Assembly (NCBI GenBank): GCA_030696155.1 | Contig: JAUYSY010000022.1 | Location: forward strand, 4,172 to 68,171 | Reading direction: 5' to 3' | Source of the DNA: Alphaproteobacteria bacterium | GTDB lineage: Bacteria; Pseudomonadota; Alphaproteobacteria; JAUXUR01 | Length of the DNA: 64,000 bases | Part shown: in pieces, positions 1 through 64,000 of the stretch | Layout: each line of letters opens with the position of its first letter | How positions within the stretch are numbered: the first letter of the stretch is position 1 | Notes under the pieces: generated by a model | Database searches by the model: none | What the model was told of the DNA's origin: nothing | The model's input: only the letters and a program-made list of their open reading frames with translations | Position numbers and translations under genes: made by a program

Positions 1-9222: not shown

Positions 9223-10659
9223 ATGACAAATTCACCGCAAGCTATTGGTATCATTCATTTTATTGGCATTGGCGGCATTGGCATGAGTGGTATTGCCGAA
9301 GTACTTCACAATATTGGCTATAAAGTCCAAGGAAGTGATTTATCTGATGGACCCAATATTCAACGTTTAGAAAAAATAGGCATTCCTATTTTTATTGGCC
9401 ATAAAGCATCCCAAATAACCGACGTTGAAGTTGTTGTTATTTCATCAGACGTCCCTGATACAAATCCAGAATTGATTGAAGCACGCGCGCGCCTTATCCC
9501 TGTCGTCAGACGTGCTGAAATGCTTGGCGAATTAATGCGTTTCAAAAGTGCTATAGCTGTTGCAGGCACACATGGCAAAACAACAACAACATCCCTTATT
9601 GCGAGCCTTCTCGAAACCGCTAAAATGGACCCAACCGTTGTGAATGGTGGGATTATAAATTCATATAATACCAATGCACGTCTTGGCACAGGCGAATGGA
9701 TGGTTGTCGAAGCAGATGAATCTGATGGCAGCTTTTTAAAACTACCTGCGACCATAGCTGTTATTACCAATATCGATCCTGAACATATGAATTATTATGG
9801 TACGTTCGACAATTTAAAACTTGCTTTCGAGAATTTCATTCTCAACATTCCTTTTTATGGCTTTGGCGTTTTATGCCTTGATCACCCTGTTGTGCAATCT
9901 ATTATCCCACATGTGTCAGAACGTCGTTTAATTACTTATGGCACCAATCCACAAGCTAATGTTAGAGCACACAATATTCAGCTTCAGCCTGAAGGCGCAC
10001 GTTTTGACGTTGAAATTATGACCCGCAAACTTAAACGCCCTAAACATCTTAAAAATATATTTTTACCCATGATGGGACACCATAACGTCTTGAATTCATT
10101 GGTGCCTATTGCTATTGGCCATGAATTAGGTCTTGCTGACGATGTTATTATTGAAGGTCTCGCTTCATTTAAAGGCGTGAAGCGCCGGTTTACTAAAACA
10201 GGACACGTAGATGGCATCACAATTATTGATGATTATGGCCATCATCCCGTTGAAATTAAAGCAGTTTTAAAAGCAGGTCGACAAGCCACCAAAAACAAAA
10301 TCATTGCTGTCTTTCAACCTCATCGTTATACACGTGTTGAAAGCCTATTCGAAGAATTTTGTAGTGCTTTTAATGATGCCGATATCGTCATCGTTTCAGA
10401 TATTTACGCAGCGCGAGAAGATGCGATTCCTGGTATTTCAAAAGAAAGCCTAGTCGCTGGCTTACGTCAGCATGGCCATCGTCAAGTTATTTCCCTTCCA
10501 AATCCACATCATTTGCCAGAAATTGTGCATTCAATGGCGCAAAAAGGTGATTATGTTATTTGCTTAGGCGCAGGCGATGTCACAAAATGGGCTTATGCGC
10601 TCCCTGAAGCGCTCGAAAAAATAAGATCAACAACACAATTCCAAGAGGCTTATGTTTAA
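9223..10659 (+). CDS. murC: UDP-N-acetylmuramate--L-alanine ligase MurC
   Basis: P-loop GTHGKTTTT and the Mur ligase central and C-terminal domains. Confidence 0.9.
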   Translation: MTNSPQAIGIIHFIGIGGIGMSGIAEVLHNIGYKVQGSDLSDGPNIQRLEKIGIPIFIGHKASQITDVEVVVISSDVPDTNPELIEARARLIPVVRRAEMLGELMRFKSAIAVAGTHGKTTTTSLIASLLETAKMDPTVVNGGIINSYNTNARLGTGEWMVVEADESDGSFLKLPATIAVITNIDPEHMNYYGTFDNLKLAFENFILNIPFYGFGVLCLDHPVVQSIIPHVSERRLITYGTNPQANVRAHNIQLQPEGARFDVEIMTRKLKRPKHLKNIFLPMMGHHNVLNSLVPIAIGHELGLADDVIIEGLASFKGVKRRFTKTGHVDGITIIDDYGHHPVEIKAVLKAGRQATKNKIIAVFQPHRYTRVESLFEEFCSAFNDADIVIVSDIYAAREDAIPGISKESLVAGLRQHGHRQVISLPNPHHLPEIVHSMAQKGDYVICLGAGDVTKWAYALPEALEKIRSTTQFQEAYV

Positions 10660-11576
10660 TGAGCATCAGCCCCTTCCCTTCTTTATTGCCGCATATGCCG
10701 GACGTCAAGGGACGATTAAGTGAATTTGCGCTTTTGTCTAAAACAACATGGTTTCAGGTTGGCGGCCCAGCACAATTACTTTATAAACCAGAAAATGCTG
10801 ACGAATTATCCTATTTTTTAGCCCATAAACCCACCTCTATTCCTCTCACAACCATTGGCGTTGGTTCTAATTTACTAGTGCGTGATGGTGGCATCGAAGG
10901 CATTGTCCTAAGACTCGGTAAAGGGTTCACTGATATGGTTGTTACAAACAACCAAATCCAAATCGGATCTGGTGCGCTGGATATCAACGCTTCTCTTTTT
11001 GCATGCCAACACAACCTTGGTGGTTTTGAATTTTTAAGCGGCATCCCCGGTACAATCGGCGGTGCTTTACGCATGAATGCAGGCGCTTATGGTCGTGAAA
11101 TCAAAGATATTTTTATATCCGCGATTGCCCTTGACCCCAAAGGAAAAGTGCATAAACTAACAATTGAGGATATGGGCTTTTCAATGCGCCATTGCGCCAT
11201 TCCCCAAGATTGGATTTTTATTTCAGCTATATTGCAAGGTTATGAGGATGACCCACAGATTATCGCGGATAAAAACAAACACATCAAAAACCAACGCGAA
11301 TCAACACAACCGGTAAAATCCAGAACAGGTGGCAGTACTTTTGTGAATCCAAAAGGCTATAAAGCTTGGGAGCTTATCGAACAAGCTGGGTGTCGAGGCT
11401 TACGTTTTGGCAATGCCATGGTGTCTGATTTGCATTGCAATTTCTTAATCAATACGGGCGATGCCACGGCCCATGACATTGAAAGCTTAGGCCAACTTGT
11501 GCAATCACGTGTATTGGATGCAAGCGGTATTCTTTTGGAATGGGAGATTAAACGAATTGGTCAGAGACTTGGCTAG
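10659..11576 (+). CDS. murB: UDP-N-acetylenolpyruvoylglucosamine reductase MurB
   Basis: FAD-binding MurB fold motifs (GGPA…, RMNAGAYG, STFVNPKG); its start overlaps the murC stop (ATGA). Confidence 0.9.
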   Translation: MSISPFPSLLPHMPDVKGRLSEFALLSKTTWFQVGGPAQLLYKPENADELSYFLAHKPTSIPLTTIGVGSNLLVRDGGIEGIVLRLGKGFTDMVVTNNQIQIGSGALDINASLFACQHNLGGFEFLSGIPGTIGGALRMNAGAYGREIKDIFISAIALDPKGKVHKLTIEDMGFSMRHCAIPQDWIFISAILQGYEDDPQIIADKNKHIKNQRESTQPVKSRTGGSTFVNPKGYKAWELIEQAGCRGLRFGNAMVSDLHCNFLINTGDATAHDIESLGQLVQSRVLDASGILLEWEIKRIGQRLG

Positions 11577-11619
11577 AACTACCCAGATTATGGGTAAATT
11601 CGTTCAAAACTCCAGCCCA

Positions 11620-11737
11620 CCTCCTACGTCCCACGGCTTGTCCGCGGGATCCATGATGAAGAAAAGTGATGATAAATATTGATCGGATCTTTTCTAAAGT
11701 TTTCTGGATCCCGCGGTCAAGCCGCGGGACGTAGGAA
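11620..11737. repeat. REP-like GC-rich palindromic element, family A
   Basis: CCTCCTACGTCCCACGGCTTGTCCGCGGGATCCAT … TGGATCCCGCGGTCAAGCCGCGGGACGTAGGAAG: two inverted arms around an AT-rich centre, inserted between murB and ddl. Spurious ORFs overlap it. Confidence 0.75.
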
Positions 11738-11850
11738 GAAGGATGATCTAACATAAGAGATGTTGCGTCTGGCATAGGAACTATTGAGGATCTAAAGTGT
11801 TTTGAACTACATACAGACTCTAACTTAACATTACGATTAATGGATTATAA

Positions 11851-12783
11851 ATGACAAAAAAAATTGAACGTAAAAATATTGTTCTCCTTAAAGGTGGTTG
11901 GTCAACGGAACGTGAAGTTTCGCTCACAACAGCTATAGGCATTGAAAAAGCGCTTAAGAATTTAGGTCATGACGTTAAATGCATTGACCTTCATCGTGAT
12001 ATGGAACAGCTTGTGAAAGCTTTAAATCCAAAACCAGATCTTGTTTTTAATGCGTTGCACGGCAAATGGGGCGAAGATGGCTGTATTCAAGCAGTGCTTG
12101 ATATGATGGCCATTCCTTATACGCATTCAGGCAGACTTTCTTCCAAACTTGCCATGAACAAGCATATTGCAATTCAACTTTTTAGAAATGCAGGCCTTCC
12201 TATTGCCGAAAGCTATGTTACAACGATCGATGATGCGCTTTCTAATCCCAAAATGTCACCGCCTTATGTCATTAAGCCCGTTTCAGAAGGCTCTAGCGTT
12301 GGCGTTCATATCGTTCATGAAAACACAAAACCTAATTTTGATCCCAAAGATTGGATGCTTGATCCCATAGTACTGGTTGAACGTTACATCCCAGGACGTG
12401 AATTATCCGTCGCTATCATGGGCGATAAAGCGCTTGGTATTCTTGAATTGCGTCCTAAAACAGGGCTTTTTTATAATTATGAAGCAAAATATACCGATGG
12501 CATGACAGAGCATTTAATGCCAGCTCCAATCCCTAAAGATATCGAAGATTACGCAAAAGAAATCTCTCTGATTGCACATAAAACATTAGGATGTCGAGGT
12601 GTCACACGATCAGATATTCGTTTTGATGACACAAAAGGTAAGGATGGCATCATATTGCTTGAAGTTAATACACAGCCAGGATTTACACCATTGTCTATTG
12701 TGCCTGAAATTGCACAATATAATGGCATTTCCTTTGAATCCTTGATTCAATGGATGGTTGAGGAAGCTAAATGCGACGCTTAG
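11851..12783 (+). CDS. ddl: D-alanine--D-alanine ligase
   Basis: ATP-grasp motifs (KP…EGSSVGV, LEVNTQPG) and the dcw position. Confidence 0.9.
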   Translation: MTKKIERKNIVLLKGGWSTEREVSLTTAIGIEKALKNLGHDVKCIDLHRDMEQLVKALNPKPDLVFNALHGKWGEDGCIQAVLDMMAIPYTHSGRLSSKLAMNKHIAIQLFRNAGLPIAESYVTTIDDALSNPKMSPPYVIKPVSEGSSVGVHIVHENTKPNFDPKDWMLDPIVLVERYIPGRELSVAIMGDKALGILELRPKTGLFYNYEAKYTDGMTEHLMPAPIPKDIEDYAKEISLIAHKTLGCRGVTRSDIRFDDTKGKDGIILLEVNTQPGFTPLSIVPEIAQYNGISFESLIQWMVEEAKCDA

Positions 12784-13682
12784 ATTTTGTTGATAAGGCG
12801 GATTTCCTTGATAGAAAACCGACTCCAGGTCGACAAACCCATATACGTGAGCGTAAACGTAAAAACATTTTTAAAACGTTTTTTTTAAGTGTTATAGGTC
12901 TTATTTTGTGTGCCGTTTTAATTACGTTAGCTATTTTATGGCAACAAGGCATTATTCACGAAAAATACACCGAATTAAAACAAAATGTTTTAAATTACAC
13001 AGCTGAATTTGGACTTCAAGTACGCGATATAATTGTTGAAGGTCGTAACGAAACACCCAAAAATGCTATTTTAGAAGCAATTGGTGTGAATAGCGGAGAT
13101 CCCATTCTTGCTTTTGACCCTGCCATTGCCAAAGCACGCATTGAAGCTTTGCCATGGATCTCCCATGTCAGCATTGAACGTCGTTTACCCGATAGTCTTT
13201 ATGTTACTATTACTGAAAAAAAACCTATTGCCTTATGGCAATTTCAAGAAAAATTATCTTTGATTGACAGTAATGGGACAAGCATTCCTGATGTTGATCG
13301 CAGCAAATACAAAAATATTCCCTTAATTGTGGGTGAAGATGCACCCAAATTTGCACCTTCTTTTTTTGAAATTTTAGAATCTGAGTCACATTTGAAATCA
13401 CTCATTGCCTCAGCCGTTATTATCGGTAAAAGACGTTGGGATCTGCATTTAAAAAACGGCATGATCGTCAAGCTTCCTGAAAATAATGCATCGGCCGCAT
13501 GGACGCAATTAGCCCTTTTAGATCAAGAGCATAAATTGCTTGATCGCGATATTGCTATCATTGATTTCAGATTACCAGATCGCCTTATCATTAAAATGGC
13601 CTCACCTAATGCACCCAACGAGACCATTCCCAATAAAACAAACACAGATATAAAACCACCGAAAGCTAGATTCAATGCATAA
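12771..13682 (+). CDS. ftsQ: cell-division protein FtsQ
   Basis: A single transmembrane segment after a basic N-terminus, then POTRA-like and FtsQ domains; it lies between ddl and ftsA. Confidence 0.8.
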   Translation: MRRLDFVDKADFLDRKPTPGRQTHIRERKRKNIFKTFFLSVIGLILCAVLITLAILWQQGIIHEKYTELKQNVLNYTAEFGLQVRDIIVEGRNETPKNAILEAIGVNSGDPILAFDPAIAKARIEALPWISHVSIERRLPDSLYVTITEKKPIALWQFQEKLSLIDSNGTSIPDVDRSKYKNIPLIVGEDAPKFAPSFFEILESESHLKSLIASAVIIGKRRWDLHLKNGMIVKLPENNASAAWTQLALLDQEHKLLDRDIAIIDFRLPDRLIIKMASPNAPNETIPNKTNTDIKPPKARFNA

Positions 13683-13702
13683 AATGTTTAAAACAGAGAT
13701 TT

Positions 13703-14953
13703 ATGATGGCTAAAATAAGATCAAATACGATCGCAGCTCTGGATATTGGCTCCTCTAAAATTAGCTGCCTCCTTGCAAAAATTTCTAGTGATCTTTCGGT
13801 GCAAATTATTGGATCTGGTCATCATGTTGCACGTGGCATTAAATCTGGTGCTATTATCGATATGGAAGATGCCATTCAAGCCATATCCAACGCCGTCAGC
13901 GCTGCCGAACAAATTTCGGGTGAAACAGCACATGATGTGATTGTTAATATTACAGCAGGTCAGCCAAGCTCTAAAATGATTCATGCTGAAGTGCAGCTTG
14001 CTGGCCATGAAGTCGATGATAATGATTTAAAAAACGTTCTTGATCACGGCAGAACATTACCTGATCTCACCGATCGCACCCTTATTCATTCTATCCCCAC
14101 TGATTATGTCATCGACGGGAGCCACGGTATTCGCGATCCACGTGGCATGTTTGGGCAAAAACTTGCTGCCAATATTCATGCCGTCACCGCCAATATAGGC
14201 GCTATCCGCAATATCGCCAATTGTATATCCAGATGCCACCTTGATATTACAGCGGCTGTTTTATCCTCTTATGCCTCTGGCCTTGCATGTCTTGTTGAAG
14301 ATGAAATGGATTTAGGCGTCACCATCATTGATATGGGTGGTGGCACTACCAAAACGGCCGTATTCAATGACGGAAATTTAATCTTTACCGATTTACTATC
14401 CGTCGGCGGTTCTCATGTCACCAATGATATTGCCCGCGGTTTAGGCACACCCTTAACCCATGCTGAACGTCTAAAAACATTACATGGTCATGCCATGCTG
14501 ATGTCCATGGATGATAATGAAATATTAGATGTACCTTTCATAGGGGACGATCAATATGCGCAATCAGGCCCCATTTCAAAATCTGTCCTGGTGAGCATTA
14601 TCCAGCCAAGACTCGAAGAAATATTTGAACTTATTCGCTCTCGTCTTGAAGCAAGCGGTCTTGATCATTTGGCAGGGCGCCATGTTGTCCTGACAGGTGG
14701 TGCCAGCCAATTACCCGGCACGCGCGAACTTGCAAGCATGGTGCTGAATAAACAAGTGCGTATTGGCAGACCCCTTAAAATTCCTGGACTTCAAATCACC
14801 GAAGCGGGACCAGCTTCTTCAACTTTAGTAGGGCTTTTGGTCTATGCCCTTCAAAATAAATCTATTTATGGAAAATCAATACCTTCCCTAGATAAAAAAA
14901 GCCAAAAAACTGTCTTTTCTAGAATAGGAAAACTTTTTGGGCGATCAAAATGA
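13703..14953 (+). CDS. ftsA: cell-division protein FtsA
   Basis: Actin-like ATPase motifs (ALDIGSSKI, DMGGGTT) and a C-terminal amphipathic tail. Confidence 0.9.
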   Translation: MMAKIRSNTIAALDIGSSKISCLLAKISSDLSVQIIGSGHHVARGIKSGAIIDMEDAIQAISNAVSAAEQISGETAHDVIVNITAGQPSSKMIHAEVQLAGHEVDDNDLKNVLDHGRTLPDLTDRTLIHSIPTDYVIDGSHGIRDPRGMFGQKLAANIHAVTANIGAIRNIANCISRCHLDITAAVLSSYASGLACLVEDEMDLGVTIIDMGGGTTKTAVFNDGNLIFTDLLSVGGSHVTNDIARGLGTPLTHAERLKTLHGHAMLMSMDDNEILDVPFIGDDQYAQSGPISKSVLVSIIQPRLEEIFELIRSRLEASGLDHLAGRHVVLTGGASQLPGTRELASMVLNKQVRIGRPLKIPGLQITEAGPASSTLVGLLVYALQNKSIYGKSIPSLDKKSQKTVFSRIGKLFGRSK

Positions 14954-15002
14954 AAACCGCAAAAACTCCCCAGGAAGAGAGCATACGAATTTTGGATGCC
15001 TC

Positions 15003-15119
15003 TCCTCCTACGTCCCGCGGCTTGACCGCGGGATCCATATTGTCGAAGGTAGACAAATGGATTTATAGAACTTTCTATAAATTTTATGGACCCCGCGGTC
15101 AAGCCGCGGGGCGTAGGAA
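15003..15119. repeat. REP-like palindromic element, family A
   Basis: CCTCCTACGTCCCGCGGCTTGACCGCGGGATCCAT … GGACCCCGCGGTCAAGCCGCGGGGCGTAGGAAA, between ftsA and ftsZ. Confidence 0.75.
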
Positions 15120-15181
15120 ATTGAGTAGTGAAAAAAAATTAAATACTTATTGTCAAATTTTGTGACACGTTTATTATTTGT

Positions 15182-16879
15182 GTGACGTTAGAATATGGAG
15201 AATCTAAAATGAGCATTACACTAAAAGCACCAAGCCACGAACCCGAATTAAAACCTAAAATTACTGTCTTTGGTGTCGGTGGTGCGGGTTGTAATGCCGT
15301 TAACAACATGATTCGCTCAAACCTTGAAGGTGTTGAGTTTGTTGTTACAAATACGGATGCACAAGCTATTGCCAATAATTTATGCACCAGACGCATTCAA
15401 TTAGGTGAAAAACTTACTCAAGGACTAGGTGCTGGCTCACGCCCCGAAACTGGGAAAGCAGCTGCCGAAGAAGCAGCTGAAGAAATTATCGATCACCTTG
15501 AAGGCTCTAACATGGTCTTCATCACAGCCGGTATGGGCGGTGGCACGGGCACGGGTGCAGCCCCTGTTATTGCAAAGCTTGCTAAAGAACGCAATGTCTT
15601 AACTGTTGGTGTTGTGACGAAGCCTTTCCATTTTGAAGGCAAACACCGTATGCGTATTGCTGATGGTGGCATCGAAGAGCTTACCCAATTTGTTGATACG
15701 CTTATTATCATTCCTAACCAAAATTTATTCCGTATCGCGAATGAAAAAACAACTTTTGCCGATGCCTTCAACATGGCCGATGATGTTCTTTATTCAGGTG
15801 TCAGAGGCGTCACTGATTTAATGATTATGCCAGGCCTTATTAACCTTGATTTCGCTGACATTAAAACTGTTATGTCCCAAATGGGTAAAGCCATGATGGG
15901 CACAGGCGAAGCCAGTGGTGAAAGACGTGCGATTGTCGCGACTGAAGCCGCTATTTCTAATCCATTGCTTGAAGATGTTTCCATGAAAGGTGCACGTGCG
16001 CTTTTAATTAACATCACCGGCGGCATGGATATGACGTTGTTTGAAGTGGATGAAGCAGCCAACCGCATTCGTGAAGAAGTTGATCCAGATGCCAATATTA
16101 TTTTTGGTTCTACTTTTGATCAATCCATGGATGGTATTATGCGCGTTTCTGTTGTTGCAACCGGTATTGATGCTGAAGCCCATATTCAAAAGAAAATGGA
16201 AAAGAAAGCAATTTCCATGTTCCAAGAACGTTCAAAATTAACAGAATCCGAATCTATGCAAGTCGATCTTGACCAAACAAGCCTTAAAGCAAATGAACGC
16301 TTTGCGCTTGGTGCAATCGATAAAAATGCCCTTGATAACGATCATAACGTTAAAAAACCAAAAACAAATGATTTCTTTATGAATATAATCGACGAATCCA
16401 AATCCACACAAAATACAAAACAAGAACATGGCTTTATCCCAGCGCAAGCCGTCAACCCTCAAGATCTTGACGATAATGCCTATAATGCGCGTGATCCCTA
16501 TCAGGAACCTCAAGAAAAACCAAAAGAAAAGAAAAAACTAAGCCTTTTTGAACGCTTAACAGGCATTCGTTCACGCAGCCAAGAAAAAGAAGAAGAGGAA
16601 GATGTTTATGCACGCCATGAACAGCCTTTCCCACAAAACACACAAGTGAATAATCCAAATGCAGGTTTATCGAATACAACCCATTCAAATACAGGGTCTT
16701 TAAACGCGGGAACAGGCAATGCGAGCCAGGGAAGTGCAGGCCTCTCCAATCCAGCACCTCATAACATCGCGTCTTTAAATCAAGCGCCACAAGCTGAAAG
16801 TAATGCGCCTGCTAAGACAACAGCTAAAGACGATGAATTGTTGGATATACCAGCGTTTTTAAGACGTAAATCGCATTAA
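15182..16879 (+). CDS. ftsZ: cell-division GTPase FtsZ with a long C-terminal linker; the true start is probably the internal ATG at 15209 (MSITLKAP…)
   Basis: Tubulin signature GGGTGTG, the T7 loop NLDFADIKT, and a roughly 250-aa low-complexity C-terminal extension ending in the conserved C-terminal peptide DIPAFLRRK. Confidence 0.9.
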
Positions 16880-16885
16880 GATCCA

Positions 16886-16933
16886 TGTGGAATAAGTTGA
16901 TCTTTAGAAACAACTCATTCCACAACCTTTTTT
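16886..16933 (+). terminator. terminator-like hairpin after ftsZ
   Basis: 8-bp arms TGTGGAAT / ATTCCACA separated by a long loop and followed by a T6 run. Confidence 0.4.
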
Positions 16934-17023
16934 ATAATTCAAAAATTATCTTAATATCTCTCAATTCAAACTACCTAACAATTTATAATTGCAACACAAC
17001 CCAAAACAGTACAAAATAAAGGC

Positions 17024-18139
17024 ATGAAAATGAACCGTTTTACCCTTATCTTTTTTATAACATTCTTTAATTTTTCGACTATATATGCAGCAACGCTTGA
17101 AGATAAAATCGGCCAAATGATTATGCTTGGTTTCGATGGTGTTAGCGCTGAAGATGAATCTGTGCAACAAATAGGCAGAATAATAAATGAGGGCTTAATA
17201 GGTTCCGTTATCTTTTATCAAAAAAATATCCAATCACCTGAACAAATTAAAAATTTAACAAGCTTTATTAAAAGTTTTGCGCAACCCGATAATAATCTTC
17301 TTCTAGCTATTGACCAAGAAGGTGGGAAAGTTCAACGCTTAAAAGAAGCCAATGGATTCACAAATTATCCCTCTGCAAAAGAAGTTGGCAACAAATCTGT
17401 TGAAGAAGCTCAAGAAATCTATAATTCTATGGCTAAAGAATTAAATGAATATCAGTTTAACTTCAACTTAGCACCAGTTGTTGATCTTAATTACGGTCCA
17501 TCATCTTCAGCAATCGGCAGATATGATAGAGCCTTTAGTCAAAATCCATTCGACGTAACAACTTATGCAACATCTTTCATTAAAAGCCACTTTACAAACA
17601 ATGTGTTAACATGCCTTAAACATTACCCAGGTCACGGCAGCGCTAAAGGAGACACGCATAAGGATTCAACCAATGTCACTCATTGTTGGGAAGAGAAAGA
17701 ATTACATCCATTTTATGATTTAAAAGATCAACAATCTTGCGCCATTATGACAGCCCATATCGTAAATGTACAACTTGACGATTCTTTAATACCTGCAACT
17801 ATGAGCGCGCCAATCATTCAAGAAAAATTAAGAAGCGAATTTGGCTATAATGGAGTTGTTATAACTGATGATTTGCTCATGAATGCCATTTGGGGTCATT
17901 ATTCATTAGAAGACATTGTGCTGAAAACCATTTTAGCCGGTTGCGACATCCTATTATTTTCCAATAATCAAATAACTTTTCAGCAAGTGGGTCGTGAAGA
18001 CGCATCATCTATGGATTTTCCTAAACGCATTCGGAATATTGTTTTAGAGCTCATTGCTCAAGACAAATTAACAGAAGAAAGAATCGATCAATCTTATCAA
18101 CGTATTATGGCTTTTAAAAACCTCCTTAGACGTGAATAA
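17024..18139 (+). CDS. glycoside hydrolase family 3 beta-N-acetylhexosaminidase-like (NagZ-like) protein with a signal peptide
   Basis: GH3 N-domain motifs (IDQEGG, KHYPGHGSAKGDTHKD) and an N-terminal signal peptide (MKMNRFTLIFFITFFNFSTIYA). Confidence 0.75.
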   Translation: MKMNRFTLIFFITFFNFSTIYAATLEDKIGQMIMLGFDGVSAEDESVQQIGRIINEGLIGSVIFYQKNIQSPEQIKNLTSFIKSFAQPDNNLLLAIDQEGGKVQRLKEANGFTNYPSAKEVGNKSVEEAQEIYNSMAKELNEYQFNFNLAPVVDLNYGPSSSAIGRYDRAFSQNPFDVTTYATSFIKSHFTNNVLTCLKHYPGHGSAKGDTHKDSTNVTHCWEEKELHPFYDLKDQQSCAIMTAHIVNVQLDDSLIPATMSAPIIQEKLRSEFGYNGVVITDDLLMNAIWGHYSLEDIVLKTILAGCDILLFSNNQITFQQVGREDASSMDFPKRIRNIVLELIAQDKLTEERIDQSYQRIMAFKNLLRRE

Positions 18140-18168
18140 TCTATAAAATTTTAAGTGTCGGCATTGAA

Positions 18169-18867
18169 TTAATTTTTAGTGCCGAAAATATTATCCCAAG
18201 AAATTATAAAACAACTTAAAAAATTATATGCATTAAATTGTGATGTTTCTTTTTGGGAATCATCTTTCATCAAAGATTCTATTTCAATTTCTTCTTCTAA
18301 AACATCTTCTTCATCAGAATAATGAGCATCATCTTCTTGAAGAACAAATTTAATATCGCTTTGATTGCCAAAATTAGATTCTAAATTAGAAATACGCTGA
18401 TTTTTATTTTGCTTGTAAAGCATAAAAAAATAATCGGTTGAAACAACAAGATGTTCTTTTGTAAATTTTTCGTATGTTATTTCGAATTTTAATGCGTATC
18501 GACCTAAAATACCAGTTTTCAATATATCCAATTTATTAAATTCATTACTTGAATCATATAAATTTAGCAAATCAGGAATACACATTTTAAAAATAGAAGG
18601 AAACCAATCATTCTTTTTTTGAATTGTATTTGTTGTTATTAATTTAGGTTTTATATTAACATTTTTAATCGATATAATTTTTTTAAGACCTACAGCTTCA
18701 AATTGAAAAGGATAATATTGCCAATTTTTATAAAAACCATCGAGAAGAATGTCGTTAAAAAAAATGTTTTCATCAATTTCAATAAATTTGGGCATAAAAG
18801 CGCTGGCTTGAAAGCTTAAAAAAGAACATATTAAAAAATTAATAAGAAGAAACAGCTTGTTGTTCAT
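18169..18867 (-). CDS. hypothetical secreted protein with an acidic C-terminal tail
   Basis: Signal peptide MNNKLFLLINFLICSFLSFQASA and a Glu/Asp-rich C-terminus; no known motif. It lies directly downstream of the ChaC-domain gene array. Confidence 0.45.
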   Translation of the reverse strand: MNNKLFLLINFLICSFLSFQASAFMPKFIEIDENIFFNDILLDGFYKNWQYYPFQFEAVGLKKIISIKNVNIKPKLITTNTIQKKNDWFPSIFKMCIPDLLNLYDSSNEFNKLDILKTGILGRYALKFEITYEKFTKEHLVVSTDYFFMLYKQNKNQRISNLESNFGNQSDIKFVLQEDDAHYSDEEDVLEEEIEIESLMKDDSQKETSQFNAYNFLSCFIISWDNIFGTKN

Positions 18868-19033
18868 AAAATCTCTTTATAATTCAAAAAGACGTCCTAT
18901 TAAAAGGTTACCAAAAATTATACAAATTAACACGCTATTTTAATTTATTATATACCACGTGAAATATAGTAAAGTTGCCCATGAAATCCATTTTTTGAAC
19001 TTTCATAACCCTCTATTGGATTAAATAATCCAA

Positions 19034-19073
19034 AGTAATCTGCGTTCAAATTAATCACTAAACGCAGATTACT
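19034..19073 (-). terminator. hairpin terminator downstream of ChaC-domain paralog 1
   Basis: 13-bp perfect arms AGTAATCTGCGTT / AACGCAGATTACT located 9 bp after the stop codon, on the minus strand. Confidence 0.5.
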
Positions 19074-19081
19074 ATCACGGC

Positions 19082-27097: not shown

Positions 27098-28882
27098 TTA
27101 GAATGCCGCTTCCGACAATTCCATAATTGATTTTTTACCTGCTTGAATGGAGGTTAACAAAGCTCCGCAATTTGGCATCATGCGGCTCATGTAAAAACGT
27201 GCCGTTGATAATTTATTGCGATAAAAATCAGGATTCTCGCCATTCATTTTTTCAAGTGATACTTTAGCCATTTTTGCCCACATATGCGCGAGTGCAACAT
27301 AGCCAAAAAGACGACAATAATCGCTTGCAGCAGCGCCTGCTTCTTCTTTGTCCACCATGCCTTTTTGAGCAACATACATGGTTGCTTGCTGCAATTTTGA
27401 AAGTCCATCGGCTAGAGGTTGTGTGAAATCTGCCATACCGGGATTCTCTTTATGATCGCGTACAAATTGATCAATTACAGGGAAGAATTGACGCATCAAC
27501 CGTCCGCTATGCTGAGACAATTTACGACCAACTAAATCAAGGGCTTGAATACCATTAGCACCTTCGTAAATTTGGCTGATACGTGCATCACGGACAAATT
27601 GTTCCATACCATGTTCAACGATATAGCCATGGCCTCCAAAAACTTGAAGGGCAAGATTGGTGGATTCAAATCCATAATCTGTTAAGAAAGCTTTAATGAC
27701 AGGGGTCATTAACGACACGTAATCATCCGCTTCTTCGCGAGTTTTAGGGTCATCATGAAGCATTGATATATCAATGTGATAGGCAACATCATAGGCAAGA
27801 GCACGAGCGCCTTCGACAAAGGATTTGATGGTTAATAACATCTTGCGGATATCAGGATGTACGATAAGTGGATCAGCTGGTTTTTCAGGGCATTTAACGC
27901 CACTTAAAGAACGACCTTGTAAGCGTTCTTTGGCATAGATTACCGCATTTTGGTATGCAACTTCGGCAAGGCCTAATCCTTGCATACCAACGCCTAAACG
28001 TGCAGCATTCATCATGGTGAACATGCATTTCATGCCCTCATTAAGATTGCCGACTAAATAGCCTTGGGCTTCATCAAAATTCATGACGCAAGTTGAAGAT
28101 GCTTTAATGCCCATTTTATGTTCGATGGAACCACAATAAACACCATTACGTGGACCTAAAGTACCATCTGCTTTAGGCATGAATTTAGGGACAATGAAAA
28201 GACTAATCCCTTTAATGCCTTCAGGCGCATCAGGTGTACGTGCAATAACCAGATGGATAATATTATCCGTTAAATCATGTTCGCCTGCTGAAATAAATAT
28301 TTTAGTACCAGTGATTTTATAAGAGCCGTCGTTTTGGGGCACTGCTTTGGTGCGTAATAATTTTAAATCTGTACCGCAATGAGGTTCTGTTAAACACATT
28401 GTGCCAGACCAAGAACCTTCAATAAGCTTTGGTAAATAAGTTTTTTTAAGCTCATCTGTACCGTGATTAATAAGCGCTTCATAAGCACCATGTGTCAGCA
28501 TTGGGTACATTGAAAAGGATAAATTAGCGCCACAAAGCATTTCGCTAACCGTAAAATCCATAGATTTTGGCATGCCTTGCCCGCCATAATTCTTATCGCC
28601 TGAAAGCGCTTGCCAACCAGCATCAATAAAAAGCTTATAGGCTTCTTTAAAACCTTTGGGGGTGCGTACAATACCGTTTTCGAAATGACACCCTTCTTGA
28701 TCGCCTGACAAATTTAAAGGTGCAATTTCATTCGTACAAAGCTTTGCACATTCTTCTAAAATCGACTGTACCAAATCTGGCGTTACGTCTTCATAGCCTT
28801 TAAGCTTACTTAAATCGGCTATGCCGACGACATCATTAAGAATAAATAAAATATCTTCGAGTGGGGCATTATATACTGGCAT
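27098..28882 (-). CDS. long-chain acyl-CoA dehydrogenase (FadE/large ACAD type with a C-terminal extension)
   Basis: 594 aa with the ACAD N-, middle and C-domains (GGHGY…, catalytic-region YEGANGIQALD) plus an extra C-terminal domain. Confidence 0.8.
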   Translation of the reverse strand: MPVYNAPLEDILFILNDVVGIADLSKLKGYEDVTPDLVQSILEECAKLCTNEIAPLNLSGDQEGCHFENGIVRTPKGFKEAYKLFIDAGWQALSGDKNYGGQGMPKSMDFTVSEMLCGANLSFSMYPMLTHGAYEALINHGTDELKKTYLPKLIEGSWSGTMCLTEPHCGTDLKLLRTKAVPQNDGSYKITGTKIFISAGEHDLTDNIIHLVIARTPDAPEGIKGISLFIVPKFMPKADGTLGPRNGVYCGSIEHKMGIKASSTCVMNFDEAQGYLVGNLNEGMKCMFTMMNAARLGVGMQGLGLAEVAYQNAVIYAKERLQGRSLSGVKCPEKPADPLIVHPDIRKMLLTIKSFVEGARALAYDVAYHIDISMLHDDPKTREEADDYVSLMTPVIKAFLTDYGFESTNLALQVFGGHGYIVEHGMEQFVRDARISQIYEGANGIQALDLVGRKLSQHSGRLMRQFFPVIDQFVRDHKENPGMADFTQPLADGLSKLQQATMYVAQKGMVDKEEAGAAASDYCRLFGYVALAHMWAKMAKVSLEKMNGENPDFYRNKLSTARFYMSRMMPNCGALLTSIQAGKKSIMELSEAAF

Positions 28883-29124
28883 TTCTTTACGTTCCTTTAA
28901 TTTTATAGTTGTTTAACTTCACGCGGATACTTCGTCATTCTTTGCTCACGTATGAAGAATACGCTTCGCGCGTCATTCCTTGTCTGCGCATAAATTTAAA
29001 TAACTATAACTGCTCATCTTATGTACAAATTCGCTGTTAAATCGTAATTACTCACCCCAACCCTATGCTGAAGTAATTTTTCATACTTTCTCGAGGAGAG
29101 AGAAATTTTGAAATTAATTCCCCT

Positions 29125-29245
29125 TCTTCCTACGTCCCGCGGCTTGTCCCTCGGGATCCATACAGCTTTAGGAAAGGTCCGACAAATATTTATCATTTCC
29201 CTTTTTGAACATGGACCCCGCGGACAAGCCGCGGGGCGTAGGAGG
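29125..29245. repeat. REP-like palindromic element, family A
   Basis: CTTCCTACGTCCCGCGGCTTGTCCCTCGGGATCCAT … GGACCCCGCGGACAAGCCGCGGGGCGTAGGAGG. Confidence 0.75.
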
Positions 29246-29319
29246 GGGGAATGAGCAATTACGTTAAATCTGTATATTCCATAAGCTTTGTCTTACTATT
29301 TGAGCAGTTAATGTTACAA

Positions 29320-31638
29320 TTAGTTTCTAAGTGGCTTGCCTGTTTCCAACATTTGTTGAATACGGGCTAAAGTGCGTGGATCTTGAACAAGCGGCATAAA
29401 AGCTTCACGCTCTAAGGCTAACAATTGATCCTCGGTAATGGTTTCTGTGATATCAGTTGTACCACCGCTCAAAATTGTTGAAAGCTTTTCAGCAACAACA
29501 ACATCATAATCGGTTGCAACGCCTTTTTTATGGAAATCGCCAACAGCCATTTCCATGGCAACTTTAGCGGTTGGACCAGGCAATACAATATCAGCAGATA
29601 AAGGTGCTTTATAATGAGAGGCCATTTCAAGTGCACGTTTCTTGGCATCGGCCAATAAACGATCACGATTCATTGTAATGATATCAGTTTCACGCAAATA
29701 AAGCATGTCTTGTGCTTCATAAGCGGATTTTGCAACTTTTGCTGTCGCGATCATTTCAAAAATCGGTACAACAACAGGCATTGGTCCTTGAGCACGTTTT
29801 TTGTTGAGATAAGAACGCGTGAGCATTTCTTTACAACCGCCCCAAGCAGGGACTAAACCTACACCGACTTCAACGAGACCCATATAGGTTTCAGCATGCG
29901 CTTGAACAGCATCACAATGAAGCAGGATTTCACAACCGCCACCAACAGCAATACCTGATGGTGCGCCAATAACTGGGAAAGGTGCGTATTTTAATGCTTT
30001 GTATATTTTTTGACCATTGGCCACGAAATCCTCAATCATCGGCCACATCGCCATGCTTGCGGCAAATAACGCCATGCCAATATTAGCACCCGCTGAAAAG
30101 TGTGCGCCTTCATTATAAATAACCAAGGCTTTGTATTTTTCTTTGGTGATATCAATCGCTTTTTGAATCATATCAAAGGTGTTTTGGTCAATTGAATTCA
30201 TTTTGCTCGTGAATTCAAGACACGTAACACCATCACCAATATCCCAAAGACTTGCTGATTCGTTTGAAGCAAGTGCTTTTGATGATTTTTTAATATCAGA
30301 CAGAAGCAAGACGCCTTCAGCACGTTTTAGTGGCTGATAGCCTTTTTGAGCATCAAAGTATTGAATACCATTTTGGATTTGGTAAAAACTATTGGCGCCT
30401 ACTTTTTCAAGGAGCGCAGGGATCGTGCGACCTTCAGCTTTAATTTTATCGCGGAACCATGTAACGCCGACTTTATCTAAAAGTTCAAATGGTCCATATT
30501 TCCAATTATAGCCTAAACGCATAGCCTCGTCGATTTCAACAATTGTTTCAGCGGTATCAGGTACAAGCGTCAACGCATAAAGAAGTGTGTCCGATAAAAC
30601 TTTCCACGCATAAGAACCATATTTGTCATTCGTTAACAAAAGGTTGCGCAGATTATCTTTACCAGCTTCAATGGCAGCTAATTTTGGTTTTGTGCTTTTA
30701 CGGTAAGAACCTGTTTGAAGATCGATTGATTCTTTAACTTTTTTACCATCGATGGTGGCTAGTCTGTAAAAACCGCCTTTTCCTTTACGACCTGTATACC
30801 CATCTTGAATCATTTTGTTGATAAGTTCTGGCATTGGCGGTAAATCAGAAAATGCATCTTCTTTAGGGAGTTGCGCGCGCATGCTGGATAACACATGTGG
30901 CATTAAATCGAGCCCTACAAGATCCATTAATGCAAAAACGCCAGTTTTGGGGATACCCATAGGACGTGAAATAAGTGCGTCAGCTTCTTCAACTTGGATA
31001 TTTTGTTGAAGCGCTAATGTTGCTGCATGGTGAATCCAGTAGGTGCCAATGCGATTAGCGATAAATCCAGGCGTATCTTTACAGAATACAACACCCTTGC
31101 CAAGCTTCCGATCAGCAAAATCACGCATTGTTTCAATGGCATCCGTTCGCGTTTCTTTGCCCTTTACAATTTCTAAAAGGCGCATATAACGTGGTGGGTT
31201 GAAAAAATGTGTGATCATGAAATCGTTTTTAAAACGATCGCTTAAGCCTGTCGTTAATTTTTCGAGTGGAATCGTCGATGTATTGGATGAAACAATCGAT
31301 CCTGCTTTGCGAATCGCATCAATTTTTTTATAAAGATCTTGTTTGATCTCGATCTTTTCAATGACAGCTTCTACGATCCAATCAACATCTTTTAATAAAT
31401 CAAGATGATCTTCGATATTGCCTGTCTGTACCAATTTTGCACATTTTGCATGCATAAAAGGGGCAGGATCTGTTTTCAATAATTTTTGAACAGCTGATTC
31501 TGCAATTGCATTACGATTAGGATTATTAGGCGCCACAATATCAAGAAGGATAACGGGCGTTCCCGAATTCGCGATATGGGCTGCAATACCAGCCCCCATC
31601 ACACCTGCGCCGATAACGGCAGCTTTTTGAATGGCCAT
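29320..31638 (-). CDS. bifunctional 3-hydroxyacyl-CoA dehydrogenase / enoyl-CoA hydratase family protein; the start is taken at the internal ATG immediately after the thiolase stop
   Basis: An N-terminal NAD-binding GAGVMGAGIA (3HCDH) and a C-terminal crotonase fold. TAA-tc-ATG coupling with the upstream thiolase gene supports the 31638 start. Confidence 0.8.
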   Translation of the reverse strand: MAIQKAAVIGAGVMGAGIAAHIANSGTPVILLDIVAPNNPNRNAIAESAVQKLLKTDPAPFMHAKCAKLVQTGNIEDHLDLLKDVDWIVEAVIEKIEIKQDLYKKIDAIRKAGSIVSSNTSTIPLEKLTTGLSDRFKNDFMITHFFNPPRYMRLLEIVKGKETRTDAIETMRDFADRKLGKGVVFCKDTPGFIANRIGTYWIHHAATLALQQNIQVEEADALISRPMGIPKTGVFALMDLVGLDLMPHVLSSMRAQLPKEDAFSDLPPMPELINKMIQDGYTGRKGKGGFYRLATIDGKKVKESIDLQTGSYRKSTKPKLAAIEAGKDNLRNLLLTNDKYGSYAWKVLSDTLLYALTLVPDTAETIVEIDEAMRLGYNWKYGPFELLDKVGVTWFRDKIKAEGRTIPALLEKVGANSFYQIQNGIQYFDAQKGYQPLKRAEGVLLLSDIKKSSKALASNESASLWDIGDGVTCLEFTSKMNSIDQNTFDMIQKAIDITKEKYKALVIYNEGAHFSAGANIGMALFAASMAMWPMIEDFVANGQKIYKALKYAPFPVIGAPSGIAVGGGCEILLHCDAVQAHAETYMGLVEVGVGLVPAWGGCKEMLTRSYLNKKRAQGPMPVVVPIFEMIATAKVAKSAYEAQDMLYLRETDIITMNRDRLLADAKKRALEMASHYKAPLSADIVLPGPTAKVAMEMAVGDFHKKGVATDYDVVVAEKLSTILSGGTTDITETITEDQLLALEREAFMPLVQDPRTLARIQQMLETGKPLRN

Positions 31639-31640
31639 GA

Positions 31641-32777
31641 TTACGCAGCCTCCAAAATCGTGGCAATACCTTGACCGCCACCAATACATTGCGTTGAAAG
31701 CGCATATTTTTTGCCTTCACGTTTCAATAATTGTGCAGCTTTTCCGGTAATACGCGCGCCAGTTGCACCCAATGGATGACCTAATGCAATTGCACCACCA
31801 TCTAAATTCACTTTTTTATGGTCTATCATAAGGTCTTGCAAACATGCCAAAGATTGGGATGCAAAAGCTTCATTGATTTCAACGATATCAATGTCTTTTT
31901 CGGTTAGATTAGCGCGTTTCAATGCTTTACGTGTGGCTTCAACAGGACCAATACCCATGACTTCAGGACCACAACCAGCAACTGCAATACTTTTAATACG
32001 TGCAAGGATCGGTAAATTATGTTTTTTAGCATAATCTTCAGAACACACAAGAACGGCAGACGCACCATCAGTTAAAGGTGAAGACGTGCCAGCCGTTACA
32101 GTTCCTTGTTGATCAAAAGCTAAATCAAGTTTTGATAGGATTTCAGCACTTGTTTCAGGACGAATACAACCATCACGATCAATTATCGTGTTGCCAACAC
32201 GAATAGGAATAATTTCGTCTTTGAATTTACCGTCTTGATCTGCTTTTGTTGCTTTTTGATGGCTGATGACGGAGAATTCTTCTTGGGCTTTGCGCGAAAT
32301 CTGATATCGTTGCGCAACATTTTCTGCAGTCAATCCCATGGCCATATAGGCTTCTGGTTTATCTTTAGCAAGTGTTGGATTTGGCATAGGATTGTAACCG
32401 CCCATTGGAATGCGTGTCATGGATTCAACACCAGCGCAAATAAAGACTTCACCTGCATTCATTTGAATGGCACCGGCCGCATCATGAATCGCTTGCATGG
32501 AGGATCCACAAAAACGATTGACAGTCATACCACCAACATGGAGCGGTAAATCAGCTAATAGGCTTATGATACGCGCAACGTTAAAACCTTGCTCGCCTTC
32601 AGGAAAAGCGCAACCAACGATCACATCTTCAATGTCTTGAACATTCACTTTTGTACGTTCGATGAGTCCGCGGATAACTTGCGCTGCAATATCATCAGGA
32701 CGCACTTTGGCCAAAGCGCCTCGTTTCGAGAGTGTAAAGGGTGATCTTACAAAAGCCGAAATTACTACGTTACGCAT
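31641..32777 (-). CDS. fadA: acetyl-CoA C-acyltransferase (3-ketoacyl-CoA thiolase)
   Basis: Thiolase active-site contexts (…RFCGSSMQA…, NEAFASQ, GHPLGATG, CIGGGQG). Confidence 0.9.
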   Translation of the reverse strand: MRNVVISAFVRSPFTLSKRGALAKVRPDDIAAQVIRGLIERTKVNVQDIEDVIVGCAFPEGEQGFNVARIISLLADLPLHVGGMTVNRFCGSSMQAIHDAAGAIQMNAGEVFICAGVESMTRIPMGGYNPMPNPTLAKDKPEAYMAMGLTAENVAQRYQISRKAQEEFSVISHQKATKADQDGKFKDEIIPIRVGNTIIDRDGCIRPETSAEILSKLDLAFDQQGTVTAGTSSPLTDGASAVLVCSEDYAKKHNLPILARIKSIAVAGCGPEVMGIGPVEATRKALKRANLTEKDIDIVEINEAFASQSLACLQDLMIDHKKVNLDGGAIALGHPLGATGARITGKAAQLLKREGKKYALSTQCIGGGQGIATILEAA

Positions 32778-32878
32778 TTTTTCCTCCGGGTAAATAAAAA
32801 AGATTGCAAAAGTAAAAATTGGTCACTTAATAATAAGTGACCATAAGATGTTTCAAAAGAAGTCTAATGATAAGCCTA

Positions 32879-34645
32879 CTAACTAGATACAGGTGTTTTT
32901 TCAGCTTCTTCAACTTTTAGTTTATTATATTTTGCCATTTCTTCAGCAACGAGTTCTTTTTTAGAATGTTTACCAACCATTGTTTTTGGTAATTCATCTC
33001 TAAACTCTATATGCTTGGGCATTTCGATAGGTGATAATTTGTCTTTTAAGAAAGAAAAAATATCATCTGCTGTTGCTTTTTCGCCAGGTTTAACGATGAC
33101 GAATGCTTTGACTGTTTGCCCACGATACTCATCAGGGACACCAATAACAGTCGTTTCTTGAACAGACGGATGGAGTAAAATTACTTCTTCAACTTGACGT
33201 GGATATACGTTAAAGCCACCACAAATAACGACATCTTTAATACGGTCGACAACGAAGACATAGCCTTCCTCATCCATATACCCAATATCACCCGTATATA
33301 ATAAACCATTTCTGAGGCAAAGTTTTGTTTCGTCTTCACGTTTCCAATAGCCTGCCATGACTTGAGGTCCACGAACACAAATCTCACCTTTTTCACCAAT
33401 AGGTAAGACTTTATCAGGATATTCTGGGTCTCGAATTTCAATAATAGTGCCAGGCACTGGAATGCCAATCGAGCCTTCTTTATTAATCCCAAAAAATGGA
33501 TTTGCTGTTGCAATAGGTGATGTTTCGCTTAATCCATAACCTTCTACTAAGCTACATCCCGTTTTTGTTTCAAATGTTCGTTTGACACTAACAGGCAAAG
33601 GTGCACCACCTGAAATGCACAATTTAAGCGATGATAAATCATAATTATCCAGTGATTTGGAATGATTAATCGCTGTAAAAATTGTGGGCACTGCGGGAAA
33701 AACAGTTGGTCTTTTTTGGTGGATTAATTTTAAAAGACTTTTAAGCTCAAAACGCGGCATTAAAATAATTTCAGCGCCAATCTTCAATGCAACATTCATG
33801 ACGGCTGTCATGGCAAACACATGGAAAAGCGGCAAAATACCAAGCATACGTTCTTGCCCTAAAGCAAGTTTTCCACACCACAATTCGCATTGAACAGTGT
33901 TTGCATAAAGATTGCTATGGGTAAGCATAGCGCCTTTGGGGATGCCTGTTGTACCGCCGGTATATTGTAACACGGCAATATCTTTATCAGATACAGGGAC
34001 TTCCGTAAATTTACCGTCATTATCGAAAATTTTACGACAAGGAATTAATGAATCACTCGGTGTAAATTTTGCAATATCACCAAAATGCAATGCTTTAAAA
34101 GCAAGGCTTTTAGCGAAGGGTAAAATGTCACCCATCGAGCAAACAACAATTTTTTTAAGATGCGTTGAACCGCGTAAATCTGAAACTTTATCGAAAAGCG
34201 TTTTAAGATCTAATGTAACCAAAACTTCCGTTTCAGAATCATTAATCTGAGGAATGATTTCGCGTTGTACATAAAGGGGGCTAAAATTGACAACAATGCC
34301 GCCAATACGAAGTGTTGCATAATAAAATATAACGGAATAAGGCGTGTTGGGTAAGAAAATGCCAACTTTTGTGCCTTTTTTGACGCCAATTTCTTGCAGC
34401 CCTTTAGCAGCCTTTTGAACCAAATGCCCTATTTCATTATATGTATATTCTTTACCCATGAATTCAACACAAGGATGTGTTCCATATTTTAGAACGCTTT
34501 TTTCTAAAATTTCATAAAGGGGACCTGTGGGCAAATGTTCGTGCCAGCTGACATTTTCGGGATAAGATTGTTCCCAAGGCCAAGAAAATTTTTGTTCTGT
34601 TTTCAAATTCATGGTCACCCTTTTTGATAAGATAGGAAGTTTCAT
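32879..34645 (-). CDS. fadD: long-chain-fatty-acid--CoA ligase
   Basis: AMP-binding motif YTGGTTGIPKGA, and GYGLSE and GDIGYMDEEGY motifs. Confidence 0.85.
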   Translation of the reverse strand: MKLPILSKRVTMNLKTEQKFSWPWEQSYPENVSWHEHLPTGPLYEILEKSVLKYGTHPCVEFMGKEYTYNEIGHLVQKAAKGLQEIGVKKGTKVGIFLPNTPYSVIFYYATLRIGGIVVNFSPLYVQREIIPQINDSETEVLVTLDLKTLFDKVSDLRGSTHLKKIVVCSMGDILPFAKSLAFKALHFGDIAKFTPSDSLIPCRKIFDNDGKFTEVPVSDKDIAVLQYTGGTTGIPKGAMLTHSNLYANTVQCELWCGKLALGQERMLGILPLFHVFAMTAVMNVALKIGAEIILMPRFELKSLLKLIHQKRPTVFPAVPTIFTAINHSKSLDNYDLSSLKLCISGGAPLPVSVKRTFETKTGCSLVEGYGLSETSPIATANPFFGINKEGSIGIPVPGTIIEIRDPEYPDKVLPIGEKGEICVRGPQVMAGYWKREDETKLCLRNGLLYTGDIGYMDEEGYVFVVDRIKDVVICGGFNVYPRQVEEVILLHPSVQETTVIGVPDEYRGQTVKAFVIVKPGEKATADDIFSFLKDKLSPIEMPKHIEFRDELPKTMVGKHSKKELVAEEMAKYNKLKVEEAEKTPVSS

Positions 34646-34736
34646 TGATTTTCACCCGATTGTCACAAAAAATCAAGAGGCCCTAAATTACCTTTTTAAA
34701 AAAAGATAAAGGACCTCAGAAAATGTGTGTGGTGCG

Positions 34737-36056
34737 TTAGAGTTTATAGCGCAACCCTGCGCTTAAGATATTCACATTGGTCTTGATACGACCTTTTAAA
34801 TTACCTTTAGTTTCATGTTTTAAGTCGATGCCTGCTTTTTTAAAAAAGAGATGACCATAAGAAAGATCAAAGAAAAGTGTATCATAAATACGTGTGCTTA
34901 AACCGGTATTCAAAAATACGCGATCGCTATCAGGGATACGCGCAGTGCGATGTTCATTGGGTACTGGTGATTTATCAAATCCACCACCGACACCAAATGT
35001 CCAAGAATCGTTTAAGTAATAATGTGCACCACCTGCAACACGAAAAACACCTTTCCATTTCATAGGTGAAACGTCGTCGGGTTGAACAGGATTTTTAAAG
35101 CGAACACGTAATTCTTTTAATCGACGCCAATGCGTATACTGAACATCACTCATAATGGCCCATTTTGGGCTGAATTTATGATAAAAACCAGCAATTACAG
35201 CTTCTGGAAAGGTAATAGAGGCATTAACACCGGTATTTTTAAACATTCCCGATCGTTGGTTAATAACATCACCAATAGGGGAGCGTTTAAAGACGGCTTT
35301 ACCGCTTAATTCAGAACAAATTGTTGATCGATAGGAAAATCCAAAACGTGTATCTTCAGTCGGTTCGTATAAAACACCTGCGTTAAATCCAAAACCCCAA
35401 TCATCACCTTTAATTTTTACATAACCGTCGGCTGTTTGCGAAGCGCTTCCTAATCCTTTGCTTGCTGCAATACCACCAAAATCAATAGCACTTTCGAGTG
35501 TTGCCTCTACATATTCTGCGCTTAGTCCAACACCAAAAGTTAACTTATCATGTGCTTTATAAGCAATGGATGGATTAATGTTTAATGTAGCCATATCATT
35601 TTTGGTACCATGATAACGACCTTCCCACGTTTTTTTATAGTCAATCCCCAAACCGAAAGGTGCAAAAATACCAAATCCAGCATATAATTTATCGCTTATT
35701 TGATGACTTGCAAAAAAATTGGGAATATAAGCCGTTTTACCAGCATCCCCACCACTATCTTTTGATAAAGGTTTTAAAGAACGGCCATAAATTGTTGAGC
35801 CTTGGTCTTCATATTTCGTTGATGGTGATAAAATATGCGCACCACCCATAAATTGCGTTCCTTTAAGACGACTTAAAGCGGCAGGATTAAATACGATGGC
35901 ACTTGCATCATCAATAGAGGTTGTGGCACCTGCATAGCCAGTTTTAAAACCGCTAATACTTTGTTCAATAATAGCGATACCTGCGGCATGAGTATTTTCT
36001 ACATAACAATTTGAAATTGAAAGAAAAACAAAAGGTAAAATTCGTTTAAGTGACAT
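34737..36056 (-). CDS. fadL: outer-membrane long-chain fatty-acid transporter (FadL/TodX family)
   Basis: Signal peptide, a 14-strand beta-barrel-like alternating pattern, and a C-terminal aromatic residue (…RYKL); it lies directly upstream of fadD. Confidence 0.8.
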   Translation of the reverse strand: MSLKRILPFVFLSISNCYVENTHAAGIAIIEQSISGFKTGYAGATTSIDDASAIVFNPAALSRLKGTQFMGGAHILSPSTKYEDQGSTIYGRSLKPLSKDSGGDAGKTAYIPNFFASHQISDKLYAGFGIFAPFGLGIDYKKTWEGRYHGTKNDMATLNINPSIAYKAHDKLTFGVGLSAEYVEATLESAIDFGGIAASKGLGSASQTADGYVKIKGDDWGFGFNAGVLYEPTEDTRFGFSYRSTICSELSGKAVFKRSPIGDVINQRSGMFKNTGVNASITFPEAVIAGFYHKFSPKWAIMSDVQYTHWRRLKELRVRFKNPVQPDDVSPMKWKGVFRVAGGAHYYLNDSWTFGVGGGFDKSPVPNEHRTARIPDSDRVFLNTGLSTRIYDTLFFDLSYGHLFFKKAGIDLKHETKGNLKGRIKTNVNILSAGLRYKL

Positions 36057-36239
36057 TGATAAAATCCTGCGTTTTTTAAGATCTGTAAAATTATCGCATA
36101 ATTTTAAATTCTGTCAATAAAGCCACCCATAAAACGACAACTTATGTTACTTATTACCCACATCATTACAATTTTTAAAAGATTTTCTATAGACGCTGTT
36201 AACATTTCATATTGACAACCAAATGTAGCTTATCTGAAC

Positions 36240-36437
36240 TTGAGTTTAGATTTTGAGATTGTTGCACCGATTTGTCTTATTCGTGCCAAACGAGGTGTAC
36301 CTTATCCTGAAAAAATTTTTCAAGAACGCGCACAATCACTTAAGAATCTAACCATTCACGAATTGCCAGGTGGTCATCATATCCATATGGATGATCCAAA
36401 GCCTGTAGCAACACTTATTTCAGCGTTTTTAACCTAA
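36240..36437 (+). pseudogene. fragment duplicating the C-terminus of the alpha/beta hydrolase gene at 24983..25843
   Basis: The translation IVAPICLIRAKRGVPYPEKIFQERAQSLKNLTIHELPGGHHIHMDDPKPV is about 90% identical to the last roughly 60 aa of the intact hydrolase; there is no N-terminal part and it is in inverted orientation. Confidence 0.65.
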
Positions 36438-36454
36438 GATTAAAAAATGCCGAC

Positions 36455-36747
36455 TCACTTATTCTCAAGATTCAAATCCCTATAAAAATTTTCATGAGCG
36501 CCCAATTTAAAAAGTACAATTTCGTTTTCATCTACTTTCCAAATATACGCCAAAAGTGTTAAAAACTTTTCCATTTTAAACTTAAAGACACACACTTGCG
36601 ACAAATCTGCTTTCTTTTCTTGGCCAATAGATGGATTTTTAATAATCTCTTTAACCGCCTTATCAAGATCTTTTTTTTTGATTCAAATAGAGCTTCTTTA
36701 TACTCTTTTGAAAGCTTAGCGTTTGCTTGATTTTCATCAGGATTCAT
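36455..36747 (-). pseudogene. RelE/ParE-family toxin gene disrupted by a 1-nt frameshift in an A9 homopolymer
   Basis: Frame 1 gives MNPDENQANAKLSKEYKEALFESKKK… and then terminates. Restoring one A in the run at 36671..36679 yields a 97-aa RelE/ParE-like ORF (…DLDKAVKEIIKNPSIGQEKKADLSQVCVFKFKMEKFLTLLAYIWKVDENEIVLFKLGAHENFYRDL…). Confidence 0.6.
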
Positions 36748-36961
36748 TAAATTGATATTCTGTTATAAGCCCTAATTCATCTTCCTCAATACTCAGTAAA
36801 ATACCTTTAATATCATCAAAAGAAAGATCTGGATTTTCTTCAGCAATTTTACCAATACGTGCGCAATAAGCAATTTGCTTCGATATAGACCTCTCATAAC
36901 CACTTGAATATGCTTTAGCTTCTTTAAAAATATCATCGGGAATATTAACAGCGACAGACAT
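36737..36961 (-). CDS. ParD-like / ribbon-helix-helix-type antitoxin
   Basis: A 75-aa product (MSVAVNIPDDIFKEAKAYSSGYERSISKQIAYCARIGKIAEENPDLSFDDIKGIL…) that overlaps the toxin-pseudogene start by 11 bp, which is a typical type II TA layout. Confidence 0.55.
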   Translation of the reverse strand: MSVAVNIPDDIFKEAKAYSSGYERSISKQIAYCARIGKIAEENPDLSFDDIKGILLSIEEDELGLITEYQFNES

Positions 36962-37329
36962 GATACTTACCTCTATATAATGTAATACACAACATATTGT
37001 TGTGATTCGCAACATTCTAAAAATTAATCACATTAACTAAATTTAATCAATTTTTCAGCTTCAATATCAGAAATGTCTTTATTTTCTTTAATAAATGTTT
37101 GAATTTTAGATAATGCCATCTCATAAAGAAGCTTGATCAAATGCAAAAAGTTGATTCTGTGATATTAAAAATAATGTATACATTAATAGGATTCTTTTAC
37201 TCATAATGCGTTTTTTTGTTTAATATTTTATGCTAATACACATTTACGTTTAATTAATTGATAAAGATTTTTTTTACAAAAACCACAAGAAGCATAAGCT
37301 TCTTGCGGAACATTTTTTGTATTTTTTCT

Positions 37330-37626
37330 TTATTCAGCTGGAGCAGCTTGTTGTGTCGGTGCAGCTTTACCTTTTTTACCACCACCCAATAAACTAGATA
37401 CACCTTTTTTTGCCTTCTTTAAAAGATCACCTAGAAACAATGTTGCTGCCGCATCATGAGGTGTTCCTTTTGCGTTATGGCTACCACCTACAGCGTCCAT
37501 AGTGCCATCATCATAATGTTGTACATCAATTGTATGGCTGCTTTTACCAACTACTTTTTTAGCAAGCACAAGACCTGGTTGTGCAAAAAAAGCGATTGCT
37601 GATAGAATGATAAGTGTTTTTTTCAT
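37330..37626 (-). CDS. small secreted Gly/Lys-rich hypothetical protein
   Basis: Signal peptide MKKTLIILSAIAFFAQPGLVLA and a low-complexity GGGKKGK tail. Confidence 0.45.
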   Translation of the reverse strand: MKKTLIILSAIAFFAQPGLVLAKKVVGKSSHTIDVQHYDDGTMDAVGGSHNAKGTPHDAAATLFLGDLLKKAKKGVSSLLGGGKKGKAAPTQQAAPAE

Positions 37627-37807
37627 ATTTTTGTTTCCTCAATTGAAATGCTATCTTGATTATTCTGACATGAACTCATTACTATAAACAAGATAGATGT
37701 TACAAAATAAAAATCTTAAAAACAAAATATCTAAAGCATGAGAAAACATAGAATTCAAAAAATATAAAATATACAACAGGTAAAATAAAAAATAAGGGCA
37801 GAAAAAA

Positions 37808-39310
37808 ATGCATGATCTAGGACATTTTATGAGCGGCAAAAGAATTTCCGGCAAAGGTAATCGATCCTTTCCTATCGTGAACCCAGCGCAGGGCGAAATC
37901 ATCAGGCATGTAACATGTGCGACTAAAAAAGAAGTTGAAGATATTGTTCAAAATGCCCAAAATGCTTTTCCCAAATGGGCTGATACACCACCTGCAACGC
38001 GCGGTAAAATTCTTTCAAAATTCAAAAATCTTTTGGAAAACCATGAAACCGAAATTGCAACTCTTATCGCTGAGGAACATGGCAAATCAATCTTTGAAGC
38101 CAAAGGATCTTTAGCACGTGGGCTCGATGTGCTTGATTATGCAAGCAATATCGCGGCTCATTTAAAAGGTGATCATCTTGAAAATGTTGGACGAAACATT
38201 GATTGTTATTCCATGCGGCAACCCATTGGCGTTTGCGTTGGCATTACACCTTTTAATTTTCCTGCAATGATCCCTTTATGGATTGGCTCCATCGCCATCG
38301 CTTGTGGCAATGCTTTTATTTTAAAACCATCTGAACGTGATCCGTCCTGCCCCTTACGGATTGCAGAACTTGCCTATGAATCTGGTATTCCTGAAGGCAT
38401 ATTTAATGTTGTTCAAGGTGATAAAGAAGTCGTCGATATGTTATTGGCGCATCCCATTGTTAAAACAATAAGTTTTGTAGGCCAAACCGAAACAGCGCGT
38501 TATATCCAAGAAACAGGCATTCATTATGGCAAACGCGTCCAAGCTTTTGGTGGCGCAAAAAACCATATGCTGATTATGCCCGATACAGATTTAGAGCAAA
38601 CAATTGATGCCCTTATTGGGGCAGCTTATGGTTCAGCGGGTGAAAGATGTATGGCCATTTCAGTCGCCATGCCCGTTGGGGATCAATTAGCTGATAAGTT
38701 GGTCGCAGGCTTAAGCGCCAAAATCAAAAAACTTAAAATTGGCCCTTATACAGATCCTAATGCTGAAATGGGCCCACTTATTAACCAAGCACATCTTGAA
38801 AAAGTAAAAAACTATATTGATCAAGGTGTTAAAGATGGCGCCAAACTTGTAGTTGATGGACGTTCTTTTCAACACCCGACTGAGCCAAAAGGCTATTTTT
38901 TAGGCGGCTGTCTTTTTGATCATGTACAACCTAATATGTCTATTTACAAGCACGAAATCTTCGGACCTGTTTTATGTATCGTCCGTGTCAAATCCTATGA
39001 AGAAGGATTACAGCTTATTAATAGTCACCCTTATGGGAATGGGGTTGCTCTTTACACACGTGATGGGGATACGGCGCGTGATTTCTGTACTCGCGTTGAA
39101 GCGGGCATGGTTGGTATTAATGTGCCCGTGCCAGTACCTGTTGCACAACAAAGTTTTGGTGGCTGGAAAAATTCCGCTTTCGCAGATATTGGGATGCACG
39201 GCATGGAGGGCATTCGCTTTTTTACGAAACTAAAAACCGTCACCGAAAGATGGCCTTCTGGCATTCGAAAGGGCGTCGAATTTTCGCTGCTCACAACTGA
39301 ACATAAGTAA
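37808..39310 (+). CDS. mmsA: CoA-acylating methylmalonate-semialdehyde dehydrogenase
   Basis: Aldehyde dehydrogenase fold with catalytic Cys in GERCMA and Glu in the LGGK/…PV…E region; a MmsA-type length of 500 aa, followed by mmsB. Confidence 0.85.
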   Translation: MHDLGHFMSGKRISGKGNRSFPIVNPAQGEIIRHVTCATKKEVEDIVQNAQNAFPKWADTPPATRGKILSKFKNLLENHETEIATLIAEEHGKSIFEAKGSLARGLDVLDYASNIAAHLKGDHLENVGRNIDCYSMRQPIGVCVGITPFNFPAMIPLWIGSIAIACGNAFILKPSERDPSCPLRIAELAYESGIPEGIFNVVQGDKEVVDMLLAHPIVKTISFVGQTETARYIQETGIHYGKRVQAFGGAKNHMLIMPDTDLEQTIDALIGAAYGSAGERCMAISVAMPVGDQLADKLVAGLSAKIKKLKIGPYTDPNAEMGPLINQAHLEKVKNYIDQGVKDGAKLVVDGRSFQHPTEPKGYFLGGCLFDHVQPNMSIYKHEIFGPVLCIVRVKSYEEGLQLINSHPYGNGVALYTRDGDTARDFCTRVEAGMVGINVPVPVPVAQQSFGGWKNSAFADIGMHGMEGIRFFTKLKTVTERWPSGIRKGVEFSLLTTEHK

Positions 39311-39344
39311 CTATCCGTCCTATCGTCAAATTGACACATACATT

Positions 39345-39527
39345 GTTTCCCTGGACAAGTGAGAGTCCAAAGGACTCGAGCCAGATCCAGGGTCCAGATA
39401 ACACTCATGATCGCAGATCATGTCATAATGTTTAAAAAAATAAAGCCATGCTCTTCGAGCATGTATTTTGATCTGGATCCTGGATCTGCGTATGAAGCTC
39501 CGCTTCAACGCGTCCAGGAAAACAAGG
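39345..39527. repeat. family B composite element
   Basis: TGTTTCCCTGGACAAG…CATGCTCTTCGAGCATG…GGATCCTGGATCTGCGTATGAAGCTCCGCTTCAACGCGTCCAGGAAAACAAGG, between mmsA and mmsB. Confidence 0.6.
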
Positions 39528-39568
39528 GAAAGGAAATATACTATAAAAAAACATTATAAGGGAAAAAT

Positions 39569-40456
39569 ATGAAAAAAATAGGATTTATCGGTCTAGGACA
39601 TATGGGACAACCCATGTGCCTCAATCTCCTTAAAAATAAGCATCAAGTGAAAGTATATGATCTCGTCACAGAAGCTGTTGATTATCTTATAGATCATGGC
39701 GCTCTAAAAGCAAATGATCTTGCCGATATTGTTGACGATGTTGATATTGTTATTTCCATGTTGCCTGAAGGCAAACATGTATCTCAAGTTTATTTGGGCG
39801 AAAAAGGACTTTTATCTGTTGCTAAAAAACCTTTATTTTTTGCGGATTGTTCAACCATTGATGTTCAAACAGCGCAAACAATTGCTCAAAAAGCAAAATC
39901 TTTAGGTCATCAAGTAGTTGATGCCCCTGTTTCAGGTGGCGTTAAGGGAGCTGAAAATGCAGTACTCACCTTTATGGTAGGTGGTGCTTTATCTGATTTT
40001 GAATACATCAAACCTATTTTAGCACAAATGGGTAAAAATATTTTTCATGCTGGCGATAATGGGATGGGACAAGCTGTCAAAATATGTAACAATTTGATGT
40101 TGGCTATCAACATGATTGGCACGAGTGAGGCTTTTGCTTTGGCTGAAAAATTAGGTCTATCTAAAGAAAAACTCTTTGAAGTCGCCTCAACATCATCCGG
40201 TCAAAGCTGGTCTTTAACAAGCTACTGCCCAGTTCCAGGCCCATTACCTGCTTCACCCGCTAACTTTGGATATAAAGCGGGTTTTACGGCCCAAATGATG
40301 CTGAAAGATTTGAAACTTGCCAATACGCTTTCTTCTGAAATTCAACTGCCTTTAGGTCAAAAAGCAATGGATCTATATGAAAGTTTCTGTGCTGACAATA
40401 ATGCAGGCTTGGATTTTTCAGGGATATATTTGAAAATTGCTGCAAACAAAAAATAA
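39569..40456 (+). CDS. mmsB: 3-hydroxyisobutyrate dehydrogenase
   Basis: N-terminal Rossmann GFIGLGHMG and the catalytic Lys region (…GQAVKICNN…) of the HIBADH family. Confidence 0.85.
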   Translation: MKKIGFIGLGHMGQPMCLNLLKNKHQVKVYDLVTEAVDYLIDHGALKANDLADIVDDVDIVISMLPEGKHVSQVYLGEKGLLSVAKKPLFFADCSTIDVQTAQTIAQKAKSLGHQVVDAPVSGGVKGAENAVLTFMVGGALSDFEYIKPILAQMGKNIFHAGDNGMGQAVKICNNLMLAINMIGTSEAFALAEKLGLSKEKLFEVASTSSGQSWSLTSYCPVPGPLPASPANFGYKAGFTAQMMLKDLKLANTLSSEIQLPLGQKAMDLYESFCADNNAGLDFSGIYLKIAANKK

Positions 40457-40470
40457 GCGCCTATCCTATG

Positions 40471-40544
40471 GGCAAATTCGTTGTCAGGTCTGCGCATTCC
40501 AGTGCTCATGTACTTTAAGTACATTCCGCGCCGGTTCTCGTCCT
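40471..40544. repeat. family E palindromic element (copy 1)
   Basis: …GCGCATTCCAGTGCTCATGTACTTTAAGTACATTCCGCGCCGGTTCTCGTCC; its reverse complement recurs at 44361..44432. Confidence 0.55.
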
Positions 40545-40636
40545 TTCTAGACTTTGCCTCATAATCTAGGCGCTTGTCCAGAATCTATTTAAATATAAGA
40601 AGAACACGTGAACATTAAAAAAAAAGGGAAAATAAA

Positions 40637-42658
40637 ATGGCCGCGATCGAAGCAAAATTAGGCATTAAAACTCAAAATGAAAAAGATTTAATTATTTCCA
40701 TTGATAATTTATTAACTAAAGGGCAATTTTTTATCGCTCAAGATCTTTCACAATCTGCCATTGAACAATTCCCTGATAATATAGAATTTAAAAAATTAAA
40801 AGCCAGAGCATTATTAGAAGCAGGTGCCTTAGAAGAAGCACGCGCACTTATCGAACCATTAAGTTCGCATTCTTTATTAGATCGGGATCTTCTGCTTAAT
40901 ACCGTCAACAAACTTAGTGGTTTTTTTGAATCTTTCAAAGATTTCGATAAAAATGCACCTAAATGGGAAACCCTAAAAGGTAGTGCCGAATTATCAATAG
41001 CCTTAGCCCAAACAGGTGAAATGGCCCAAAATGCCTTATCCGTTGACATTGAATCTTTGAGTTTACTAGCGCACATATACAAGAATATCTGGCTTCGAAG
41101 CCAAAAAGATGAACATTTTCAGCGTCTTCACAAAACATATCATCAAGCCTATCAGCAAAGCCCCCAATTATCCTTGGGTGTTCAAGCTGCCATATCTAGT
41201 TTTGTGTCAGGTGAAAAAGAAAAAGCGCTTGATATATTGCGTGAATCTCTTGATAAAACAAGCTTAACCCAAGAAAATGCATCTGATTATTGTTTGGCCT
41301 CTCTTTTAATGGGCGATCAGATGATGGCCGAAAAAGCCATTAAACTTAAATCCTCTTTTTATGAGAAAAATTTTTCTGAACGCACTAAAATGCGACGTGA
41401 AATTAAATTACTCGAAAAATATAAAATTAAAATTCCCTCTATTGTCCAAGATATTTTAAAGCCGCCCGTTATTGTTGGATTTACAGGCCATATGATTGAT
41501 GCGCCGAATAGAAGCGCGCCTCGTTTCCCCGCTTTTATCGAACCTCAAGTAAAAATTAAAATGCAGGAAGTATTAAGCGATATTAAAGCAGAAATTGGTT
41601 ATTCTTTAGGCGCTTCAGGCGGCGACATTATTTTTCTTGAAACAATGCTTGAACGCGGTGGCGAAATCAATATGATCATGCCATTTGCAACGCATGATTT
41701 TATCGAAGCCTCCATTCGTTTCGCAGGTAATTCATGGGTAACGCGGTTTAACCATTTGTTAAAATTAACCCATAATTTAATTTTTGCAACTGAAGAAAAT
41801 TATTTAGGCGATGATGATTTATTTCAATTCGCAGGGTTATTATTATTTGGCGATTCAATATTGCGCGCGCAAACATTGGAAGCCGAGCCCTATTTATTAG
41901 CGCTTTGGGATGGCAAACAATCAGGTCTTGTGGGCGGCACATCTGACCTTATTAACAAATGGGACAATAAAGAAACGCTCAAAATTATTGATCTGAGTAA
42001 AATTCGAGAAAATACAACGCCACCCAAATATTCAAGCATTGTCCATGAATACAAGCCAGAACTCGTTATCAATGAAAAAAGACGCGTTATTAAAACAATG
42101 CTTTTTTCAGATGTCGTTGGTTTTAGTAAATTACAAGAACATCATGTCCCTGGTTTTATTGCTTTCATGCAAGATGTCGCCAAACATCTTTTTGATTCAA
42201 GTCAAAATCCTTCTTTTATCAACACCTGGGGGGATGCTATTTTTGCCGTTTTGGATGACGCGCAATCAATGGCAACTTACGCGCTCGCCCTTAAAGAAGC
42301 CTTACATAAAGCAGGCTTTAAAGATTATGGATTGCCAACAAAATTATCTTTGCGCATCGGCCTTCATGCAGGTCCTGTTTACGAAGACAAAGATCCCATT
42401 ACGGGACGTGTCAATTATTATGGTGGACACGTAAACCGTGCGGCGCGCATCGAACCCGTGACAGTGCCAGGTCGCGTTTACGCGAGTGAGCAATTTATTT
42501 CACTTTTAGCATCAGAAGAAGCAGGTCTTCAATTACGCGCTAAAGAAAAAGGTGAACATATTGATTTTCCATGGATGTATGAATATGTAGGCACAATGTC
42601 ACTCGCTAAAAAATTCGGAGAGCAAAAAATTTATCATTTAACCGAACGTGAAATTTGA
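40637..42658 (+). CDS. three-module signalling protein: an N-terminal TPR-like helical region, a central Rossmann-like domain of uncertain family, and a C-terminal class III adenylate/guanylate cyclase
   Basis: The C-terminal cyclase homology domain (FSDVVGFSKL…, WGDAIFAV, GLHAGPV…GGHVNRAARIE). The central segment has GFTGHMIDAPNR…GASGGDIIFLE, which is reminiscent of LOG/DprA/SLOG-type Rossmann motifs. Confidence 0.7.
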   Translation: MAAIEAKLGIKTQNEKDLIISIDNLLTKGQFFIAQDLSQSAIEQFPDNIEFKKLKARALLEAGALEEARALIEPLSSHSLLDRDLLLNTVNKLSGFFESFKDFDKNAPKWETLKGSAELSIALAQTGEMAQNALSVDIESLSLLAHIYKNIWLRSQKDEHFQRLHKTYHQAYQQSPQLSLGVQAAISSFVSGEKEKALDILRESLDKTSLTQENASDYCLASLLMGDQMMAEKAIKLKSSFYEKNFSERTKMRREIKLLEKYKIKIPSIVQDILKPPVIVGFTGHMIDAPNRSAPRFPAFIEPQVKIKMQEVLSDIKAEIGYSLGASGGDIIFLETMLERGGEINMIMPFATHDFIEASIRFAGNSWVTRFNHLLKLTHNLIFATEENYLGDDDLFQFAGLLLFGDSILRAQTLEAEPYLLALWDGKQSGLVGGTSDLINKWDNKETLKIIDLSKIRENTTPPKYSSIVHEYKPELVINEKRRVIKTMLFSDVVGFSKLQEHHVPGFIAFMQDVAKHLFDSSQNPSFINTWGDAIFAVLDDAQSMATYALALKEALHKAGFKDYGLPTKLSLRIGLHAGPVYEDKDPITGRVNYYGGHVNRAARIEPVTVPGRVYASEQFISLLASEEAGLQLRAKEKGEHIDFPWMYEYVGTMSLAKKFGEQKIYHLTEREI

Positions 42659-42686
42659 GTATTTTCATTCTGAATATTTTTAGTTA

Positions 42687-42848
42687 TACCCAAATGATTT
42701 GGAAATGCCGATTTTTAGGCATGAGATTTGAGGTGGTTTTTGATGCCGAAAATTTCGACAGCTAATTGTTTTACCTTAGAAATTTTTGGTTCAAAAAACG
42801 ACCAAAGGTCATCGGCTTTAAACGGTAGTTTCAGATTATTTGGGTATA
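42687..42848. mobile_element. MITE-like repeat, family C (copy 2) with terminal inverted repeats
   Basis: TACCCAAATGATTTGG … CAGATTATTTGGGTATA; about 90% identical to 5517..5676. Confidence 0.65.
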
Positions 42849-42869
42849 TATTCTGAAAACTATTAAGGA

Positions 42870-43376
42870 ATGAAAACAATGCAAAAAATAACGACTTTTT
42901 TACCTGAGATTAAACTTGTTGGTATTACAACAAGGACGAATAATAAAGCTATGTTTGAACGCGATCCTTCAATTAATAAAATTGCGGCATTGGTTCAAAA
43001 ATATTTTCATAATGGTTTATCGGCAAAAATTACCAATCGTCAAAAACCTGCTACAACCTTTTGTGTTTATACGGATTACGAATCAGACCATCATGGCGAT
43101 TTCACTTATTTTATTGGTGAAGAAGTAAGCTCGTTTGACAATATTCCAGATGAATTCACACCATTAACCCTACCAACCCAAAATTATGCAAAATTCACGA
43201 ATGGCCCAGGACCTATGCCTGATATTTGCATTGATCTATGGCAACACATCTGGCAAATGAATCCCAAAGATTTTGGTGCGCCAAGAAGCTATCAAACAGA
43301 TTTTGAAATTTATGATGAACGCGCACATGACCATAAAAATGTCGTTTTTGATGTTTTTATTGGGATTGATGCATAA
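42870..43376 (+). CDS. GyrI-like / SbmC-like small-molecule-binding domain protein
   Basis: 168 aa with the layout typical of GyrI-like domain proteins (beta-alpha-beta-beta duplicated; conserved aromatic and Glu positions). This is a weak, motif-level call. Confidence 0.45.
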   Translation: MKTMQKITTFLPEIKLVGITTRTNNKAMFERDPSINKIAALVQKYFHNGLSAKITNRQKPATTFCVYTDYESDHHGDFTYFIGEEVSSFDNIPDEFTPLTLPTQNYAKFTNGPGPMPDICIDLWQHIWQMNPKDFGAPRSYQTDFEIYDERAHDHKNVVFDVFIGIDA

Positions 43377-43501
43377 AACTAGGTGTATTAGCAATTCGCT
43401 ACCACACCACTGCCGACAAAAATGCATGTTCTTTCGTAATACAATTGCTTATCTTTAAATGATCACAAAACCTGAAGATACGCTAATAATTAGAGAATTA
43501 T

Positions 43502-44281
43502 TTAAACCCGCTCTACCATTTTCTTCTTAATATCCGCTATTTTTTCCGCAGGATTCAAGCCTTTAGGGCATGTTTTAGTACAATTCATAATCGTGTGACA
43601 GCGATATAGTCTGAACGGATCTTCAAGCTCATCAAGGCGTTCACCAGTTGCATCATCACGGGAATCAAAAATCCAGCGATGGGCTTGTAATAAAATCGCA
43701 GGCCCTAAATAACGATCACCATTCCACCAATAACTGGGGCACGATGTTGTACACGAAAAGCAAAGAATACATTCCCAAGTACCGTCTAATTTTTCGCGCT
43801 CTTCTGGGCTTTGAAGTCTCTCTTTTGTGCTCGAAACCGGGCTATCATTTTGAAGCCAAGGCTTAATCGACGTATATTGAGCGTAAGCTTGCGTCAAATC
43901 CGGCACAAGATCCTTGATCACCGGCATATGTGGTAAAGGATAAATTTTAATATCGCCACATATTTCATCAATCGGTTTGGTACAAGCAAGGGTATTCGTC
44001 CCATCAATATTCATGGCACAAGACCCGCAAATACCTTCACGGCAAGATCGTCTAAATGTAAGCGTCGAATCAACTTGATCTTTAATTTTAATCAGCGCAT
44101 CCAACACCATTGGACCGCATTCATCTAAATCAATTTCAAAATCATCAAGACGAGGGTTTTCAGCATCATCTGGATTCCAACGATACACTTTCACATGTCT
44201 TGGATTTTTTGGCGTGCCTGAGGCTTTAACCTCTTTACCTTTTGTTATTTTTGAATTCTTTGGAAGTGCAAATTCAACCAT
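43502..44281 (-). CDS. sdhB: succinate dehydrogenase iron-sulfur subunit
   Basis: The 2Fe-2S (CREGICGSC), 4Fe-4S ([12 protein letters not shown]) and 3Fe-4S ([12 protein letters not shown]) cysteine clusters. Confidence 0.9.
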
Positions 44282-44360
44282 TTTTTTAAAGCCTCGTTAA
44301 CATTAAGGACTACCATCAATATACACACAAATGTCAAAATGATGATACAAAGTCTAGGAA

Positions 44361-44432
44361 ACGTGAGAACCGGCACGGAATGTACTTAAGTACATGAGTA
44401 CTGGAAGCGCAACGTTGACGACGGATTTGTCC
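44361..44432. repeat. family E palindromic element (copy 2, inverted)
   Basis: CCGGCACGGAATGTACTTAAGTACATGAGTACTGGAAGCGC… in the sdhA-sdhB intergenic region. Confidence 0.55.
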
Positions 44433-44451
44433 TTCATTTTGACATTTAATT

Positions 44452-46242
44452 TTAGTATACCCGTTCTTGCGGCGGAAACACCTCTACATCTGAACTTAAT
44501 GTGTAATAATGGACAGGTCTGTAAGAAAGCCTTACTTTACCTGATTCATCACGATATGACAGACTATGCTTCATCCAATTCACATCATCACGCTTCGCAT
44601 AATCTTCACGTGCATGACCACCCCTGCTTTCTTTTCGGGCTTCGGCCGAATGAATAGTTGCAAGCGCTTGCTCCATCAAATTTTCAAGCTCAAAAGCTTC
44701 CAGTAAATCGCTATTCCAAATCAACGATTTATCCATCACTTTTAATTCAGCCAAAGAAGTAGCGATTTTATCTAATTTTTCTATGCCTTCACGCAACACA
44801 TCTTCTGTTCTAAAAACAGCGCAATAATCTTGCATTGTCCGTTGCATATTCAATCTAATTTCACTTGTTTTAAGCGATCCATTTGATTGTCTTATACGAT
44901 CAAAATGCGCCAATGCTTTTTCGGTGATACTTGGATTTAAATCCTTATGCGGCGTATTCGGTTTGACCAAATCTTTTGTACGAAGGGCTGCGGCTCTTCC
45001 AAACACAATAATATCCAATAACGAATTACACCCCAAACGATTAGCACCATGCACAGACACAGAAGCGCCCTCGCCTATGGCCATAAGACCTGGACAAGTA
45101 GCATCTGGATTATCAGCCGTTGGACGAATAACTTCAGCCATATAATTAGTCGGAATCCCGCCCATATTATAATGAACTGTTGGAATAACGGGGATCGGTT
45201 CTTTGGTCACATCAACATTGGCAAAAATGCGTGCTGTTTCTGCGATACCTGGCAAACGTTGATGAATCACATCCGGATCCAAATGATGTAATTGAAGATT
45301 GATATAATCTTTAAGGGGTCCAACACCACGACCTTCTCGAATTTCAATCGTGATCGCACGTGACACAACATCACGCGATGCTAAATCCTTGGCCGTTTTG
45401 GCATAACGTTCCATAAAACGTTCGCCTTCTGAATTCACAAGAAAACCACCCTCGCCGCGCGCGCCTTCCGTAATTAAGGGACCAACACCATAAATACCCG
45501 TTGGATGAAATTGAACAAATTCCATATCTTGCAAAGGCAAACCAGCACGTGTTGCCATACCAGCACCATCACCCGTACAAGTATGCGCTGATGTGCACGA
45601 AAAATAAGCACGTCCATAACCACCGGTCGCCAAAACGGTCATATGACCGCGGAATCGATGCAATGTGCCATCATCTAAATTCCAAGCCAAAACGCCGCGA
45701 CAAACGCCTTCTTCATCCATGAGTAAATCAGTGGCGAAATATTCAACGAAAAAATTCGCATTATGTTTTAATGATTGTTGATAAAGCGTATGCAATACAG
45801 CATGACCCGTTCTGTCAGCCGCTGCACAAGCGCGTCTTGCCATTTCTTTACCGTAATTCGTGGTATGGCCACCAAATGCACGCTGATAAATACGACCATC
45901 ATCGGTGCGCGAAAAAGGCACGCCAAAATGTTCAAGCTCAATCACCGCTTCTTTTGCATGGCGACACATATATTCAATAGCGTCTTGATCACCCAACCAA
46001 TCAGAGCCTTTGACGGTATCATACATATGAAAACGCCAATCATCTTCAGTAATATTACCCAAAGACGCTGCAACACCGCCTTGCGCTGCAACTGTATGAC
46101 TACGTGTTGGAAATACTTTGGTGATACAAGCTGTTTTAAGACCCGCATGCGCCATGCCTAAAGTAGCACGCAATCCAGCACCACCGGCGCCGACAACAAT
46201 AACATCATAAAAGTGATCAGTAATGGGATAGGCTTTTGACAT
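44452..46242 (-). CDS. sdhA: succinate dehydrogenase flavoprotein subunit
   Basis: The FAD-binding motif VVGAGGAGL, the covalent-FAD His context ([10 protein letters not shown]) and the active-site motifs HPTG and HGANRLG. Confidence 0.95.
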
Positions 46243-46247
46243 CTAAA

Positions 46248-46628
46248 TTAAGCTCCTAAAGCAATTTTAAGAATTGCGAAAATTGATAAAGTTGCTAAAA
46301 AAAATAACGAAAATTTAAGGAAAATCAGCGTCGTATATCGTTTCATCGGTGTTGAAACATAATCTTCAATCACAACCTTTAACCCTAACCACATATGATA
46401 AAAAAGGGTCACGACAAATAATGTTAAAAGAACAGAAGTTAAGGGCGATGCAATCCAAGCAACAAAACCATGATAATTTTCATGCAGTCGCATCAACAAC
46501 GAAATCACAAACCAGATCATTAAAGGAATAAGAGCAATTGACGTTAATCGTTGAGCAATCCAATGCATTACGCCATCTTTGGCAGATCCATGACCTTTAA
46601 CGCGCGCAAGAGGTTCTTTTAAAATCAT
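46248..46628 (-). CDS. sdhD: succinate dehydrogenase membrane anchor subunit
   Basis: A 3-TM hydrophobic protein with a heme-ligand His context; the start is taken at MILKEP, 8 nt downstream of the sdhC stop. Confidence 0.7.
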   Translation of the reverse strand: MILKEPLARVKGHGSAKDGVMHWIAQRLTSIALIPLMIWFVISLLMRLHENYHGFVAWIASPLTSVLLTLFVVTLFYHMWLGLKVVIEDYVSTPMKRYTTLIFLKFSLFFLATLSIFAILKIALGA

Positions 46629-46636
46629 TTTTTTCT

Positions 46637-47023
46637 CTAAAGCTGGCATACAACAATTCCCGAAATAAGACCTGTTAAAAGTAAGGTACCAATAATCGTT
46701 ATCCATCCAGAGGCATAAACAGATTTAAGATCCAAACCACGTCCTGCATCCCAAAACAAATGGCGAATGCCGTTCAAAATATGAAAAGAAACACCGAGCG
46801 CACAACCAAAAAGCAACGCAAGTCCAATCCAAGATCTAAAGAAATGTTTAGCCGCTTCATAGGATTCGGGCCCATTCATCAGCGAAACTAAAAAATAAAC
46901 AAGGGCCAATGAACCAAAAGCAAGACCCATACCCGTCAAACGGTGTGTAATGGATAATATCGAGGTAAGTTGAGGCTTATAGATTTGCAAATGGGGTGAA
47001 ATTGGCCGATTACGATTGCTCAT
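46637..47023 (-). CDS. sdhC: succinate dehydrogenase cytochrome b556 subunit
   Basis: The RPISPHLQIYKPQLTSILSITHR signature of SdhC and 3 TM segments. Confidence 0.85.
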   Translation of the reverse strand: MSNRNRPISPHLQIYKPQLTSILSITHRLTGMGLAFGSLALVYFLVSLMNGPESYEAAKHFFRSWIGLALLFGCALGVSFHILNGIRHLFWDAGRGLDLKSVYASGWITIIGTLLLTGLISGIVVCQL

Positions 47024-47270
47024 TCAAACTTTCCCTTATAGCTCGGAGACCCTACTTTTAACTGGATTTCCTTTTAACCCTAAGAGGTTAGCATAATTTT
47101 ATGCGCTTTCAAATAGCAAAAAAGGCCATGAAATCAAGAGTTTTTTTGTTTCTTTTTTTAAAGACATATCTATGTTTCTCAAACATCCAGAACTTATCGT
47201 CTTGTTCAATGTTACGCGCACAAATTATCATCTACGTATTTTTTACGTATATTTTAAATGAAACAAATAT

Positions 47271-47309
47271 AGAATCATCAATCATGTTAAAGAGATGATT
47301 GATGATTCT
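47271..47309. promoter_or_regulatory. perfect palindrome with 15-bp arms (candidate operator or hairpin)
   Basis: AGAATCATCAATCAT-gttaaagag-ATGATTGATGATTCT; it overlaps the ATG of a small ORF. Confidence 0.4.
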
Positions 47310-47462
47310 AAATTAAGTATTACGGCACCAGGAACGGGCGAAAACATTATCTGGGATATGATACGTGTTGCTGCGAAAGAACAATTGCGCGATAAAGAAA
47401 TTTCCAAAGGCGTTTCTAAAGGCGTTGTTACTAACAAAACTTGGTATTTTAAACGAGATTAA
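47295..47462 (+). CDS. possible small ORF (55 aa) not in the ORF track
   Basis: ATG preceded by AAAGAG; MIDDSKLSITAPGTGENIIWDMIRVAAKEQLRDKEISKGVSKGVVTNKTWYFKRD; there is no similarity evidence. Confidence 0.2.
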   Translation: MIDDSKLSITAPGTGENIIWDMIRVAAKEQLRDKEISKGVSKGVVTNKTWYFKRD

Positions 47463-47614
47463 TGAAGATGATCATGTGATTGTGGATAATAACATTATTC
47501 TTGATTAAAAATTAATGCATGTGAACGTAATATTAACAACAGCTTCCTTAATATTGCGTTCATGTTCTTATAAGATTGCCAACATTTCAATATGACACAT
47601 CCTATAAAGAAAAA

Positions 47615-48010
47615 TTATTTCACCCTAATCGCATTACCGGCCGCTTTGATACTAATGCTAGAACCAGTGACCTTACTCACATTCACATCTATCGCCATAT
47701 CACCATAATTTTCAGCTGCAATTTGGAGTTTATCGATAGGGCCTGAAAGCGTTGCTATATTCCCCGAAGAACTAGTCTGAACACTAGAAGAATCAATATC
47801 TTGAACATTGACGTTTTTGCTTGCATCACCATAGCTTATCATGGGATCATCAGCAGAATCACCAGAATTAACAACAATAACTGAATTCCCTGGAGGCGTA
47901 GCATTAGCTGAATTCACTGAATTTAAAGGATTGAAAGAACTTGCATCAATAGCAATAACGTTACATGAAAAAAAAGCTGCAATAACAGCCCACATGGAAA
48001 TGTTTCTCAT
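47615..48010 (-). CDS. small secreted curlin-repeat-like (Gly-Asn beta-solenoid repeat) protein, paralog 4
   Basis: A signal peptide then repeated units of the type S-x-(V/I)-x-(V/I)-x-A-x-G-N-x-(V/I) (e.g. SSISIKAAGNAIRV). Confidence 0.45.
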   Translation of the reverse strand: MRNISMWAVIAAFFSCNVIAIDASSFNPLNSVNSANATPPGNSVIVVNSGDSADDPMISYGDASKNVNVQDIDSSSVQTSSSGNIATLSGPIDKLQIAAENYGDMAIDVNVSKVTGSSISIKAAGNAIRVK

Positions 48011-48135
48011 ATCTTCCTACAGGATTATTTATTTGTGTTGCTAAGATGAGCGTAACATAACATTTTTAAAATAAAAAATTAAATACTAAAAAATATAACA
48101 TCATAATTGAGTCAGTTTATCAAATTTATTATTTA

Positions 48136-48474
48136 TTATCTAAAAGTTATAGAATTTCCAATTGCATTAACCTGAATGTATGAGTTACTCACATTCGAAA
48201 CTTGAGCGTCAGCTATCATGTTGCCGTAGCTTTGCATGAAAAAAACTGAATTTTCAACATTACCACTTAAGTTTATCGTATTACCCGCAGCGCCAACCTG
48301 AACAAATGATGCATCAATACTATCAATTTTTGACGTTGCACTTGCATTACCATAATTCATCTGCTCAATACTTAAATTGTTTTTGACAAAAGGATCAGCG
48401 TTTGAGAAAGAAGGCATTCCCGTTACAAACACAAGAGCCAGGATATAAATCATTTTCTTCATTTCTTCCTCCAT
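48136..48474 (-). CDS. small secreted curlin-repeat-like protein, paralog 3
   Basis: Signal peptide and the repeats SFVQVGAAGNTINL and SYIQVNAIGNSITF. Confidence 0.45.
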   Translation of the reverse strand: MEEEMKKMIYILALVFVTGMPSFSNADPFVKNNLSIEQMNYGNASATSKIDSIDASFVQVGAAGNTINLSGNVENSVFFMQSYGNMIADAQVSNVSNSYIQVNAIGNSITFR

Positions 48475-48535
48475 CCTAAATTATTGCTTTTTATCTCTTT
48501 ATTTCGTTTTTAGTCCAGCATAATTTCATAACTAC

Positions 48536-48665
48536 CCAGCCCCCTCATACGCTCCGCGGCAAGTCCCTTGGGGTCCATGCTGAAAAAGTAAAATGTAAAT
48601 ATTTATCGATACTTTTCAACAAGTTTTATGGATCCCGCGGTCAAGCCGCGGGACGTAGGAGGTGA
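48536..48665. repeat. REP-like palindromic element, family A
   Basis: …CGCTCCGCGGCAAGTCCCTTGGGGTCCAT … TGGATCCCGCGGTCAAGCCGCGGGACGTAGGAGG, between paralogs 2 and 3 of the array. Confidence 0.7.
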
Positions 48666-48788
48666 AATGTTCAAAATTCGCACACCCTCCTGGGCAGTTA
48701 CCCTATTTCATTAATTTCTGCAAAAACAAAATGCTAGTATGACGAACCCTCTCCTAAGAGAGGGCTCATTACGGTAATTTATAGTTAA

Positions 48789-49193
48789 TTATCTCAATGT
48801 AACAGCATTACCAGCTGAGATCACACCAACACTAGAAGCAGTTACACCACTCACTATTCCCAAAGCCGTATTGTCACCATAGCTTTCCGCTGCCATGGAA
48901 AAGTTTTCAACCGTACCTTCAAGAAGCACAGTGTTACCAGCGGCACCCACATCAACTGTTGAAGAATCAATATTTTCAATCGTTGCATTCGTTAATGAGT
49001 TACCGTAGTTTTTAAGCGTTAAGTCGATATTTGTTTTGACATTACTGATAGGATCCCCACCCCAGTCACCACCAAAATCTTCTGAAAAAGTTTCTTCAGT
49101 CATTGGTACTTCAGCAGGTATTTCTTCTGCATAAGCTTTAATTGTGAACACAGTGATTGCAAATGCAAAAGCGATCATTGAAAATTTTTTCAT
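48789..49193 (-). CDS. small secreted curlin-repeat-like protein, paralog 2
   Basis: 134 aa, nearly identical to paralog 1; repeats STVDVGAAGNTVLL and SSVGVISAGNAVTL. Confidence 0.5.
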   Translation of the reverse strand: MKKFSMIAFAFAITVFTIKAYAEEIPAEVPMTEETFSEDFGGDWGGDPISNVKTNIDLTLKNYGNSLTNATIENIDSSTVDVGAAGNTVLLEGTVENFSMAAESYGDNTALGIVSGVTASSVGVISAGNAVTLR

Positions 49194-49242
49194 AACGTCC
49201 TCCTAAGATTATATTGTATTGATTGTCTATTTTTGTGCTTAA

Positions 49243-49647
49243 CTATCTCAATGTGACAGCGTTACCAGCGGAGATCACACCAACAGTGGAAGCCGTTACA
49301 CCACTCACTACTCCAAAAGCCGTATTATTGCCATAGCTTTCAGCCGCCATTGAAAAGTTTTCAACCGTACCTTCAAGAAGCACAGTGTTACCAGCGGCAC
49401 CCACATCAACTGTTGAAGAATCAATATTTTCAATAGTTGCATTCGTTAATGAGTTGCCGTAGTTTTTAAGCGTTAAATCAATATTTGTTTTGACATTACT
49501 GATAGGATCCCCGCCCCAGTCACCACCAAAATCTTCTGAAAAAGTTTCTTCAGTCATTGGTACCTCAGCTGGAACTTCTTCGGCATAAGATTTAATTGAA
49601 AAAAGACCAAGTGCGAGTGCGAACGTGATTAATGATAAACTTCTCAT
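49243..49647 (-). CDS. small secreted curlin-repeat-like protein, paralog 1
   Basis: 134 aa; signal peptide MRSLSLITFALALGLFSIKSYA; the same repeat units. Confidence 0.5.
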   Translation of the reverse strand: MRSLSLITFALALGLFSIKSYAEEVPAEVPMTEETFSEDFGGDWGGDPISNVKTNIDLTLKNYGNSLTNATIENIDSSTVDVGAAGNTVLLEGTVENFSMAAESYGNNTAFGVVSGVTASTVGVISAGNAVTLR

Positions 49648-49717
49648 ATTGTCCTCCTAAGACTATTGTTTGCGTTGTGTGTTTTTTCTTTTTTTCTTCT
49701 TCTTACATTCATCTTAA

Positions 49718-49725
49718 GGGGGGGG
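49718..49725. repeat. G8 homopolymeric tract upstream of the curlin-like array
   Basis: GGGGGGGG lies about 70 bp upstream of the first array gene on its coding strand's 5' side, in an AT-rich intergenic region. Confidence 0.8.
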
Positions 49726-49987
49726 TGCTTAAAAAATGATTAAGATACAAAATTATTTTTAAAAAATTGAATATTTTTTATAATTAGTTGATAAATATAA
49801 CTTATTTTTACATGATTCGAAGCTAAAGACTTAATAGCGGGCGCAATTCAAAAAAAGACCATCAAATTTCTAAAAAATTTACCATCAACTTCTTCAAAAA
49901 GAATTGACTTTAATCATCAAAAGCTCTATAAAGAACCTCATTCACATGTTATCATTCATACATAACAATATGTAAAAGGTTTTTAGA

Positions 49988-50254
49988 ATGGCCAATACAA
50001 AAACGGCAAAACAAAATATTCGTCTTACAGAAAGACGTACAGATATAAATCGTGCTCGTGTTAGCCGCATTCGTACATTTGTTAAAAAGGTTGAAACTGC
50101 AATTCTCAGCGGTAATGCTGAACTTGCAAAGAATGCGTTGATCGCTGCACAACCAGAACTTCATCGTGGCGCCTCTAAAGGCGTGCTGCATAAAAATACC
50201 GTTGCACGTAAGATTTCTCGCTTATCACAGCGCATCAAAACACTTTCCGCTTAA
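49988..50254 (+). CDS. rpsT: 30S ribosomal protein S20
   Basis: [17 protein letters not shown]…; a basic 88-aa protein typical of S20. Confidence 0.9.
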
Positions 50255-50285
50255 CTTTTCTTCCTAAAATTATATAGGTCAACAG

Positions 50286-50308
50286 GCTCCTTTCAAGGAG
50301 CTTGATTT
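50286..50308 (+). terminator. terminator-like hairpin after rpsT
   Basis: GCTCC-tttcaa-GGAGC followed by TTGATTT. Confidence 0.35.
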
Positions 50309-50596
50309 CCCTTGTTATACTTATAATGCTTTAATTTTATTGAAATTTTTTTTTGCATGTTCTTGTTTTGTTCCAGTTGTGCTGTTAGGATTAGGAGGCT
50401 ACTCTCTTCTTCTAGACATAAATACAAATAAGTCAAAATAGATTACAAGCTATTCTTTTGTAATCATTTTTCGTGTATATGACTATAAAAGAACAAACAA
50501 AACAAAGCTACATTAAATAATAATAACAATGTTTTAGTCTTTGGTACGTTGAAATAACAAAAAACTTAGAAACCCACGCTCAAGGTAAGCTTTTGA

Positions 50597-52042
50597 ATGA
50601 CCGATTTTGCTGAAATATTAACCCCGCTACAAGGATCCTTCACCGAAGAGCATCCACTTGATGACTATATTCAGCTTCAATGGGGTGTTGTAAAAGATCT
50701 ATTACGTCAAGAATTAGGCGAGGCTGCCCATCGTAGCTGGATCATGCCTTTAATTGTTCAGGAAAATTTTGCTGGCAGCGTTCAGATTGCAGCACCAACC
50801 CGCTTCATGCGTGATTGGGTTACAACCCATTATGTAGATCGTATTCGTGTTTTATGGCACCAAGTAAACCCATCCATTCATCAAATAGATCTTATTGTTT
50901 CATTAACGCCCCTCACGCATTCATCAATTGCTTCAGTCGAACAGCCAAAAGAAAATACGCACTTCACAAGCACACCAGAAAGCGAAAGCAGTGACGACTC
51001 CCCTTTCGCCTATGATAAATTAAGCATATCGCTTGATCCTAGACTTACCTTTGATAATTTTGTTGTTGGCAAACCAAACGAACTTGCTTTTGCCGCAGCG
51101 CAACGTGTTGCTGAATCAGATAAAGTCATTTTCAACCCATTATTCCTTTATGGTGGCGTTGGCTTAGGTAAAACACATTTAATGCACGCAATTGCCGCAC
51201 GTATCAAAGAAGTGAACCCAGAACGTAAAGTGCTTTATATTTCTGCTGAAAAATTCATGTATCAATTTGTTAAAGCGTTACGTTTCAAAGACACCGTTTC
51301 TTTTAAAGAACAATTCAGAACCGTTAACGTCCTTATGATTGACGATGTACAATTCATCAGCGGTAAAGATTCAACGCAAGAAGAATTTTTTCATACCTTT
51401 AATGCGCTTGTTGATCAGAACCATCAAATCATTGTCTCCGCCGATAAATCTCCTTCTGATTTAGACGGCATGGAAGAACGTTTAAAATCTCGTTTAGGCT
51501 GGGGCCTCGTTGCTGATATTCATCCAACAACCTATGAATTGCGTTTAAGCATATTGCAAGCCAAGGCAGAAAATTTAAAAGCCATTGTGCCTGATAAAGT
51601 TCTTGAATTTTTAGCCCACAAAATAACGTCAAACGTACGTGAATTAGAAGGCGCACTGAATCGCGTTGTCTATCAATCAACGTTGGTTGGCCATGAAATC
51701 AATCTTGAGATGGCACAAGAATTATTGCGCGATTTAATCAGAGCCAATGATCGACGGGTCACCATTGACGAAATACAACGTAAGGTTGCAGAACATTACA
51801 ATATCCGAATATCGGACATGCATTCCAGCAAAAGATCACGTGCCATTGCGCGACCGCGACAAGTCGCAATGTACCTTACCAAACAATTAACACCTTATTC
51901 TTATCCTGAAATTGGACGTAAATTTGGCGGACGGGACCACACAACAGTCATGCATGCTTCCAAAACAATCCAAGAGATGTTAAAAGAAGACATTACATTA
52001 TCAGAAGATATAAGATTATTACGACGCATATTAGAGTCATAA
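50597..52042 (+). CDS. dnaA: chromosomal replication initiator DnaA
   Basis: The AAA+ Walker A GGVGLGKTHL, Walker B MIDDVQF and sensor motifs, plus the C-terminal DnaA-box-binding domain (…RPRQVAMYL…). Confidence 0.95.
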   Translation: MTDFAEILTPLQGSFTEEHPLDDYIQLQWGVVKDLLRQELGEAAHRSWIMPLIVQENFAGSVQIAAPTRFMRDWVTTHYVDRIRVLWHQVNPSIHQIDLIVSLTPLTHSSIASVEQPKENTHFTSTPESESSDDSPFAYDKLSISLDPRLTFDNFVVGKPNELAFAAAQRVAESDKVIFNPLFLYGGVGLGKTHLMHAIAARIKEVNPERKVLYISAEKFMYQFVKALRFKDTVSFKEQFRTVNVLMIDDVQFISGKDSTQEEFFHTFNALVDQNHQIIVSADKSPSDLDGMEERLKSRLGWGLVADIHPTTYELRLSILQAKAENLKAIVPDKVLEFLAHKITSNVRELEGALNRVVYQSTLVGHEINLEMAQELLRDLIRANDRRVTIDEIQRKVAEHYNIRISDMHSSKRSRAIARPRQVAMYLTKQLTPYSYPEIGRKFGGRDHTTVMHASKTIQEMLKEDITLSEDIRLLRRILES

Positions 52043-52051
52043 AGGGATAAC

Positions 52052-53206
52052 ATGAAGTTTTCAATCGACCAATCCTTACTTAAAACCGCCTTACAACGTG
52101 TTTTATCCGTTGTTGATAAAAAAACGCCTAATCCCGTTTTATCAAATATTTTAATGGTTGTTGATCCCCAAGAATTGACCTTAACGTCAACCAATATGGA
52201 TATCGCTATTCTTGAAAAATTGCCATTACACCTTGTTGAAAAAACAGGTGCGATCGTGGCGCCCGCTCATATGCTCAATGATATTGTAACAAGATTACCC
52301 AATGGATGCGAAATTCAATTTGAAGTTGAATCAAATGAATTAGGGCAACCTTTATCAACATTTAAATTATCAACCGATAAACTTAATTACACCTTAAGCT
52401 ATTTAGAAAAAAATCTTTTCCCTGACATTAGACCATCTGAATATCCCTGGCATTTTCAAATGAGTGCAGGCCAATTACGCGATGTTTTAAACCGCAGCCG
52501 TTTTTCTATGGCCGAAGAAGAAGTCCGCCATTTTTTAAGTGGTGTTTATCTTTTTCCACTAAACAATCAAGAAGATAACACAGGGCGACCAGAATTATGT
52601 GCCATAGCAACTGATGGTCATCGCTTAGCTAAAATCACAACACCTTTTGCGACAGCTTTACCTGATTTTCCAGGCATCATATTACCGGCCAAAACAACAG
52701 ATGTCTTATGCCGTCTTTTGGCTTCTCAAGAAGAAAACATCCTTTTAGAATGCGATGTTTCTCAAACATCTTTATGTGTCAAATTTGGATCCATTTGCCT
52801 TATTTCGAAACTGGTCAATGGTCAATATCCTGATTACACATTAGCGCTTCCAAAAGGCGATATACGCAAAGTTCATGTTTCGAAAGATGGTCTTGTCCGC
52901 GCAGCTGACCGTATGGCCATTGTTGCAGACCCTATTTTACGCGCTATTGACGCACAAATATCTGAAAATCAACTTAGATTTTCAGTCCCAGGCAGTAAAA
53001 ATGGTTCTGGTTTTGAAGAGATTTCAGTTGTAAGCGAAATTGATCAAATCGGCACCGTTTTTAATGCAGATTATCTTATTGAAGCGGCACGTCATATCAA
53101 AGGTGATATGATCGAGCTTCAAGTGATTGATGCAGAATCAGCCATTATGCTTAAAGGCAAAGACGATGGATCAGCTTTATATGTTCTGATGCCCATTGTC
53201 AGCTAA
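52052..53206 (+). CDS. dnaN: DNA polymerase III beta sliding clamp
   Basis: A three-domain beta-clamp pattern; it follows dnaA by 9 nt. Confidence 0.9.
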   Translation: MKFSIDQSLLKTALQRVLSVVDKKTPNPVLSNILMVVDPQELTLTSTNMDIAILEKLPLHLVEKTGAIVAPAHMLNDIVTRLPNGCEIQFEVESNELGQPLSTFKLSTDKLNYTLSYLEKNLFPDIRPSEYPWHFQMSAGQLRDVLNRSRFSMAEEEVRHFLSGVYLFPLNNQEDNTGRPELCAIATDGHRLAKITTPFATALPDFPGIILPAKTTDVLCRLLASQEENILLECDVSQTSLCVKFGSICLISKLVNGQYPDYTLALPKGDIRKVHVSKDGLVRAADRMAIVADPILRAIDAQISENQLRFSVPGSKNGSGFEEISVVSEIDQIGTVFNADYLIEAARHIKGDMIELQVIDAESAIMLKGKDDGSALYVLMPIVS

Positions 53207-53399
53207 CCTCTTCTTCTTTTAAACTGTGGAGGGCGTCAGATTTCGGGATTCGCAATGCTCCTGTATAAAAAGATACACGCAGCTTGCCGCACCGCTCATC
53301 TTTCTACCCACATTTTGAAATAATTCGAGTACTTTTAAATGCCAATCTATTTAGCATTTAATGTAACTACCCAGAAGTTGGGTGAGAGTTTTAAACACC

Positions 53400-53650
53400 T
53401 CTTTTCTTACGTCCCGCGGCCATGTCATTGCCCATACGTATTACAGGCTATTGATAATTAATGATAATTGCTTACTCCACCTCCTACGTCCCGCGGCTTG
53501 TCCGCGGGATCCATGGTGCAAAAGGCAGTTATAACTATTTACAGAAACTTCTCAAACACTTTCTGGATCCCGCGAACAAGTCGCGGGACGTAGGAAGGGG
53601 GTGGGTGTTTATACTTAAGGAATGATATGGCCGCGGGGCGTAGGGGGCTT
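53400..53650. repeat. cluster of family A REP-like elements (one full palindrome plus two half-sites)
   Basis: The half-site CTTTTCTTACGTCCCGCGGCC…; the full element CCTCCTACGTCCCGCGGCTTGTCCGCGGGATCCAT…TGGATCCCGCGAACAAGTCGCGGGACGTAGGAAGG; and the half-site GGCCGCGGGGCGTAGGGGG. Confidence 0.75.
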
Positions 53651-53712
53651 GGGAGTTACTTAATTTCAATAAGTTAGAAGATACGTTCATTTCATAAACG
53701 AAGGCACAAATA

Positions 53713-54789
53713 TTGCGGATTTTTCTATATGTTCAGCATTTATTAGGCATCGGGCATTTAAAACGTGCTTCTTTGCTTGCCGAAACATTATTCTCCAAAG
53801 GACATCAAGTTCTTTTGGTGACAGGTGGACGCCCAAATCCAAATCTATTAAAAAGCTTAACAAACATTTGTCAATTGCCCCCCTTATACACAAAAGACGA
53901 AAATTTTAATCTTCTAGCAGATTTAGATATTCAACCAGATTCAAATTATTTAGATCAACGGCGAAAAATATTGCTTGATGCCTTTGATACTTTTAAGCCT
54001 GATCTTTTAATCACCGAACATTTTCCATTTGGGCGCCATATACTTAAGGGGGAGCTTATCCCCCTTCTTGAAAAAGCCAAATCTAATAACATAAAAATTG
54101 TAGGATCTGTGCGCGATATTTTAGTGTCCCTTCCCTCATCAAAGATTCTTAAAATAAAAGAAATTTTAAACAATTATTATGATGCTGTTTTAATTCATGG
54201 TGATCAAAAATGTGCTGCATATTGGACTGATTATGCAAATGTAAAACCTCGCTTATTTTTTACAGGCTATATATATCAACAAACAAAACCAAAACCCACA
54301 CTTGATAGTACATTGTCCAAAAACCCTGTTATAGCCTTTCAAGGCGGCAGAAACACTCATTGCAACTGGCTTGATCTATTACGTAAGGCCAAACCCAAAA
54401 CGATCTTCAAAAACAATCCTTGGATCATTATAGGAACCCAAAACAACGATTACCTGGACGAAGGCATTACCATACAAAAATCCATCCCCAATTTAAGTAA
54501 AAACCTCAGCCAATGCGCCTTTATCATTTCAGAAGCTGGGTATAATAGTTTTCTAGAGATTGTATTATCCGAAGCCCCATCCCTTTTTATCCCTTTTTAC
54601 ACACAAAAAGAAGATGAGCAGCTTAAACGGCTCCAATTATTTAATTTAGATTATATTGATCACACATCATTAACCAAGGATATTATTGTAAACCAAATAA
54701 ACAGCAACCTACATAAATCTAAAAAATCATTAATTTTAGATATTAATGGATTAAACAAAAGCAAAAATATCATTAACACATTGATATAA
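53713..54789 (+). CDS. GT-B-fold glycosyltransferase-like protein (MurG/PseG-like N-terminal motif)
   Basis: N-terminal YVQHLLGIGHLKRASLLA (a GxGHxxR motif as in the PseG/MurG-type N-domain); the C-terminal half is compatible with a nucleotide-sugar-binding domain. The specific function is unknown. Confidence 0.45.
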   Translation: MRIFLYVQHLLGIGHLKRASLLAETLFSKGHQVLLVTGGRPNPNLLKSLTNICQLPPLYTKDENFNLLADLDIQPDSNYLDQRRKILLDAFDTFKPDLLITEHFPFGRHILKGELIPLLEKAKSNNIKIVGSVRDILVSLPSSKILKIKEILNNYYDAVLIHGDQKCAAYWTDYANVKPRLFFTGYIYQQTKPKPTLDSTLSKNPVIAFQGGRNTHCNWLDLLRKAKPKTIFKNNPWIIIGTQNNDYLDEGITIQKSIPNLSKNLSQCAFIISEAGYNSFLEIVLSEAPSLFIPFYTQKEDEQLKRLQLFNLDYIDHTSLTKDIIVNQINSNLHKSKKSLILDINGLNKSKNIINTLI

Positions 54790-54977
54790 AAAAATATTTT
54801 TGAATATATTGTTTAAAATTAAAAAAATTAAATCATTTTATTGTTAAATAAAATTACTTTTATATAAACTTACATCACTATATTATGTCATTAGTTTAAT
54901 AAATGTTGTTTTTTTATATTATTACAATAAATTTATCATAAATCTTATTTTTTATTAAAATATTAGTGAAAAAAAGA

Positions 54978-55006
54978 TTGCAACATAGGGCATAATGTCT
55001 TACTAA
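54978..55006 (+). promoter_or_regulatory. sigma70-like promoter of small-secreted-paralog gene 1
   Basis: TTGCAA, a 17-bp spacer, then TACTAA, within a conserved block (…TACTAAGTAAG…) shared with the other two paralogs. Confidence 0.5.
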
Positions 55007-55053
55007 GTAAGCCAATGCGACTAATAAATGGTTGCTCAAAACGAGGTAAATCG

Positions 55054-55695
55054 ATGTTTAGAAAATTTGCACTTTACACCATTATTCTTTTTTCGTATGC
55101 GAATCTCACTTTTGCGGGTAACGCTTCTAACGAAGCAGAAAAACATGTAATTGAACAAGAAAGTTATGCAGCAGCTATTGAAGAAGAAAATAACGCGCAT
55201 CTGTTTGAACAAGAAAATCATGCAATGGCTATTGAAGAAGAAAACGATGAAATGGATGGAAACTATGCTTCTTATTATTTGGACAACATAATTAATACTA
55301 CATTAACTCATTACCCACAATATCGCATCACTTTGGATTTAATGCTTGATTTTTACTGTCATGCCAATGAATTACTAAATGTTAATTATACTCAAAATGA
55401 AAACAATAGATTTTTTGAAGCTTTTGTTGATTTAGCCCTTAAAGCAAACAATCGCGCGCAAAACCTCATAATAGAGATACCTCGCCACTCTGGTATTTTT
55501 AATATTTTTATCAATAATAATAATGCATTTATAAATACTATGTTACGCTCTCCGACTTCATTTGGATGTATTGGCAATGATCGTACTATTCGATTGCTTA
55601 TAAACAGAATACAAAGAAAAGTGAATGCTCAACGTAATCCAATCCAACGTAATCGGGTGCAACGTAGCCATAACGTACTCTTTCCAATCAACTAA
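55054..55695 (+). CDS. small secreted protein, paralog family member 1; the start is taken at the internal ATG preceded by a conserved RBS
   Basis: Signal peptide MFRKFALYTIILFSYANLTFA; a conserved core (…LDLMLDFYCHANELL…, …AQNLIIE…); internal HVIEQE/FEQEN repeats; upstream ACGAGGTAAATCG-ATG. Confidence 0.55.
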   Translation: MFRKFALYTIILFSYANLTFAGNASNEAEKHVIEQESYAAAIEEENNAHLFEQENHAMAIEEENDEMDGNYASYYLDNIINTTLTHYPQYRITLDLMLDFYCHANELLNVNYTQNENNRFFEAFVDLALKANNRAQNLIIEIPRHSGIFNIFINNNNAFINTMLRSPTSFGCIGNDRTIRLLINRIQRKVNAQRNPIQRNRVQRSHNVLFPIN

Positions 55696-55758
55696 ACATA
55701 CCTTTGCCGATTAAAAACATACGAACAAGCTATAATCAAGGCGTATTTTTAATTCGTT

Positions 55759-55793
55759 ACCTCTCCTCCCGCAGCAACCCCGCGGGATCCAAA
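55759..55793. repeat. family A REP half-site
   Basis: CCTCTCCTCCCGCAGCAACCCCGCGGGATCCAAA downstream of paralog 1; it may also act as its terminator. Confidence 0.5.
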
Positions 55794-56044
55794 AGATAAT
55801 TTAATTAAAAAAAAACTATTAACAACTTGATATAAAAAGATATTTTTAATTTTGACATAGAACTAACTAATATAATTGAAAAATCAAAGCAATTTAACTG
55901 CTTGATAAATAAAAATAATATTGCTTTATCTAATTTTAATAAATCTAACAGATCAATAAAATTATTTTTTATATAATTAACATACACTTAATAAAAACTA
56001 TATTTTTTTATCGAATTTTTTCAGAGATTTATTAAAAAAATGAA

Positions 56045-56073
56045 TTGCAATGTAGGTCAGTTTATATTATTAA
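56045..56073 (+). promoter_or_regulatory. sigma70-like promoter of paralog gene 2
   Basis: TTGCAA, a 17-bp spacer, then TATTAA, in a conserved GAATTGCAA…TAAGTAAG block. Confidence 0.5.
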
Positions 56074-56128
56074 GTAAGTGTATATGACTAATAATCATAT
56101 TGATATTCATTCAACACAAGGTAAAAAA

Positions 56129-56653
56129 ATGTTCAAAAAATTTGCGCTTTTCACCATTATGCTTTTCTCCTATACAAATCCTATCATTGCTGAGGATATG
56201 CAAGAAAATAGGGAACATGTTAATATAGAAATTGAAGATGAGGGCGAAGAACTTTCACTAGATGTAATGGAAAGGATTATTACGCAATTCACAGGATATC
56301 TAGAAGCTAAATTCGATCAACGTCACACAACCACTTTCGGTGAAGTGCTGGATTTTTTTCAAGACGAAATAGAAAACCATGCTCATAGATATTTGCTCCA
56401 TTTCTATATAAATGGTTTAGAAATTGATGAAAATTATGGTGATGTTGAAGCTATTATTGAATTAGGTTTAAAAGCTGCAGAAATAGCTCAAGATAATATA
56501 GACAGACGCCCAGAAACCAAAGCAGCTCTAGAAGACTTTATTAAAAGAAATATAGAATTTCTTCAAAAACTTATTGATGAATTTGCACAAAGAAGAAGCC
56601 ACGTAAGCTCTTTTGCTGCTCTACAACAAAAATTACATCACTTACAACAATAA
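56129..56653 (+). CDS. small secreted protein, paralog family member 2
   Basis: Signal peptide MFKKFALFTIMLFSYTNPIIA; a conserved core (…VLDFFQDEIENHAHRYLLHFYINGLE…, …AAEIAQDNIDRRPETK…); an AAGGTAAAAAA-ATG RBS context. Confidence 0.55.
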   Translation: MFKKFALFTIMLFSYTNPIIAEDMQENREHVNIEIEDEGEELSLDVMERIITQFTGYLEAKFDQRHTTTFGEVLDFFQDEIENHAHRYLLHFYINGLEIDENYGDVEAIIELGLKAAEIAQDNIDRRPETKAALEDFIKRNIEFLQKLIDEFAQRRSHVSSFAALQQKLHHLQQ

Positions 56654-56663
56654 TACCTTTTTA

Positions 56664-56700
56664 TCTTTCGGGGGCATCACCCCTGAAAGATTCTTTAATT
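56664..56700 (+). terminator. rho-independent terminator
   Basis: TCTTTCGGGGG-catca-CCCCTGAAAGA (an 11-bp stem with one G·U pair) followed by a T-rich tail. Confidence 0.65.
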
Positions 56701-56909
56701 CAATATAAAATATAAATTTTAAGCTTTAAACATAAAAAATCATGTAACTTATTGTTTAATTAGAAAAATTTTTAATCTGAGCAAATATTAAAAATTATAT
56801 ATTAAAGCACTCACAAAAATATTAAAAATTTTTTTCATAATTAACATATATTTAACCTAAGAAAAATTTATTTTATATTATTTACTATTGTATTTACTTG
56901 AAAAATGAA

Positions 56910-56938
56910 TTACAAACCATCATTACACATGTTACTAA
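56910..56938 (+). promoter_or_regulatory. sigma70-like promoter of paralog gene 3
   Basis: TTACAA, a 17-bp spacer, then TACTAA, in the conserved GAATTACAA…TACTAAGTAAG block. Confidence 0.5.
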
Positions 56939-56987
56939 GTAAGTATACATGTCCTATAAAATTATGTAAATCAAACGAGGTAAACCA

Positions 56988-57392
56988 ATGTTCAAAAAAT
57001 TAGCCATTTACACCATCATTCTTTTTTCATATGTAAGCCCCTCTTTTTCACTTACAGACGAAGAAATAGCTGCGGCTGACATCGCTGCATATAAATTTAT
57101 TGAAAACTTAGAAACAACGCTTGCCCCAAAACACGCTTGGACATTAGCACAAATGCTTGATTTTTTTAGCGATAAAGATGGCAATAATGCTCATCAAATT
57201 ATGGCAAATTTTTATTTAGATGCATTAGAAGACACTACACCACATAGTTTTAATCTAGCTTTTATTAAATTAGCATTAGCAGCTTCTGAAATTGCACAAG
57301 ATAACATCAAGGGAAGACCCTATACTAAGAACGACTTAAGCAAATTTATTGAAAACAATAAAGAGCTTATTAAATTTGTTTTAACGCACTAA
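56988..57392 (+). CDS. small secreted protein, paralog family member 3
   Basis: Signal peptide MFKKLAIYTIILFSYVSPSFS; a conserved core (…MLDFFSDKDGNNAHQIMANFYLDALE…, …ASEIAQDNIKGRPYTK…); the RBS ACGAGGTAAACCA-ATG. Confidence 0.55.
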   Translation: MFKKLAIYTIILFSYVSPSFSLTDEEIAAADIAAYKFIENLETTLAPKHAWTLAQMLDFFSDKDGNNAHQIMANFYLDALEDTTPHSFNLAFIKLALAASEIAQDNIKGRPYTKNDLSKFIENNKELIKFVLTH

Positions 57393-57402
57393 TTTTATAT
57401 CC

Positions 57403-64000: not shown

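Follow-up and report, generated by a model that had tools for sequence, protein, structure and literature searches.

A TPR-S, SLOG-like and class III cyclase fusion protein from an alphaproteobacterium, a candidate orphan of Thoeris-like immune modules

Among the described systems closest to the protein analysed here are those of Thoeris and Pycsar. ThsA, from type I Thoeris, combines a SIR2 domain with a SLOG sensor of 3'cADPR, and its SLOG domain senses variant cADPR (PMC9503650). In type VIII Thoeris, cADPR made by a TIR protein activates the TPR-bearing effector ThsI, the binding of cADPR by the TPR itself being a presumption (preprint 10.64898/2025.12.03.692087); TPRs of the TPR-S type have been predicted to join in TIR-mediated signalling and to perceive the NAD+-derived signals that TIR proteins make. 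Both ThsI and BcTpr, the latter from the BcTir/Tpr system, carry a DRHyd/CMP-hydrolase-like domain together with a TPR-S. Finally, PycC and PucC, from Pycsar and Pucsar, bring the class III cyclase fold into anti-phage signalling, mostly as stand-alone enzymes whose partners are cNMP-binding TIR or TM effectors.

Parts of these systems are found together in a 673-aa protein encoded in the window (the whole stretch of 64,000 nucleotides that was analysed), whose features, numbered from the first letter of the window, are the following:

40624–40629, + strand: ribosome-binding site AAGGGA, 8 nt 5' of the ATG (direct reading of the sequence)
40637–42658, + strand: complete gene, 673 codons plus stop (ORF list; product MDP3531980.1)
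40637–41422, + strand: TPR-S (sensor-type TPR), aa 1–262, 14 helices (Pfam, AF2, Foldseek, HMM)
40859–41026, + strand: clade-specific helical insert of ~55 aa inside the TPR-S, aa ~75–130 (family alignment and split HMM matches)
41444–42001, + strand: SLOG-like Rossmannoid domain, aa 270–455 (AF2 and Foldseek)
41486–41530, + strand: loop after strand 1, G284-H285-M-I-D288...R296-F297-P298, predicted to contact a nucleotide (conservation and model)
41612–41641, + strand: A326-S-G328-G-D330-I-I-F333-L-E335 after strand 2, resembling the Gly-rich loop of DprA/LOG (conservation and position in the AF2 model)
41735–41746, + strand: near-invariant W367 and R370 (conservation)
41933–41941, + strand: G433-G434-T435 loop after strand 5, at the position of LOG PGGxGT (conservation)
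42002–42082, + strand: poorly conserved linker, aa 456–482 (identity among homologues)
42083–42655, + strand: class III nucleotidyl cyclase homology domain, aa 483–673 (Pfam and PDB sequence matches)
42110–42112, + strand: metal-binding Asp492 in FSDVVGF (aligned to the sGC motif; 130 of 130 relatives)
42221–42235, + strand: N529-T-W-G-D533, with Asn529 at substrate position 1 and Asp533 as second metal Asp (alignment to 3et6)
42353–42355, + strand: phosphate-binding Arg573 in RIGLHAGP (130 of 130 relatives)
42413–42415, + strand: Asn593, substrate-specifying position 2 (aligned to Cys of sGC beta 3et6)
42434–42448, + strand: transition-state Asn600 and Arg604 in HVNRAARIE (conservation in 130 relatives)

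The ORF at 40637–42658 is a real, intact gene and not a chance ORF, because homology searches with its product returned homologues with E-values down to 0 and its comparison with an 88%-identical orthologue (L005) gave a dN/dS of 0.065. The gene is under strong purifying selection, with values of 0.04–0.08 across the TPR-S, SLOG-like (0.05) and cyclase domains, and, given the low overall ratio and the intact motifs throughout, a pseudogene or decaying remnant was rejected. A phage origin was rejected too, as a single weak match was found among 2.9 million viral contigs. The public record MDP3531980.1, identical in sequence to the window protein, is annotated as [quoted passage not shown]. Promoter and terminator scans flanking the gene returned background level only. 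Neither a signal peptide nor a TM segment was detected along the 673 aa, with a maximal KD19 hydropathy of 1.17, and the protein is predicted to be soluble and cytosolic.

Its neighbours in the window include mmsAB, sdhCDAB and the gene for a GyrI/Cass2-like protein, with dnaA nearby, as corresponds to a core chromosomal region. No homologues of TIR, nSTAND1 or patatin were detected within the 64 kb, nor any cNMP-binding-domain gene among the neighbours. Synteny with mmsB is preserved in the 88%-identical orthologue, and in the closest alphaproteobacterial and Holosporales relatives the cyclase gene also stands solo, without linked partners.

The N-terminus was matched by the Pfam models TPR_19 and TPR-S (PF20308, the sensor TPR shared by NAD+-signal systems and the ASK signalosome), the latter as a marginal pass of 28.7 bits against a curated cutoff of 27.6. 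PF20308 was present in 14 of 18 homologues, with relatives reaching 60–77 bits, and a profile HMM derived only from the query clade matched strong TPR-S proteins with E-values of about 1e-19 to 1e-35. The AF2 model of this domain (pLDDT 89.2) shows 14 helices in an all-alpha TPR superhelix, and Foldseek retrieved TPR proteins only, with ASK1 absent from the top matches; Foldseek does not separate TPR-S from generic TPRs, and the subtype call rests on sequence profiles. The ~55-aa insert is lacking in shorter family members.

The central domain was modelled by AF2 with a pLDDT of 89.9, and its Foldseek matches at E<=1e-3 were DprA (E 2e-7), YpsA (E 6e-7, with the best TM-score, 0.59/0.71), ShosA, LOG (E 3e-4 or worse) and LOG-like structural-genomics proteins; the MoCo carrier was matched as well. 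As only structures of the SLOG superfamily were matched, the model assigns the domain to this fold. No match to it was found with Pfam, NCBIfam or PDB sequence models, with Pfam at E<=10 in any of 18 members, or with the named SLOG models (LOG, DprA, YpsA/DUF1273, LSDAT, TPALS, STALD), and none of 120 stand-alone homologues has a Pfam annotation. The domain therefore represents a clade without a model in the sequence libraries searched.

Conservation along this domain, calculated on 233 sequences, is concentrated in a few loops. The window protein shows GFTGHMIDAPNRSAPRFP at aa 281–298 and GASGGDIIFLE at aa 325–335, and the loop after strand 1, through which proteins of the TIR/DrHyd/SLOG class contact the nucleotide (PMC9503650), has G284 (100%), H285 (92%), D288 (100%), R296 (88%), F297 (99%) and P298 (96%). 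The motif after strand 2 is similarly constrained (A326 93%, G328 100%, D330 97%, F333 97%, E335 99%), as are W367 (100%), R370 (99%), G433 (97%) and G434 (94%), giving the family signature FTGHMxD...PRFP, AxGxDxxFxE, WxxRF, GGT. The Gly-rich and polar loops G284-H-x-x-D288, A326-x-G328-x-D330 and G433-G434-T map to positions after strands 1 and 2 and after the penultimate strand of the model, and the near-invariant polar residues H285, D288, R296, D330, E335 and R370 lie in loops where SLOG, LOG and DprA proteins bind nucleotides. The pocket residues of the window protein are conserved to the same degree as in relatives with operon links. In contrast to the adjoining domains (40–70% identity), the linker that follows shows identities of 7–22% in most homologues (0–50% overall).

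The C-terminal domain was recognised by PF00211 at aa 487–632 (53 bits, with a curated cutoff of 21.9; E 4e-14) and by the PDB entries 3et6 and 3mr7, corresponding to sGC and AC catalytic domains. Asp533, kept in 129 of 130 family members, was located through the alignment of VETIGD from 3et6 with INTWGD from the window protein. Arg604 is present in all 130 and Asn600 in 80, the remainder having mostly Ser or Thr at this position. The catalytic set D492, D533, R573, N600 and R604 is intact in the window protein. The first substrate-specifying position is Lys in ACs and Glu in GCs, and the second one is Asp in ACs and Cys, Ser or Thr in GCs. Among the 130 relatives, position 529 is Asn in 95, Glu in 16 and Lys in 4, and position 593 is Asn in 85, with Asp outside its eight commonest residues. 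The pair of the window protein, Asn529/Asn593, is neither Lys/Asp (ATP) nor Glu/Cys(Ser, Thr) (GTP). The preliminary description of this DNA had pointed to these residues as a way to tell both substrates apart; the pair could be read, but being a non-canonical Asn/Asn it assigns the enzyme to neither, and sequence does not settle ATP versus GTP.

The same description had proposed a C-terminal cyclase domain, a helical, TPR-like N-terminus and a central Rossmann module of the LOG/DprA/SLOG kind, and the analyses above bear out the three proposals: the central domain was not assigned to an unrelated family, as its modelled fold is SLOG-like, and the metal-binding and transition-state residues of the cyclase are present.

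The combination of TPR-S, SLOG-like and cyclase domains is common: of the 165 top representatives of the family, about 138 have it. A scan of genome contigs seeded with a trimmed alignment of the central domain (a single-protein query gave no matches) located this domain in at least 576 species genomes. It is also carried by 6177 cluster representatives. The family occurs mostly in MAGs of Cyclobacteriaceae, Betaproteobacteria, Acidobacteriota and Spirochaetota, lineages taken as free-living, and the sister sequences of the window protein come from Holosporales MAGs. The C-terminus may carry an active CHD or none, and in Bacteroidota the CHD may be a dead one (hhalign 98.7%). At the N-terminal side, a RyR domain was found in some members, and in P0016-18, which lack the cyclase, an extension of ~440 aa precedes the TPR-S, its start being DRHyd/TIR-like by eye only. 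As TPR-S plus SLOG-like domain is the constant core and the flanking modules vary, the family looks like a sensor core with exchangeable outputs. Stand-alone central domains of ~185–210 aa are also abundant, one of them encoded immediately downstream of a patatin gene.

At around one third of 80 inspected loci the gene shares an operon with TIR, SIR2-TIR or nSTAND1 genes, whereas about two thirds, including that of the window, had no TIR or STAND neighbour, a count limited by the many short contigs. A TIR gene is adjacent in the relatives L015, L025, L048, L003, L006, L051 and L087; in Spirochaetota it lies 4–10 bp downstream of the cyclase gene, and a Spirochaetota pair of cyclase and TIR occupies 9269–12308 of L048. 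In Betaproteobacteria, SIR2-TIR, nSTAND1 and cyclase genes follow each other in this order with gaps of 0–50 bp and different flanks (in L003 the cassette spans 3320–9857), and in Bacteroidota two nSTAND1 genes and a gene for a 267-aa protein precede the focal one. Patatin and calcineurin-like genes are also recurrent near family loci. The largest cluster of neighbours (30 loci) was dismissed as a partner, as it was made up of generic TPR proteins that single linkage had brought together. The linked TIR proteins gave ThsB-like TIR matches, none of those tested had a cNMP-binding domain, and no recurrent cNMP-binding cluster appeared among the neighbours at the relatives' loci. That the linked TIR proteins are ThsB-like and devoid of a cNMP-binding domain favours a signal running from the TIR to the sensor. 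Two-gene systems of TIR and cyclase show no cNMP receptor downstream, and in them the cyclase may act as an effector that depletes NTP instead of relaying a signal. The proposal that such fusions belong to nucleotide-signalling conflict systems is supported for the family, through its TIR, SIR2-TIR and nSTAND1 operons, but finds no support at the window locus, whose gene stands solo in a core region.

On balance, and with moderate confidence, we read the protein as a ligand-gated class III cyclase descended from Thoeris-like immune modules, of which the copy in the window would be an orphan. The TPR-S superhelix and the adjoining SLOG-like domain would together act as the sensor of a small ligand derived from a nucleotide, most plausibly, as we infer, an NAD+- or ADP-ribose-derived one of the kind produced by TIR proteins, so that the signal would travel from the TIR product to the TPR-S/SLOG module and from this to the cyclase. 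Ligand binding would promote or re-orient the dimerisation of the C-terminal domains and, because cyclases assemble their active sites between the two subunits of the dimer, NTP would then be converted to 3',5'-cNMP or consumed. The family would have originated within Thoeris-like anti-invader systems, as one of the components that accompany TIR, SIR2 and nSTAND1 in them, and the window copy would belong to an alphaproteobacterial/Holosporales sub-clade that lost the linked partners and has been inherited vertically under purifying selection. In its present setting, the protein is probably a stand-alone second-messenger sensor/cyclase, or acts in trans with unlinked partners.

The conserved acidic, basic and His residues of the SLOG-like domain are, by sequence, equally compatible with catalysis and with sensing, and the protein could be a bifunctional enzyme, in which a catalytic SLOG-like domain, with LOG-like N-glycosidase activity or processing ADP-ribose derivatives, makes or destroys a nucleotide signal and the cyclase provides a second activity in the same pathway. 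The active-site-like appearance of D288, E335, W367 and R370 (99–100%) and of the highly conserved H285 and R296 would agree with it, as would the abundance of the stand-alone versions, including that directly 3' of a patatin gene. However, the best structural matches, DprA and YpsA, are clades not known as enzymatic, those to LOG are weaker, the LOG motif PGGxGTxxE is matched in part only (GGTSD) and no model of a catalytic SLOG family recognises the domain, so we consider this alternative unlikely. An ordinary physiological adenylate cyclase, with the TPR for protein–protein regulation, the central domain as a structural or dimerisation spacer and no link to NAD+ signals or immunity in this organism, would fit the core-region setting beside mmsAB, sdhCDAB and the GyrI/Cass2-like protein gene, the lack of linked partners in the nearest relatives and the public annotation as a plain adenylate/guanylate cyclase. 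Still, it is rather improbable, given that the ATP-specifying Lys/Asp pair is lacking, that the TPR belongs to the sensor subtype, and that a spacer would not be as constrained as a domain whose pocket is conserved as in operon-linked relatives and whose dN/dS is so low.

The preliminary description had also suggested an effector, secreted or translocated, that would increase the cAMP or cGMP of its eukaryotic host. Bacterial cyclase toxins exist, and this idea would suit an Alphaproteobacteria MAG whose sister sequences come from Holosporales, likely intracellular symbionts. Nevertheless, the protein has no signal peptide or TM segment, and all its cyclase matches are class III regulatory enzymes. 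It bears no resemblance to the known cyclase toxins, which are class II and activated by calmodulin or actin. Moreover, the same architecture is widespread in presumed free-living lineages, where it appears within intracellular defence operons, and a TPR-S plus SLOG regulatory module suits the sensing of the bacterium's own cytoplasmic signals. We thus regard a host-directed toxin as very improbable and set this suggestion aside. Returning to the ligand-gated cyclase, a bolder extension of it, which we hold as improbable, is that the family constitutes a so-far undescribed Thoeris-like output, in which a TIR-made NAD+-derived signal leads to a cyclic mononucleotide or to NTP depletion, possibly on a non-purine substrate in view of the Asn/Asn pair, with the orphans of Alphaproteobacteria and Holosporales perhaps repurposed for ADP-ribose-type messengers of the host.

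If the ligand-gated model is true, the two main messenger chemistries of bacterial immunity, NAD+-derived signals and 3',5'-cNMPs, would be joined in one polypeptide, a large SLOG clade unmodelled by sequence libraries would be added, with a signature amenable to mutagenesis, and the solo copies of Alphaproteobacteria and Holosporales would show an immune sensor domesticated for physiological or host sensing. The Asn/Asn pair makes the product of the cyclase worth determining. If the protein were just another regulated adenylate cyclase, the gain would be limited to an improved annotation.

Compared with ThsI and BcTpr, the window protein has in common the TPR-S (MAP3K_TRAF_bd), and its relatives are likewise encoded beside TIR genes, but it lacks the DRHyd effector domain and an adjacent TIR gene, and has in addition a SLOG-like domain and a cyclase as output. 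P0016-18, given their N-terminal extension, would be close to a ThsI with an added SLOG domain. As in ThsA, a SLOG-superfamily domain is joined to an enzyme as output, and family members are genomically linked to TIR and SIR2; however, the SLOG clade is a different one, with no STALD/ThsA Pfam match and ThsA missing from the top structural matches, the enzyme is a cyclase where ThsA has an NADase, and the TPR-S is additional. With DprA, YpsA and LOG (5mll, 2nx2, 3uqz, 5zbk) the central domain shares the Rossmannoid fold and the Gly-rich loops after strands 1, 2 and 5, but it shows no HMMER-detectable sequence similarity to them and has its own signature.

Regarding Pycsar and Pucsar, the base-specifying residues are non-canonical in both cases, although the PADLOC PycC model scored weakly (17 bits, E 6e-4), far below the generic Pfam cyclase model; in addition, the window protein carries a large TPR-S plus SLOG sensor and has no cNMP-binding neighbour, and the TIR partners of its relatives, unlike those of Pycsar, lack cNMP-binding domains. 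The mycobacterial Rv0386, in work attributed to Castro and co-workers in FEBS J in 2005, is reportedly an active class III cyclase with Gln/Asn at the specificity positions. Amide residues replace in it the canonical Lys/Asp pair, as in the window protein, with a different domain context and clade, and the comparison indicates just that an Asn/Asn pair does not preclude activity. In conclusion, as its relatives are found in TIR/STAND anti-invader operons and the window copy is alone among housekeeping genes, the protein is an uncharacterised variant of known signalling enzymes and not something categorically new.

The gene analysed here spans 40637–42658 on the + strand, exactly as in the preliminary description, and encodes from an ATG a 673-aa protein, with a ribosome-binding site (AAGGGA) read from the sequence 8 nt upstream. 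Its product is 100% identical to the GenBank protein MDP3531980.1 of this metagenome-assembled genome (MAG), annotated only as [quoted passage not shown]. Our analysis indicates that it is most likely a ligand-gated cyclase, the ligand, product, and activation step of which we infer.

The C-terminus does carry the proposed class III cyclase: PF00211 was matched at residues 487–632 (E 4e-14, 53 bits against a cutoff of 21.9), and the PDB sequence matches were catalytic domains of soluble guanylate cyclase and bacterial adenylate cyclase. Functional residues were placed by aligning the protein with 3et6 and with 130 cluster representatives of the family:

D492, metal-binding Asp, conserved in 130/130
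D533, second metal-binding Asp, conserved in 129/130
R573, phosphate-binding Arg, conserved in 130/130
N600, transition-state Asn, in 80/130, the others mostly Ser or Thr
R604, transition-state Arg, conserved in 130/130

As the metal-binding, phosphate-binding, and transition-state residues are all intact, the cyclase looks catalytically competent from its sequence. The substrate-defining positions are Lys/Asp in ATP-specific and Glu/Cys in GTP-specific cyclases; here, this pair was located as Asn529 and Asn593, which is typical of the family (Asn in 95/130 and 85/130, respectively), and the sequence gives no assignment to ATP or GTP. The PycC profile of PADLOC matched the protein weakly (17 bits), and it is therefore not a Pycsar cyclase.

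Regarding the N-terminus, its helical, TPR-like nature was borne out by a Pfam match to TPR_19 and by an AF2 model of residues 1–262 (pLDDT 89.2, 14 helices), with which Foldseek recovered TPR proteins only, confirming the fold rather than the subtype. Assignment to the TPR-S subtype (PF20308) rests on homology: the match was barely over threshold in the query (MAP3K_TRAF_bd was sub-threshold), PF20308 was found in 14 of 18 homologues, relatives scored 60–77 bits, and an HMM built from the query clade alone matched strong TPR-S relatives with E values from 7e-19 to 8e-35. This clade has an additional helical insert of ~55 residues (aa ~75–130). In comparison with the homologous protein P0003, the TPR region is the fastest evolving, with 35% identity versus 64% in the central domain and 73% in the cyclase.

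No match to Pfam, NCBIfam, or PDB sequence models was found at E ≤ 10 for the central region (aa ~265–470) of the query and 17 homologues. Its confident AF2 model (pLDDT 89.9, pTM 0.86) is a six-stranded alpha/beta Rossmannoid, and all Foldseek matches in the PDB at E ≤ 1e-3 were SLOG-superfamily proteins: DprA of H. pylori and S. pneumoniae (best E 2e-7), B. subtilis YpsA (TM 0.59/0.71, rmsd 4.1), ShosA, type I and II LOG, and the LOG-like TM1055 and TT1887, with MoCo-carrier proteins next, slightly over that value. Among 233 non-identical family sequences, a near-invariant signature was detected that includes A326, G328, D330, F333, and E335 after strand 2, W367 and R370 farther along, and G433–G434 after strand 5. 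In the model, the Gly-rich loops past strands 2 and 5 sit at the positions of the DprA/LOG motifs; in the TIR/DrHyd/SLOG class, the nucleotide is contacted by the post-strand-1 loop (PMC9503650). These matches and conserved loops support the early guess of a SLOG/DprA-like module, and no unrelated structural family emerged.

Searching with the central-domain profile gave 6177 representatives of 50%-identity clusters at E ≤ 1e-3, of which 1606 reached E ≤ 1e-30, and the domain is encoded at no fewer than 576 loci when one genome per species is counted, in contrast to a single weak match among 2.9 million viral contigs; thus, the architecture is widespread and cellular. Local HMMs found the order TPR, central domain, cyclase in ~138 of the 165 top proteins, and a word-indexed search revealed many stand-alone central domains of ~185–210 aa, every one lacking Pfam annotation. 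The constant core of the family is TPR-S plus the SLOG-like domain. One Bacteroidota clade (L020–L034 etc., e.g., L021 9407–11119) carries, instead of an active cyclase, a degenerate cyclase homology domain without metal aspartates (hhalign probability 98.7%), and P0015 is similar, whereas P0016–18 lack the cyclase and have instead a ~440-aa N-terminal extension, the start of which looks DRHyd/TIR-like by eye only. Several long members, including P0011, bear an N-terminal RyR domain preceding TPR-S, SLOG, and cyclase (PF02026, E ~1e-32; L080 8858–11176, L085 8930–11236), which is curious because cADPR is a classical modulator of eukaryotic ryanodine receptors.

For the genomic context of relatives, ORFs were called in 89 loci, and neighbours were clustered and their representatives annotated. 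TIR and/or nSTAND1 genes were present within five genes of the family member in about one third of the loci, in arrangements that look operonic; the suggested link of such fusions with conflict systems is supported at the family level. The main arrangements were:

Spirochaetota (L015, L025, L048): cyclase gene, then a ThsB-like TIR gene, 4–10 bp gap
Betaproteobacteria (L003/L004, L006, L051, L087): SIR2-TIR, nSTAND1, cyclase, gaps of 0–50 bp
Bacteroidota: two nSTAND1 genes and a conserved 267-aa gene upstream
L001/L002 (L001 6619–10034), L008 6846–9998, L092 4847–6561: patatin phospholipase genes abutting SLOG-like-domain genes

The betaproteobacterial cassette has flanks of at least two unrelated kinds (L003/L004 versus L006, L051, and L087). 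In 11 Bacteroidota loci, a calcineurin-like phosphoesterase follows on the opposite strand; it often flanks the clade with the degenerate domain, together with the two nSTAND1 genes and the 267-aa gene, which has no Pfam match. One patatin case is a minimal pair with a 186-aa stand-alone SLOG. In addition, an Acidobacteriota MAG (L074, 1–1458) encodes a TIR–Ser/Thr protein kinase fusion divergent from the adjoining TPR-S/SLOG/cyclase gene.

At the window locus, such a context did not materialise: no homologues of TIR, SIR2-TIR, nSTAND1, patatin, or calcineurin-like partners were found among its ORFs. The window belongs to the core chromosome: it includes the dcw cluster as far as ftsZ, genes of fatty-acid oxidation, mmsA/mmsB, sdhCDAB, rpsT, dnaA, and dnaN. 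The cyclase gene is flanked by mmsB and by a Cass2/GyrI-like gene that is not conserved beside it in relatives. Other features are:

42870–43376, + strand, downstream Cass2/GyrI-like small-molecule-binding protein (E 6e-25)
19082–20944, 21383–23314, 23609–24385, − strand, three tandem paralogues with shared N-termini
36737–37015, − strand, ParD-like antitoxin (PF11903, E 5e-13)
48789–49193 and 49243–49647, − strand, duplicated 134-aa signal-peptide protein
47615–48474, − strand, and 55015–57392, + strand, two more groups of small paralogous secreted-looking ORFs
62931–63959, − strand, SNF2-family helicase ORF starting mid-domain at the window edge

[quoted passage not shown] The 134-aa duplicate and both small-ORF groups surround the rpsT-dnaA-dnaN region. 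No obvious toxin accompanies the antitoxin among adjacent called ORFs, and the SNF2 ORF, whose match begins at position 131 of the SNF2-rel_dom profile, is either truncated or miscalled at its start. Within the 180-bp mmsB–cyclase spacer, a perfect 8-bp palindrome, ATGTACTT-T-AAGTACAT (40508–40524), could be an operator or hairpin.

A rough NJ tree built on the central domain placed the window copy with its orthologue in L005 (88% identity), L001/L002, and L010, beside three Holosporales MAG sequences; all of them are solo except L001/L002, which have a divergent patatin. TIR- and nSTAND1-linked members were dispersed over the remaining tree, including the adjacent Marivibrio branch. Adjacency to mmsB is kept in L005, and dN/dS against this orthologue was 0.065 overall (TPR 0.08, SLOG 0.05, cyclase 0.04), with dS ~1.1, near saturation. 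The orphan copy is thus inherited vertically, and it is functional.

In a ligand-gated cyclase of this kind, TPR-S and the SLOG-like domain would detect a ligand of nucleotide origin, probably an NAD+/ADPR-family compound, and ligand sensing would control dimerisation of the cyclase domains. Operon-linked relatives would give a Thoeris-like output, as messenger relay or NTP-depleting effector, and the window copy would now be a stand-alone sensor/cyclase or be partnered with unlinked genes. No cNMP-binding domain was found in the linked TIR proteins, which speaks against a cyclase-to-TIR flow of the Pycsar/Pucsar type and argues for signalling from TIR to sensor. The main rival is a SLOG-like domain catalytic in its own right. 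SLOG domains span a spectrum with N-glycosidases at one end and, at the other, sensors of cADPR variants that lack catalysis (PMC9503650). A simple physiological adenylate cyclase is another possibility, with which neither the Asn/Asn pair nor the conservation of the SLOG pocket agrees well. The idea of a host-directed toxin raising host cNMP is unsupported, the protein having no signal peptide or hydrophobic segment (top 19-residue hydropathy 1.17).

All three domain superfamilies and the TIR/TPR-S/SLOG/cyclase conflict-system logic are already known, and the exact architecture may have been catalogued by Burroughs & Aravind 2020. In the literature, we found no characterised family member and, in its accessible part, no description of a SLOG clade with this signature and without a sequence model, an Asn/Asn cyclase of the TPR-S/SLOG family, a cyclase as TIR-linked output, or a solo, purifying-selected lineage within the alphaproteobacterial/Holosporales sub-clade. 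Among known systems, type VIII Thoeris has a TPR-bearing effector, ThsI, activated specifically by canonical cADPR made by TIR (preprint 10.64898/2025.12.03.692087), and BcTir/BcTpr is a related system that has been studied (preprint 10.1101/2023.05.26.542521).

Follow-up and report, generated by a model that had tools for sequence, protein, structure and literature searches.

The 64,000-nucleotide stretch of an alphaproteobacterial contig analyzed here (the window) harbors, between rpsT/dnaA and sdhC, an array of four small minus-strand genes whose products carry a conspicuous repeat and which are preceded by a run of eight G residues. The question raised by this locus is whether its products represent curlin-like amyloid subunits under phase-variable control, as suggested by the initial annotation, or proteins of a different kind. 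Taken as a whole, the array is tentatively read here as specifying exported envelope or surface proteins which are expressed from a CtrA-type promoter and which are neither curlins nor phase variable, a reading to which we assign somewhat less than an even chance.

The four predicted genes (134, 134, 108/112, and 131 aa; here termed g1 to g4 [Table 1]) were all recovered as open reading frames (ORFs), with g3 encoding 108 aa if translation starts at position 48462 and 112 aa otherwise. The former start, MKKM, is favored because a Shine-Dalgarno sequence, GGAGG, is located just 5′ of its ATG and because it corresponds to the NCBI annotation. The near identity initially reported for two of the copies applies to g1 and g2 (88% over the full length and 95% across the core), the latter of which starts 49 nt downstream of the former, and the two are probably cotranscribed. 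As read from sequence, each of the four products begins with the previously noted signal peptide, comprising a basic n-region, a hydrophobic stretch of 12 to 15 residues, and small residues at −3/−1, and g1 to g4 are very probably exported by means of this Sec-type signal. The location beside rpsT and dnaA was likewise borne out, and rpsT-sdhC synteny is retained in four assemblies. Across all orthologue pairs, dN/dS amounts to 0.10 to 0.30 (0.12 for g1 and its orthologue in assembly L002), and the family is, therefore, considered to consist of real genes under purifying selection. Members occur in three different genomic contexts, with tandem paralogues also present in L009, and no accessory gene is conserved across the three. 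A scan with SdhA returned matches of 66 to 74% identity, scattered over Alpha- and Gammaproteobacteria, without a close named relative.

Table 1. Coordinates of the features of the g1-g4 array and its flanks within the window
Feature	Position	Strand	Description
dnaA	50597-52042		Adjoins the array
rpsT	49988-50254		Adjoins the array
CtrA-type box	49729-49743		Perfect TTAA-N7-TTAA; -35 region of the putative g1 promoter
G8 tract	49718-49725		G8 on plus strand, C8 on gene strand; most of the 12-nt spacer
-10-like hexamer TAAGAT	49711-49716	-	Putative; invariant in five assemblies
Purine-rich leader AAGAAGAAGAAAAAAAGAAAAAAC...	49648-49705	-	Ends in strong Shine-Dalgarno AGGAGG (49653-49658)
g1	49243-49647	-	ORF; 134 aa predicted exported protein; NCBI protein P0001 identical
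g1 parts			Signal peptide MRSLSLITFALALGLFSIKSYA, acidic linker, invariant Asp-Pro, 86-88-aa core with two repeats
g2	48789-49193	-	ORF; 134 aa, paralogue of g1
GC-rich hairpin	48744-48767	-	Directly 3′ of g2 stop, then T-rich stretch; conserved
REP/MITE-like palindromic element	about 48527-48689		~163 bp; inserted between g2 and g3
g3	48136-48462	-	108 aa paralogue (P0007); ORF reaches 48474 (112 aa)
g4	47615-48010	-	131 aa, most divergent paralogue (P0006)

The signal peptide is followed by a linker (in g1, g2, and g4; variable and either acidic or Ser rich), an invariant Asp-Pro, and a core of 77 to 88 residues. The predicted mature form of g3 begins directly at the Asp-Pro, and g4 combines a long Ser/Asn-rich linker with a core in which repeat 1 is missing its first strand. 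The proteins are rich in Asn, Gly, Ser, Thr, and Val, are devoid of Cys, Trp, and His, and contain no Pro beyond that of the Asp-Pro. The core consists of two repeats of ~42 aa, the first half of which aligned to the second using hhalign with a probability of 98.4% (E value of 6.8e-15), a level of internal duplication far beyond chance. Each repeat is composed of a type A (“YGN”) subunit, n-x-x-i-x-x-x-n-Y-G-N-..., and a type B subunit, S-x-V-x-V-x-A-A-G-N-x-V-x-L, both of which are laid out as strand, Gly-Asn turn, and strand. The S-x-V-x-V-G-A-A-G-N-x-V unit to which attention had initially been drawn is the type B subunit, and it is indeed present twice in each protein (STVDVGAAGNTVLL and STVGVISAGNAVTL in g1/g2, SFVQVGAAGNTINL and SYIQVNAIGNSITF in g3, and SSVQTSSSGNIATL and SSISIKAAGNAIRV in g4). 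The A subunits of the two repeats resemble each other, as do the B subunits (each with an E value of ~2.5e-10), whereas A and B are not significantly alike (E values of 0.02 to 0.15) and their hydropathy profiles are weakly correlated (r of 0.37). The protein is, therefore, not a run of equal rungs, and its true period is ~42 aa (A plus B, twice) rather than four equal units. The Gly of every Gly-Asn turn is invariant in 17 of 17 members, and the repeat number is two in all of the ~20 members.

Structure prediction using AlphaFold2 yielded low mean confidence (pLDDT of 43 for the g1 core with 11 sequences and 47 for the g3 core with 15), and a Foldseek search of the PDB with the better model returned no significant match, with nothing below an E value of 0.09. 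The weak Foldseek list holds several beta-helical proteins (FapC, bactofilin, MinC, an antifreeze protein, and pectate lyase), which were not counted as evidence because their TM scores fell below 0.35. The sole recurrent Pfam match, that to DUF2807, is subthreshold (E values of 0.003 to 0.007) and spans the whole core of P0011; with a best score of 16.6 bits against a gathering cutoff of 24.2, and with 1 of 17 members matching, it does not place the proteins within DUF2807/GIN (PF10988). Together with the register shared by the A subunit and the CsgA repeat profile (see below), this match provides weak hints of what may be a beta-helical architecture.

The family is small: about 16 proteins were found among 5.8e9 sequences searched, and a second search, covering 1.84e9, retrieved 9 representatives; two of these, both long repeat proteins, were spurious. 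The alignments and motif counts reported here draw on 17 member cores, from about 20 members in all. Scans of all members against Pfam and NCBIfam produced noise far under threshold (Apicomplexa microprotein, GrpE, and UL73_N, among others), while two family profiles searched against the sequences of the PDB matched none of them, even at an E value of ≤10. No relative was found in a scan of GTDB genomes with a single family protein, and neither g1 nor the promoter pattern turned up further occurrences when scanned against metagenomes. These proteins most likely constitute a family which is lineage restricted, very rare, and unannotated, with small all-beta members exported via Sec. Several known classes were considered and dropped, each being without a supporting Pfam match: R-body Reb proteins and chaplins; RTX nonapeptides, as GAAGNTVLL, for all its likeness to GGAGNDTL, lacks the Asp and appears a single time in each 42 aa; beta-gamma-crystallin Greek keys; lipoproteins, as no lipobox is present; and eight-stranded outer membrane barrels, the strands being too short.

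Upstream of g1, the CtrA-type box lies 12 nt upstream of the TAAGAT hexamer, and transcription is predicted to start near position 49702. Both half-sites of the box are retained in five assemblies, with a different N7 sequence in L092. Across the ~155 nt which precede g1 (promoter and leader), L002 shows five differences, one of which falls within the last ~135 nt, and this near-unchanged block stands against a synonymous divergence of 0.69 for g1 itself. The TTAA-N7-TTAA pattern matches 19 times in the window, compared to 8.2 ± 2.8 in shuffled sequences, and 12 times in intergenic DNA, compared to 3.0 ± 1.7 expected; this represents a 4-fold excess, which was reached in 0 of 1,000 simulations. 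Furthermore, N7 is the peak spacing among N4 to N11 for TTAA half-sites, and TATAAT-like hexamers lie 7 to 13 nt beyond other boxes of this type in the window; these boxes, too, precede exported-protein genes. A single TTAA-N7-TTAA site at −35 is typical of promoters activated by CtrA, whose targets include pilA (PMC11264516). A generic sigma-70 scan called no promoter at the tract, and a search of Rfam with positions 47000 to 50700 identified no RNA family; the conserved leader is thus not a known riboswitch or small RNA. Based on the motif and its conservation, it appears somewhat probable that expression of g1-g2 is CtrA dependent.

The hairpin which follows g2, a similar version of which is found 3′ of the single gene in L092, likely terminates or attenuates transcription of the g1-g2 unit. 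The REP element which the initial annotation had placed between copies 2 and 3 was confirmed as a ~163-bp insertion with inverted arms at positions 48543 to 48560 and 48645 to 48662. It belongs to a family with at least six copies in the window, and three assemblies carry the insertion, which L002 lacks.

It is as a strongly conserved promoter composed of a CtrA-type box, a C-rich spacer of fixed 12-nt length which includes G8/C8, the TAAGAT hexamer, the leader, and its Shine-Dalgarno sequence that we would interpret the region from which g1 and g2 are transcribed. The hairpin would probably close this unit, with g3 and g4 lying next and now split off by the REP-type insertion. The products of g1 to g4 may represent abundant structural proteins of the cell envelope or cell surface, whose expression would be timed by the cell cycle regulator CtrA in the manner of pilin and flagellar genes in Caulobacter; for the envelope or surface role the balance of probability is about even. 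The Gly-Asn arches and the cap-less C terminus would be consistent with a beta-arch (solenoid-like) architecture capable of stacking, in which g1 and g2 would act as major subunits and g3 and g4 as minor ones. Such a polymeric or solenoid architecture is doubtful, and the fixed repeat number of two is no harder to reconcile with a closed pseudosymmetric domain than with an open-ended solenoid.

The initial annotation was accurate in placing a G8 tract upstream of the first gene, 71 nt before the ATG of g1, and it further proposed that such a tract could render expression phase variable through heterogeneity in its length. Under this explanation, slipped-strand mispairing of G8 would switch g1-g2 by moving the activator box closer to or farther from the −10 hexamer. 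The window, L001, L002, L003, and L092, five assemblies from four lineages, all have a spacer of 12 nt between these elements, however, without indels and at a synonymous divergence of 0.69 in the case of L002. The tracts read C8 in the first three, C9 in L003, where this length is reached via two substitutions and no indel, and an interrupted CCGCCTCCCGGC in L092, the most distant relative, in which the homopolymer is missing and the spacer length is the same. The explanation does draw on a conspicuous feature, as the tract is the sole G/C run of at least 7 in the 64-kb window (an independent-base model at 36.7% GC predicts 0.04 to 0.12 runs of at least 8), reaches the cutoff of at least 7 G/C residues applied to nominate phase-variable loci (PMC6321876), and lies between the putative box and −10 hexamer, where a 1-nt change would matter. 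In addition, a separate G run within the REP element differs among the same strains (G5, G6, or G8), and slippage therefore occurs in this lineage. Eight residues nevertheless represent the low end for mutable tracts, and because spacer length is constant in the five assemblies and L092 is without the homopolymer, phase variation is not supported; we regard it as improbable.

Kinship with curlins fares no better. Were g1 to g4 true curli-type (CsgA/CsgB-like) amyloid subunits, they would be exported via a CsgG-like channel encoded elsewhere, the window holding no csgG, csgE, or csgF among its scanned ORFs, including ten unassigned ones, as had been observed from the outset. Their ~21-aa units with a strand, Gly-Asn, and strand layout would suit such subunits, and a local identity of 38% links IDLTLKNYGNSLTN to IDLTQRGFGNSATL of CsgA repeat R3; the A subunit also matches the CsgA repeat profile in register on the Gly-Asn (P of 0.0036), and more distant members in L009 contain I-x-Q-x-N-x-G-N. 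Yet the Pfam Curlin_rpt model, scanned against the four window proteins, the 17 family cores, and full-length distant members, matched none of the about 20 members at an E value of ≤10, whereas the Escherichia coli CsgA control (verified against PDB 8ENQ) scored 1.4e-27 with five repeats detected. The tandem X6-Q-X-G-X2-N-X10 motif, which defines a minimal curli repeat (PMC3521004), occurs in 0 of 17 members compared to four times in CsgA, and profile comparison to CsgA using hhalign gave probabilities of 1% with the entire protein and 9% with the unit. Rather than an array of at least four equivalent repeats of 19 to 23 aa, the ~42-aa period is found twice. The Gln/Asn ladder evoked by the initial annotation is also lacking, since the g1/g2 cores contain no Gln, and conserved Asn is confined to the Gly-Asn turns. 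As csgE/F are missing from many alphaproteobacterial curli operons (PMC3521004), their absence could be accommodated, but no csgG/E/F/H-like gene was detected in five loci (Pfam annotation of neighbors in L001, L002, L008, and L009, and window ORFs), and csgH is reported to lie always beside csgA/B in those Alphaproteobacteria which carry it (PMC3521004). By sequence criteria, the family resembles curli subunits superficially and is not curlin; a curli identity is largely refuted on these grounds and is highly improbable. A stronger contender, possible if short of probable, is that the proteins are soluble globular proteins of the periplasm or associated with the outer membrane, in which the two repeats form one small pseudo-twofold beta domain of about eight short strands. 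Such a protein would serve envelope integrity or stress resistance as a monomer or small oligomer, without forming fibers. The repeat number of exactly two, the lack of significant likeness between A and B, and the absence of linked secretion or assembly genes in all three genomic contexts agree with this, and, with none of the loci carrying a linked gene for outer membrane secretion or assembly, the proteins may simply remain in the periplasm. Precedent is offered by Brucella EipA, reported to be a CtrA-activated periplasmic envelope-stress protein (bioRxiv 10.1101/442541). However, AlphaFold2 did not give a confident globular fold either, and the composition, the invariant Gly-Asn turns, and the way in which several paralogues sit together and diverge in a major/minor-like manner are features seen more typically in beta-arch proteins which stack. 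At the far end of the stacking reading, the family would represent an unrecognized type of bacterial beta-arch fiber subunit, its two 42-aa double-arch repeats forming a “mini-solenoid” which polymerizes at the cell envelope without curli, Fap, or chaperone-usher machinery, with g1/g2 as major and g3/g4 as minor subunits, CtrA timed, and belonging to a deep-branching uncultured alphaproteobacterial lineage; this elaborated form is unlikely.

If fibers were formed, the array would constitute a functional-amyloid-like system which is both new and very compact and which has no secretion genes dedicated to it, and a surface polymer tied to the alphaproteobacterial cell cycle regulator in an uncultured lineage. 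If the proteins are instead periplasmic beta domains, they would amount to an orphan family with well-defined limits (about 20 sequences), whose repeat architecture is clear and whose CtrA-type promoter is a clean example of its kind. Under either reading, the labels “curlin” and “phase variable,” tempting but probably wrong, are removed, and a conspicuous homopolymer may be a fixed-length spacer under purifying selection.

Among known systems, the curlins CsgA/CsgB (PF07012; E. coli CsgA, PDB 8ENQ) share with the family a small size (about 110 to 150 aa) and Sec export, imperfect ~21-aa strand, Gly-Asn, and strand units, a Cys-free composition rich in Asn, Gly, Ser, Thr, and Ala, a linker between signal peptide and repeats, and the adjacency of several paralogous subunit genes. 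They differ in that the family is without a match to the curlin HMM, without X6QXGX2NX10, without Gln in g1/g2, and without linked csgG/E/F/H; in that its core is hydrophobic (Val, Ile, and Leu) where that of curlin is polar; and in that its 42-aa (A plus B) period occurs twice, in contrast to the 4 to 22 equal repeats of curlins. DUF2807 proteins combine an x-V-x-V-x-G-x-G-x-I-x-L-x-G rhythm with a beta-helical fold. The family exhibits a similar rhythm and a subthreshold match across the whole P0011 core to this domain (PF10988; according to Pfam, a putative autotransporter-adhesin head, GIN), but has four short units at most, and a single member of the 17 matches, below the gathering score.

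With regard to transcription, homopolymer-controlled promoters of surface proteins, such as those of Neisseria porA/opc and Bordetella fim, contain poly-G/C tracts between promoter elements. The g1 promoter resembles these in possessing a tract of at least 7 G/C residues (the criterion of PMC6321876) in the promoter spacer of a gene for a surface or exported protein, whereas its tract is short (8) and of constant length in five assemblies, and an orthologous promoter has a nonrepetitive spacer of the same length. Compared to the CtrA-activated surface-structure promoters of Caulobacter (pilA, fliQ, and fliL [PMC11264516]), the predicted promoter described here is unusual in the C8 run of its spacer. 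It nonetheless shares with them a TTAA-N7-TTAA site over the −35 region and exported or surface genes downstream, with a box which is conserved among relatives and a motif which is enriched in intergenic DNA.

The locus encodes small, very probably exported beta-repeat proteins that form an orphan family; their four paralogous genes (g1 to g4) lie between sdhC and rpsT/dnaA, an order which is repeated in three further assemblies (L001, L002, and L003). Open reading frames were found where the initial annotation had placed four minus-strand genes with signal peptides, and a typical N-terminal Sec signal peptide could be read from the sequence of all four products; the reported near identity of two copies was likewise upheld, g1 and g2 being 88% identical overall and 95% identical in the core. 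The preferred start of g3 is favored because of a GGAGG Shine-Dalgarno sequence and the NCBI annotation. Only 49 nt separate g1 from g2, which has a strong Shine-Dalgarno sequence of its own, and a GC-rich hairpin conserved in all assemblies (48744-48767) follows g2, with g3 and g4 lying beyond it; a similar hairpin is located 3′ of the single gene of the more distant locus L092. The element previously noted between g2 and g3 indeed belongs to a palindromic (REP) family, of which the window contains six or more copies. It represents an insertion of approximately 163 bp which is not present in L002 and which was acquired, immediately 3′ of the hairpin, by the lineage to which the window, L001, and L003 belong. 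The L001 copy has lost 7 nt from one arm. The plus-strand open reading frame at 47211-47507, between g4 and sdhC, has an annotated length of 98 aa in the sister assembly L001, but a deletion and a frameshift reduce it to 55 aa (47295-47462) in the window; it is probably a strain-specific pseudogene of unassigned function.

Features of the array, its promoter, other exported-protein arrays of the window, and related loci
Feature	Position	Strand	Remark
g1	49243-49647	minus	ORF, 134 aa
g2	48789-49193	minus	ORF, 134 aa
g3	48136-48474	minus	ORF; preferred ATG at 48462, 108 aa
g4	47615-48010	minus	ORF, 131 aa
Perfect TTAA-N7-TTAA	49729-49743		Directly upstream of spacer
-10-like TAAGAT	49711-49716		Directly downstream of spacer
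Intergenic CtrA-type boxes (starts)	909, 1061, 21039, 23409, 24401, 24452, 36429, 44286, 49729, 55977, 56841, 59809		15-nt sites
Three paralogous genes	19082-20944, 21383-23314, 23609-24385	minus	620, 643, 258 aa
Three tandem paralogous small genes	55015-55695, 56078-56653, 56988-57392	plus	
L002 array	2900-5328		Five paralogues
L009 array	2582-3876		Three paralogues, more divergent
L003 array	3705-4557		

The family proteins are real; dN/dS was 0.10 to 0.30 in orthologue comparisons, in which synonymous divergence reached 0.69 between the window and L002 and exceeded 1.7 against L092. Sixteen members were recovered from 5.8 billion clustered proteins, and exhaustive profile searching across 1.84 billion representatives yielded nine matches, two of which, both long repeat proteins, were judged spurious by sequence; Pfam, NCBIfam, and PDB sequence searches with the family gave no match. 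By six-frame profile search, the copy number is exactly four in the window, compared with five in L002 and three in L009; L008 carries one paralogue. The genomic contexts of the members are of three or more unrelated kinds, to which no neighbor is common. In L003, a g1-type sequence stands in place of the g2 signal peptide, which, together with a g1-g2 dS of 0.10, indicates gene conversion within the array. At L009, a 134-aa, Pro/Asn-rich small exported protein with two cysteines (3842-4246), which overlaps the end of the third family gene, had no Pfam match and no counterpart in the window, and is possibly an accessory factor of that distant locus.

Each core begins with an Asp-Pro pair that is invariant in all 17 aligned members (residues 47 and 48 of g1; 49504-49509). 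In g3 and the L009 proteins, nothing separates this pair from the signal peptide, whereas g1, g2, and g4 have an intervening linker that varies and is either acidic or rich in Ser/Asn; the pair may act as an N-cap or as a sorting motif, or may mark a second processing site. The 77 to 90 residues after Asp-Pro form an internal duplication (half 1 against half 2, hhalign probability 98.4%, E = 6.8e-15), in which each repeat of approximately 42 residues comprises two sub-units of approximately 21 residues, A (N-I-x-L-x-x-x-N-Y-G-N-x-x-x-x-A-x-I) followed by B (I-D-S-S-x-V-x-V-G-A-A-G-N-x-V-x-L-x-G). A matched A′, and B matched B′, with E of about 2.5e-10, whereas similarity between A and B was not significant. 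In each of the four Gly-Asn turns, the glycine is invariant among the 17 sequences. The repeat unit originally described corresponds to sub-unit B, of which every protein has two copies, and not to one of four equal repeats. The L009 proteins, with I-x-Q-x-N-x-G-N, are the most curlin-like variant.

The G8 homopolymer noted upstream of the first gene was confirmed at 49718-49725, 71 nt before the g1 ATG, and is the sole G/C run of at least 7 nt in the window (about 0.04 to 0.12 expected). In an alignment of the rpsT-g1 intergenic region from the window, L001, L002, and L003, to which L092 was added, the approximately 155 nt upstream of g1 (49648-49802), comprising promoter and purine-rich leader, were conserved far beyond synonymous sites, with five differences from L002, just one of them in the last approximately 135 nt, against a g1 dS of 0.69. 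Conservation of the leader extends past the promoter elements; Rfam matched no family to this block. On the gene strand the tract reads C8 in three assemblies and C9 in L003, by two substitutions without an indel, and in L092 its place is taken by CCGCCTCCCGGC, which is non-repetitive but equally long; the conserved feature is thus a fixed-length, 12-nt C-rich spacer. The box preceding it is a consensus CtrA site, and CtrA-activated promoters, including that of pilA, mostly have one such site at -35 (PMC11264516). The window contains 19 TTAA-N7-TTAA sites against 8.2 ± 2.8 in shuffles, 12 of them intergenic (3.0 ± 1.7 expected under a first-order Markov model, an enrichment of about fourfold), N7 is a clear peak among spacings N4 to N11, and L092 retains both half-sites despite a differing N7 sequence. 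Based on this enrichment, the flanking elements, and the L092 half-sites, we read G8 as the spacer of a predicted CtrA-type promoter.

Several other boxes lie 65 to 150 nt upstream of exported-protein paralogue families, with TATAAT-like hexamers 7 to 13 nt later, which, coupled with the enrichment, suggests that the organism has a CtrA regulon in which secreted proteins are well represented. A box precedes each of the 620-, 643-, and 258-aa paralogues, which have near-identical signal peptides; of these, only the 620-aa product was scanned, which revealed a RamC_N-like domain at its C terminus, and its gene contains 54-nt tandem repeats (19963-20127). The plus-strand trio constitutes a further lineage-specific exported-protein array, with conserved upstream regions and signal-peptide-like N termini (MF[RK]KFA[LI][YF]TI...); the product of 55015-55695, the only one scanned, had no Pfam match.

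Phase variation through the G8 tract, as raised initially, was a reasonable idea because a change in spacer length would plausibly matter, and G8 passes the cut-off of at least 7 applied to candidate phase-variable loci (PMC6321876). However, spacer length is constant in the assemblies compared, whereas the G run within the REP element (48540-48544) varies among the same strains (window, 5 nt; L001, 6 nt; L003, 8 nt). Homopolymer slippage is thus a feature of this lineage that spares the promoter tract, and phase variation of the g1-g2 promoter has no support. Most likely, g1 to g4 specify envelope or surface structural proteins expressed from the predicted CtrA-type promoter. As to fold, the sequence can reasonably be read as a solenoid-like stack of four Gly-Asn arches. 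It fits a closed pseudo-twofold beta domain equally well, especially as every member has a fixed number of two repeats. AlphaFold2 returned only low-confidence beta strands (pLDDT 43 for the g1 core with 11 sequences and 47 for the g3 core with 15), Foldseek gave no match to the PDB below E = 0.09, and the only recurrent weak sequence signal was a sub-threshold match of one member to DUF2807 (putative adhesin head, GIN domain). We consider polymerization rather unlikely; its main rival, a soluble periplasmic beta domain, is a tentative possibility. This is a new family with clear limits, and its predicted promoter is a clean case, although the locus by itself does not overturn current understanding.

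The curlin kinship initially suggested was not sustained. Pfam Curlin_rpt, which detected five repeats in the Escherichia coli CsgA control (1.4e-27; sequence verified against PDB 8ENQ), matched no family member at E ≤ 10, and the minimal curli motif X6QXGX2NX10 of Dueholm et al. (PMC3521004), present four times in CsgA, was found in none of the 17 members. The g1 and g2 cores contain no glutamine, and thus no Gln/Asn ladder, and hhalign gave the family profile only 1% probability against CsgA. As previously noted for the window, no csgG/E/F-like genes are linked to the array, nor were csgG/E/F/H-like genes linked at any locus examined. Among single units, sub-unit A aligned in register on Gly-Asn with the CsgA R1-R5 profile, albeit weakly (P = 0.0036, 9% probability). 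Because of these profile, motif, composition, and linkage results, the family is, as judged from sequence, one that resembles curli in style rather than by membership of the curlin family, the likeness being that of a small exported protein built from short strand, Gly-Asn arch, and strand units.
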